Assembly (NCBI GenBank): GCA_038087875.1
Contig: CM075989.1
Coordinates: 18,044,001-18,108,000, forward strand
Direction: 5' to 3'
Source of the DNA: Malacoraja senta
Taxonomy: Eukaryota
Length of the DNA: 64,000 nt
Part shown: positions 1 through 64,000 of the stretch, piece by piece
How the letters are laid out: each line of letters starts with the position of its first letter
Position numbering within the stretch: the first letter of the stretch is position 1
Position numbers and translations under genes: made by a program
The notes under the pieces: model-generated
Database searches by the model: none
Told to the model about the DNA's origin: nothing
The model's input: the letters and a program-made list of their open reading frames with translations, nothing else

Positions 1-171
1 GGGTTGGAGATGATATTGGTGGACTCCTTAAGGCAGCAAAGTTGTGCCATAGTTCATGTTGCCCATAGTCCAGGGAAATGGGTTCACTTCTGACCTGGGA
101 CGGTTGTCTGTGTGCAGTTAGCACATTCTCTCCATGGACACCTATGTTTCCTCCCACGTCCCAAACACTTG

Positions 172-398
172 GTGTATCGGAAGGAACTGCAGATGCTGGT
201 TTACACCGAATATGAGCACAAAAAGCTGAAGTAACTCAGCGGGTCATGCAGCACCTCTGGAGAAAAAGAATAGGTGATGTTTCGGGTCGAGGCCCTTCTT
301 CAGACAAGGGTTTGAAGAAGGGTCTTGACCCGAAACGTCACCGATTCCTTTTCTCCAGAGATGCTGCCTGACCCGCTGAGTTACTCCAGGATTTTGTG
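172..398. repeat. Palindromic Penelope-derived terminal repeat (representative of >20 copies)
   Basis: aaggaactgcagatgctgg...gtaactcagcggg...tttcgggtcgag.cccttcttcagac plus its inverted copy. Also near 7765, 8700, 13880, 14067, 17140, 25596, 27215, 40460, 40685, 41605, 50740, 52350, 55145, 55585, 58085, 62318 and 62840. Confidence 0.75.
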
Positions 399-1008
399 TG
401 AGCTTAATGTCAGGTTGGTGTCGGGTTAATTGGCGAGTAGACTTTGGCTTTCAGGCTAAGCTAATGGTGACAAGAACCAAAGGGGAGTTGATGGACCAAG
501 TGCAGTGGAACAGGAAAATAAAGAGAGGGGGGAAGGGACTGGTAGGATTGCTCTCCTGGGAGCCATCATGGTGTCGATGGGCTGAATAGCCTCCTGTGTT
601 GTAAATACAAGATTAGGGCAAAGAAGGTGACCTATCTGTAATATTTACAGTTCAGATACATAGGTTCTATTTTACTACTCCCTTTCTAGTGCTTTAACAA
701 GGAGGACTAGAGGGCATAAGTGAAGAATGGGAACAGGAGGCTGAGGGGGTGATCTTATAGAGGTGTATAAAATCATGAGGGGAATAGATGGGGTGAATGC
801 ACAGTCTTTAACCCAGGGTGGGAGAATCTGGTACCAGAGGGCATAGGTTTCAGGTGAGAGGGGAAAGATTTAATAGGAACCTGAAGGGGCATCTTTTTCA
901 CTCATAGGGTGGGGGGCATATGGAATGAGCTGCCAGAGGAGGTAGTTGAGGTGTACAATAACAGCATTTAAAACATATTGACACAGGTATATGGACAGGA
1001 AAGGTTTA

Positions 1009-1237
1009 AGGGCCTGTCCCACTTTCACGACCTAATTCACGACCTCTGCCGAGTTTACCCTTGACTCGTACTCGCAGCATGGTATTCACAAAGTCGTAGG
1101 AGGTCGTAGGTAGGTCGTGATGCTAGTAGTAGGTACTCATGGCATCAAGTAGGTCGGGGCGTTTTTTTCTAGCCTGATGAAAAATGCCCACGAGTAAAAA
1201 AGGTCGTGAATTAGGTCGTGAAAGTGGGACAGGCCCT
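1009..1237. mobile_element. PIF/Harbinger-like MITE, family A
   Basis: ~37-bp perfect TIR agggcctgtcccactttcacgacctaattcacgacct. TTA TSD at 1006-1008 and 1238-1240. Interrupts a CR1 tail. Confidence 0.8.
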
Positions 1238-1602
1238 TTAGAAGAATATGGGTCAAATGGTGGTAAGTGGAACTAGCTGAGATAGGGCATCTTGGTCTGT
1301 ATGGTTGGGTTGGGCCGAAGGGCCTGACTCTGTGTTGTATGACTCTATGAATCTGAATGCTTTTCTCCAACAAAGAATGCTTGGAATCTACATGCACTCC
1401 CTGCATGGTTGGGGTTGGGGGCATCAATGGATGCTGATTCAGTAGCAAGGGGACTGGATAAATAATTGCAGAAATAAATTGCGGGGAAATTAGGAAAAAG
1501 GAAGTAAAATGGAAGTAACGGGAATCCCCTTGGGAAGTCTGGTCCAGACTCACTGACCTTCATGCCCTGTCTATACTGGTCCATATAGTCATTCCACAGT
1601 CA

Positions 1603-1905
1603 GGGTGGCGCAGCGGTAGAGTTACTGCCTTACAGCGCCAGAGACCCAGGTTCAATTCTGACTATGGGTGCTGTCTGTATGGAGTTTGTACATTCTCCCC
1701 GTAACCTCGTGTGTTTTCTCCAGGTGCTCCGGTTTCCTCCCACACTCCAAAGATGTGCGGGCTTGTAGGTTAATTGGGCCCTGTAAATTGTAAGTTGTCC
1801 CTTGGAGGGTGTGTAGGGTAGAACTCGTGTTCGAGTGACCGTGGGTCAGTGAGGACTCGGTGGGCCGAAGGGCCTGTTTAAGCACTGTATCTCCAAAACT
1901 AAAAC
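1603..1905 (+). mobile_element. tRNA-derived HE1/V-SINE
   Basis: A-box/B-box head ggtggcgcagcggtagag...ggttcaattc, V-core ggagtttgtacattctccccgt...ggtttcctcccacactccaaag, CR1-like tail with (ctaaa)n. Confidence 0.8.
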
Positions 1906-4900
1906 TAATGTCAGCATGTGTACGAGGGCACAGCTTTGCTGCAGTGTCATAGAAAGGAGGAAAAGTATGAGATAGTTTATTGTTGAAAAGGAATAGAGAA
2001 AGAAGGTACACCTTGAGTTGTGAGGTTCTGGAAGGGGAAAAAGATTGATTGCCGCTGTCTCAGTTGTATGGATACTTAAGATTCACAGAGTGGAAGAGAG
2101 GCATTAAAAGGCAAATTTACATTCTGGGCATTACATCAGGCCTCGGATGAAAACTCATAGAGCTGATGATGAATTTGCACAAGACCAGTTAGACTCTAGT
2201 TCTGATCATCCATAGAATGAATGTTAGTGCCATAAAGGATTTGCCAGAATGATGCTGGGAACAATGGCCAATCATTATGAAGCAAGGCTGGAAAAATAAT
2301 TTTGTTCCATATTAGAGCAGAGAAGATTGAGAGGGCCTGTAATGAACCTTTCAGAGTTATGAATTGGCTCGGCGCAATGAATAAAGCAATGGGGTGAACA
2401 CAGAGAGGAAGTTTGAAACAAATTCTTTAAAAAAAAATTTAAATTGAAGGTTATTTAGTGCATGGGACATTTCCACACAAGGCCCATTCTCTGGAAAGTG
2501 AACCTGAAATGTCACACACGTGACCTGGCGTCATCACATGAGGTAATACATTAAAACATTATTGTAAGGGGTTAATCTTAATCATGGCTCGGTTTTCTTA
2601 CCGACAGAGCTATAATGCATGTCTGCTGAAGAAATGAACATTCTAGCTTTTTAAAATTCACAGAGTTTGTAAAATGCTGCCGTGTGGCGTCGCACACGTG
2701 ACCAGCCGCATTTGACCTCTGACCCTAAACAAACATTGTCGGCATAAGATATATAATTTTCACTTGATAAACGGGAAAAAGTATGAATCATATATATATA
2801 TATATATATAGTGCAAAACAATATACCTGTGATGCTTTCAGAATTAGAAGAGATGTATTCCACAATTTTTCATCTTGTTGGTCACGCACGTGACTAAGAA
2901 TGGGCCACAGTGGGCTGGATTAGAACTGGATTGGTATTTGGGTGCAGGAAGGTGTATCTGGCTGTGGAGAAAGAGTAAAGGGAGAAGGGTCATATTGGAG
3001 ATGGAATCAGGCAGGGAGTAAGGGCTGTGTGCAGTTTGGTTTTGCAAGTGAAGTTAAACCTGTAATATTAAACTAATAATAAACCTTGAAAATCAATGCT
3101 GGACATGATGCCGGCTCGGGTGAGGGCATCTGCAACCACTGATTACAGGTGTGTAGGAAGGAACTGCAGATGCTGGTTTATACCGAAGATGGACACAGCG
3201 CTTGAGCAACTCAGCGGGTCGGGCAGCATCTCTGGGGAAAAGGAACAGGTGACATTTCGGGTCGGAACCCTACTTCATAAGGTCATAAGTGATAGGGAGC
3301 AGAATTAGGCCCTTCGGCTTATCAAGTCTGCTCCGCCCTTCAATCATGGCTGATCTATCTCTCCCTCCTAACCCTATTCTCCTGCCTACTTCCCATAACC
3401 TCTGACACCTGTACTAATCAAGAATCTATCTATCTCTGCCTTAAAAGTATCCATTGACTTGGTCTCCACAGCCTTCTGTGGCAAAGAATTCCACAGGTTC
3501 ACCATCATCTACCCAGCCTCCTACCACGGTTTACAGGCAGGGATCAGGAATTTGAGGTGGAAATGAGGAGGCATTTCTTTATCCCAACCCCCTTCCCCTG
3601 GAGAAGTAAACTTTTGGAATTATCTGGCCAATTTGGAAGTTCATTTTCTGAGTATATTCAAGACCATGATAATAAGGGAATGGAAAATGATGGGGTTAGT
3701 GCAGCGAAGTGGTTCTGACTGAAAGAGCTGATTGAATGGGAGAGCAGGAGGGAGGGCCAGAATGGCCTGCGCTAGCTTATATTTCCTCTGATGTTCTGTT
3801 CTCATGTTTTACACAGTATCAATGCTCACATTAAAGATAGTACCAAAGGCGTTCAGGCCTGAAACAAATTTGTCAAAGTGTTATACAAAAGGATGCAAAA
3901 AAAAGGTTCTAACATGCATTCAGTCAGACGAAATGGATACATGGCCGGTGGGCAGATAGTCTGAATGTGATAGAGATAATTTTCTCATGAAGATACTGGC
4001 TGAACATACCGGATCCACAAAATGAATTGTCTATTGATTTCAGCTTCCTTCACTGAGTAATGTTATTTTGTATAATGTGAAAATGATGCATGAGAACCAG
4101 CCTTTGAATTCTCACTGAGGAGCAACCGTTGCTTTCAATTCAGGCAAGATCTCGCTGTTTTAATTCTTGCTTTATAATTGTGAAACGAGTCTTTTTATAA
4201 CTTTGCGGCATGGCGGCGCAGCGGTAGAGTTGCTGCCTTACGGCGATTGAAGAGCTGGAGACCTGGGTTCGATCCCGGCTACGGGTGCCGCCTGTACGGA
4301 GTTTATGACGTTCTCCCCGTGACCGCGTGGGTTTTCTCTGAGATCTTCGGTTTCCTCCTACACTCTAAAGACATACATCTTGGTATAAATGTAAATTGTC
4401 CCTAGTATGTTGGATAGCGTTAATGTGCGGGGATCGCTGGTCAGTGCCGACTCGGTGGGCTGCAGGGCCTGTTTCCGCGCTGTATCTCTAAAGTAAAGTA
4501 CAGAAGACGACCAAGGGCAAAGCATATTAGCTGGAAAAAATATAAATATCTTTGCACCTAATCAATCTGATAATGATTCAATAAGGTAATATTTTACTTC
4601 AATTTAGGTTTAGGTTTATTATTGTCACGTGTACTGAGGTACAGTGAAATGGGTTGTTCTGCTTTCTGGCCAAACAGTTCAGATATGCCACACGTAAATA
4701 CAATCAAGTCAAACAATTAGAGTATTGGGGAAGATGCAGAGGGCAGAATATAGTTCTCAGCATTGTAGCACACCAGTTCCATCTACAAAGTCCAAGTTCA
4801 CAATGGGGTAGAGGTGAATCGGGCAGTACCCTAGTTCATGGAAGGACCATTCAGGAGCCTGATGACAGAGGGGAAGAAGCTGTTTCTGAGTCTGGTGGTG

Positions 4901-7900
4901 CACACTTTCAAGCTTCTGTATCTTCTGCCGAACAGGAACAGGGAGAAGTAGGAATGACCAGGGTGGGGAAATGATTTTTGATTATGCCGACTGCTTTTGT
5001 GAGGCCATGTGAAGTGTAGACGGAGTCAATGTTGGGAAGGCTGTGTGATGGACCTGGGCTACTGGGCAACTCTCTGCAATTTCTTGTGGTCTTCGGCAGA
5101 GCTATTCCAAAACCAAACTGTGATGCAAGCTGACAGTTTGCTTATCATAGTGCATCTGCAGAAGTTTATAAGATTCAAGACCCTCCTTCAGATCAGTCTG
5201 AGGAAGGGTCTCGACCCGAAACATCACCTGTTCCTTTTCTTCAGAAAAGCTGCCTGATCCGCTGAGCTACTCCAGTATTTTGTGTCTATCTTCAGTGTAG
5301 TCCAGCATCTGCAGTTCCTTCCTACACACTACAATGAGAAACTGCCTGTAACTCCTTCCATCAGTACATGTGCAGTTAGAGGCAGATATCCACATTGGCA
5401 TCGGACCTTGCTCAGCCAGTCTGCTCTCCTTGCTCCAGCAATGATTTGATGTGAAACTGACCCTTGTCTGAATTATTCTAACTGTACTGGCCACAAAGTG
5501 TAAAGTCATGTTGAGCGACTGACATCAGAGTATCAAGACCAAGCTGGCTGGAAAGAGTGCAGAGAAGATTTACCAGGATGTTGCCAGGACTCGAGGGCCT
5601 GAGCTATAGGGAGAAGTTGGGCAGGCAGTGACTTTATTCCTTGGAGCGTAGGAGGCTGAGGGGTGATCTTATAGATATGTTTAAAATCATGAAGGGGGAC
5701 ATATAGGGTGATTCACAGAGTCTTTTTCCCAGGGTAGGGAAATCAAGAATCAAAGGACATAGTTTTAAGGTGAAAGGAGAAAGATTTACTAGGAACCTGA
5801 GGAGCAACTTTTTCACGCAGTAGGTGGTGGGCATGTAGAACGAGCTGCCTGAGGATGTAGATGAGGCGTGCACAATTTAAACGTTATTTGGACAAGTGCA
5901 TGGTTAGGAAAAGTTTACAGGGATATTGGCCAAATGTGGGCAAGTGGGACTAGTTTGGAATGGGCCTCTTGGTCAATATGGACAAATTTGGCTGAAGGTC
6001 CTGTTTCTGTGACGTATGACTCTAGGATTCTCGGTCTGTCACTTGTAGCTGTAATACTGTGAAGTCGTTGATGCGGTCCTTGTAGTGAGATAAGATGTGT
6101 GGAGAATTTGGAATCGAGAACCTGAGGGCATAGGTTTAAGTTGAGGGGGAAAGATTTAATAGGAACCTGAGGGGTAACTTTTTCACACAAAGGGTGGTGG
6201 GTGTATGGAACAAGCTGCCAGAGGAGGTAGTCGAGGCAGGGACTATTGCAACGTTTAAGAAATATTTGGACAGGTACATGAATAGGATGGGTTTAGAGGG
6301 ATATGGGCCAAAACACCGACAGGTGGTACTAATGTAGATGGGACATGTTGGCCAGTGTGGGCAAGTTCGACTGAAAGGCCTGTTTCCTCGCTGTATGACT
6401 CTGTGACTCTAATTATGGAAGTTTCCACTGTGTCATTAGATGAAGAGAAACTGCATTCGAACCTGAGGCCAGATTCAGTTGGTTCTGCCTGGCTCGCTTA
6501 ATCAGCTAGAATTTCCCCTTAATTAACCATCGGATTTTTGCACGTGCTATAATGAGCATTGTAAGATTACGCTGCAGAGTCAGCATAATTAAACTTAAAG
6601 GCTGCTGAATTTCATTGAACCTAAAGTTGTCTCGGTTTGTGATGCTGCACCCACGTTCTCTGCTCCGCTACTTCCACCGTCTCCACAGTCGGAGGCTGGG
6701 CCTACGCACAGCCCCAGAGGTCCCATCCTGGACCACTGCAAGGAGCTGAGCGCCGCTTCCCTTCCATTCCACTTCAATGTAGAAGAAAAACCCAGTGGAA
6801 ACTGAGACGCTTGCAAACCTCACCAGTTCTGTCAAAACATCATCAATCAAAAGCGTGAAACCATTCTGCATTTAGCAGATGCTGGCGATTTTCCAGCTGA
6901 TCGTTCATAAGTTCTTGGAGCAGAGTTAGGCCATTCGGCCGATCACGTCTACACTTTCATTCAATCATGGCTGATCTATTTTTCAATCTCAATCCCATTC
7001 TCATCCCCAGTCTTGGTCAATACACCCTTGGTCAATACACCCAGGTCTCTGGCACTGTAAGGCAGCAACTCTAACGCTGTGCCACCATGCCATCCTAAAG
7101 GTCTCCAAGCACAATACACATAGATAGCCCATGGATTTGGAAGGATTCCCTGACATCTGGTTCTACATTTCCATATGCGTTTCTGGTTTCAGATGGGCCT
7201 TCTCCCCATAACCCCTGACACCTAGTTTGTATGCTCATATGGTGCAGAAACAGGTCTTTCGGCCCATCTCATCCCTGCTGCAAAAGATGCCTGTCTAAGC
7301 AAGTCCCATCGTTTGCATTTGACCCATATATCCTTCCAAACCTTCCTATTCATAGGCAGGTGGAATCTGAAATATTAAATGAAAATTAATGGTATGATAA
7401 TGGTTGTCAGTTTTCAGATATTTAAGGAAATGTAAAGAAGTCTTTTAGGGCCAGACTAGTGTTTAGATAATAATTGTGAATTATTCAACAAGGTACTATG
7501 TTTCATGTTATTTCCAAGTGTTTAGTTTGTAAAAGTTTAAATGTTCAAACTCACTGATTTCAACCAATGTACCAGAGGTAAGTATTGTTGTCAAGAGGGT
7601 TTAATTGTCAGATGTACCGAAAAGTGAACAATGCAATTCTTGCCAACAATTATTTGCCAGGCTTCAAGGTCCTGTTAGCCAAATCTATCTCGCAGAGCTG
7701 TCAGAGTAATAACACTGAACGTCTGATTAACTTTCAAGAGAAGGAGCCAATGGAGTATTAATTGTGTAGAAAGGAACTGCAGATGCTGGTTTAAACCGAA
7801 GATAAGACAGAAGGAATGGGTGACGTTTCGAGTCGAGACTCTTCTTCAGACTGAAGAAGTCTCGACCCACAACGTCACCCATTCCTTCTCTCCAGAGATG

Positions 7901-9233
7901 CTGCCTGTCCTGCTGAGTTACTTCAGCATTTTGTGTCTATTTTTGGAGTATTACTTGAAGGGTTGCCACTGGAACTGAGTAGCATGAAATAGTTGGACTA
8001 CATGACATTACACTGATAGGAAGTTAAGATACTGGGGGCACAAGGCGGATGGCAATTAACTTGAAAGCATTACTGTGTGATGTGCACTGGCTCTGTTCTA
8101 TCATCTGCTCGGTGACTTTCATGCTTAAATAATTTGTGGGGAAGTGCTAAGTGGGTGTGAGTCTGAAAGGTCGAATCTCAAGAAAATTTATTCTGATTTC
8201 ATTAACACATTTAACGTGCAGAAACGCTGTTTATCCCTTTCCGTATTCTGCTCTATCCAAGGACAAATGGACACTAAGCCACCAACTAGAGAGAGCTAGA
8301 GAGGTGATCTGGTTTCCTTCCACACTCCAAACACGTACAGATTTGCAGGCTAATTGGCTTCTGTTAGGGCGGAACAGTGGCGCAGCGGTAAGTTGCTGCC
8401 TTACGGTACCAGAAACCCGGGCTCAATCCTGACTATGGGTGTTGTATGTACAGGGTTTGTACGTTCTCCCTGTGACCGCGTGGGTTTTCTCTGGGTGCTC
8501 CGGTTTCCTCCCACACTCCAAGGACCTACAGGTTTGTAGATTAATTGGTTCTGTAAAATTGTAAATTGCCCCTAATGTATCGTGGGATAGTGCTAGTGTA
8601 CGGGGTGATCGCTGTTGGGCCAAAGGGCCTGTTTCCGCGCTCTCTCTCTCTCTCTAAATTCTAAAGTAATGTCTAAAAAGCAATTAGGGGCAAGGGATGT
8701 GTAGGAAGGAACTGCAGATGCTGGTTTAAACTGAAAATAGACACATAAAGCTGGAGTAACTCAGCGGGTCAGGCAGCATCTCTGGAGCAACTCCAGAGAT
8801 TCAGTCTGACCCGCTGAGTTACTCCAGTTTTTTTGTGTCTTAACGAGGGACAAGAGATTACTGACTGAAAAACTCAGCCACTGAAAGAGGTGAACTCTTG
8901 CACAACTTCTCATTTCATCCTCTGGAGGATCTGACGGGTATGGTATGACGTGAGGTGGGATTGACAAACAGAAAGAAAAATCCTTCCTTCGCACGTATTG
9001 ACCAGCTGGGGGCTTCTGACTTTCTACAAATCTTGGCTTGAAGCAATATCTCCATTACTTTAAACACAAGCATGGTTCAAGAAGTGATATTGCTCTACAG
9101 CATCAAATGCTTTCCATTTTTAATGACTTAAACAGCAACAGAGAAAGAATCAACACTAACAATGTTGTAGCAAATGGATGGGTTTCTCTGCACTGACAAT
9201 GCAATTGAATGTCGGGAACAGCATTAAAGTTCA

Positions 9234-9545
9234 ACAGCACGGTGGCGCAGCGGTAGATTTGCTGCCTTACAGCGAATGCAGCGCCGGAGACCCAGGTTCC
9301 ATCCTGATTACGGGTGCTGTCTGTACGGAGTTTGTACGTTCTCCCCGTGACCTGCGTGGGTTTTCTCCGAGATCTTTGGTTTCCTCCCACACATAAAGAT
9401 GTACAGGATGTGTAGGTTAATTGGCTTGGTAAATGTAAAAATTGTCCATAGTGGGTATAGGATGGTGTTAATGTGTGGGGATCGCTGGTCGGCGCGGACC
9501 CGGTGGAACGAAAGGGCCTGTTTCCGCGCTGTATCACTAAAGTAA
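9234..9545 (+). mobile_element. HE1/V-SINE
   Basis: Same structure as 1603-1905. Other plus-strand copies at ~4205-4500, 8367-8660, 23944-24232, 30971-31275 and 61088-61350. Confidence 0.8.
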
Positions 9546-9693
9546 AAAAAATAAAATAAACATAGGATACTAGATGATTTTAAACGGAGCATTTTTTTTT
9601 GCTCATTTGCTCATCAAAGGCACGGATGGGGTAGACAGTCAGATCCTTTTTCCCCCCGGGGAAAGTATCAGATACTGGAGTGCATTAGCTTTA

Positions 9694-10012
9694 AGGGGCT
9701 GTCCCACTGTACGAGCTAATTCAAGAGTTCTCCCCCTGAGTTTCCCCTGATTCTAACTTGGAGAATTACGGTAATAGCCGCTCGTAGGTACTCGGGGCTC
9801 TCGTGGACATTTTTCAACATGTTGAAAAATCTTCACGAGTCTTCCAGAGCTTACCGCGTTTCCCGAGTACCTGCCGTTAGCGTTACGAGCCGCTAAGAGA
9901 CGTGCCGAGCTCCGACGTACCAGCTACGTACATTCTAGGTGCTTACCACGAGTTTGATTTTTTTTTAACTCGGGAGAGCACTTGAATTAGCTCGTACAGT
10001 GGGACAGCCCCT
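9694..10012. mobile_element. PIF/Harbinger-like MITE, family B
   Basis: TIR aggggctgtcccactgtacgagctaattcaag, TTA TSD, inserted in a CR1 tail. Confidence 0.8.
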
Positions 10013-13000
10013 TTAAGGTGAGAGAAGCAAAGTTTAAAGGAGATATGCAGGGCAGGTTTTTATACACTGGGTGCCTTGAACATGCTGCCTTGGGCATTGG
10101 TGGAGGTAGATGCAATTGTGGCATTTAAGAGGCTGTTGGATAGGCAGATGGATATGCAGGGAATGGAGGGATGGATTATGTGCAGGTAGATAAGAGATGG
10201 TCTTGGCACAGGCATTGTGGGCCAAAGGGCCTGTACTGTTCTATGTACCTATATTTTACTTGCTTTTAGTGCGGACTTTGTTTGGTGGGACCGCTATGCT
10301 GCTGGTGACGTCCCTTATGTAATGCTGACACTTGCACCCTAGTGAAGGGCATGGATGTGCACATTCCCTCCCCTCGTATGGGGCATGAGTTCAGCGGAGG
10401 GTTCTCCACATCGGTCCAGTTGCCCCATCGAGTGAGCATAGTGGGGGGAGGTCAAGGACCACTTCCCGCATCTCCACTGAGCCATTGGTGGGTGACGGCG
10501 ATCGCTGGGCAGAAGGCAGAGTCCTCGTCTGGGCCAGTAATCTGGGAATAGGACATCGTGCCTCTTGTGCACGATGTGGGGAGCCCACAAGCGGACCTAA
10601 GGGAGAGTGTGTGAAGTGAAACGGTCCTCGAGGTGGAGCAGGCCCAGCGCGGGCAGCAGGTAGTTCAGCAACCAAGGAGCAGTGCTGAACTACCATCTAC
10701 CTCACCTCAGACTATCCTTGATCAGACTTTGCTGGCTTAACCTTGCACCAAACATTGTTCCCTTCTCATGTATCTCTACACTGTAAATGGCTCGATTGTA
10801 TTCTGCTGACTAGACAGCACACAACAAAAGCTACTGTACCTGCTACTGTACTGCACATGACAATGAACTAAACTGAACGGGCGCAGAACCCAGTTAAAGA
10901 TGCCGCGAGGAATCCTGTGCTTGTGGCAGCAACTGTGTGTTACAGCCATTACCACTGTTATTTGCTGTCTGTGACCCATGGTGCTTGTACTAAATATTCA
11001 TGGAAGGATTCCGAAGTTGTGTGTGTCTAATCGGTCATGTTTCCATGTTGTCCACCTACTCAGCACAATGCAAGCCTCCTGCTGCCAGAGTTCACGATCG
11101 TTAACGTGGGTGGGTCAGCGCTACCCCCCCCCCCCCTCAGCATTGTTCACCTGGCAAATGTTTTAAATGTCAGGCTAATTGTGCGATGTGTCAAGACATG
11201 CTTCCTGGGAACCAGGAGCTGAAGCAGCATTCTTCAGTAAACAATGCTGGAAGTTAGCACTGGCGAATGTAACATAGTGTGTCTTATAGTAGGACTTTGT
11301 GGTGTCGGGATGAGAGAGCCTGGTTTCTCCATATCCCATTGCTCCATTCCCATGACTGCTTACTATTCTACGAGGGAAGAACAAAAGGGCTTCTGGCATC
11401 GTTGCTGCTTTTGATTTGTCCTTTTGCATACCTTTCATTCACGTGTTCTCTGTACCTCTTCATATCTCTACTTTCCCTCTCCCCTGACTCTCTGTCTGAA
11501 GAAGGGCCTCGACCCGAGACGTCACCTATTCCTTTTCTCCAGAGACGCTGAGTTACTCAAGTATTGTGTGCCTGTCTCCAGTGGAAACCAGCATCTGCAG
11601 TTCCTTCCCACACGCTCTCTTGCCTCCGTGGCAACTTGGAGAGTTGGCAGTTCTCTCCCTTCATCTTCTCTCCAAGTTGTGTACTGCAGGGATTTTGCCT
11701 AGTTGTGGTTGGCAGCTGAGATGCAGTAAAACATAACCCTGAATGCGATCTGGTTTCTACGGATGATCTGTACGAAAGCCTTTCATGATTAAATCCCCTT
11801 CGCGTATCAAGAACTCCCTTTAATGGGTTAAGACAAGAAAGTTTACAACTCCAGTTATCTACTTGTGCAGTAAGAATATTATTATATATGTTTTAATGTT
11901 TACACTTCAATAATAGACTGAACCGTCTCTCGAGTTGTCTTTGCAAGGAAAAACATCCTTACATGGGTGAAATCTGGCAGCATTCGAAAGCTGCAGTAAA
12001 CACTGAATTACTTTGACATCAATAATTAATAAAAAGCTATAATTTAAGACCTTGTAGGCTGAATTATGAGCCACGTTATAGTCAGAGTCTTACAGCGTGG
12101 TAATAGGCCCTTCAACCTAACTTTTCCCCTCTACACTAGTCCAATCTGCACTAGTCCCACCTGACTGTGTATGGCCCGTATCCCTCTAAACCTGTCCCAT
12201 CCATGTACCTGCCTAAATGTTTCTTAAATGTTGCGATAGTGCTTGCCTCTACTACCTCCTCTGGCAGCACCGTCCATGCACCTAACCCCCCCCCCCCCCC
12301 CATTGTATGGAAAACGTTACCCCTTAGATTCCTATTAAACTATTCCCCCTCTCACCTTAAACCTATGTCCCCTGGTTCTCAATTCCCCTACTCTGGGCGA
12401 GAGACTCTGTGCGTCTACCCGATCTATTCCTCTCATGATCTTGTATACAGTGGAACACACCAGAGAGCCAAACGCCTGTACATTGTGCTGACTCCAGTTC
12501 TGGCCCACGTGTGTGAGGACACGGCAGCAGATTCCAAGCCAAGCATCGGTCTGCTGCGGACAACCCAGCTTGTTTCAATGAGCTTAAGATACACAAATGA
12601 TACTTTATATGGACCTCTCTGGGCCGATGCCATCTGTGTGCTGGATGAAAGAGCCACGTTCAATATAGGCAGTGTTTTAACATTTTTGACTTTTGTTAAG
12701 TAATTGTTGGACGAGCCCCAAAGGTCTCCAGCAGGCCCCTTAACATAAAATCCTGCAGGATGATTTAAGTTTGGAACATTTTGTGGCACGTGTGATTCTT
12801 TGGGCAATACAATTTCTGTAGAAGGTTAGTGAAAAATCTGATGCTTTTTGGTGGATGAATCATGCAGACTAAAACCTCCACACCTACCAACTCAATTAAA
12901 ACAGAAGCTCACAGTATTGTTATTCAAGGCAACATACCTCCTCAGCCGCAATGTAATAATATATCTCAATGTTGCACCACACCGTCTTGGTACCAAGTAC

Positions 13001-15109
13001 TGTGTGGAGCTACTCTGGCATTTCCCTACCTCTAGTTCTCTTCCCCCCTCCTCTCTCCTCCCTCCCCCTCTCCCCCCTCTCCACCTCCCTCCCCCCCCCA
13101 CCCCCACTACCTTCAGTTTGTAGAAGGGTTACATCCCGAAACGTCACCCATCCTTTTTCTCCAGAGATGCTGCCTGATCCACTAAGTTACTCCAACACTT
13201 TGTGTCCATCTAAGAGCTACTCCTAATTGGGTTGATGCTATTTACTGGAGTCATAGGTCATAGAGTGATACTTGTCCACACGGGCCAACATGTCCCAGCT
13301 ACACTAGTCCCTAAGTGATAGGAGCAGAATTAGGCCATTCAGCCATTCAATCATGGCTGATCTATCTCTCCCTCCTAACCCCATTACTCCAGCATTTTTT
13401 GCCTATCTTTGGTGTAAACCAGCATCTGCAGTTCCTTCCTGCACGTTGGGTTTCAGTGTGCTGAGGCCTATGTCAGAATGGGGAAAAAAGAGAAAAGGTT
13501 TAAATTGCACTGAAGATTGGAGTGGTTTGGATCAGATGTAGGAAATATCTCTCACGGCGTGAGGCTGGAACTGTCTTGCTGATACATTCTTGTTGAAGAC
13601 ATCTGTTTGATAGATTAATGAGGCTGGTTGGGGAAAGAGAAAACTAACAAAGGGATGTGTAAAAGTTGACGTGCAGGTTAAATGTGGAGGGATTGCCCAG
13701 CAGATCAGGCGGTGTCAGTGGGGACAGCAGAACAAGTCAATATTATACAACCATCTGCAGCATTCCATCAGTAATATTTGCTTTTCTCCTCTCTAGCATC
13801 CCTGAAACAAATGTTTCTGGATCATTGTTACATTGCTATTCATGGCAGCTTCTTGCGTGCAAATTCTATTTAAACCCTGGAGAAACTCAGCGGGTGCAGC
13901 AGCATCTATGGAGCGAAGGAGATAGGCAACGTTTCGGGCCGAAACGTTGCCTATCTCCTTCGCTCCATAGATGCTGCTGCACCCACTGAGTTTCTCCAGC
14001 ATTTTTGTGTACCTTCGATTCTCCAGCATCTGCAGTTCCTTCTTTAACAATTCTATTTAAATCCTGTGTAGGAAAGAACTGCAGATGCTGGCTTAAACCG
14101 AAGATAGACACAAAAAGCTGGAGGAACTCAGCGGGTCAGGCAGCACCTCCGGAGAAAAGGTATAGGTGATGTTTCGGGTCGAGACTTTTCTTCAGTCTGA
14201 AGAAGGGTCTCGACCCGAAATGTCACCTATTCCTTTTCTCCGGAGATGCTGTCTGACCCGCTGAGATACTCCAGCGTTTGTGTCTATCTTCTACTTAAAC
14301 CCTGGTTCCATTTTCAAATGTGCCTCTTCAGTCATGCAGTCATTTGTTTAGATTTAGTTTAGTTTAGAGATACAGTGCGGAAACAGGCCCACCGAGTTCA
14401 CCCCATACATTGGCACTATCCTACACACACTAGGGACAATTTACAATTTTACTGAAGCCAATTAGCCTACAAACATGTACGTCTTTGGAATGTAGGGGGA
14501 AACCGAAGCACCCGGGGGAAAAAACCCAGGCAGTCACGGGGAGAATGTACAAACTCCGTACAGACAGCACCCATAATCGGGATCGAACCCGGGTCTCTGG
14601 TGCTGCAAGCGCTGTAAGGCAGCAACTCTACCGCTGCACCACCGTGCCGCCCTATATTTCAGCCTTACAAGCATCAGAGACCTGGGTTTGATCCGGGGCA
14701 GAGAGGCTGAATGGTGGCCGGGCGAGGAGAGGGACGATCTGGACGGATGCGAGGGCTGCAGTGGGTCTTTATGGCCAGGTGCAGCTTGGACTTTGAAAAT
14801 GGTGCCAACCTGGTGACTCTTGTATACGGTCTCAGTGGGCTGTCTTAGTACACTTTGTACTTAATCTGGGATTGTGTTTATGTATCGCTATAATACTGAA
14901 CTGTATGGAGAAAAATCAGCTTCAGTTCAGTTATTGTCACATGTACCGAGGTACAGTGAAAAGCTTTTGTTGCGTGGTAACCAGTCAGCGGAAAGACAAT
15001 ACATGATTACAATCGATCCATTTACAGTGTACAGATACGTGATAAGGGAATAACGTTTAGTGCAAGGTAAAGCCTGAAAAGTCCGATCAAGGATAGTCCG
15101 AGAGTCACC

Positions 15110-15249
15110 TTCTTCTTCTTGCGTATGGCGTGCACAGCCTAAAGTTGTAGGACAACGTGCTCTATTTGATCTTATTTGATTGTGCACGCCAGGTTGATTG
15201 CATTCGTTGAAACAGGGCGGACCACGTGAAGGTTGCAATCTCCCACCCC
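15110..15249 (-). mobile_element. 140-bp non-autonomous retroposon with 5' HDV-like ribozyme and (AAG)n tail
   Basis: 14-bp TSD gtccgag(a/g)gtcacc at 15096-15109 and 15250-15263. Ends CCATACGCAAGAAGAAGAA. Inserted in a Rex1/Babar-like fragment. Confidence 0.85.
15196..15249 (-). ncRNA. Minimal CPEB3/HDV-like self-cleaving ribozyme (predicted)
   Basis: P1 GGGGUGG/CCGCCCU, P2 GAUUGCA/UGCAAUC, P3 ACC/GGU, L3 UUCACGU, then GU, a 5-nt loop UUCAA in place of P4, and J4/2 CGAA (catalytic C at 15206). Confidence 0.85.
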
Positions 15250-16136
15250 GTCCGAGGGTCACCAACGAGGTAGATAGTTGTTCAGGACTGCTCTCCAGTT
15301 GTGGTAGCATGATTCAGTTGCTTGATAACAGCTGGGAAGTTCCTGAATCTGGAGGTGTGCGTTTTCACACTATACCTTTTGCCTGATGGGTGCGGGGAGA
15401 AGAGGGAGTGGCCAGGTTGCGACTATCCCGTGATCATGCTGCTGGCCTTGCCGAGGCAGCGTGAGGTGTAAATTGAGTCAACGGAAGGGAGGTTGGTTTG
15501 TGTGCGCACCTCGGTACGCGCGATACATTTGAACCATTGAACCATATGAGGAGGAGAACATTAATCTCTTGATGCTGGTGTGTGGGTGGACTGAAGGATC
15601 TGGATGATCTTCTGGTTTGAATAGTCTGCTCTGGGACTGGCTGTACACTGTGTTCAGTGATGTGCTAACCTGTTTGAGGGCGATGTTTAGACTTGAACTG
15701 CAACAGTGGTGTACGTACGTTATGGATCTTACACAATCCCATGGCTACATGGGAAGGGCCTTTTGTCGTCATTGTGAGGGGGTGGCTTTTAGGAGTATTG
15801 GGTGCATGTTTGGGCTTGCTGTTCACCCATCCTCACTAGAATATTCCTGTTGTGCGAGTAATGAGGAATATTGTGAATTGCCTCACTTTTAGCAGAATTA
15901 TCCCCGTCTAACGCAAAAGGCCCGGCACGGGTTCTGTCCCAGCAGAGAACGAGTGGGGGGACAACACTCTCTGGGAGATCGATGTTTTAGTTTAAATTTT
16001 AGTTTTGGAGATACAGCATGGAAACGGGCCCATGCTAATATTTAGTGGTATGTTGAACAAAAGTAGCCCATGTCCCCAGCAACATCAAAGTGAAGCTTCC
16101 TGCATCACTCACAGTGGCCAATGTCGGTTGACCATT

Positions 16137-16319
16137 TGGGCCTGTCCCACAGGCGATTCTTTGGGCGACTGCCGCAATATTTTCAACACGTTTACATTTT
16201 TTGGGCGACAGTGGCGACAATTTTTGCTGTCGTAGGTTGTCGCCAAGTGTCGTAGGTGAATTCCATTAAATCTAAACCCTGGCAGTCGCCTGAAGAGTTG
16301 CCTTAGTGGGACAGGCCCA
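16137..16319. mobile_element. PIF/Harbinger-like MITE, family C (degenerate)
   Basis: TIR tgggcctgtcccac...gtgggacaggccca, with inner inverted repeat ggcgactgcc/ggcagtcgcc. Left TSD is imperfect. Confidence 0.65.
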
Positions 16320-18599
16320 TTAGGCCATGCCATTCATCTTGTTTGGAGCAGGCTTTTGTTTGTTTTATAAAAGAAGCCATTGAATGCACAAATAGAGCAG
16401 TACAGCAAAGGAACAGGCCCTTCGGCCCACATTGTTTGTACCGAACATGATGCCTAGCTGAACTGATCTCATTTGCCTGCACATGATCTATATCCCTCTA
16501 TTCCCTGTATTTCCATGTGTCTATCTACAGTATAAGCCTCTTAAACTCCACTCTCGTGTCTGTAACGTATCATATGTGATTTAAAAAAAAGGATAAATTC
16601 TATATTGACCAATACAGAACAGACATGTGCCCTTCGGCCCATCATTGTCTGTGATACCTTTGAGCACACATTTACACTAATATCATTTTATTCCTCCCAC
16701 ATTCCATCGACTCCCCCCACCCCCCAGATTCAACTATTCACGGAGCAATTTACAAATTTCCAATCAACCTACCAGCCCATCCATCTTTGGGATGGTGGGA
16801 GAAATTGGAGGGAAGCCTCCAGTCACAGAGAGAACACCAGGGATAGACACAAAAAGCTGGAGTAACTCAGCAGGCCAGCATCTACAGTTCCTTCCTATAC
16901 AAACACCAGCTCAGGATTTAGTAGCGGGATCGCTGGAGCAGTGAGGCAGCAGCTCTACTAATTACACTCGGTGGGCCAAAGAGACGGTTTCTGCTCTTTA
17001 TCTCGAGAGTCTAAAGTCATTAACCCCTTCTCTGAATCCAGGCTGACCTTCCATCTATCTCCTCCCCTCCTCTTCACCTCCATTCCTAAACAATTCGCAT
17101 CTCATCAATGCTCTAGTTACACAAATCAGAACTTTCTAATGCGTAGGAAAGAACTGCAGATGCTGGTTTAAATCGAAGATAGACACAAAAATGCTGGAGT
17201 AACTCAGTGGGACAGGCAGCATCTCTGGAGAGAAGGAATGGGTGATATTTGGGGTCGAGACCCTTCTTCAGACCCTTGTGTCTCACCCCCTGGTGTGTTC
17301 GTCTCTGGCGTTTGTCCGACCATCTGCCTCTCAGAAGCTCCCTCGCCTGAAACATAGAAAATAGGTGCAGGAGTAGGCCATTCGGACCTTCGAGCCTGCA
17401 CTGCCATTCAATATGATCATGGCTGATCATCCAACTCAGTATCCTGTACCTGCCTTCTCTCCGTACCCCCTGATCCCTTTAGCTACAAGGGCCACATCTA
17501 ACTCCCTCTTAAATATAGCCAATGAACTGGCCTCAACTACCTTCTGTGGCAGAGAGTTCCACAGATTCACCACTCTGATTGACCTATGACCTGCCATGCA
17601 TTGTCCTGCCCCTCCACTCTTCCAGCTTTCTGTCCCACTCCTGCAATCAGTCTGCAGGCGGGTCCCGACCGGAAACGTTGCCTGTCCATGTTCTCCAAGG
17701 CTGCTGCCTGAGTTGCTGAGTTGCTCCAGCATTTTGTGTCTTTCCTTGTTCCATTCATTTCTTTCTCGGCCCAAGTGCGATGGCCACTCATTACATGGGG
17801 GTGAGAGAGGATTTACATCCAACCACAGACGGCTGTGGAGGCCAAGTCCATGGATATTTCTAAGGCGGAGGTTGAGAGATTCTTGATTAGTGGGGGTTAT
17901 GGGGTGAAGGCAGGAGAATGGGGTCGGGAAGGATTGATAGATCAGCCATGATTGTCTGGAGGAGGAGACCTGATGGGCTGAATGTTCTAATTTTGCCCCT
18001 AGAACTTATGAACCATATATTGTTAGGAATGACCATGTTTTCTACCCATGTGTGCTTTTTATTGAAGGATGCAGCATTTTACACAGCAATTGCCAACTCT
18101 CCTCCTCTATCTTACATGGGCATTGGCTGCTCATCTGTATCCACCGGGATTTTAAAAGATTTTTTTCCGTTACAATTTGCTCGTTGTCGAGGGCACATCA
18201 GTGGAAAAGTGAAAGTTAAAATCAGGCCGTGTGTACTGTGAGGTGAGAAATCGTTTACACGGTGTGGCTAGGGCAGCGAATGTTTACTGAAGGGACTGGT
18301 GCGGACACAGCCCATTGCATCTTCTGCGAGGAGTGGGGAGAAACGTGGGAGTGGGAGGAAAGAGCAGAGCTTCTGATTTAGGATTGTGCTGCTCTAACAG
18401 ACATGGATCGGATAAAGTTCATTGTGTGGAGTGTGTGTGTGTGTGTGTCAGTATTTTGCATCTGTATTCACTAAACACATGGAGAACAGCATCATCAGGC
18501 GATTAAACTCTACAACCTCTAAATAAACTCTGAACTGCATAGACTTGGGAGCATTGTCTTTGCACTATTATTTTGTGTTTTAATATATTGTTGTTTATT

Positions 18600-18990
18600 T
18601 ATATTCACACATATGTATATATGTATGCATATATGCATATGTATGTGTTTATATATATATATAATATACACAGAGATATGTTTGTGTATGTATATATATG
18701 TGTCTCTGTATATATATATATATATATATGTACACACACACACACACACACATATATAATTATATATATATATATATAAAAATATATGTATATACACACA
18801 CACACACAAATAAATATAACCTTAAGCAAACATATTTGTGGGTGTGTGTATATATCTATATATTTACATATATAGATACACACTCCCACACGTGTGCTTA
18901 AAGTTATATTCGCACGTATACACACATGCATATATGCTCGCACAGATATGTGTGCTTAAGGTTATATATATAAACACACAGATATCAATA
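18600..18990. repeat. Degenerate (TA)n/(CA)n microsatellite
   Basis: Visible dinucleotide runs. Confidence 0.9.
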
Positions 18991-19239
18991 TAAACAAGCC
19001 ATTTAGATTTATTGTAAAACTGTCTGGTTGCATACAACAAAAGCTTTGCACGGGACCTTGGTACATGACAATAAACTAAACTGGACTGTGAACTTGGAAG
19101 CAGAAGGAGTGACGTTCTATTGAAAGAACATCTCGAACATCTTGTGGCAAACTGCAATCAGTCTGAAGTAATTAATGGTCTGTCGTTCTTGAACTCTAGA
19201 ATATTTACTCAGAGGAGGATATTAATTTGCAGAGAAAGA

Positions 19240-21187
19240 ATTAAACATTCTATTGGATTCTTTTATTTTGACTTTACATGCGGTGTTAAAAACAAAATGT
19301 CTGTTATGTACACTTCCACAGTACAAGTTTACAAGGATTTTCTATACATGTTACTTCATAGGACATTATACAACAACAACCACCTTTTTTTAAAAAGAGT
19401 TAGCTTGCCAATGTACCATAGAGAGATACGACTTGAGTTCACCTTAACACAAATGGAGAAGGGAGTTGGTGAATTTAATGTCAAGGCGATACAGGAAGTT
19501 AAAAATGACAACATAAAATTGAGCAAATGCTCAAACAGCAATATACAGTGCAGCGGTGTTTAAATGTTTTGGACTCTTTTTTTAGCCAGAATGGGGGCAA
19601 AGTCACAGTTTATAATTATAAAAGTATTGAAATGTTGTTCATTGGCTGGAAAGCTCACTCCAGCATCACGTGGTTTTGGTAGCGGTGAATGCATTCTTCC
19701 ACATTATCCGTGATGACCTGCAGCTTGACGCAGTTAGTATTGAAGCCATGCAGCTCGAGCATGGTCAGTATCAGTAAGAAGAATAGGTTACCTGTGTGCG
19801 CAGGTGCGCTTACATGATCGTAAATGGTACACCGGCTAACTTTTTGGCCAGCTCATGTTGTGTTTCGTTTAACACAACCCTCTTGTTCTGCAATGGGATG
19901 ATTTTCCCAATGTGGGGGAGGAGGGGGGGGGGGGGGGGGGGAGGGGGGGGATGGAGGGGGGGGAGGATGGGGGATGGGGGGGGGGGTGATGGGGGGAGGA
20001 AGATAACCATTTTCTTGATCGTCCGTTTCTTACCCCGCGTATCGAATGGCTGCAAGTAGCCTTTACATTTTCAGGCCGTGGTTTGATCGGTTTCATTTTG
20101 TACAAAAAAACAATGAAAAATAAAATACAACTGGCAGACTGGAAGCAGCTTCTCTGTTCAAGAACACGTGACAAGAATTCAATATCGATGATGATAATAA
20201 TGCTTATTGAATAAGGCACAAACTGCACAGAATCCAGGTGAACAAATACGCTATTTACAGAACATTGTCATTACCTGCATGACTCTTCTGGTTGCCCTAC
20301 CCATCACATTGAACACTCCTTACCAAAGCCATTGCACTCTCCGTTACCACGTGTCCTGCCCTCCTCTGTGGCAGGACAGCTCCTTGTCTACGGACTGCGA
20401 AGATAAACTGACGTTATGAATTTACAACGGTGCAGACATGGTATGGAATGGACGCCACATTGGATGGACGCTACGTGGATGGCGCCCAGAGGTCCATGTC
20501 TGTAGACAGGCAGCTGCACTCAACACAGTGATATGGTCCAAGTAGGTTTGCAGTGGGGACAGGATCGGGCCGTGTTGGTTGCGTTCAGTACACCAGGCAA
20601 CACAACACAACAGCTGCCACAGGAACCATTAAGTGCATCCTCGACTGTGTGGGCCACACAGCGCTAATCGGGACATTCGCAGGGAATGCCGCCAAGTACT
20701 TGTCCTTGCTACAATGGGGCTAGAGTGGCATGTTTGTCAAACCAAAAAAGCACATCTGTTGAAATCAGAAGTTTCATGAGAAAGTCATTAAACATTTGTG
20801 CAAGCAACAAGACAAATGCATTAAATGTCATTAATACCATTCACATTAGATGGGGAGTCAATGTCAACAGCAGTGAAAATGGAGCCGTTCGTTGTTCAAG
20901 TATTTCCTTCTAGTTTGATGCAGAGATCGCAGGGTAAACTCCGCGTTGCTCCAGGGTCTCCGACTTGTAACAGTATTGCGTGACATTACCTGGCATCTTC
21001 TTCGCCCCGGCAGAAGGTCACTTGCGCCTTCGCTCCGAGTGCAGACGCAGTGTGAGGAAATTTGGCCACTTGTTGTCCATGTCCATCCGAGCATTATCAC
21101 TGGTAGTTTCAAAGCAACGTTGATCTCAAATGTCCTCCCACATCACATTAGCTAAGAAACAGAAATAGCTTTAGGCCGCTCGCCCTG
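19240..21187 (-). other. SEMA6D: Probable SEMA6D 3'UTR with AATAAA at 19262-19267
   Basis: Transposon-free AU-rich stretch downstream of the stop codon. AATAAA on the minus strand at 19262-19267. The 3' end position is inferred. Confidence 0.6.
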
Positions 21188-22500
21188 TTAGTAAGTGTAC
21201 TTCTGCAGTGTTGTGACTGGGGATGTGGGCTGGCCAAAGGATGGTTTTGGTGGCACGTCTGGTTTAATGGAGGGCGTTCTCTTTATTCCCGACCTGGGCA
21301 GAGTGCCACTGCTTGAGTAGCTGCTCTGGCGGGACAGTGAGGTGGGCTGAATAACTAGTGGAGTCCCGTGCACAGAATCCATCCTCATGGGCGGCGCCGG
21401 GGGGAAATAGGCCCCCCGATTAAAACTGGGGTGCCGCGACAACATGGCTCCGTTCAACGAGCTGATAACATTTTTGGGGAGCACCGATATGGAGTGCCTC
21501 TGCGACGAATTTCTGGGGTAGCCCCGATCCCTCTCTCTCTCTAAACTCGACAGCTGGATGTTGGAGGTTGACGGAACGTCCACCCGCTTGGTGGGACTGT
21601 GTCTCGGAAGAGTAGAGGAAGGCGAATAGAGTGAAGCCTCCCGGTTTGGGACTTTGGGTGGGACCTCTACAATTTTGGACATGGGGCCCAGCATTACATT
21701 TTGACGAGTCATAGGTATGTCCCCCAAGATAGCTTTCGAGTTGGTACCACTTTCGTTGAGATGTTTGAGAAGGTCATTCAACGTGTTCCTAGCCTCGACG
21801 GCTCGTTGCTGTTCCTTCTTCCCAGAATGGCCAGGGATGGACATTTCTATGTTCTGCACCTTCCTTTCTGCCTTGTGGGCATTGGAATTTGAGAAGGACA
21901 TGTTGTAGGCATGTGTGGCATTGGGAAGTACCATGGCGCTGGGTATCTGGCCGTTGTGGTTGATGGGCGAATGGGGCGTGGGACTGGATGGGATGATTTG
22001 CGGGCTCTTCAGAGGCGATTCCTTCCTGGCCGCGTTAATGTTGTTTTGGGCTTTTTCCCACTGGTTCTTGATGGGCTGAATGCCTTTCTGGTGGAGTACC
22101 GGCGTGGACTCTGGCGTGGGCAAGGCCGCCAGCTCGGGGGGCTGCCCGTGGCTATCCACGATCATGGTCTTTGGGTCGCCGCTGGGCGGCAACTCCTTGC
22201 CGTTGGACAGCAGGTTTGTGTACAGCTTGGGGGTGTCGATGCTGTGCGGATACTCCTTGACGGGGCTGTCGAAGAGCCCGTTGAATTTAGTGAAGCTGCC
22301 GCTGGAGTCGGTGCACGATTGTGCCGACTCGGCGTCCTTGTTCATCTTCCTCGCCTTGCGCAGGTAGGTGTCGCGGTGACAGTACACAGCCAGGCCAGAA
22401 ATGAAGGCTCCCAGGACAAAGGCAGCCAGGACGCAGGTGATCAGAACATTCATGTGAACCATTTGGTTTGCGTCTCCGGCCTGCACCTCCCATCTCACAC
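21188..22500 (-). CDS. SEMA6D: SEMA6D last coding exon (transmembrane helix and cytoplasmic tail)
   Basis: gctccag|GT GTG AGA TGG. 436-aa ORF with SEMA6D-type VHMNVLITCVLAAFVLGAF, KDAESAQSCTDSSGSF, PPELAALPTPESTPVL, KRTPSIKPDVPPKPSF and C-terminal KYTY*. Confidence 0.97.
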
Positions 22501-24569
22501 CTGGAGCAGAGATAACATTAGAGCGTGAAAATATTAGCGTGTTCCCGTGCCGATGGTTCCCATTCAGGAACAGAATGTATTAGAAATGAAACACTAATGT
22601 TCAAACATCCCAATGCACCCAAACAAATGACACACAGTGCTGGAGTAACTCAGCGGGTCAGGCAGCATGTCTGGACAACATGGATAGGGGACATTTGGGG
22701 TCGGGTCACCTGAAAGGTGATGATTATTTCATTTTATTGTTATTTTGCTTTGTTTTTAACTTTTTTTGTTTTACATGTTGGAAATAACATATATATAAAG
22801 GTCACCTATCCATGTTCTTTAGACTTGCTGCCTGGCCCGCTGAGTTACTCCAGCACTTGTCTTTTTTTAAAAATTGTATACCAGCATCTGCAGTCTCTTG
22901 CTCCTACTTCCATACTCTATACTCTGACTGATGAAGGCCAAGACTGAAAGCCTTCTTGACCACCCTGTCTACTTGTGACGCCACCCTCAAGAAACCATGC
23001 ACCTGCACTCCTAGATCCCTCTGTTCCACAGCACTCCCCGGGGCTATTTTTGGTTTCATGAGCGGACAGATTTCATGGCCTTTTGTTTTCAGGGATTTCT
23101 AATTTGATTGTAGGAAATTCTCTGCACAAGTCTCTGAGCTTGTGCAGCGACTTCCATAAATGATATATTAACCACGAGTGCAGTCAAGTGCGAGGTCTCC
23201 TTGCGGGTAGCTTAGTTTGCACCGAGCACTATAAATGAGCGAATTCAAAACTTATTACAGGTTCACCAACGATCTTCTGGCAACTGGTGGTCCGTTGCCG
23301 ACCTCATTGAAACTTACAGAATAATGTTAAGCTTAGTAGATAAGAATGGATGTGGAAAGGGCGCTCTTTTAGAAAGGAGGTGAGGAGGAACTTCTTTAGT
23401 CAGAGGGTAGTTAATCTGTGGAACTCATTGCCACAGAGGGCTGTGGAGGCCACGCCAGTGGATGTTTTTAAGGCAGAGATAGACAAATTCTTGATTACAA
23501 CGGGGTTAATGGGGAGAAGGCAGGAAAATGGGATTAGGAGACAGAGATCAGCCATGATTGAATGGCGGAGTAGACTCGATGGGCCGAATGGCTTAATTCT
23601 GCTCCTATAACTAGCGAACTCCTATAATCTGGACAAAATCACGAGAGCGAACCTGAAATCCCCCGCCCCCCCAAAAGACCCCCCGAAAATGTCGAGCGCA
23701 GGCCTGGTGAGGATCTGTTCCCATGGCCAACATCCGAGGCTGACTTGGCAGGCCAGTATCTCGGCCCATCGGTGGTCTAGGTGGGCTGTTCTGGTACTGG
23801 TGGACTCCTCTCGGAGGCTATGACCTCCATTGGTCCAGGCCAAATGGATAATCCAGAGAGGCTCTGGAACCAAGGGTGCTGGAAAATCGGTGGTGGACCT
23901 GTACCAATTTTGCAGTGCGGTTAGAAGATATTTTGTGACACATAGGGTGGCGCAGCGGCAGAGTTGCTGTCTTACAGCACCAGGGACCCGGGTTCGATCC
24001 CGACTGCTGGTGCTGTCTGTACGGAGTTTGTACGTTCTCCCCATGACCTGCATGGGTTTTCTCCGGGTTCTCTGGTTTCCTCCCACACTCTAAAGACGTA
24101 CTGGTTTGTAGGTTAATTGGCTTGGTGTAATTGTAAATTGTCCCTAGAGTGCGTAGGATAGTGTTAGTGTGCAGGGATCGCTGGTCGGCGCTCTGCAGAG
24201 CCCTGGTGCCGTGCTGTATCTCTAAACCAAACAATCAGGCCTTTCTGAACCGGTCAGGTATCGGGTCATTGTGGTGTTTGCAATGGATTGTTCACATTGA
24301 CGCTGCCAGCCGAACTAATGCTTAAGGAATCACTCGGCAGATTTTCCTAAGCTTACACCCGGGAATGAAAGGTGCTGCCACAGGGGAGCAGCAAATTGGT
24401 CATGGAGTCTTTGCATCAAAGTCTCTGCCCTGTTACTGCAAGCCCACCTCCTCTCCCTCCCTGCTCCTGAGAGCTGCTCACCACGCCGCATCTCCCAGAT
24501 TATGATGGGGTGGGACACCAGATTTGGCAAATTTACCTTGTCTTTATTAAAGTTGAGAGCAGGGATCAG

Positions 24570-25145
24570 ACCATGCCCTCTTCTCACTGCTACCATCGTG
24601 GCAGGAGGTACAGAAGCCTGAAGGCCCACACCACCAGATTCAGGAACGGCTACTTTACCACAACTGTCAGGTTCTTGAACCAAATGACACAACCCCAACC
24701 CTACCTCGAGATCAGAACACCCGGGCCTCCTCTTGCACTACCATAGACTTGGGATTTTTCTAATTATGGACATTTGACAAGATGTTTTTGGCAGTCATTT
24801 ATTTTCCTGGAATTTTCTTTGTAATTTGTGTAGAATTTGTTGTCTGTGTCATTTGGTTCAAGAGGGTAGTTGAGGCCAGTTCATTGGCTATATTTAAGAG
24901 GGAATTAGATGTGGCCCTTGTGGCTAAAGGGATCAGGGGGTATGGAGAGAAGGCAGGTACGGGATACTGAGTTGGATGATCAGCCATGATCGTATTGAAT
25001 GGCGGTGCAGGCTCGAAGGGCCGAATGGCCTACTCCTGCACCTAATTTCTATGTATCTATGTATCTATGTGTCTATGTGTCTGTGATACTGCTGCAAGCA
25101 AGACTTCCATTGTATGTCTGCATCTGACAATGAACTTGACTTGAC
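24570..25145 (+). mobile_element. Rex1/Babar-like LINE 3' end with nested CR1-type tail (~24860-25050)
   Basis: GRRYRSLKAHTTRFRNGYFTTTVRFLN resembles the Rex1/Babar ORF C-terminus. Related minus-strand pieces at ~4605-5170, 14925-15505, 43565-44190 and 60000-60350. Confidence 0.6.
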
Positions 25146-28100
25146 AAGGTCTTCAGATCGCATTAACATTACATAAGCAGTAAGAGAGAAACTGCCTTTA
25201 AACTGGGTGGAGACACAAAATGCTTGAGTAGCTCAGCGGGACAGGCAGCATCTCTGGAGAGAAGGAATCGGAGTTTGTTCCATACACGGAAACACGGCCT
25301 TTTTCCGTGCTGTATCAATAAACTCTAAACTAAACATGGGTGGAAAACAAAACATTGTTGCTTAACGTTTGAGGTACTGTACACAAAACCTGCACTAGTC
25401 AAAAGTGATCAACATTTAGTCACTTTATGTGGTATTGGTGAAGGGGAAAACATTTAATAGGAATCTGAGGGGTAGCTTTTTCCACACAGAGGGTGGTGGG
25501 TGTATGGAACAAGCTGCCAGAGGAGGTAGTTGGGGCAGGGACTATCCCAACATTTAAGAAGCCGTTAGACAGGTACATGGAGAGGACAGGTACGCAAAAA
25601 TGCTGGAGAAACTCAGCGGGTGCAGCAGCATCTATGGAGCGAAGGAAATAGGCGATGTTTCGGGCCGAAACGTTGCCTATTTCCTTCGCTCTATAGATGC
25701 TGCTGCACCCGCTGAGTTTCTCCAGCATTTTTGTCTACCTTCGATTTTCCAGCATCTGCAGTTCCTTCTTAAACACATGGATAGGACAGGTTTGGAGGGA
25801 TATGGACCAAACGCGGGCAGGTGTGGGCAAATTGGGCCGAAGGGCCTGTTTCCACACTGTATCACTCTATATGTGAATAAACTATGGTCCATACATGTTT
25901 CATTCACTGGTAAAAATAGTCTAAAGTTTAACTTTGTACATCTTGTCTTTTAACCGTAGGGAGGTTCTGCACTGTGCTGTATTTTAAAGATAACAAAAAA
26001 TAGTTGAGGAATATAATAATAACCATTTTCAATAGAACTATGTATGGGCTTTGAGGCCAAGGGGGAACAACAGGAACTGGATGTGCAGAACAGTTGATGT
26101 TATTGGCCATCGTTTCTGGAACAAAATGCCGTGGCTCTCCAAATCTTGCAGCTTTACTTTTGCCCGACAAAGTGCAACAAAAGTCTAACGTTCCTCTGCT
26201 GCGGCCCAAAGCAATCAACTCGGGGTGGGCCAATGGAGAATTTTACTTGGGTTCTTTTCTGGGCCAGTTCTGAAGGAAAAACCTCAAACTTCATCGGTCA
26301 GAATAAAGGAAACTTTTGTTAACTGCTGTTTCAGGTTAACATCTCAAAAATCACTTGATTTGCTCGTCCACTAAAAAAAGAACCCACAGCTATCAATGTC
26401 TCCCAGGTAGTTTATGATTTATTTTTTTCAAATTCTTTTATTGCAAGCGCACACCATCTCATTTCTAATTTAATGCTCCTATACTGGGATGTTCAGTCTG
26501 ATCTTTCTTTCCCTCGGCTCTCGATCGCATTGCTCTGAACTCGCGCTGTCTTTGGGATACCAGTACCATTAATCCTTTGCCATTGCTTTAAGGCACGGAA
26601 TTAAGATACTCGGTTTATAGATTATACTTTAGACGCTTGTGATATCCTAAATGTTAAGTGAAGGAGTGTAACAGGGTCATATAAGCTGTTCAACACAGAA
26701 ACAGGCCCTTCGGCCCACCAGCGTACATATTGGGCTAGTCCCATCGCCCTCCAAACCTATACGTTCAAACGTTTCTCCGAAGTTGTAATTGTATCGCCAT
26801 CTTTCGCTTCCTGTGCCAGCTCATTTCAGATACCGGTTATTCGGAGTGAAAAAGTTGCCCCTGAGTTCCCTCTTAAATCTCTCCGCCTCACTTCAAGCCT
26901 ATGCCCTCTAGTTTTAGACTGCTTCACTCTGGGATATAAAGACCACTGTGTAATTTGAATGTTACACACATATCATTCTAGACTCTCACTGTACCTGTGA
27001 GAACTTGTACAAGCAAATGATGGGGCAAAATATCACTGAGGAGATTAAAAATTAAATTTGTGTAAATTTGCAAAAAGGGCATGTGGATTATGTCCTCTCA
27101 CCACCAAACGTTGGGAAAGAATATAATCAAATTCATCAGCTGCTTTTTTGGATTAATTCTGGATTAATTTGATCTCCTGCTAAAGAAGATCTCCCTGTTC
27201 CTGGAGAAACAAGGACTGCAAATGCCGGTTTACAAAAAACACACAAAACGCTGGAGTAACTCAGCAAGTCAGGCAGTATCTCTGGAGAACACGAATAGGT
27301 GATGTTTCGAGTCGGGACCCTTCTTCAGACTGGAGTGAAGAAGGGTCCCGACCTGAAACGTCACCCGTCCATGTTCTCCAGAGAAGCGTCCTGACCCACT
27401 GAGTTACTCTAGTACTTTGTGTCTTTTATCTATCGGTCCCTGTGACCAACCAGTAGGGTCCTCCCTGGATGGGAAGGTACAGTAAACGATGCACAACATC
27501 TTTCTGTACAGTCATAGAGTGATACAGTGTGGAAACAGGCCCTTCGGCCCAACATGTCCCAGCGACACAAGCCCCACCTGCCTGCGCTTGGTCCATATCC
27601 CTCCAAACCTGTCCTATCCATGTTCCTGTCTAACGGCTTCTTAAATGTTGGGATAGTCCCAGCCTCAACTACCTCCTCTGGCAGCTTGTTCCATACACTC
27701 ACCAGCCTTTGTGTGAAAAGTTGCCCCTCAGATTCCAATTAAATCATTTCCCCTTCACCTTGAACCTCTGGTCCTTGATTCCCCTACTCTGGGCAAGAGA
27801 CTCTGTGATGTCTAATGTATCAATTTAACAAATATATTTTAAAAGCCAAATAGTTCACCTCTCACTTCAAACTGCATTCCTTTAGAATCTGGGGACCCAG
27901 CTGTCAAACATGACTACAGAAGTACATGGCAGACCTGCTGTTATTAAGGTCAAGACTCTTGCTGGGATTTCCTCTGCTATCTTTCTGCTATACCAGAGAG
28001 GAAGTGACCAAGGATGGTGAGGGGATCAAGACTTGGGGATAGAGGGCTCTTGTCCAGCCTTCCGTTTCTTTAGACTTTAATGATACAACGCGGAAACAGT

Positions 28101-31100
28101 CCGGGCCGGTCAGCAATCACCCCAGCGTACACCAGCAGTATCCTGCACACTGGGGTCAATTTACAATTTTGACCGAAGCCAATTAATCTACAAATCGGTA
28201 TGTCTTTGGAGTGTGAGAGGAAACTGGAGCACCCAGAGAAAACCTTCCTTATGCATTAGAATTTGGCACAGGTTCGATGAATATTGCCCATCATTTGATG
28301 TTGCTGTGTCTACTGGTACATCAGCTGCAGGGAGGAACTAGTTATAATTTCAGCCCGTAACCCTGATGAGACCCTGCATCCTCAGAGGATGTGTGTGGGA
28401 CAGGTTTCCGAATGCCACCGATGGTGTCAAGGTTTGAGAACAGGAACTATTGTGAGGAAACAGTGATGTGGGTGGACCCTGGAATAACCGGTGCACTCGA
28501 CGAGCAGCATACACTTGTTTGCAGAAAGTCATTAGTACTTGTTAAATCAATTGTGCAGAGCAGAATATCTATCTAACGGGAGTGAAATTTACAATTATTT
28601 TTTCAAGCCGTCAGCAATGACGCATGAACAATTAACTGATCCTCTGGGTAAATAAGCAATGACTTGTTCAGTTGACTAACAGGATGCTATTTGATGTCCT
28701 CTTGCATTACAGTGCAGCATTTGGCCAATTAGCATGTTTTAAAAAATGGTCGGCTGCAATCTATCTAAATGCTTTGGGTTGATACAAACCAGGAGTAATA
28801 AAGCTTGTAGCATTCCCAGAATAGATCCCTGTTATTTGCAAGTGGAGGAAAGGTTCTCTCTTCATCATCCCCCCTCCCCAATATGCTCCCCTCAAAACCG
28901 CATCCATGCCAAGAAACTGAGCCAGCACTAGGGACGTTGGCAAAAATAGCACAAAGGGCAAGGGGTAGCTGCCAAAGTAAAGTGGTTGGCGCATTGCTAA
29001 CAGTAGCTAGAATTTCAAGTGCACACTATGCCTTATTTTCCATATTAATAAAAACGGGAGCTAAGATGCAATTATGGTTTACGATTGCAAATTTCTGGTT
29101 TGGTTTAGAGATACAGAGCGGAAACAGTCCCTTTGGCCCACCGGGTCGCGCCGACCAGCGATCCCCGCGCACTGATGCTATCCTACACACTAGGGACAAT
29201 TTACATGTATACCAAGCCAATTAACCTACAAACCTGTCGGTCTTTGGAGTGCGGGAGGAAACTGGAGATCCCGGAGAAAACCCACGGGGAGAACGTACAA
29301 ACGAGCACCGGTAGTCAGGATCGAACCCGGGTCTCTGGCACTGTGAGGCAGCAACTCTACCGCTGCACCAACATGCCGACCCGTACAGTATATTCCACAA
29401 CAGAATTGTAACTACTTCAGTTCCTGTGGCGGGCGGGGGGGGGGGGAAGGAAGATATTAGTCCGGCTAAATTGGCCTCAAGACGGACTCATCTCAACCCA
29501 TCCGGTTCCAATTAGTTAGGCAGAGGTGAGTGTGCGGGAGGCACCAACAACCAGAGGCTGCTGTTCTCACAGTCATTTACCACTGGCAAATTGTTCTCAC
29601 TTGTTAACGTTTCTGAAGACGTGCCCTATTGGTTTTCCTCGTGCCTTCCTCCCCAGTCCTTGTTTTAAATAACGCCCCCCCCCACCCCCCCCCCCCTGCA
29701 ACAAGCATCTAATTTCTCCATTTGAACATCTGGTCGCGAGTTGAATCTGCACTTTATTTCCACCAGGCAGCCCTGTGCCAACAGATAAACTTGCGTGCGA
29801 GATACTCGCAGTTGAAATAGAGAAAAAAAAATATTAGCATTGGCACTTTCTTAAAGTATCCCATGTTGGTGGAATTCCAACCAAATAAAATAACACATTC
29901 CAAGTAAAATACCCAAGTATAAAGAATTTGAAGTTAAATCAAGTGTAGAACATGGAGCCAACTAAACACAACAAGGAAATAGGTTGCTGCTCTTGATTAG
30001 TCGACAGAGTAAGGCTGCATGCGAATTAAAATAGAATTTACAAGCACGATATTTTGCAATTATTTCAGTCTCGCAAAATCATATGGCACCCGAACAAAGC
30101 ATTTCCTATTAGTCCCTTGTATAAACTGCTTCTCGCTTTTCAGTTTTGGACTCGGAGAACGCTTCAAAGAGAAAGAGATTGTTAGGAAGACTATTTGAGG
30201 ACAAAAATATTAGTTGCTACGTAAATGTTAAGCACAGCCTACAGCTGGTACCTACAGCTGGCATTCTCAGGGACAAGTGGCTGGCTGAGGACGAGGTGGA
30301 TTCTCCATTCTACGACATGCACAAGTTGCCCATCACTGGTTAGTGGGATGCATGAGTGACTACTGATTAGAGATTTTCTTTTAAAATATACAACAACAAA
30401 AAAACCAGGCAAGGCCTTTTGAACATTTTATCCGTCGCCGACGATAAAATGTTCAGGGTTAGAACGGTAATGGCAGTGGTTGACAAAGACAACATTGAGA
30501 ACCAAACGATGGCATTGACTGGCACACAACAACAAAGGTACAAACAGAGGAAGGAAGCAACGAACTGAAACTGAAGAGCTATAGAGGCCAACTTAAATTA
30601 CAGACCAGTTGTATAACGATCACCAACATATATCAGAAATGTGCATGTCTTAACTGAGGTAACAGCAATCAACAGAAAAAAAAACACTGCCAATAGATCT
30701 GAGAAGAAACCTGCTTTAGCTGCCTTTGTTTTTAAATGTGAGAAAGACCAGATTTTTTTAATATAAAGAGCCACAAACTGTCCCTTTCCATGTAATTTAA
30801 TGGTTTGTGATCTCAAGTCCAAATTGCTGAAAGTCCCAGCAAGATCAAAAGTGATCTTGGAGTAATAATATTTTCCTCCTATCTCCTCTGGAGATGCTGT
30901 CTGACCTGCTGAGTTACTCCAGCATTTTGTGTTCTATTCAATATTTTCTCCAAGTATTGCTAACTTGTTGGGGCGGCACGGTGGGGCAGCGGTAGAGTTG
31001 GTGCCTTACAGCGCTTACAGACCAGGGTTCGAACCCGACTACGGGTGCTGTCTGTGCGGAGTCTGTACGTTCTCCCCGCGACCTCGTGGGTTTTCTCTGA

Positions 31101-31885
31101 GTTCTTCTGTTTCCTCACACACTCCAAAGACGTACAGGTTTGTAGGTTAATTGGCTTGGTGTAAAAACAATTTAAATTGTCCCTAGTGTGTGTAGGACAA
31201 TGTTCGTGCGCTGGGATGGCTGGTCGGTTTATAGATAGTCCTGTTTTTTCTCCCCGCTGTATCTCTAAACTAAACAAAAAAACCTGCCCTTCGCATAGTG
31301 CATTGGACACTGACATGCTAGACTTTCCGATTAAACTTGCTCACAAATTTAACTTGTGTGGGAAGGAGCTCCAGATGCTGGCGTTACACTGAAGATAGAC
31401 GCTGGAGTAACTCAGCGGGACGGGCAGCACCTCTGGAGAGAAGGAATGGGTGACATTTCGGGTCGAGACCCTTCCTCGCTCTTCAAACCTCACGCACTTT
31501 TACAATGGCTTGACCGAATCACAAAGCATGGCTGTCTGAGAGAGAGAGAGAACGCAGCTATGCAGTTCAGCACTGGAACTGATCTCCTCCCAGCTTTGGC
31601 TACAAAGCCTTTGTTATTTGATAGCTGAAACAAGAGTTGGAGGAACCAGCGTCCACTTCACACAATGCAGACTCAGAATATTAAGGAGCGCAGTGTTCCA
31701 CTCCATCAGCACCTGTCATGACCACTGGGCTGCTTCACTTTATAGATAGTCCTGGTTTTTTTTTCTCAAATGAGCCCTTGGCCCTCATCATGTTGATTGA
31801 CTGAAGGTAAATATAGAGCAGCTTTAAAAAAAAAGTAAAACAGGTTTCTTTTCAGTGGAAGGAAGCTTCCCTTCAAAGGCCTTAC

Positions 31886-32014
31886 CATTGGGGACAGCGG
31901 ATAATGTTTCAAAATAATCAAAAGTCTCCTCATCATCTTGCACTGCAATCACATTTGGAGATACTATCGGGTCACTTGGAGCAGTGGAAGCTGAGGCTGC
32001 TGGGACATCCGTTT
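31886..32014 (-). CDS. SEMA6D: SEMA6D coding exon 17 (symmetric 129-nt probable cassette exon)
   Basis: caccacag|...|gtaagg. ETDVPAASASTAPSDPIVSPNVIAVQDDEETFDYFETLSAVPN, alignable to human DMEVSSSSVTT...ITPKVI...VQDDPNTSDFTDPLSGIPK. Phase 1->1. Confidence 0.8.
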
Positions 32015-33277
32015 CTGTGGTGACATTAGATTTACGTTATTTCAACAATTATTCGGCACCGTAACAACATTTAAAAGACATTTGGACAGGCACAGGGATA
32101 GGACCAGGTTTAGAGGGATACGGGCCAAACGTGGGCAGGTGGGACCGGTGGAGATGGGGCATCTTGGTCGGCTTTGGCAAGATGGGCCGAAAAGCCCATT
32201 TCTGTGCTGTGTGGCTCTATGCTGGAGTGGGAGGTGAAATTATGAATTGGCTTTGTTAATGCCAAAGTACGGCAGAGTTATTGTAAATGTCAACGTAACC
32301 AGATATTCCCTTCAGCCAAATGTCCATCAACATTCCTAATGCCCCAGCATCTACTGTACATCCCGTTTGACTGCCCAAAATGCATCAGCTTGAACTGGTC
32401 GGGATTAAATTCCACCTGCCAACTCTCCACCCAATTTTCCATCGGTTCTGTATCCTGCATTAGCCTCAAGGCAACCTTCCTCGCAATCCACAACATCACA
32501 AACCCAGACTCAATGCTACTATTGCTGCTTATGTTCATGCACGTTGTATGCATAAGGTCATAAGTAACAGGAGTAGAATTAGGCCATTCGGCCCATCAAG
32601 TCTACTCTGCCATTCAATCATGGCTGATCTATCCCTCCTAACCCCATTCTCCTGTCTTCTCCCCATAACCCCTGACATCCGTACTAATCAAGAATCTATC
32701 TACCACTGGCTTAAAAATATCCACTGACTTGTCCTCCACAGCATTCTGTGGCAAAGAATCCCACAGATTATACATCACTGCCAACAAGGGGCCCAACGGC
32801 AATCCCTGAATGTTTGACTCGGACATGACTACTCAACCACTAATTTGGATTTGGAGGCGTTGCCTGTAACCCCCTGGTGGAACAACTCATTGCCAGGCTG
32901 CTTCCTGCTGCAGAGACTGGAGGAGATCGTGGGTTCAGTCTCTCCACAGCGACTGTGGAGGACATGCCCGTATTGGGTGGGAGACAGGGCCAGAAGCCGA
33001 GCAGAGCTCTGACCCGTGTACACCTCCAACCTTGAGCTTCAACACTGATGATTATATAACTATAAGACCATGATTAGGCTGCATCTGGTCTATTGCGTGC
33101 AGTTCTGGTCGCCCCTATTATAGGAAAGATGAGGATGCAGAGATGGTTTACCAAAATACTGCATGGATTAGAGGGTTTAGGTTGGTTATGCTCGGGTTGG
33201 TTTCTCTGGAACATCAGAGGTTGAGGAGAGACTTGATCGAAGTGCCTAAAATTATTAGAGGCATAGATTGGGTAGAC

Positions 33278-33511
33278 CAATGGTTTCCAACCTGGGGTAA
33301 ATTTATCCCCAGGGGATACGTTTTGCTTACCCAGTGGGTAGATTTGTTGATTCTGGATTTGTACATATTTTTTCTCATTGACTGACTGTGTTTGGTTCTG
33401 GTATACCGATATCTGTTCATCATTAGTTGTTCATAAATAAGTGAAATAACATTGTTATGTGCTATTAAAGTTGCCAGGGGTAAACGGGACGAAAAAGGTT
33501 GGGAACGCATG
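33278..33511. mobile_element. hAT-like MITE
   Basis: Imperfect TIR caatggtttccaacct/aggttgggaacgcatg. Perfect 8-bp TSD gggtagac at 33270-33277 and 33512-33519. Lies inside a CR1 fragment. Confidence 0.8.
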
Positions 33512-34344
33512 GGGTAGACAGTCATAACCTTTCTCCCCCAGAGTGGAAATGTCCGACACTAGAGGGCACAGCTATGAGGTGTGAGGGGAATGTTTAGTGG
33601 GGATATGTGGCGCACGTTTTTGTTGCATACAGTAGTGCGGGCCTGGGGCGTATTGCCAGGGGTAGTGGTGGAGGCAGATACAATAGTGGCACAAACACAT
33701 TGGGAGCCGAAGGACCCATTCCTCTGCTGCACTGTTCTAAGTACATATGTGCATATTCTATGTTCTATGTTCTATTTAAAAGGAGGCCATTTGGCCCATT
33801 GACCTGTGCTGAATGCCTTGAGAGCCTCAACACTAATTCAAATGATTTGCTTGGAGAAACCACCACATCATAAAAGCTTTCCCAATGCATCCGTGCTAGG
33901 ACATGACCAAAAATGTCCAAGGCACAATCCAAGGCATCCTTTCCTAACTCTGGATCTGGTGATTGACTCCAGTGCCAAACATTTACTTTGCCACATTCAC
34001 CCTGGCAACACCTCATCTTCCATGTCCACCCTAGTTCAAAGTGCCCCCAGAGGCAGCAGCCTGAGTTGGGGGTGGAGATGGTTTCCAAGGTACACGCCTT
34101 GTTCTGGCACACTTCTCACACAATAAATCCTCAGAGATGGCACGGTGACGGGGACTGTTAATGAACTGAAGTGCCTTCATCAAACCCAGCCGTGGACACC
34201 ACAGAAATGGTACTTAGGAACATTAACTTGATGTGTCTCCATTTAGAAATCATTAAAATAATAAAGATTTTTTTAATGTTTTGACAGAGATCAGTCTTTG
34301 CCTGCTCTTGTTACGATGCCAACTTGGGAACGGTCCACAGAGTT

Positions 34345-35700
34345 ACAATGGATGTCTGGAATAGTGCCCGGACCTGGGGTGAACTTTAGACCATTCCTGG
34401 TGCGAGCCACTAGCAAGGAAAGACCAGTGAGTTGAACATCTGTGGTACGTGATGTACTGGAGAGGATTCTGAGGGGTAACATATTCGTACATTTTGGGAT
34501 AAACTGGGTGATCAGGGATGGTCAGCATGTTTTTTCTACATGGGGGAATCATGCCTTTACGAATCTGATTGGGTTCTTTGAAGAAGTAACCAAAAAGGAT
34601 GATGAAGACCAAGTCGTAGACATTGTCTACATGGATTTCAGCAAGGTATTGGATAAAGGTTCCACAAACTAGGCTGCTCTGCAAGGCTAGATCACATGGG
34701 ATCCAGGCAGAGCTCGCCAACTGGATAGAGAATTGGCTTCATGGAAAGAAGCTGAGGGTGGTGGTGGAGGAAGGGTATTTCTTGGCCCATGACAAGTGGT
34801 GTAGGGATTGGTGCTGGGCCCATCGCTGTTTGTGGTTTAAATCAACCATTTGGATGAGAATGTAGAAGGCATGATTAGTAAGTTTGCAGATGAAACTAAA
34901 GTGGATGGTATCATAGATAGCAAAGATGGTTATCAAAATTCTTGATTAGTTGGAGTTCAATGCAGATAAATGTGAGGCCTTGCATTTTGGGAAGTCAAAT
35001 CAGGGCAGGACCTTCACAGTGAATTGCAGAGCCCTGTGGAGCATTGTAGGGCAGAGTGATCTTAGAGTACTGATATATATAGTTCATTAAAAGTGGTGAT
35101 ACAGGTAGATAGGTTAGTCGAGCGGTCTTTGGTACATTTGCCTTCATCAGTCCAGGTACTGAATATAGAAATTGGGACATTATGTTACAGTTTTGTGCAA
35201 GACTTTGGCGAGACTCGACTTAGAGTACAGTGTTCAGTTTTTGTCACCCTACCATAGGAAGGATGTCATTAAGCTGGAAAGAGTGCAGAGAATATTTACG
35301 AGGATGATGTCAAGACCTGAGGGCCTGGGCTACAGGGAGATGGGGGGGCGGCAGGCTGGGACTTTATTCCTTGGGGCACGGGAGGCTAAGGGGTTACCCT
35401 ATAGATGTGTATAAAATCTTAAGTGGAATAGATAGTGTGAATGCACGGAGTCTTTTACCCAGGATAGGGGAATCTAAAACAAGACGACATACTGTACGTT
35501 TAAGATGGGAGGGGGATGTTTTAATATGAACCCGAGGGGCAACTTTTTCCACACAGAGGGTGGTGGATAGATGGTGGGATGATGTAGTTGAGGCAGGTGC
35601 TATAGAAGACATTTGGATAGGAAGGGATATGGGCCAATCACTGGGAAAATGGCACTAGCTTAGTTAGTCAGCATGGTGGAGATGTGCCAAAGCCCGATTC
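34345..35700 (+). mobile_element. Degenerate CR1-clade LINE (reverse transcriptase region to 3' end)
   Basis: RPVSxTSVV..VLERILR, FTNLIGFFEEVTKK..VDIVYMDFSK, SHGIQAELANWIENWL, ISKFADETK and KLERVQRIFTRM are CR1 ORF2 motifs, broken by frameshifts. Confidence 0.88.
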
Positions 35701-37093
35701 CGTGTGACAGGATTCACAGAGACAAAACAGCAACTTAGTCAAATGAAGATTCACAATCGTGGCCGAAATGGTAGTTGCGTTAAATCTACCAACGGCAGCC
35801 TCCAGGTGAAAAAGCATTTGCGCCAAGAACATTTGGACTATTGGACTGGGGAGTAAGGCAAACGTATGGCCATCTTCACAGGGCACGAGAAATCAGTCCC
35901 ACTGCATTAGGGAATTTGCATTAGATCATGTATTGAATGTTCTGCAATATGTCCCTTTTAAATCTGCAGTGTTTTGCTGAATACCAAGGAGCAGCTTCCA
36001 GCTTGACATCAATCTCAATGGTTGATTCAGGAATGTTGGTGTCAGCAGCATTGTGCAGCAAATTGCTTTCTGAAATTGCATAGAGTCCTGCACACCGTCA
36101 GTTTTTTTTTTTTGGCTCTCAGTTTGCTCTCAACAGGCCCTCATCTTATTGATCCAGAAATCCACAGTGAATTAAGGCCACATTGGGATGGGTAGCATCT
36201 TACATTGGACTACTCGTTCATTGTCAGATACAGACAGTCAGCCTCTGTTGGGTTAGGAAGCGCAGGGACTGAGTTTGGAACAATTACCCAGCGCCGCAGC
36301 AGTGTGGCAACGCCAAAGTTCAGAAGTCAAAGGGGCAGAATTAGGCCATTCGGCCCTTCGGGTCTACTACGCACCATTCAATTGTGGCTGATCTACCTTT
36401 CCCTCTCAACCCGGTTCTCCTGTTGATTTTTTTTAGAAAAGGACTGAACTATGAACCTCTTTAAACAACAAGCCTGCATGGAATGCATATAAATAAACAC
36501 TCGCTGTAGCACAGACCTCTTGAGTAGCTCAGAGCAAGCCGAGTTACTGGGGGGGAGGGATACGTCAGTCATTTAAACCTGGTGCACTCAAAAAGTAGTC
36601 TGTATCTCAGCACTGATAAAGCATTCTAACATATTCACAGGATCCCGTTCCATTCGCCCAAAAGTACAGCTCAAAATCAAAATGCAATAATGTGTTAACG
36701 TTTCATTAATGAAGCACAGATCTGCGTTTCTGCGGAAGAAGAGATAAGCAGATTAGAAGTTAACCGGTGAGATGCCTTCACATGCTCAGGAAGCAGAGAG
36801 ATCCAGGCTGCTACAAAATACATCGGAGGCTGTACAGCAGCACTGTGTTAAAAGGTAACCCCTTGGGTAAGAAATCTGATTAGTCAGCGGAGGCGGGGGA
36901 AACGTGCTGGGAAGCTGCGAGTGACTGAGAAGGAAAGAATGATTAGTTTGCTGTGGAGTGCTTGTGGCTGGCAGATGTAGAACAAATCACCCGTGGCCAT
37001 CTGCCAAGTGAGCAGAAAGGGAGAGGGAAAGAGCTGGCTGAGGCAGAGGGAGGAGGAGGAAAGGTACAAGCAAAAATATAACCCAAAACTAAC

Positions 37094-37144
37094 CAGCTGT
37101 CGGGTCGCCAAATGTTTTGTAATCTGGTGTAGCGACTGGGATTT
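37094..37144 (-). CDS. SEMA6D: SEMA6D coding exon 16 (symmetric 51-nt probable cassette exon)
   Basis: tttctag|...|gttagt. EIPVATPDYKTFGDPTA (human EILPTSTTPDYKIFGGPTS), phase 1->1. Confidence 0.88.
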
Positions 37145-37494
37145 CTAGAAAAATTAAAAGCACGATTAGTAAAGGGTGGAAAAAAATCAGTTAAAAAAAA
37201 AAGATAATGAACTGAGCAACTGAAATGGTTTGATCAAAACCAGCTGTGGAGGCCACAGAAATAAGACTTCAGAACGTCAGCTTGATGTGCCTCCATTTAG
37301 AAATGGCTAAAATAAAAGAATTTCAGCTCTGCAAACGACACCGGGACGACGAGAAGTTTGGCTTTTTGAAACGCTACAGGTTATCTGGTTGACTTGTTAG
37401 TCCACACATAAAACAACAGAGCTGGGGACGACAGAATGCCTCACATCCTAGATTCCCCCGACAGTGGAGATTGGTCAGAGACCATTAGACTTAC

Positions 37495-37553
37495 CGTGAC
37501 ATTCTCCGAGATGTGCTGTCCTGCCAGATTCCACATCTTGTTCAAACCCAGTG
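37495..37553 (-). CDS. SEMA6D: SEMA6D coding exon 15
   Basis: ctcccag|...|gtaagt. TGFEQDVESGRTAHLGECH (human AEGYEQDTEFGNTAHLGDCH), 59 nt, phase 2->1. Confidence 0.9.
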
Positions 37554-37619
37554 CTGGGAGACAAAAAGCAACAACATCACTGAGACACTGCGTTTAGTAT
37601 CGACATTGAGATTCACTCA

Positions 37620-38206
37620 GTGAGTATAGAAGCTGGGAGGTCATGTTGCAGTTGTGTAAGATGTTGGTGAGACCGCATTTAGAATATTGTGTTCAGTTTC
37701 TGGGCACCATGTTATAGGAAAGATATTGTCAGGCTTGACAGGGTTCAGAAAAGGTTTACGAGGATGTTGCCAGGACTAGAGGGTGTGAGCTATAGGGAGA
37801 GGTTGAGTAGGCTGGGTCTATATTCCAGGGAGCGCAGGAGGATGAGGGGAGATCTTATAGAGGTGTACAAAATCATGAGAGGAATAGATCGGGTAGATGC
37901 ACAGAGTTTTTTTGCCCAGAGTAGAGGGAATCGAGGACCAGAGGACATAGGTTCAAGTTGAAGGGGAAAAGATTTAATAGGAATCCGATGGGTAACTTTT
38001 TACACACAAAGGGTGGAGGGTGTATGGAACAAGCTGCCAGAGGAGGTAGTTGAGGCTGGGACTATTCCATCGTTTAAGAAATAGTTTGGAGGGATATGGG
38101 ACCAAGTGCAGGCAAGTGGGACTAGTATAGCTGGGACATTGTTGACCGGTGTGGACGAGATGGGCTGAAGGGCCCTGTTTCCACACTGTATCACCCTATG
38201 ACTCTA
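37620..38206 (+). mobile_element. CR1 LINE 3' fragment
   Basis: LEYCVQFWAPCYRKDIVRLDRVQKRFTRMLPGLEGVSYRERLSRLGLYS..RRRMRGDLIEVYKIM plus 3'UTR. Similar pieces at ~735-1350, 5545-6410, 12080-12445(-), 25435-25870, 27510-27810(-), 33065-33735, 45040-45410(-) and 52450-53060(-). Confidence 0.88.
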
Positions 38207-38551
38207 AATGGAAGGGAGAAATTCAACTTTGAGCTGCAGTCTTGCCGAACTCCCAGGTAATCAAGTGTTAATTACTTTAGTTTTAGTATAGAGATACAGC
38301 GCGGAAATAGGCCCTTCGGCCCCACTGAGTCCGTGCTGACCACCCCACCCCGCACATTGGCACTACCCTACACACACTAGGGACAATATTACAATTTTTA
38401 CAGAAGCCAATTAACCTACAAACCTGCACGTCTTTGGAGTGCGGGAGGAAACCGGAGAAAACCCGCGCGGGTCACAGGGAGAACGCACAAACTCCGTACA
38501 GACAGCGCTCGCAGACAGGATCGAACCCGGGTAATGAAAACACATACTTAC

Positions 38552-38630
38552 TGAACGCCAGGCCTCACAATTCCACAGGATTTATTATCCAGCCACGCAC
38601 AGTAGGGATCTCTTGAACCGATGCCAAGCT
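38552..38630 (-). CDS. SEMA6D: SEMA6D coding exon 14 (PSI domain; +1 indel)
   Basis: ccgacag|...|gtaagt. A/CIGSRDPYCAWLDNKSCGIVRPGV, 79 nt vs 78. Confidence 0.92.
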
Positions 38631-39537
38631 CTGTCGGTAAAACAGAAAGCAGTAATGAGCATATCTTTGTGGGTATAATTAAGTTTTCAATAAATACATT
38701 AATGATGTGGGTGTAGGTTTGGGGGCATTTCAGTGATCTGACACTAACAGGTACATAATCATACGTAGTGATGGATCAGAGAATTAGCCGTGTGTGGCAA
38801 TGAGTTCCACAGATTAACTACCCTCTGACTAATGAAGTTCCTCCTCACCTCCTTTCTAAAAGAGCGCCCTTTCATTCTGAGGCTGTGACCTCCGGACCTA
38901 GACTCTCCCCACCAGTGGAAACATCCTTTCCACATCCACTCTATCTATGCCTTTCATTACTCTGCAAGTTTCAATGAGGTCCCCCTCAACCTTCTAAGCT
39001 CCAGCGAGTACAGGCCCAGTGCTGCCAAGCGCTCATCATATGCAAACCCACTCATTCCTGGAATCGTTCTTGTAAACCTCCTCTGGACCCTCTCCAGAGC
39101 CAGCACATCCTTCCTCGGATATGGTGCCCAGATTTGCTGACATCTCCTTTCGAAAGGTACGTCATTTTATGCTGAGGCTGTGGCCTCTGGTCCTGGCCTC
39201 TCCACATTCACTCTATCCAGGCCTTTCACTATTTGGTTAGTTTCAATGAGGTGTCCCCTCATCCTTCTAAACTCCCTAAACTGAGTTCCCCAGTCCACTT
39301 TCTCATTTGAACTGCAATTCCTTCCTACTTGGTAACTTTTACTTAACTTTTTTCTTTTACTTTTTTCATCTTTCATGCTGGCATTTGAGCACCCTCCCAA
39401 GCCTCTACCCCCCCCCCCCCGCCCCCCTAATAAGGAGGGCCAGTCACAGAAATGAACAGTGTGAATATATTGGAGTTGAACTCGTCCAATTCTCTGTATA
39501 TGGGGGCAGATACACTAAAATATTCTGCTAATGTAAT

Positions 39538-39830
39538 TGTTCAGTTTAGTGTTAGAAGATACAGTGCAGAAACAGGCCCTTCGGCCCACCAAGTCCACGC
39601 CGACCTGCGATCCCGCACACTAACACTATCCTACACACACTGGGGACAATTTACAATTATACCAAGCCAATTAACCTACAAACCTGTACGTCTTTGGAGT
39701 GTGGGAGGAAAGTGGAGCAGCCGGAGAAAACCCACGGGGGAGAACGTACAAACTCCGTACAGTCAGGATTGAACCCGGGTCTCTGGCGCTGTAAAGGCAG
39801 CAACTCTACCGCTGCGCCACCGTGCCGCCC
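39538..39830 (-). mobile_element. HE1/V-SINE (minus strand)
   Basis: Full-length reverse copy. Others at ~14345-14651, 29097-29380, 38276-38531, 42975-43283, 43747-44037, 45475-45777, 50200-50442, 59085-59450 and 61478-61760. Confidence 0.8.
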
Positions 39831-40978
39831 CCCGTCTCATTTTTCATGCTGACATTTGAAACACCTCACCCAAAGGAGTGCCATTGACAGAGATGAACTG
39901 TGTGAATATATTGGAGTTTAACATGTCCAATTGTCCTCCATACATGGTGCACCTACACTAAAAATTTCTGTTAATTCTGCAAGTGGTGTGGTCTTAACAA
40001 TTCACTTCATTTTGTGATTTGAGTTGCTTACATTTTTCATATAGCATGTGATTCCCCCCCCCCCCCCCCCCTGAATTCGGACTCTTTTTATGTGGTTCAT
40101 TTAGGTCTTGAGAAGAGCATTAATGATCTTGGGTGCTACATAATCCATTATGCTGAGTGACCTATTGACAGTACTGTCACCCATCAGCTGCTCAGAAAAT
40201 CTCCAGATGAAAAAGTATTAAATGGACAGATTTAACTGGGCTGTGCACCCTCGATTCTAGCAAGAGCTTCACAGTCGATATTGATATTTTAGTTCCATTA
40301 GCTGACGCAGTTTTGCATTTATATGACTTTCAAATATGCTCAGTCGCTGCACTAAAAGAAAAATCAATTCCTGAAAGACGCAAGTGGAACATATGCTGAA
40401 AAAAGGCAACTTTCCCCGTTGAGTCTCTTGTCCTGTTTTCCTGCATGTTCTGCCGAATGTTTATACCGAAGATAGACACAGAGTGCTGGAGTCACTCAGA
40501 CTGAGACCCAGTCTGAAGAAGGGTTCCGACTCGAAACGTCACCCATCCTTTTTCTCCAGAGATGCTGCCCGACCCGCTGGGTTACTCCAGCACTCTGTGT
40601 CTATCTTGCTGCATATTCTACCTGCTTCTCTTGTTCGTAAAAGCCTCATTGTCAAACCTGCACAACACCTTTGTGCACAAACCTACACAAAAAGCTGGAG
40701 TAACTCAGCGGGACAGGCAGCATCTCTGGAGAGAAGGAATGGGTGACGTTTTGGGTGAGACTGTTTGTGTCTGAAGAAGGGTCTCGACCCAGAAAACGTC
40801 ACGTACTCCTTCTCTCCAGCGATGCAGCCCGTCCCGCTGAGTACTCCAGCGTTTTGTGTCTATCTTCGATTTAAACCAGCATTTGTAGGTCTACTGCTGA
40901 TCCATCAAAGAAAATTGAAAATGCATGCTGTTATCACAGACAGTTGAACCGCTGTTATAAAAGTTGAGAAACACTAAC

Positions 40979-41119
40979 TTTTTGCACGTGCCGTGATGTT
41001 CGCAGTGACTGAGAGGAACACGAATAACACAGCTGGAAAAGGCCACAAACAAGACGTGGTGATCTTTATCAAGCTGCAGACCCCGCACCTTCCTGTCATC
41101 TTCATTCGTAGAGCTACAC
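40979..41119 (-). CDS. SEMA6D: SEMA6D coding exon 13 (Sema end, PSI start)
   Basis: aaaacag|...|gttagt. CSSTNEDDRKVRGLQLDKDHHVLFVAFSSCVIRVPLSHCEHHGTCKK, 141 nt, intact. Confidence 0.94.
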
Positions 41120-42617
41120 CTGTTTTTGGTTCAAAACAAAGACTTGGTCAGGCCCCGCTGAGTGTAATCCAAATGCTTTAGGTAAGAACGCTTTATTCTG
41201 CATTATCAGAAAGAATGTGATCCCACATCTGGTAAGCTAAGCGGTTGCTTTAAATTGTCCCCTCAATTCCGAATAATTGAGGAAAATTACATTGCAGAGC
41301 AAAGTCTGTATATATTTCTCACGGGCATTGCCTCTATTACTGATGCACTCCTGTTTTCTTTAGCAACTTAAGACTGTAATGCAGAGTACAAGATTAATGT
41401 ATTAGGCAAAGTACCATTACTACCGAGTCACAGAGACATAGAGATTCATAGTCATACAGTGTGAAAACAGGCCCTTCAGCCCAACCTGCCCACACCAACC
41501 AACATTCCTCACCTACACTAGTCCCCACCTGCCTGTGTTTGGTCCAGATCCCTCCAAACCTATCCCATTCATGTGACAGTACCTAGTGCCTCACAAAGGT
41601 AATGTGTAGGAAAGAACTGCAGATGCTGGTTTAAATCGAAGATAGGCACAAAATGCTGGAGTAACTCAGCGGGACAGGCGGCATCTCTGGAGAGAAGGAA
41701 TGGGTGACGTTTCGGATCGAGACCCCTCTTCAGACTGATGCTGTCCAAAGTGTCCTGAAGAAAGGTCTCGACCCAAAACGTCACCCATTCCTTCTCTCCA
41801 GAGATGCCGCCTGTCCCACGGAGTTACTCCAGCAGTTTGTGCCTAAACAAAAGTATTTTGTTTGAATTAAAGAAGAAACTGACTGAAGATACAACGCCAT
41901 TTTGGAGGCATCCTCAGTTAGAATATTCATACACAGCATACCATATTAAGTTGCCTCAATCATCGACCGGAGGCCCAGAACAACAAAGTGTCATAGAAGC
42001 CCTTCAGCATTGCAGCTTGGGGTACAGGTAGCCACACTGGGTGAAGGCAAACCACAGGCACATGTAATAGCCACTGGCTTAATACAGATCGAGCACTACT
42101 GTAGTGGTGTTGGAAGTCAGCCAAGTTTTCATACTGGATAAACAATAGGTGCAGGAGTAGGCTATTCGGCCCTTTGAGCCAGCACCGCCATTCAATGTGA
42201 TCATGGCTGATCATCCCCAATCAGTACCCCATTCCTGCCTTCTCCCCATATCCCCTGACTCCACTATTTTTAAGAGCCCTATCTAGCTCTCTCTTAAATT
42301 CATTTCTTGACTTGCCAATGGCATGATAACTTAGACATTATGGGCAAGAGCGTTTGGAATAAATAATCACTATAAAATCCGTGTTATTTAAATAAAAACA
42401 TTCTTAATTAGTTTTTCCCACATCTCTCCGAATTCCTTGAATTAATTCTACAGACGTTCTGCAGAAGGTTAGAAGTTTAGAGGAATATGAAGTTTAGAGG
42501 CAAGTGGGACTAGTGTGGATGGGACGTGTTGGCCGGTGTGGGCAAGTGGGCCGGTGTGGGGCCAGTTTCCACGCTGTAAGACTCTGTGACTAAATGGAGT
42601 TAGGAACGTTTACCTAC

Positions 42618-42792
42618 TTTAATGGGTTAAAGACATCCATTTCCTCCAGGAGTAAGCTGTCGTTGAGGGAACTTGTACTGGTTTTGGTCAGCACCTTGAG
42701 CAGATGCCCGCTTCCGAACCAATGAAGATGATGGTGTAGTTCTGATGTGGGCCGGCGGCGGTTGTCGATGGCAACGGCAGTCAGCCGGTAAC
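42618..42792 (-). CDS. SEMA6D: SEMA6D coding exon 12 (three indels)
   Basis: tgtgcag|...|gtaggt. YRLTAVAIDN/AAGPHQNYTIIFIGSE/GHLLKVLTKTSTSSLNDSLLLEEMDVFNPLK, 175 nt vs 174. Confidence 0.92.
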
Positions 42793-42870
42793 CTGCACAG
42801 GTAGAAAGGTCAGTGTGAGCGGCAGCAGGGCACATCTCAGGTGGGAAGTTCACACCTGCTCTTATTACTT

Positions 42871-42906
42871 CAGTCTGAAGAAGGGTCTCGACCCGAAACG
42901 TCACCC
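42871..42906 (+). ncRNA. Minimal type-I hammerhead-like motif (best-preserved copy)
   Basis: gt-CUGAAGA-a-GGGUC-uc-GACCC-GAAA-C-GUC-ac. Helix I is only ~2 bp, so activity is uncertain. Confidence 0.5.
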
Positions 42907-43303
42907 TTTCCTTCTAACCAGTGACGCTGCCTGTACCCCGGGTTGCTCCAGCATTTTGTGTCTATCTTACTGTAGTTCAGTTTTGTTTAGAGATACAGCG
43001 CGGAAACGGGCCCTTCGGCCCACCGAGTCCGCGCCGGCCAGCGATCCCCACATATCAGCACTACCCTACACACACTAGGACATTTTTACAGTTTACACCA
43101 AGCCAATTAACCTACAAACCTGTACGTCTTTGGAGGGTGGGAGGAAACCGAAGATCTCGGAGAAAACCCACGAAGTGAACGTGCAAACTCCGTACAGACA
43201 GCACCGATAGTCATGTTTGAACCCGGTTCTACGACGCTGCAAATGCCGTGAGGCAAGAAGTCTACCGATGCGCCACCGTGCCACTTGGTCTCCCATGTCC
43301 TAC

Positions 43304-43459
43304 CTGACACGTGTCTTGGTGAACCAGGGCTCCTCGATGAGTGAGGGGACGGCAGAGTCCATCAGGGGGTGGGATTTGATGAAGGAGAGCGTTTCATCGG
43401 GGAAATCAATGGAGGTTTTGTAAGATTCTGCCGGTGAATGTCCCGCACAGCAACCAGGC
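43304..43459 (-). CDS. SEMA6D: SEMA6D coding exon 11
   Basis: tttacag|...|gtagga. PGCCAGHSPAESYKTSIDFPDETLSFIKSHPLMDSAVPSLIEEPWFTKTRVR, 156 nt, intact. Confidence 0.95.
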
Positions 43460-44257
43460 CTGTAAAAGAACACCATAGTTGAACTAAAGCTGCTTCACAA
43501 CACTAAATTTAGGCCCTTCGATTTTCCAGCATCTGCAGTTCCTTCTTTAACACTAAATTTAGGCTTGTGTTTAATTATTCTCACATGTACCGGGATACAG
43601 TGAAAACAATTGTTTTTTGCCTGCTATTCAAACACATCAGATAACACCATACAAAAATTACAATCAAATCAAACTCAAATACAATAGAAAGTTAAAAGGG
43701 GAAGATACAGAGTGCAGTATGTATTTCTCAGCATTGTAGCACATCCGTTTGGTTTAGAGGCATAGTGCGGAAACAGGCCCTTCGGCCCAAAGAGTCAGTG
43801 CTGCCCCGTAGACTAGAACTATCCTACATTCCAGGGGACAATTTACAATTTTTACCAATGCCAATTAACCTGCAAACCTGTACGTCTTTGGAATGTGGGA
43901 GGAAAGTCCCGGTGGCACTGGGGGAAACCCCACGCGGTCACCGGGAGAATGTACAAACTCCGTACGGGCAGCACCCTGTGTCATGAACAACCCAGGTCGC
44001 TGAGCTGTAAGGCAGCAATTCTACCACTGCGCCACCACGAAGTACAGAAGACAAAGTCCAATGTCTGCAATGGGGTAGATGTGAATCGAACAGTATCCTA
44101 GCTGTGGCAGCACTATTCAGATGCCTGATAACAGAGGGAAAGAAGCTGTTGCTAAGTCTGTTGGTGGGTGCTTTAAAGCTCCTGTACCTTTAAGAGCACC
44201 TTGAAATAGTTACACATCGGGGAACGAGCTTTAACACTGCTCGCACGAGGACAGTAC

Positions 44258-44390
44258 CTTGGCTTTGGTATCCTGTCTTCTGGAACTGCAGTCCAAACAG
44301 AGTCAGGGGTCTTTTGCTCCTTAAACCTGCCCTTGAACGATTTTTTCGATGTCATCCATATTAAAGGCACACACCGCTGAGCCAGGGATA
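44258..44390 (-). CDS. SEMA6D: SEMA6D coding exon 10 (+1 indel)
   Basis: cctttag|...|gtactg. IPGSAVCAFNMDDIEK/SFKGRFKEQKTPDSVWTAVPEDRIPKPR, 133 nt vs 132. Confidence 0.94.
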
Positions 44391-45959
44391 CTAAAGGGAG
44401 TGAAAGAATATTGCCATAAAAATCATTTCCTCCATCTGAATGCAGATGAATAAAGAGCAGAGTGGAGCACTGAAAAAAAACCCACTTTGCATTGGAGAAT
44501 AAGCTCAAACTTTAAACAGCTGAAGCCCATGCCGAATCCCCGCCACTTCTGATTTAATGGAGCCAAGCAAGAGTTTGGGTAGTCAACCTCTTCCCAGCAC
44601 ACAAGATGGCATTTTCACCATTTTAATTAAACAGGCAACCTCGGGTTTAAGTAAAACACTAAGTGCCGGAGGAACTCAGCAGGCCAGGCAGCATCTGCGG
44701 AGGGAATTTGAGGAGACGATATTTCTGGCTGGGACTCTTCTTCAGACTGATGGAGGTAATGGGGAGAAAGAGTGCTGGGGATGGGGCAATGCATGGCAAG
44801 TGATAGGTGGATACAGGTGGGGGCGGGGGGTGGGTGGGTGGGAAGTAAGTGACAAAGGCTAGAGGTGAAAGGGAGTCAAAAAGGTGCCAGATGAGAAGAG
44901 GAGTGAAATGTCAAGTCAAGAGTGTTTTATTGTCATATGTCCCAGATAGAACAATGAAATTCCTACTTGCTGCAGCACAACAGAATAGAGCCAGAGGGAG
45001 GGGAAAGGAACAGGGTGATTGGGGTGGTGGGAGAAATGGCAGCACATTCAATATACCCACCATCCTCTGGGTGAAAATGTCATCCCTCAGGTTCCAATTA
45101 CATCTTTCCCCTCTCACCTTAAACCCATATCCTCTGGTTCCCGACTCCCGTACCCTGAGTAGTAGACCATGCATTCACCCTATGAATTTTCCTCATGATG
45201 TTATACACCTCCATAAGATCACCCCTCAGCTTCCAGTTCTCCAAGGAATAAAGTCCTAGCCTGCCCAATCTCTCCCTGTGGCTCAGGTCCTTGAGTCCTG
45301 GCATCATCCTCGTAAATCTTCTCTGCACTCTTTCCAGCTTCACGACATCCTTCCCATAGCAGGGTGACCAAAACGGAACTCAATGCTCCGAATGCTGCCT
45401 CACCAACGTTAAGTACTAAAGATGCACCTAATGGACTTCAAATGTCACAGGACCCGGGGTAAACACCCTTCAGTTTAATTTGGAAATACAGTATGGAACG
45501 AGGCCCAGACCACCGTGTCTTGCCGACCAGCAAATCCCCGACCACTGACACTATCCTGGTGCACTAGGGGACCATTTACAATTTTACCGAAGCCAATTAG
45601 CCCACAAACCTGTACGTCTTTGAAGTGTGGAAGGAAACCGGAGCACCCGGAAAACCCCCCCACGCAGGTCACGGGAGTGAACGTACAAACTGCGCACAGA
45701 CAGCACCCGTAGTAAGGATCAAACCCGGGTCTCTGGCGTTGCAAGACAGCACCTCTTGCCGCTGCGCCACCGTGCCGATCCACCGTCTATAAACCTCCCA
45801 CTTGGACTAAATGGGGCTAGCATAGATGGGGCATCTTGGTCGGCAGCTTCGTTGGGCCGAAGAGCCCGTATCCGTATGAAAACAGGGCGACTCCACAAGC
45901 TGTTGACGCAAAGGCTCAGGAAATCCGTACTCTCCATTGCACTTTACTCCATTCCTCAC

Positions 45960-46178
45960 CTGTTGAGTTGCGTTGTGAATACACCGATAACCGTCGGGTA
46001 CCCGTTGATTTGTATAATGTCCGTGACAGACTGCAACACATCAAAGTAGAAGAACGAATCTCCGGGAACGGAGCAGTTTAATCGAGCTTTTAGGAATGAC
46101 GTCCAGTGCTTTTCCAACACCCTCTGCGATCCTCCCTACGTCATTCTTACAAATTCTCGCCACACGAGAATAAACAGC
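45960..46178 (-). CDS. SEMA6D: SEMA6D coding exon 9 (+1 indel)
   Basis: cacccag|...|gtgagg. [72 protein letters not shown], 219 nt vs 218. Confidence 0.95.
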
Positions 46179-46326
46179 CTGGGTGGGAAGAAATACAAAC
46201 ACACAATAAAGCACGCCCCACTGTATTAACAATAAAGTCAATTTATTAAAAAATTGATGCAGGCACCAACTGTAAACAATGCTATTTTCAGAGATCAGAA
46301 TTTTTCATGGGTATCTGCATAAGCAT

Positions 46327-46357
<31 letters not shown>

Positions 46358-46883
46358 CCACCCGCCACATCTGGTCAATGGACAGAAAGTGCGTTAATTT
46401 ACCATGAGTAATTAGTTTAATAATTTACAGTGGCAAATCTATGTGGGGTTGCAAGTAACATGAACAGCATTAGTGCACTAAAATATTTATTAGTCTGAGC
46501 CTTTAGAGAGCAGAGTAATTTCGAGAAATCCTTCTGCAAAATTGATTATTATGTCTGAAAATCTTGGATTTCCACTTATAGTGCAAATGTATAGGAACAG
46601 AGCATGCAAGGAAACTGAACGTCAATCGCTATTAAGATGCTCACTCCCCCGAATGTTGATTCGTATTTCGTCAGAAGGAAATATCTGTCGATTTATCACC
46701 TTCCCACTCTTTCTAAATGTGCAATTCAGTTTAGTCATTATAATTATTCATAAGACAAGGTTGCCATATGTTTATGGAGAGTGCAGATATAAATTTAGGA
46801 TTCCGTTTGCTTAAACAAAATTCATTAACATGCTTAATGCTTATTTGTGACTGTGCGGTGAGATGCCTCAAAGAGTTACTCGC

Positions 46884-46971
46884 CTTTCCAAGGTTGTTGT
46901 GTTCAACAGCTATTTCTCTAAAGAAGAAATAGACAAATTTCCATATTCAACAGCATGTAGGAAGTGTGGCT
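46884..46971 (-). CDS. SEMA6D: SEMA6D coding exon 8 (-1 indel; GC donor)
   Basis: tttacag|...AAG|gcgagt. EPHFLHAVEYGN/VYFFFREIAVEHNNLGK, 88 nt vs 89. Confidence 0.9.
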
Positions 46972-47106
46972 CTGTAAAATATTAAGCACAAATTTAGACT
47001 TCTGTCATTTGCAGCTGTACAAGAACTCTACCTTGCTCAAGCATTTAGACATTACCAACCATGTGCTTTAATGCCAAGGAGCAACCATCTAGATTAAAGA
47101 CAAGAA

Positions 47107-47712
47107 ATTGTGAATGTAGGAATCTTGAGCTGGAGGTACTCAGTGGTTCAGGCAGTATCTGTGGAGGAGATGGATAAGGTTCTGATCAGAAATCCTTATA
47201 CTTGGAGTGGGGGGGGGGAAGAGGAAGCTGGAAAAGAGAGGTGGGGGCAGGACAAAGGCCTGGCAAGTGATAGGTGGATACAGGTGGGAAGGGTGATTGC
47301 AGATGGGTGGATCAGGTGACAAAGGCTAGAGGTGAAATGGGGGAAAAAAGATGTCAGATAAGTAAAGAGGAGGGGGGGGGGGATGTAAAGCCCAAGGGAT
47401 GGATGGGTGAAGGAAGACTTGGGAGAGGGGGGAAGAAGAGAGGATAAAAAAGAAATGTGACATTCAGGGACAGGAGATGAGCATACAGAGACAAAAGGAG
47501 TAAGGTGATGGGAGAGGGATGCCACCCCAACCCTCTTTTCCATTTGGGGAGGCTCTACTTGAAATTGGAGAATTTAATGTTCACACTGTTGGTTGTAAGC
47601 TACCCAAGAGGAATATGAGGTGCTGTTCCTCCAGTTTACTCGTGGGCTTCACTCTGGCAATGGATGAGGCCCAGGACAGTGAGGTCAGTATGGAAATGGG
47701 AAGGGGAGTTAA
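47107..47712 (-). mobile_element. Penelope-like element 3' fragment (GIY-YIG endonuclease C-terminus and 3' region)
   Basis: Frameshifted minus-strand translation FNSPSHFHTDLTVLGLIHCQSEA...KLEEQHLIFLLGSLQP..NIKFSNF resembles Penelope ORF ends. It is followed by a pyrimidine-rich tract and the terminal repeat motif. Confidence 0.72.
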
Positions 47713-47783
47713 AATAGATTGCAGCTGGGTAATAAGTTTATATTTGCTATGGTCTCGAACATATGTCCGAATTATTACATTAC

Positions 47784-47904
47784 CTTTGATCCATTTTGAG
47801 TCATATTTTATCGTTCGCAGAGCTGAGCCATCACCCATGCTGCGATAGATGACTGCATCGCTGGCCTAGGAAATCTGCAACTGTTGCCGAGTACAACTTG
47901 TTGT
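47784..47904 (-). CDS. SEMA6D: SEMA6D coding exon 7 (+1 indel)
   Basis: attccag|...|gtaatg. DNKLYSATVADFL/ASDAVIYRSMGDGSALRTIKYDSKWIK, 121 nt vs 120. Confidence 0.94.
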
Positions 47905-48055
47905 CTGGAATTTTATAAACGAGAAAGAATAGTTTAATTCATTTTTTAATTCACTGCAGAGTTTTCTTCATCTAGGCTATTCAAGTTTCTCTTGGGAATT
48001 CCTCACGAATAAAACTTTAGATCTTGATAATGTTACTGTAGGTACCAGCGTAATA

Positions 48056-48425
48056 CAGTAAACCCTCGTTTCTACAAACCTCTTTATAACGGACTTCTGT
48101 TATATGGACGGTCTTTTACGAACACAGGCTGCTAGATACACTGCGGAGGCTATTAAAATTGACAAGACATTGCAATCTAATTGCAATGCCTTGTCAATGC
48201 AATGCCTTGTCAATGTAACAGACAGCTTTTGGTATTTTTTTAGCTTGCAGTAACAAAAATAAATTTTTAGCTGTTATAAAAATTAACTTTTATTGAAAAC
48301 AACTCGCTGTTTCACGGAGTGACTGCTAGGTAGTTGGAGCGAATCCCTTACTTGGTTATAGAGGACTATCAGCAATAACGGACACCATTCCCCTCCGTAT
48401 GGTCCATCATAACGAGGGTTTACTG
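48056..48425. mobile_element. Tc1/mariner (Tigger/pogo-like) MITE
   Basis: TIR cagtaaaccctcgtt/aacgagggtttactg, TA on the left flank, internal hairpin attgacaagacattgcaat...attgcaatgccttgtcaat. Confidence 0.65.
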
Positions 48426-48674
48426 GGTATCTCTATGTTTACAAGGATTCCTAATCTGGGGATCTTCTAACTTTCCTTGATGAGTGAAGACCACCTCATC
48501 TGACCAAGTCTACGGGCCAGCTCATTTGATGGTTTTCCCACCACGTTCCACACTGAATAGATTATCCAGCACTGGTGCTGCACTCGCTGAACCATGTTAC
48601 TTTACGTTTCCAACTTGTTTTGCTGCAACATACATCAAAACTCATTTAGAACTTATTGCTGATGAATATCTTAC

Positions 48675-48763
48675 AGCAAAGAGGGCACGTTGGTTTGCTT
48701 GGCATCAAACGGGCATCGTGCCAAACCACTGACTTCTTCGCCATTATGATCCAAAGTATCCAA
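48675..48763 (-). CDS. SEMA6D: SEMA6D coding exon 6 (two -1 indels)
   Basis: tatgcag|...|gtaaga. LDTLDHNGEEVSGLARCPFDAKQTNV/ALFA, 89 nt vs 91. Confidence 0.9.
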
Positions 48764-49336
48764 CTGCATAAACTGAAGATAAATTGTACCTCGGTGAGAG
48801 CATTGTTCAGTTCGACAGCTGGGAAGCAGAATCACTTTATGCAGCTATAATTCATTACTATGGATGTATTCTAGTGTGTGCTCTGCTCTGAGATTACCAT
48901 TACCCTTTGCAAACTATTTAGTATGGCAACAAAAACAGAATCTTTGAAATGATTTATTAATTATTTTTTTAATTCAGCTCATTTCTCATCTCTTTCTGAC
49001 CAGAACAATTTTTCAGAAAAGGGATTCAAGTGAGAAACTGTGGCCGTTCCTTACAGACGTGTACTTTGCATAAAATTTGCAGTTGTGCAATGCAAAGGTT
49101 CCGTTTTTCTGCCTCTTTAATGGCAGCGTTACGTCACCCAGAGCTGCTCTCTGCACTTGGCCAGATTTTATTAATTGCAGCATTAACATCTGTGTTTCTA
49201 CTGAAATTATTGAACACAGCCCACAGGCTTGCTGGAAACTAAACAAGAAAATTGGGTGTATTCAGTCAGAGGAGGAATTGATTATGCTGCAAAGATTACA
49301 TTTTTAAATGAAAAAAAAATCCCCATCCTTACTTAC

Positions 49337-49439
49337 CCGATAATATCTGCATATGGGGTTAAAAGCATTTGTCCCACAGACAAAAACAGTCTCATCAGTT
49401 TGGGGCACAAACACTTTTGATGAAGTTATGGCATTCTTC
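49337..49439 (-). CDS. SEMA6D: SEMA6D coding exon 5 (+1 indel)
   Basis: ccattag|...|gtaagt. EECHNFIK/VFVPQTDETVFVCGTNAFNPICRYYR (Sema motif CGTNAFNP), 103 nt vs 102. Confidence 0.94.
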
Positions 49440-50482
49440 CTAATGGAAATGAAATACAAGAGAAAAGAAATGTAATTAGATAGATGCAACATCTCTGATT
49501 TTAATCGAGTTAATCAATTGAATCTGTGATAACAGATGAGGCCAGTTGTGCTTGGATGGATACAGCACCGTTCAGATAAATCAATGGTTGTCCCAGCTAT
49601 GGAATACCAAATACATTATACTCACTCATTCCATATACACATCAGCGAAAACTCTCTCACACATGCCAATATTTACTTTAATCAATAGCTCCACTTCACT
49701 TAATGCATGTGTATGCCCATGCTGTAGTGGAGATCCTGATCTCAGCTGTGCTTGATAAATCAATTCCTGATTAGAGCATATTTGATTTGTTTAGTTTACA
49801 GATACCGCATGAAATAGGGCCTTTGGTCATCTAATCCTTGCCGACCATCGATCACCCATTTTTATGAGATAGGAGCAGAATGAGGCCATTCGGCCCCATC
49901 ATGGCTTTCCCTCTCAACACCAATCTCTGCCTTTTCCCCATAACCCTTGACATCCTTACTAATCAAGAATCTTTCAATTTCCGCCTTACGGCCTCCACAG
50001 CCCGTCTGTGGCAATGAAATCCATGGATTCACCACCTTCTGACTAAAGAAGATCCCTCCTCATCTATTTCTAAAGCTACGTCCATTTATTCTGAGGTTAT
50101 GCCCTCGGGTCGTAGACTCTCCACTAGTGGAAACATTCCTCTCCACATCCACTCTATCCAGGCCCTTTCACTATTCGGTAAGTTTCAACGAAGGAGTTCA
50201 CACTAGTTCTCCGTTATCCCACTTTCACACTATTCCTTACACACTAGGGGCAATTACGGAGGCCAATCAACCTACAAACCCGCAACGTCTTTGCTTGTGG
50301 AGGAAACCGGAGCACCCAGAGGTAACCCGCGCGTCACAGGGAGAACGTGCAAACTCCACACAGACAGCACCCGTGGTCTGGATTCGAACCGGGGTCTCCG
50401 ACACAGTGGGGGCAGCGGCACTACCACCTGCGCCACTGCGCTGCTCTACCGCGACTGACACAAGCAAAGTCACAATACTTAC

Positions 50483-50544
50483 TTTATGCTTGCCTTTCAT
50501 GGCACAGTTACTCCTGTCTTGCTGTCGTGCTTCCAGGTTAATTT
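50483..50544 (-). CDS. SEMA6D: SEMA6D coding exon 4 (-1 indel)
   Basis: ccaacag|...|gtaagt. KLTWK/ARQQDRSNCAMKGKHK, 62 nt vs 63 expected. Confidence 0.92.
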
Positions 50545-51228
50545 CTGTTGGGATGTGGAACAGAAGTTGAATTTACTGCCGACTATATTCAGCAATCAGC
50601 CAAAAATCTAATAATTGCAACATTATGGTGGATCATAAAATGGATTTCATTTAAATATTCTGATGTTACAACTTACAAGCACAAGTCAACCGGTGCCAAT
50701 ATAGCAGGACTGCCAAGATGTAGAAGTATTTCAGTCGAATATAGACACAAAATGCTGGAGTAACTCAGTGGGTCAGGCAAGCATCTTCTGACAAAAATGA
50801 ATAGGTGATGTTTCTGGGTCGAGACCCTTCTTCAGACTCTATCCTTCCTTGGTAATCAGTGCAGGCTCTTATCTGTTCTGTACCTTTTATTACCTCTAGT
50901 TTCCCTCTCTATTGACTCTCAGTCTGAAGAAGGGTCTCAACCCGAAACCTTACCATTCCTTTCTCCAGAGATGCTGCCTGACACTCAGCAGGTCGGGCAG
51001 CATCTTCTGCAGTACCCAGGCCCGCAGCAGTTCCTTCCTACGCATTTCAGTGGAATTCGGTCGATTATCAGCAACCGATTTAAATCCATCGACGTTAACA
51101 CTGGTGAAATGCGCTGGACTTGTGTTCAACTGGGAGTATTCCACACACTCTGCCACACAGTCATGTCCTCGTGTGACCTCAGCTGCCTGCTTCAGGTGAA
51201 TACTCAAGTCAGACGGAGGACCCTGTTA

Positions 51229-51445
51229 AGGGCCCTGTCCCACTTCACGACCTAAATCACGACCTCTGCCCAGTTTGCCCTTGACTCATACTCGCAGCAT
51301 GGCCGTCACGAGGCGCAGGTAGGTCGTGATGCTAGTCGTACGTACTCGTGGCATCATGTAGGTGCGGGGCGTTTTTTTCTAGCCTGATGAAAATGTCCAC
51401 GAGTAAAAAGGTCGTGAATTAGGTCGTGAAAGTGGGACAGGCCCT
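51229..51445. mobile_element. PIF/Harbinger-like MITE, family A (second copy)
   Basis: Near-identical to 1009-1237, with TTA TSD. Confidence 0.8.
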
Positions 51446-53195
51446 TTAGCATTTCTTTAATAAGACTTGGAAAGACCACAATAAAGACTAAAGATTAAAC
51501 AAGGTACTGCACTGCCACAGAAACAAATGCTGTACAACTCCACGAGAATATCAGCATGAGAAGAGCACCTTTACTGGAATCACGGCCATCACCGACTCAT
51601 AGAACGATACACCCATGAAACAGGCCCTTCAGCCCCTTTGAGTTCATACTGACCATCAACCACCCATGTACACTAATCCTACATTGACCTTATTTTTTCT
51701 TTCCCCCACATTCTCATCAACGTTGTCATTCACTGGGCACAATTTACAGCAGTCAATTAAGCTACCAACATGCATGGTTTTTTGGGATGAGGGAGGCAAC
51801 CCACAGGGGGAAGGTACAAACTCATCACAAACGGCAGGCGAGGTCAGGACTGAAACCGTGAGTCTGGTGGTGTGAGGTAGCGGCTTTATTGGGAGTGCCA
51901 CAGTGTGCTCCAATACTTAATAAACAGCGTACAGGCTGGGATGGAGCAGAGGCTGGAATCTGTATGAAGCCACAAGGTGCTGGTGATCGAGAGGACGTGA
52001 CCTTGGATTCGATCAATGCTGGAGAAATAGAATTTGTTATCGTCCTCCCAACATCTATCACGGATCATGCAGCATGGGACAGGCGCAAGTGACAGCGCAG
52101 AAGGTTACGAAAGGGGCAAGAGAGAGCCTGTTGTTAAGGGAACAGACATAGGAACGGTGCATTGGCCACTGGGACAGGCTGGTGAGCAACCAGCAGAAAG
52201 GACAAAGTGAGATTTGGAGCGCTGTGGGTGAGTGCTTAAAGGAGACGGTGAGAGAGGCTCAAGGTGAAGGCTGGCACAGAGCTCCACACTACAGCTGTGC
52301 AGAATTCAAAGCAATTTGCCAATCATGTCCTACAGCACAGAAACAGGCCATCAGTCTGAAGAAGGGTCTCGAGCCGAAACGTCACCCATTCCTTCTCTCC
52401 AGAGATGCTGCCTGTCCCGCTGAGTTACTCCAGCCTTTTGTGTCTCTCATTTGGCACAACTTGTCCATGCCAACCAAGGTGCCCCATCTACTGTAAGCTG
52501 GTCCTATTTGTATACAGTTTGGCCCTTATCCCTCTAAACCTTTCCTCTTCATGTAGCTGTGCGAATGTCTTTTGAATGTTATTGTACTCACCTCAACCTT
52601 CTCTGGCAGCTCATTCCATATATACTCCACCCTCTATGTGTGAACAAGTGTGTGTCCCTCAGGTTCTCAGTAAATATTTCCCCTCTCACCTTAAACCTAT
52701 GCTCTCTCATTCTTCATTCCCCTACGCTGGATAAAGACCCTCTAGTTATTCACCTTACGGTTTTATAAACCTCTATACGATCATACCTCAGCGTCCTGTG
52801 TACCAAGGAATAAAGTTCAAGCCTGCCCAAGCCTATAGTTCAGAACCTCGCATCCTGACAACAGCCCCGTAAATCTACTCTGCACCTTTTCCAGCTTAAC
52901 GGCATCTTTCCCATAACAAGGTGACCAAAACTGAACACAATACTCCCAATGCAGCCTCACCAACGTCTTGTGCATCTGCAATACAACGTCCCAACTCCTG
53001 TATCAGTGCCCTGAATGATGAAGGCCAGGGTGCCAAAAGCCTTCTTTGCTACCCTATCTTCTTGGGGACCGAAGGAAAATAGAACAGATATATTTGGTGA
53101 AGGAGGATTTGGAAGGGATGGTGTGGGTGGGGATAGTATGGCATTTAAACGGAAGAAGATCATGCATAAGAATAAAACAAAATAAATGGACGTAC

Positions 53196-53256
53196 CTGGT
53201 TAGAAGTGATTTCACTTCTTGGGGGGTCGTTTAAGTTAATAGCATAGACTTGATCC
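53196..53256 (-). CDS. SEMA6D: SEMA6D coding exon 3
   Basis: aaatag|...|gtacgt. DQVYAINLNDPPRSEITSNQ, 61 nt, intact. Confidence 0.92.
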
Positions 53257-53411
53257 CTATTTAAAATAAAAGTTATGGAAGTAAATATAATGATCTGAGA
53301 GCTGGTGTTAGACATTTCAGGTCTTTGATGAAGATTACTGCTGGACAATTTAAATATAATGTTTACATTTCTGATCTGACACAACCAGATGAAGTATAGA
53401 GACCAGCATAC

Positions 53412-53524
53412 CTGCCACCAATGTAAAGCATGTTCTCAATTTTCAACATAAGCTGGTAATCCAGTCGATGGACAGATTCATTCGCCAAGAGCCGACCTCT
53501 GAACAAGGGATGTTTGTCTCGAAA
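53412..53524 (-). CDS. SEMA6D: SEMA6D coding exon 2 (+1 indel)
   Basis: ttttgcag|...|gtatgc. Encodes (F)[37 protein letters not shown]. 113 nt, whereas phase 1->2 needs 112. Confidence 0.92.
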
Positions 53525-53627
53525 CTGCAAAACAGAATTGGGCTCCATCATCAAAAAAAAGCTGGGAAAATTCATGAGTCAAGAGTGTTTTATTGTCGTG
53601 TGTCCCGAAACGGAACAATGAAATTCT

Positions 53628-54302
<675 letters not shown>

Positions 54303-57300
54303 TAACCAACTGCATGGGGGAAGGCACTGCATTGTACTCAGATGGCACCTAAACAAAACTATCAATATAACTGCTTTCTTGTTGATGGCTGCCAGACAAA
54401 TACACGTTGTCAAGAGTCAAGGGTGTGTTTAGGTCATATGTCCCAGATAGAACAATGAAATTCTTACTTGCAGTACGTACTTACAGTGGCATGGTAAGTA
54501 TTGTTTGGACTGCCCTCCTGCTCAGATTTTGTCTCTCCTACTTAATAAATATCTTTATATAATTGGGATCCATTGACACATGTCCCCCCCCCCACCCCCA
54601 CCCCCCCCCCTCACACACATTCAATGTTGCAGGACGGGGAGAGCTGGGGTGATATCCAGAGTGGACACTGCACTTGCTCGGCAGAAAGGGATCTATTTAC
54701 GAATCAGAGGTAGAAACACAGAAAATAAGTGCAGTAGTAGGCCATTCGACCCTTCGAGCCATTCAATATGATCATTGTTGATCATCCAAAATCAGAACCC
54801 CGGTACTGCTTTCCCCCCCCCATGTCCCTTGATTCCATTAGCCCCAACAGCTATACCCAACTCTCTCTTGAAAATTTGGGTAGATTTCGGTGTTACTTTC
54901 GGTTTAGGAACACAGATGGTCTCATCTATAACTTTCTTTGCATCTGACTAGCACGTGTCAAACTAATTTAAGTAGGTGTGGAATAAACCCCAGTAGTGTG
55001 AACCGTGATGAAAGGCCATAGTGATCAGTGTCGTATATTGACTTGCTCCTCCACTCAAATGTTCTTGCAATGAAGGCCACACCACCAGCTTTGGTTGCTA
55101 ATTTTCAAAGATTTATTTACAAGGGCTCCAGAACACTTTTGCTTTTCTGAAGAAGGGTCTCGACACGAAACGTCACCCATTCCTTCACCCCAGAGATGCT
55201 CCAACATTTTGTGTCTATCTTTTGGTTTAAACCAGCATCTGCAGTTCCTTCTTACACGTTGCTTTCCTACTTTTTCTGCCAAAGTAGATGAATTTACAAT
55301 TGTTCACATGATATCCCAACTGGAAAGTACTCGCCCATTCTAATCTTATAATGGTGGAGAAAGAGGCCATTCAGCTCATCTGGTCCATGTTTGCTCCTGG
55401 AGAGTCATCCCATTGAGCCCACTCCACCACTGACTGTAACGTTCTCTCATTGTCCAACAGTGAGGGATCATTTGTAGCAGCCATCAGTTTGTCTTTGGCA
55501 TGTTGGCTCAAGAACCTTATGCCGGGAGGCACTCAGGTAGAGAATTAGCAAACCGCGCAGACAGGCAGACAAGCTGAGGATTGAAGATAGACACAAAATG
55601 CTGGAGTAACTCAGCGAGACAGGCAGCATCAGGCTGAAGAAGGGTTTTGACTCGAAACGTCACCCATTCCTTCTATCCAGAGATGCTGCCCGTCCCGCTG
55701 AGTTACTCCAGCATTCTGTGTCTCTCTTCGGTGTAAACCAGCATCTGCAGTTCCTTCCTGCAACAGAGGTCAGGATTGAACCCGGGTCTCTGGAGCGGAG
55801 GCAGCAGAACTAAACCGCTGCACCACCCTGCCTGCTCCACGGAACTTCCCCGTTTCCTCCTCACAGCAGGCGGCTCGGTGGCGCAGCAGGTAGACCCGCT
55901 GCCTCACAGCGACAGAGACCACGTGTTCGATCCTGTCCTCGGGTGCAGTCTCTGCGGAGTTTGCTCAAATCCGTCTACGAGTATAGACACGAATGAATGT
56001 GCTTGTTCTAATTATGTTAATGGCTTGCCGCAACATGCACTGATAAATGGCACTCAATATACCCAATAACACTATTTGTGGTTATATCTCCACTCTACAG
56101 AGTGAGGGGACCTGGGCATGAGTCGACCACCAGAGTCTTGTGTTGGGCTTGGTTGATCTCCAGGTCCCTGTGATACTCAGGGCTTTCCTCCAGCCACTTG
56201 CCCCACTGACTAGGACATGCAATTCCCATTGAGTGGATTTGAGAGACACCACACTCTTGCATGCTGCCCTGATATCCTCCCCCTCCTCCCCAGTTGAATC
56301 AATGGCACACAGCTACCTCTGGTCGAAACCCTTCTCTGGTGCAGAACGGACCCAGAGATGTACAGGACCTCACAGGGGGTCATGATGGTCCCATTTTAGG
56401 TCTTTTCATTGGGTGTTTAACATTGAGGTATTTCAGACTGAATCTTGGTCAAGTTTATGATTATATTTTAAAGGGGGAACGTGCCCAAGAATGAGAGTCA
56501 GCCAACTGTTGTAGTTACCAAAGTTAGACACAAAATGCTGGAGTAACTCAGCGGATCAGGCACTCCAACACTTTGTGTCTACCTTCATCTGCAACCAACA
56601 ATCTGCGGTTCTTTTCGACATGTTTTAGATATCAATTCAGTAAAGGAAAAAAACAAAAGAACTGATTGGCTTTACAAAATAATCTCAGGGAAATAATGTC
56701 AAGATAGTGGCCAGAGTTCCACCTTCCTCAACTCCCCTCAAACCCCACTGGGAATGTCAGCAACGCTCCTATGCAGATCCCTCAATTTTATGCTTTTAAA
56801 TCCAATATATTAATACGGAAAAAACCCTAATATTTCCACCGCTGTATATCCACAGCCCCTCTTACAGTTGTGGTACGAAATAACTCTCTAGCCATCCTTG
56901 ACAGGAGGTACAGAGGTCAGGGTGAGAAGGTCAACCTATTTTTGCAATGATGCCTGGTGTAGCTTCATGGCTCAGTACACAGCGTCCACAGAGATCTGGC
57001 CACATTTTAGTTGGGGTTTTGTGTCATGGATGGCGTGGCAAGGTCACCTTTATTGCTCAGTGCTGGTGGTGCAAAGATGTTTGAAGGACCTAGCTGCCCA
57101 GAGGGGGTAGTTGAAGTGGGTGCTACAGCAATATTTAAAGACAGTTGGACAGGTACATGGATAGGAATGGTTTAAAGCAATATGGGCCAAATGGGACTAG
57201 CTTGGATGGGGTATCTTGGTTGGCATGACCAATCTATCACTCTCTGATCATCTCCTTGGCCAGTATAGACCTTGTTATGTTGCCACTACATGTACCAGGG

Positions 57301-57582
57301 AATGCCATTTTGACTTGGAAATGAGGAAGAATGAGGATAAATATCTAAAAGCAATTCACTTGTAATCCCTCTTGAGATCACACCGCCCCTTGCCAACAAC
57401 TGGGCTGTTGGAGAAACACCCTGTCTGAGGTCATCTGTTGCTGGCCCTGATTTGGCTGGTCTGTTGTTGCTTTCAGTCCACACCCTTCCTCCTCTACAAT
57501 CAGCCTAAAGAAGGGTCCCGACCTAAAACGTCACCTATCAATGGAGGACACGGCGAGGGGGGACAGGTGTGAGGGTCGGAGT

Positions 57583-57722
57583 AGAGGGGGGGGACAACAA
57601 GGGGAGCAGGTGCGGGAGATGGGGGGAGAATGGGGGACCTGGCACGGGAGGGGGGGGGGAACAAGGGGGACCAGGCGCGGGGGGGGGGGAACAAGGGGGA
57701 CCTGGCGTGGGGGGGGGGGGGG
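57583..57722 (+). repeat. G-rich tandem repeat (Gn-aacaagggggacc(t/a)ggc)
   Basis: Three to four imperfect units with long G runs, so G-quadruplex-capable. Confidence 0.7.
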
Positions 57723-58375
57723 TACTTTGAGACTTTGTCGGCGCGCTCTATGTGGCGACTATTTGCATATTGGGTACGCAAGCAAAGAATTTCACTGTGA
57801 CTGCTCACATGTGACAATAAAGTAATCACTCATTCTGCAGAGATGTTGCCTGAGCCGCTGAGATACTCCACCATTCGGTGCCTGTCTTTGGTATAGTGCA
57901 AGTCACTCTTCGACTCGGAAGAGAACTTCAGGATTGCCGCATCCCCAGAGTTTGTTCTCCTCCGACGCAGTCAACCTTCTGGGGCTGGGAGGTGGACATC
58001 TCCACCCAGGGAAAAAGGTTTTTATTGTCTCCTCAAGTCAGGAAGTCCCTCCCTGCTTTTGTCACGATGGAGTTGATGTTGAAGGTCGACACAAAATGCT
58101 GGAGTAACTCAGCGGGACAGGCAGCGTCTCTGGAGAGAAGGAATGGGCGATGTTTTGGGTCGAGGCCCTTCTTCAGACTGAGAGCGCCAGGGGCGGTGGT
58201 GGAGGCAGATACGATAGTGGTGTTTTAGAGGCTTTTAGATAGGCACATGGTAGTGCAGGAGTTGATATTTTCGGTTCCTTTCAGAGTGATAGTTTGATTG
58301 CACAACCAAGAAGCAGCACCAGCAGCAGCTCAGGAAAGTTGAAGGGGGTCAGTTTCCATTTAACCTTTATTGGAG

Positions 58376-58669
58376 ATAGACACAAAATGCTGGAGTAACT
58401 CAGCGGGTCAGGCAGCGTCTCTGGAGAGAAGGAATGGGTGATGTTTCGGGTCGAGACCCTTCTTCAGACTGGTTAGGGTTGGACGGGATACGAGAGATAT
58501 AGACGTTGATGTAGAGAGATAAAGAACAATGAATGAACGATATGCAAAAAAGTAACGATGATACAGGAAACAGGCCATTGTTAGCTGATGGTAGGGTGAA
58601 GACGAGAAGCTGGTGTGACTTTGGTGGGGGAGAGGTAGAGAGAGAGGGAATGCCGGGACTTCCTGAAGT
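58376..58669 (-). mobile_element. Penelope-derived 3' fragment with hammerhead-like core
   Basis: Terminal motif plus CUGAAGA-stem-GAAAC core on the minus strand (58437-58470). 10-bp direct repeat tttattggag on both sides. Confidence 0.65.
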
Positions 58670-59790
58670 TTTATTGGAGCAGGGAGGTTGAACTGTAGCA
58701 GCGGCTCCCTAGCTGGCAAAACCGCCACATATAACCGCAAGCAATAATTCTCAGAAACGCTACAGGTGGTCTCTGCAACAGAATGATTCAGCTAATGCAA
58801 GTGCATCCCAATGAATGGGCACAATTTGCTTTTAAGACAAAACTTTTAATTATTAAAGACAAGTTCCATTGATTAAGAGTCAGCGCGCAATTTAAATTTT
58901 CTTTTATAAAACACATTAGGCTTCAGGGATTCTTTACTCTGTCTCCTTCCAATTTGTGCTGTCGTTATACCACTGCCCTGAGGATGAGGCCAACTTTTGT
59001 TTTGCTGCCTGATTGAATGGTTTGTCTTATCAGGACGCGACTATACTACTGATTTTTTTTTTAAACCTTCGTGTTTTTTTCTTTAGGTTTAGAGTTACAG
59101 TGCGGGCACAGGCCCTTCGGCCCACCGAGTCCGCTCTGACTAGCGATCTCCGCACATTAGCACTATCCTGCACACACTAGGGACAATTTACAATTACACC
59201 AAGCCAATTTTAGTTTGTTTAGAGATACCGTGTGGAAACTGGCCCTCCACACCACCAAGTCCGCGCCGAACAGCGATCCCCGCACACTAACACTGTCCCA
59301 TGCACGCTAGGGACAATTTACAATTTTTTCCAAGCCAACGAACCTACAAACCTGAATGTCTTTGGAATGTGGGAGGAAACCGGAGATCCCAGTGAAAACC
59401 CACGCAGGTCACAGGGTGAAAGTACAAACTCCGTACAGACAAGCACCAGTCGTTATCAGTTAATTTTAGGTAGTTTAGCGTGCTTTTAGGGCTATAAGGA
59501 ATCAAGGGATATGGGGGGGGTGGGGGGGGGAAGCAGGAACAAGGTACTGATTTTAGATGATCAGCCATGATCATATTGAATGGCAGTGGCTGGCTCGAAA
59601 GGCTGAATGGCCTACACCTGCACCTATTTTTCCTATTTTTCCTATGTCTTCTATGTTTTCTAGTCAGGGATCGAACCCGGGTTTCTGGCGCTGTAAGGCA
59701 GCAACTCTACCGCTTGCAGCTAACTGTAATGCAAGTTGGCTGCATTCATGTAGAAGGGATGGATGGTGATGCAAGAAACTGCAGACTTAC

Positions 59791-59905
59791 AGTGGAACTC
59801 GATGGTGTTGATGGGCTTGTCATCTTCAGGGAAGCTGCCGGCTGCTGCCGGATGTAGCGTCAGTAGGAAGGCGGCCACCACGAAGCAGCAATCATTCACG
59901 GACAT
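59791..59905 (-). CDS. SEMA6D: SEMA6D coding exon 1 (signal peptide, start of Sema domain)
   Basis: ATG at 59905 gives MSVNDCCFVVAAFLLTLHPAAAGSFPEDDKPINTIEFH, resembling the SEMA6 N-terminus (SFPEDDEPLNTVDYH). Phase-1 donor gtaag at 59790. Acceptor ttctgcag before 59952 gives 47 nt of 5'UTR in this exon. Confidence 0.92.
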
Positions 59906-60593
59906 TTTCACGCTTGTCACAAGAGAATTCCTTCGCAAAATGGAAAAACTTCCTGCAGAATAAACAACAAAAATTGATTTGCTTTATCAGTTAATTTTAG
60001 TTTAATTTACTATTGTCATGTGTACTGAGGCACCATGAAAAGCTTGTTTGCGGCATGCGTCCAGTCAAGCGAAAAGACTAATCGCCCTTTCCTTCTCTCC
60101 AGAGATGCTGCCTGTTCCGCCGAGTTACTGCAGATTTTGTGTCTAACAGCGAAAAGACTATACATGTTTACAATCGAGCCATCCACAGTGTATAGGTAAC
60201 AGAATAAAGGATGACGGTTATAACGCTTAGTGCAAGATAAAGTCCAGTCAAGTCTGATTAAAAGACAGTTCAAAGGTTTCCACTGAGATAGATGGGAGGT
60301 CAGGACCGCTCCAATGTTGGTGAGAGGACGGTTCAGTTGCCTGATAACAGCGGCAATGATCAGTGAAAGAATATCAACGCGGTGGCGAGCTCTCCGACTT
60401 CCCCCACTCCCTCGACAAGTCACCGAGAAGGTCAGTAATAGTCCTGCTCACAACTCACAATTTTGTACTTTTACATTTTGAGAGGCATTAACAGTCAGAC
60501 CCTTTCTTTCAGGATGTTAATGTCAAAGATACTTGGTACACACTGCCAGGGGTGGTGGTGGAAGCAGATACAAATGGTGGCATTGAAGAGACT

Positions 60594-60686
60594 GGAATGC
60601 AAGCAGAAGCCTCCACGTGGCGCATCCCGGGCAATGCTGACGACAGAAACTGTACCACAGTGACTGACTGAAGTAGCCAATTCTGC
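60594..60686 (+). ncRNA. HDV-like self-cleaving ribozyme (predicted, one P1 mismatch)
   Basis: P1 GGAAUGC/GCAUCCC, P2 GCAGAA/UUCUGC, P3 GCC/GGC, L3 UCCACGU, P1.1 CC/GG, GCAA, P4 base UGCU/AGUA, J4/2 GCCAA (catalytic C at 60677). Confidence 0.82.
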
Positions 60687-60761
60687 AACCACCGACCGTC
60701 AACCGTCACTGACCGACCGGAAAGACGTGATATAGAAGATGGCCGGACACGAGGAAGAAGA
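60594..60761 (+). mobile_element. 168-bp non-autonomous retroposon with 5' HDV-like ribozyme and (GAA)n tail
   Basis: Perfect 12-bp TSD attgaagagact at 60582-60593 and 60762-60773. Ends GGACACGAGGAAGAAGA. Inserted in a CR1 3' fragment. Confidence 0.85.
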
Positions 60762-63700
60762 ATTGAAGAGACTTTTAGACATGCTCATGGATAGGCAAGG
60801 AATGGAGTGATATGGATCATATCAGGGTGCCGAGATTAGTTCAACTCGGCATCATGTTCGGCAGGGACTTTATGGGCTGAAGGGTCTGTCTTTGTAGTGA
60901 TCTATGATGTATATTATTTGAGAAACAGCTGGAATGATATTTGATGAAGCAGCCACATGATCCCATGGATAATGAAGTCTAAAAGATGCCCAATGGGGTT
61001 TTGTACCAAATCCCAACCTTTTGCTTGTGATGATTTAACTTGGGTTAGTGATAGACCTACAGAGTGGCGGCCATACTTCTTAACGTTAGGGCGGCACAGT
61101 GGTGCAGCGGTGGAGTTTGCTGCCTTACAGCACATGCAGTGCCGGAGACCCGGGTTCTCCCCGTGACCGCGTGGGTTTTGTCCGAGATCTTCGGTTTCCT
61201 CACACACTCCAAAGACGTACAGGTATGTAAGTTAATTGGCCCTAGTGTGTGTGTAGGCTAGTGTTAATGTGCAGGGATCGCTGGTCGGCACAGACTCAGC
61301 GGGCTGAAGGGCCTGTATCCATGCTGTATCTCTAAACGAACCTAAACGAAACGCCACAACAGCAAGTACATTTCAAGCATTTAATTGGCTCTGGGAGAAC
61401 ACTGGAATGTCATGCTGGGACAAGTTCTATAAATGCAAGCAGTGCCTTTGCTATCTACCAGTGGTTTTGTTAAAAGAATTTAGCGATACAGCAAGGAAAC
61501 AGGCCCTCTGAGTCCACGCCGCCCAGCGATCACCCCGTACGCTAGCACAACCCTACACACTAGGGATAATCTGCAATCTACAGAAGCCAACTTACCTACA
61601 AACATGTACATCTTTGGAGTGTGGGAGGAAACCGGAGCACCCGGGGAAAACCCACACAGTCACAGAGAGAACGTGCAAACTCCGTACAGACAGCAGCCGA
61701 GGTCAGGAGCGAACTTGGGTCTTTGGCGCTGTGAACTCTGTGTGCAGCAGTTACCTTCCACTTAACCTTGCCTGGTGCCAAAACAAACGCACCCTGCGCC
61801 AAACAACAGCACTGCTTGCTTTATGCAAATTTCTAATCTTTGGACATGTCTTAACAAATTAAGGGTGACGCAGGAGAGAAATTTGCTTAAATCGATGAAT
61901 ATTTTTAATAGCTTAATTCGCCCAAATTTAAAGTGCTTTGTATCTGTATCAATTCAGAAACTAAACCGCATTCTGCAGAATCAACATACAACAGTGAACA
62001 ATTCCCCCACGCCCCTGCCTCAAGTGTAATTGCTGCCAGACCCAAACCTCTGTGGCACATCTGGAGTTAACCAGGCAACACTTGTAAACATAGAAGAATC
62101 ATTCATTCCAGATTTGCAACAGATTAGATAATGTTGTCCGCTGGACACGGTTTTATCCTTGCAATAAAACCACAATGGAGTAAACTTTGTCCCAAACATG
62201 TTTGCTGTGTGACTGAGTTCATCTTTTATTGCGCACCTTGACACAGCATCACCATGCACCACTGTAACACCAACACGTTAGGGGCAATATTTTGCACATC
62301 ATCGTCAACTCTAAGTGTGTCGGAAGGAACTGCCGATGCTGGTTTACACTGAACGTGGACACAAAAACGCTGGAGTAATACAGCGTGGGTCAGGCAGCAT
62401 CTCTGGAGAAGAGGAATAGGTGAGGTTTTGGGTTGAGGCCCTCCTTCAGACTGAGAGTCAGGGGAGAGGGAAACTAGAGGTAATAAAAGGTACAGAAACA
62501 ATTCAGAGCTGGCACCGATGACCAAGGAAAGGTGGAGCCCACGATGGTGCATTGTTGGCTGCGGAAGAGGTGATAACGGAGGGTTACGAACAGTGAAACT
62601 AGCAGGATGACTACGGTGGCGGAGGGACGGGGAGAGAGGGAATGCAATAATTATTTGAAATTAGAGAAATTAATATTAATATTAGCTTTGGCAGCTTGTA
62701 ACCCAGCTATATGAATACTGATTTCGCTAATTTCAAGTAATTTCTCGAATTAGTCCGCATTTCCCCTGACTCCGTCCCATTGGTTATTGGTGCTGGGTCT
62801 ATGCCTTTTCACACCTCTAGTTTCCCCCTCTCCTGACTCTGTCTGAAGTTGGGTCTCGGCCCGAAACGTCACCTATCCATTTTCTCCAGAGGTGCTCCCT
62901 GACCTGCTGAGTTGCTCCAGCATTTGTGCCTGGCATCAATTCTAAAGCTGCCTCTAGCATCCCAGTGAGAAACAAAACATGGAGCAACTGTGTCTGTACT
63001 GCTCGAGCAACAACAATATGCTGGTGGAACTCAGCGGGTCCGGCAGCATCAGTGGACAATAGACAGAGTAGGCCATTTGGCCCTTCGAGCCAGCACTGCC
63101 ATTCAATGTGATCATGGCTGATCATCCACAATCAGTATCCCGTTCCTGCCTTCTTCCATATCCTTGACTACGCCATCTATAAGAGCCCTATCTAGCTCTC
63201 TCTTGAAAAGCATCCAGAGAACCAGCCTCCACCGCCCTCTGAGGAAGAGAATTCCACAGGCTCATCACTCTCTGTGAGAAAAAGTGTTTCCTCATCTCCG
63301 TTCTAAATGGGCTTACCCCTTATTCTTACCCCTGGTTCTGGACTCCCCCAACATCGGGAACATGTTTCCTGCCTGTTGTGTGTTCAAACCCTTAATAATC
63401 TTATACGTTTCGATAAGATCCACTCTCATCCTTCTAAACTCCAGAGGATACAAGCCAGCGCTCCATTGGACAGACGATGTTTCGGGTCGGGACCCTTCTT
63501 CGGACTGTACTGATGTGTACTGCTCCTCCTGCTAGTCGTTACTGATTACTCCAGCAGGGAGATGCTCCATTTCCACTGACTGATATCATTGAGCAGTGAC
63601 ATCCCAACTAAAAACCACCACAGTGATGCAGGAAAATTGAGTCCAATTAGTTTAATGTCAACAATAGTGTCTCAAAAAAAATGAGACACAGATGTAGAAT

Positions 63701-64000
63701 ATTGTCTCATTTCATTTTTATTACCAAGTTTTGATATCTCTTTACAATTGTTCTCTGTAGAAAATAATCAAGAGTGTTTACTTGTCATACAGAGTCATAG
63801 ATCACGGAAACAGGCCGTTCAGCCCAATCTGCCCATGCTGGTCAAGTTGCCCCAGCCAAACTAGTCCTAATTGCCCGAGTATCGTGCATACCCCTCAAAA
63901 CATTTACTATCCGTATACTTGTCCACTTGTGAGTTGTTCTGGCCTTTTCTCGTCTCGAGTTTCCCTCCCTCCCACCTCTATCTTTCAGTCTGAAAGAAAG

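What the first reader, a model, noticed from the sequence alone, without database searches (positions are those of the whole stretch)
15110..15249. SINE-sized retroposon headed by a minimal CPEB3-type HDV-like ribozyme
Seen: a 140-bp insert with a 14-bp TSD and (AAG)n tail. Its first 54 nt fold into the nested double pseudoknot (7-bp P1 with G1-U wobble, 7-bp P2, 3-bp P3). The predicted cleavage site coincides exactly with the element's 5' boundary, and no Pol III A/B boxes are evident. The 3' half is an 11-bp perfect hairpin TGGCGTGCACA/TGTGCACGCCA. Known (recalled): L3 UUCACGU, the CCCU-GU junction and J4/2 CGAA are the core of the mammalian CPEB3 ribozyme, and HDV-like ribozymes process the 5' ends of R2, RTE and Ingi/L1Tc elements. 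Inference: a promoterless element that releases itself from host transcripts and borrows a LINE (Ingi/Vingi or RTE) through its tail. It would be a natural, nearly P4-less ribozyme and a possible relative of the CPEB3 ribozyme's ancestor.
Basis: partly seen in the sequence, partly recalled or inferred. Interest (0 to 1): 0.92.

Follow-up and report, generated by a model that had tools for sequence, protein, structure and literature searches.

The report
Ribozyme-headed retroposon family in a skate
The 140-base insert is one of about 8,000 copies of a short mobile element in a skate genome that begins with a stripped-down self-cleaving-ribozyme fold, and its relatives in the same genome closely resemble the CPEB3 ribozyme so far reported only from mammals.

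Summary
Window 15249..15110 (minus strand) is a 140-nt retroposon, here called F1. It has a 14-bp target-site duplication (TSD) with 13 of 14 bases matching, an (AAG)n tail, an 11-bp long-range stem and no Pol III boxes. The genome, a skate by host-gene similarity, holds 7,991 F1 heads. A second family, F2, has 2,056 heads. TSDs abut the predicted cleavage-site G in 24 of 28 F1 copies and 21 of 26 F2 copies.

The HDV-like fold is supported by comparison, not by energy. Across the head types found, P1, P2 and P3 always pair although their sequences differ. For P1 and P3, 60 of 60 cells pair, 7 of 10 pairs change on both sides, and 0 of 500 shuffles reach this.

Two related LINE lineages (~1000-aa ORF with endonuclease and RT, (AAG)n tail) carry full-size versions of the same ribozyme at their 5' ends. 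They are the likely mobilisers. Only F1 and F2 lack P4.

The Rfam mammalian CPEB3 ribozyme model scores the LINE heads at 48-64 bits (cut-off 35) and F2 at 27.9 bits. It gives no hit on F1.

Self-cleavage, co-transcription and trans-mobilisation are inferred, not shown. The kind is known (R2 SIDEs, NARTc). The new parts are the vertebrate host, the P4-less form and the CPEB3-type core outside mammals.

The parts
15250..15263 (-). Target-site duplication, copy upstream of the element (GTCCGAGGGTCACC on the + strand)
   Evidence: 14 bp, 13 of 14 identical to 15096-15109, directly abutting G1
15243..15249 (-). P1 5' strand GGGGTGG. G at 15249 is predicted G1, the first base after the cleavage site
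   Evidence: G1.U in 6 of 6 aligned heads. TSD abuts this G in 24 of 28 F1 copies
15234..15240 (-). P2 5' strand GATTGCA
   Evidence: pairs with 15196-15202. A different but paired sequence in every head type
15221..15233 (-). P3 ACC / L3 TTCACGT / P3' GGT
   Evidence: The L3 residues U20, C22, A23 and G25 match those named for the CPEB3 ribozyme
15212..15220 (-). P1 3' strand CCGCCCT plus GT (J1/4, partner for P1.1)
15207..15211 (-). 5-nt linker TTCAA standing where P4 is in other HDV-like ribozymes. Older copies and most contigs have TTCGA
   Evidence: The LINE heads have 15-40 nt here
15203..15206 (-). J4/2 CGAA. C at 15206 is the predicted catalytic cytosine
   Evidence: a C at this place in all head types. 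CPEB3 J4/2 is C57-G58-A59-A60
15196..15202 (-). P2 3' strand TGCAATC, the end of the 54-nt ribozyme head
15121..15195 (-). 3' body. The long-range 11-bp stem (15181-15191 with 15126-15136) encloses two small hairpins. The body ends ...CCATACGC
   Evidence: MFE -22.8 kcal/mol, z -3.63. No significant similarity to the LINE UTRs
15110..15120 (-). (AAG)n tail, here AAGAAGAAGAA
   Evidence: tail length varies between copies. The same tail ends both LINE lineages
15096..15109 (-). Target-site duplication, copy downstream of the element

Best explanation
F1 is a non-autonomous, ORF-less non-LTR retroposon. Its first 54 nt are a minimal (P4-less) HDV-like self-cleaving ribozyme of the CPEB3 type.

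Inferred mechanism:
1. A copy is transcribed as part of a longer host or read-through transcript.
2. The ribozyme cuts immediately 5' of G1, which gives an RNA that starts exactly at the element's first base.
3. The (AAG)n tail, perhaps with the stable 3' stem-loop, is used by the reverse transcriptase of a LINE of the same genome. That LINE has a ~1000-aa ORF (AP-endonuclease, RT, Cys/His knuckle), is itself headed by a full-size ribozyme of the same type, and ends in (AAG)n.
4. Target-primed reverse transcription to the RNA's 5' end yields full-length copies whose TSDs (about 12 bp) abut G1.

Shown here: family structure, boundaries, TSDs, tails, fold covariation, and the existence and anatomy of the LINEs.
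Inferred: cleavage, co-transcription, and which LINE lineage mobilises F1.
For: Family: 40 of 40 scored genome matches are 97-100% identical. There are 7,991 head matches against 0 for the control.

5' ends: a TSD was found in 28 of 30 F1 loci, and it abuts G1 in 24 of those 28. For F2 a TSD was found in 26 of 30 loci, abutting G1 in 21 of 26 and 1 nt away in 5.

Fold: for F1, F2 and LINE-B, no pair of P1, P2 or P3 is broken and 10 of 18 positions change on both sides. Seven head types all parse. The tool count on six heads gives 60 of 60 cells paired, 7 of 10 pairs changed on both sides, covariation 0.80 against 0.08-0.21 for slid registers, and 0 of 500 shuffles as high. A model seeded on F1 finds F2 heads at 26-33.5 bits.

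Core: G1.U, L3 TTC(A/T)CGT, GT after P1 and the J4/2 C are conserved in all types.

LINEs: LINE-B heads start right after unrelated flank. One copy has head, ORF, (AAG)n tail and a 9-bp TSD. LINE-A has a head, an intact 1002-aa ORF, an (AAG)n tail and a 10-bp TSD.

No Pol III boxes.

Precedent: HDV-like ribozymes process R2, RTE, baggins and L1Tc, and R2 SIDEs and NARTc are ribozyme-headed non-autonomous elements (abstract; passages).
Against: - No cleavage data.
- The head's nested MFE is not better than shuffles (z +0.61).
- Rfam gives F1 only 14.4 bits for RF02682 (cut-off 44, E = 3.1) and nothing for RF00622.
- P4 is absent. I did not see activity data for natural P4-less forms, only the statement that they exist.
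- Variants within a family are uncompensated CpG decay, so the covariation rests on comparing families.
- The F1 and F2 bodies show no significant similarity to the LINE-B 5' or 3' regions (270-296 of 2000 shuffles score as high). Partner assignment therefore rests on the shared tail and the related head.
- Many contigs in public runs read through the 5' boundary into flank. These may be DNA or uncleaved RNA.
- A sharp 5' end could also come from an internal promoter.
Confidence: 0.75

Rival explanations
1. Dual promoter and ribozyme head, or promoter only. As with Pr77 of L1Tc/NARTc, the first ~54 nt act at the DNA level as an internal promoter that starts transcription at G1. The HDV-like fold is then secondary, or serves protein binding rather than cleavage.
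For: L1Tc/NARTc Pr77 is both an internal promoter and an HDV-like ribozyme (abstracts). A fixed 5' end at random insertion sites is also what an internal promoter gives. About 8,000 copies is a lot for an element that depends on read-through transcription.
Against: No Pol III A or B boxes and no T4 terminator. What is conserved between head types is pairing, not helix sequence. That points to selection on the RNA, not on a DNA motif. The conserved single-stranded bases are the catalytic-core positions of HDV/CPEB3 ribozymes.
Confidence: 0.12
2. Catalytically dead relic. Loss of P4 inactivated the ribozyme in F1 and F2. The fold is kept only because the LINE protein binds it, as the R2 protein binds the R2 5' pseudoknot, and the 5' end is set in another way.
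For: The R2 protein binds a pseudoknot within its HDV-like ribozyme (review passage). F1 is not recognised by the curated models. The head is not thermodynamically unusual.
Against: The predicted catalytic C, the G1.U pair and L3 are all retained in two independent P4-less families with thousands of young copies. Natural P4-less HDV-like ribozymes exist. TSDs abut G1, which requires an RNA that starts there.
Confidence: 0.1
3. Chance resemblance. The element is an ordinary short retroposon whose 5' end happens to be drawable as a double pseudoknot.
For: Short helices of 3-7 bp are easy to find, and the MFE z-score is unremarkable.
Against: 23 of 200,000 shuffles meet the topology. Seven sequence-divergent head types keep it. 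0 of 500 shuffles reach the observed covariation. The related heads score 48-64 bits against RF00622.
Confidence: 0.02

Closest known systems
R2 SIDEs (short internally deleted elements) of Drosophila
   Same: Short ORF-less non-LTR elements made of a 5' HDV-like ribozyme plus a 3' end used by a LINE's reverse transcriptase. The 5' ends are set by self-cleavage of a co-transcript (abstract).
   Different: SIDEs are rare, rDNA-specific and clearly derived from R2 or R1 sequence. F1 and F2 are dispersed, have thousands of copies, lack P4, and have bodies with no demonstrable LINE-derived sequence.
NARTc/RIME of trypanosomatids (L1Tc/ingi Pr77 with the L1TcRz ribozyme)
   Same: Dispersed non-autonomous partners of a LINE that share its 5' HDV-like ribozyme (abstracts; passage).
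   Different: The host is a protist. The 77-nt head doubles as a promoter and the tail is poly(A)-type (recalled). No CPEB3-type core has been reported there.
Mammalian CPEB3 ribozyme (Rfam RF00622)
   Same: Same L3, J1/4 and J4/2. F2 shares 19 contiguous nt with the model consensus (AGCGUUCACGUCGCGGCCC). The LINE-A, B, C and D heads pass the curated cut-off at 47.7-61.3 bits. Type C also shares 18 contiguous nt running from P1' into the 5' strand of P4 (GGCCCCUGUCAGAUUCUG).
   Different: CPEB3 is a single-copy intronic element conserved in mammals and has a 7-bp P4. Here the fold heads multi-copy retroposons in a cartilaginous fish, F1 and F2 lack P4, and F1 itself does not match RF00622.
Minimal (P4-less) HDV-like ribozymes and theta ribozymes
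   Same: Natural double-pseudoknot ribozymes without the P4 domain (passage).
   Different: Those come from metagenomes. About 99% are in bacteriophages, many next to tRNAs. They are not retroposon heads in an animal genome.
Bipartite non-autonomous LINEs and LINE-derived SINE parts of the RTE and Vingi clades (Kojima 2018)
   Same: ORF-less derivatives that keep a LINE's extreme 5' end and a microsatellite-type tail. A 5' ribozyme was proposed there as the reason the 5' end is kept (passages).
   Different: No ribozyme is listed for Vingi in that paper. There the bodies are recognisably LINE 5' and 3' UTRs. Here only the head type and the tail are shared.

Membership tests
HDV-like (delta-like) self-cleaving ribozymes | Nested double pseudoknot (P1, P2, P3) kept by compensatory change | tested here: met
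   60 of 60 P1/P3 cells paired, 7 of 10 pairs changed on both sides. P2 is fully paired with a different sequence in each intact head type.
HDV-like (delta-like) self-cleaving ribozymes | Cleavage site 5' of G1, with G1.U as the first pair of P1 | tested here: met
   GU in 6 of 6 rows. TSDs abut G1 in 45 of 54 copies with a TSD. This shows where the RNA starts, not the chemistry.
HDV-like (delta-like) self-cleaving ribozymes | Catalytic C in J4/2 and a conserved L3/P1.1 core | tested here: met
   C-N-N-A before P2' and TTC(A/T)CGT in all types. The residues match U20, C22, A23, G25 and C57-A60 of CPEB3.
HDV-like (delta-like) self-cleaving ribozymes | P4 helix | tested here: not met
   5 unpaired nt in F1 and F2. 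P4 is present (15-40 nt) in the LINE heads. A P4-less 'minimal' subclass is recognised.
HDV-like (delta-like) self-cleaving ribozymes | Reaches a curated Rfam HDV-type model's gathering score | tested here: not met
   the best hit is RF02682 at 14.4 bits (cut-off 44), E = 3.1, although it is co-terminal with the predicted ribozyme.
HDV-like (delta-like) self-cleaving ribozymes | Divalent-ion-dependent self-cleavage | not testable with these tools
   Needs an in vitro assay.
CPEB3 ribozyme family (RF00622) | Score at or above the 35-bit gathering cut-off | tested here: inconclusive
   F1 (the finding): no hit at E <= 10. F2: 27.9 bits on L034; one hit at the head of the F2 copy in L044 reaches 36.3 bits, and other 61-65-nt hits of unchecked identity score 35-43.7 bits. 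LINE-A, B, C and D heads: 47.7-64.2 bits. In all, 39 of the 51 matches listed (59 candidates scored) are at or above 35 bits.
CPEB3 ribozyme family (RF00622) | Single-copy element in a CPEB3 intron of a mammal | tested here: not met
   The host is a skate. The elements are multi-copy retroposon heads.
Classical SINE (Pol III head) | tRNA-, 7SL- or 5S-derived head with A and B boxes | tested here: not met
   no A or B box, even allowing 1-2 mismatches.
Bipartite non-autonomous LINE / SIDE | The 5' end is homologous to the 5' end of a resident LINE | tested here: met
   F1 matches the LINE-B head at 16 of 17 bases over GCAACCTTC(A/T)CGTGGTC. F2 matches the LINE-A head at about 32 of 38 columns (by eye).
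Bipartite non-autonomous LINE / SIDE | The 3' end is homologous to the LINE 3' UTR | tested here: not met
   not significant against LINE-B. Only the (AAG)n tail is shared. The 23-nt LINE-A UTR was not tested formally.
RTE or Vingi/Ingi LINE clade (for the partner) | Placement of the RT domain among reference clades | not tested
   No reference sequences were available. Architecture only: AP-endonuclease, RT and a C-terminal Cys/His knuckle, no RNase H, about 3.2 kb. Automatic names were uninformative.

The most novel reading that the evidence does not exclude
The mammalian CPEB3 ribozyme is not a mammalian invention. It is an exapted 5' head of this LINE/SINE superfamily, which is still young in skates. 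Some skate heads share P3, L3, J1/4 and J4/2 with the mammalian sequence. They also share helices that catalysis does not constrain: P2 is AGCAGGA/UCCUGCU against AGCAGAA/UUCUGCU, with one compensated pair, and the 5' strand of P4, CAGAUUC, is identical. That points to common descent rather than convergence. These heads would supply the missing outgroups for the CPEB3 ribozyme. F1 and F2 would be natural P4-deletion experiments on the same core.
Probability: 0.5. Interest if true: 0.9.

Novelty: new variant of a known kind. Interest (0 to 1): 0.8.

Why it matters
1. It extends ribozyme-headed non-autonomous retroposons, known as rare R2 SIDEs in flies and as NARTc in trypanosomes, to a vertebrate. 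There they reach thousands of young copies.

2. It gives a natural, very abundant P4-less HDV-like ribozyme in an animal genome. Minimal forms were so far tied almost entirely to phages.

3. [quoted passage not shown] Here, heads that pass the curated CPEB3 model sit on LINEs of a cartilaginous fish. That makes the origin of the CPEB3 ribozyme directly testable.

None of my ten literature searches of the held library listed a report of this. Ruminski 2011, Webb & Luptak 2011, Kojima 2011, Repbase and Dfam could not be consulted and may bear on priority.

Tried and rejected
**RNA evidence.** No RNA holder was listed. The four runs I laid are stored as contigs of guessed kind and cannot show RNA ends.

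**Alignment.**
- MAFFT put the P4-less and P4-bearing heads, and F2's gaps, out of structural register. I did not use those alignments for counts.
- The F1-seeded covariance model could not bridge long P4 inserts. The LINE heads came out truncated or misplaced at 12-14 bits.

**Hunts for a LINE carrying the exact F1 or F2 head or the F1 3' domain.** These used IUPAC 'not' codes. I found 9, 0 and 3 matches, the ones I read being small-deletion variants of F1. These patterns would pass only about a fifth to a third of true cases.

**SINE bodies as LINE-UTR derivatives.** The impression I had by eye was not significant, so I dropped it.

**L062 and L063 as head-to-LINE junctions.** These are F2 copies with nested unrelated insertions.

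**Foreign relatives.** 0 of 78 metagenome loci met the strict descriptor, and only 2 of them include a 5' end.

**LINE clade.** The atlas and the names on homologues were uninformative.

**LINE-B heads against Rfam.** No hit.

**Papers and searches.**
- Papers not held.
- One search was a badly designed search. None of its 20 listed papers holds 'CPEB3 ribozyme'.

**Earlier findings of this scan.** Nothing.

Full report
**1. The object**

Read on the minus strand, window 15249..15110 is a 140-nt insert. It sits between two copies of GTCCGAG(G/A)GTCACC, which match at 13 of 14 bases. It ends in AAGAAGAAGAA.

Its first 54 nt parse with no mismatch:

GGGGTGG-GA-GATTGCA-ACC-TTCACGT-GGT-CCGCCCT-GT-TTCAA-CGAA-TGCAATC

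These segments are P1, J1/2, P2, P3, L3, P3', P1', J1/4, a 5-nt linker where P4 should be, J4/2 and P2'. The 3' body is closed by an 11-bp stem (MFE -22.8 kcal/mol, z -3.63).

The host gene in the window is the last exon of semaphorin-6D (21188-22579, minus strand). It is 98% identical to skate proteins, 89-91% to sharks and 62-70% to tetrapods. The genome is therefore a skate's. The F1 copy lies about 6 kb downstream of that exon, on the same strand. It is inserted in another interspersed repeat, for which 'empty-site' joints exist in public contigs.

**2. It is a family**

- The 1.94-Gb genome gave 1616 first-look candidates. All 40 that were scored are 97-100% identical.
- A 28-nt head core occurs 7,991 times with up to 2 mismatches, against 0 for the control.
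- In 30 fetched copies the tails vary, from (AAG)1 plus AA up to (AAG)6.
- A TSD of median about 12 bp was found in 28 of the 30, and it abuts the predicted G1 in 24 of those 28. Two pairs of these loci are segmental duplicates.
- Contigs from four public runs, covering at least three coded organisms, break into unrelated flanks at 15249 and at 15109-15114.
- There are no A or B boxes and no T4 run.

**3. A second minimal family**

By chance, locus L014 held a different ~175-nt element, F2. F2 has 2,056 heads. A TSD was found in 26 of 30 loci and abuts G1 in 21 of those 26. Its head is:

GGGGTC-AA-GGAAAGA-GCG-TTCACGT-CGC-GGCCCT-GT-TTCCA-CCAA-TCTTTCC

**4. The LINEs**

*LINE-B.* A third (AAG)n-tailed repeat, in L022 and L023, ends in an ORF C-terminus with a C-x-C...H...C knuckle.
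- There are at least 5,958 candidates in the genome, mostly broken.
- Full-length relatives are ~1000-aa proteins with AP-endonuclease and RT domains.
- Four near-full copies all begin, right after unrelated flank, with GGGAGAG-A-TGTCGGCA-ACC-TTCTCGT-GGT-CTCTCCT-GT-(40 nt)-C-N-N-A-TGCCGATA. The ORF's ATG lies inside P2'.
- One ~3.2-kb copy has the head, the ORF...CATTCGC(AAG)n and a 9-bp TSD.

*LINE-A.* Running the Rfam CPEB3 model over the genome uncovered a second, younger lineage.
- Its head is GGGGATC-AA-GGTAGAA-GCG-TTCACGT-CGC-GATCCCT-GT-(8-bp P4)-CGAA-TTCTACC.
- About 14 copies have N-termini 95-100% identical.
- One copy has an intact 1002-aa ORF, 37% identical end to end to the LINE-B relative.
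- It has a 23-nt 3' UTR, an (AAG)n tail and a 10-bp TSD.

*Head exclusivity.* The P4-less heads occur essentially only on the F1 and F2 bodies. Pattern hunts for other contexts gave 0 and 3 exceptions.

**5. The fold**

- Thermodynamics alone does not single out the head (z +0.61).
- Variation within a family is uncompensated CpG decay, as expected for dead copies.
- Between families the picture is clear. F1, F2 and LINE-B have no broken pair, and 10 of 18 positions change on both sides.
- Seven head types share the architecture, with P4 ranging from 40 nt down to 5 nt.
- On a gap-free alignment of six heads, 60 of 60 P1/P3 cells pair and 7 of 10 pairs change on both sides. Covariation is 0.80 against 0.08-0.21 for slid registers, and 0 of 500 shuffles reach it.
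- 23 of 200,000 shuffles of the F1 head meet the topology.
- Conserved in all types: G1.U, L3 TTC(A/T)CGT, GT after P1, and the C of J4/2.

**6. The CPEB3 link**

- The NMR paper names U20.G25, C22 and A23, and a 4-nt J4/2 of C57-G58-A59-A60 (passages). F1 has the same bases at L3 positions 20, 22, 23 and 25, and the same J4/2 sequence CGAA (at 44-47, since it lacks P4).
- A primer inside the murine ribozyme, GTTCACGTCGCGGCC, is an exact 15-mer of F2 (Table 2).
- RF00622 aligns F2 end to end at 27.9 bits, E = 1.3e-5. The 18-nt P4 is replaced by 5 nt, and 19 contiguous bases are identical.
- Genome-wide, 39 of the 51 matches listed (59 candidates scored) reach the 35-bit cut-off, and the best scores 64.2 bits.
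- Five fetched head types score 47.7-61.3 bits.
- Decayed 'type C' copies share 18 contiguous nt with the model consensus, running from P1' into the 5' strand of P4. Their P2 differs from the consensus by one compensated pair. Against the elephant sequence printed in a supplement, my by-eye count is about 50 of 59.
- F1 itself gets no RF00622 hit.

**7. Reading**

F1 and F2 are ribozyme-headed, ORF-less retroposons that use an (AAG)n-tailed LINE clade of the same genome. By analogy with R2, RTE and L1Tc, the head frees the RNA from a longer transcript (abstract; passages). That explains the exact 5' ends.

The bodies are not demonstrably LINE-derived. They are therefore 'SIDE-like' rather than proven internal deletions.

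Cleavage, co-transcription and the identity of the mobilising lineage are inferences. The LINE clade is unresolved. [quoted passage not shown]

**8. Verdict**

The kind of element is known. The variant is new as far as I could search: a vertebrate host, high copy number, no P4, and a CPEB3-type core outside mammals. It opens a concrete test of where the CPEB3 ribozyme came from.

Noticed in passing
L014:2268-2445 (minus); also L031-L060: F2 is a second P4-less ribozyme-headed retroposon family of about 175 nt. It has an (AAG)n tail and TSDs, with 2,056 head matches in the genome. Its head is closer to the CPEB3 model than F1's.
   Followed up: yes
L108 and L109 (5' ends of two LINE-A copies with long open frames): These heads carry 4-6 tandem repeats of a 26-nt partial-ribozyme unit running from the GATC of P1 to the end of P3'. 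GATC occurs in both P1 strands, which suggests slippage or template switching at the RNA 5' end. L091 (LINE-B) has a 16-nt duplication of its first bases.
   Followed up: partly
L103, L105 (type C); L102 (type B); L104 (type D): Further, mostly decayed retroposon heads pass RF00622 at 47.7-59.7 bits. Type C is the closest to the mammalian sequence, including the start of P4. I did not characterise the elements they belong to.
   Followed up: partly
window 21188-22579 (minus): Long open exon encoding the transmembrane segment and cytoplasmic tail of semaphorin-6D, 98% identical to skate orthologues. The F1 copy lies about 6 kb downstream on the same strand, possibly within a long 3' UTR or read-through region.
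   Followed up: partly
window 15050-15109 and 15250-15310: The DNA flanking the F1 copy is itself a repeat. It has high contig depth, and public contigs join it across the insertion site with other letters in between, like paralogous empty sites.
   Followed up: no
L062:1566-2160; L063:1565-2545: F2 copies interrupted by nested insertions. One is a CR1-like LINE 3' end (LVRPHLEYCVQFWSP... ORF tail, TTCTATG-type repeats). tRNA-derived SINE copies lie nearby (for example L062 about 2290-2600).
   Followed up: no
L110: about 150-225 nt upstream of the ORF match at 366: A metagenome contig encodes a 49%-identical LINE relative. Read by eye, it has an HDV-like arrangement: GGGGAAC...ACC-TCCACGT-GGT-GTTCCCC-GG...GCTCATA. 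Its first pair is G-C instead of G.U and its J4/2 is longer. It failed my strict descriptor.
   Followed up: partly
window 53393-54432: About 1 kb of compound CA/TA-type simple repeat, which gives long spurious open frames on both strands.
   Followed up: no
one search hit table: Many full-length relatives of the LINE protein sit on public contigs of only 3.1-3.6 kb, about the unit length of the element. I could not examine the ends of those contigs.
   Followed up: no
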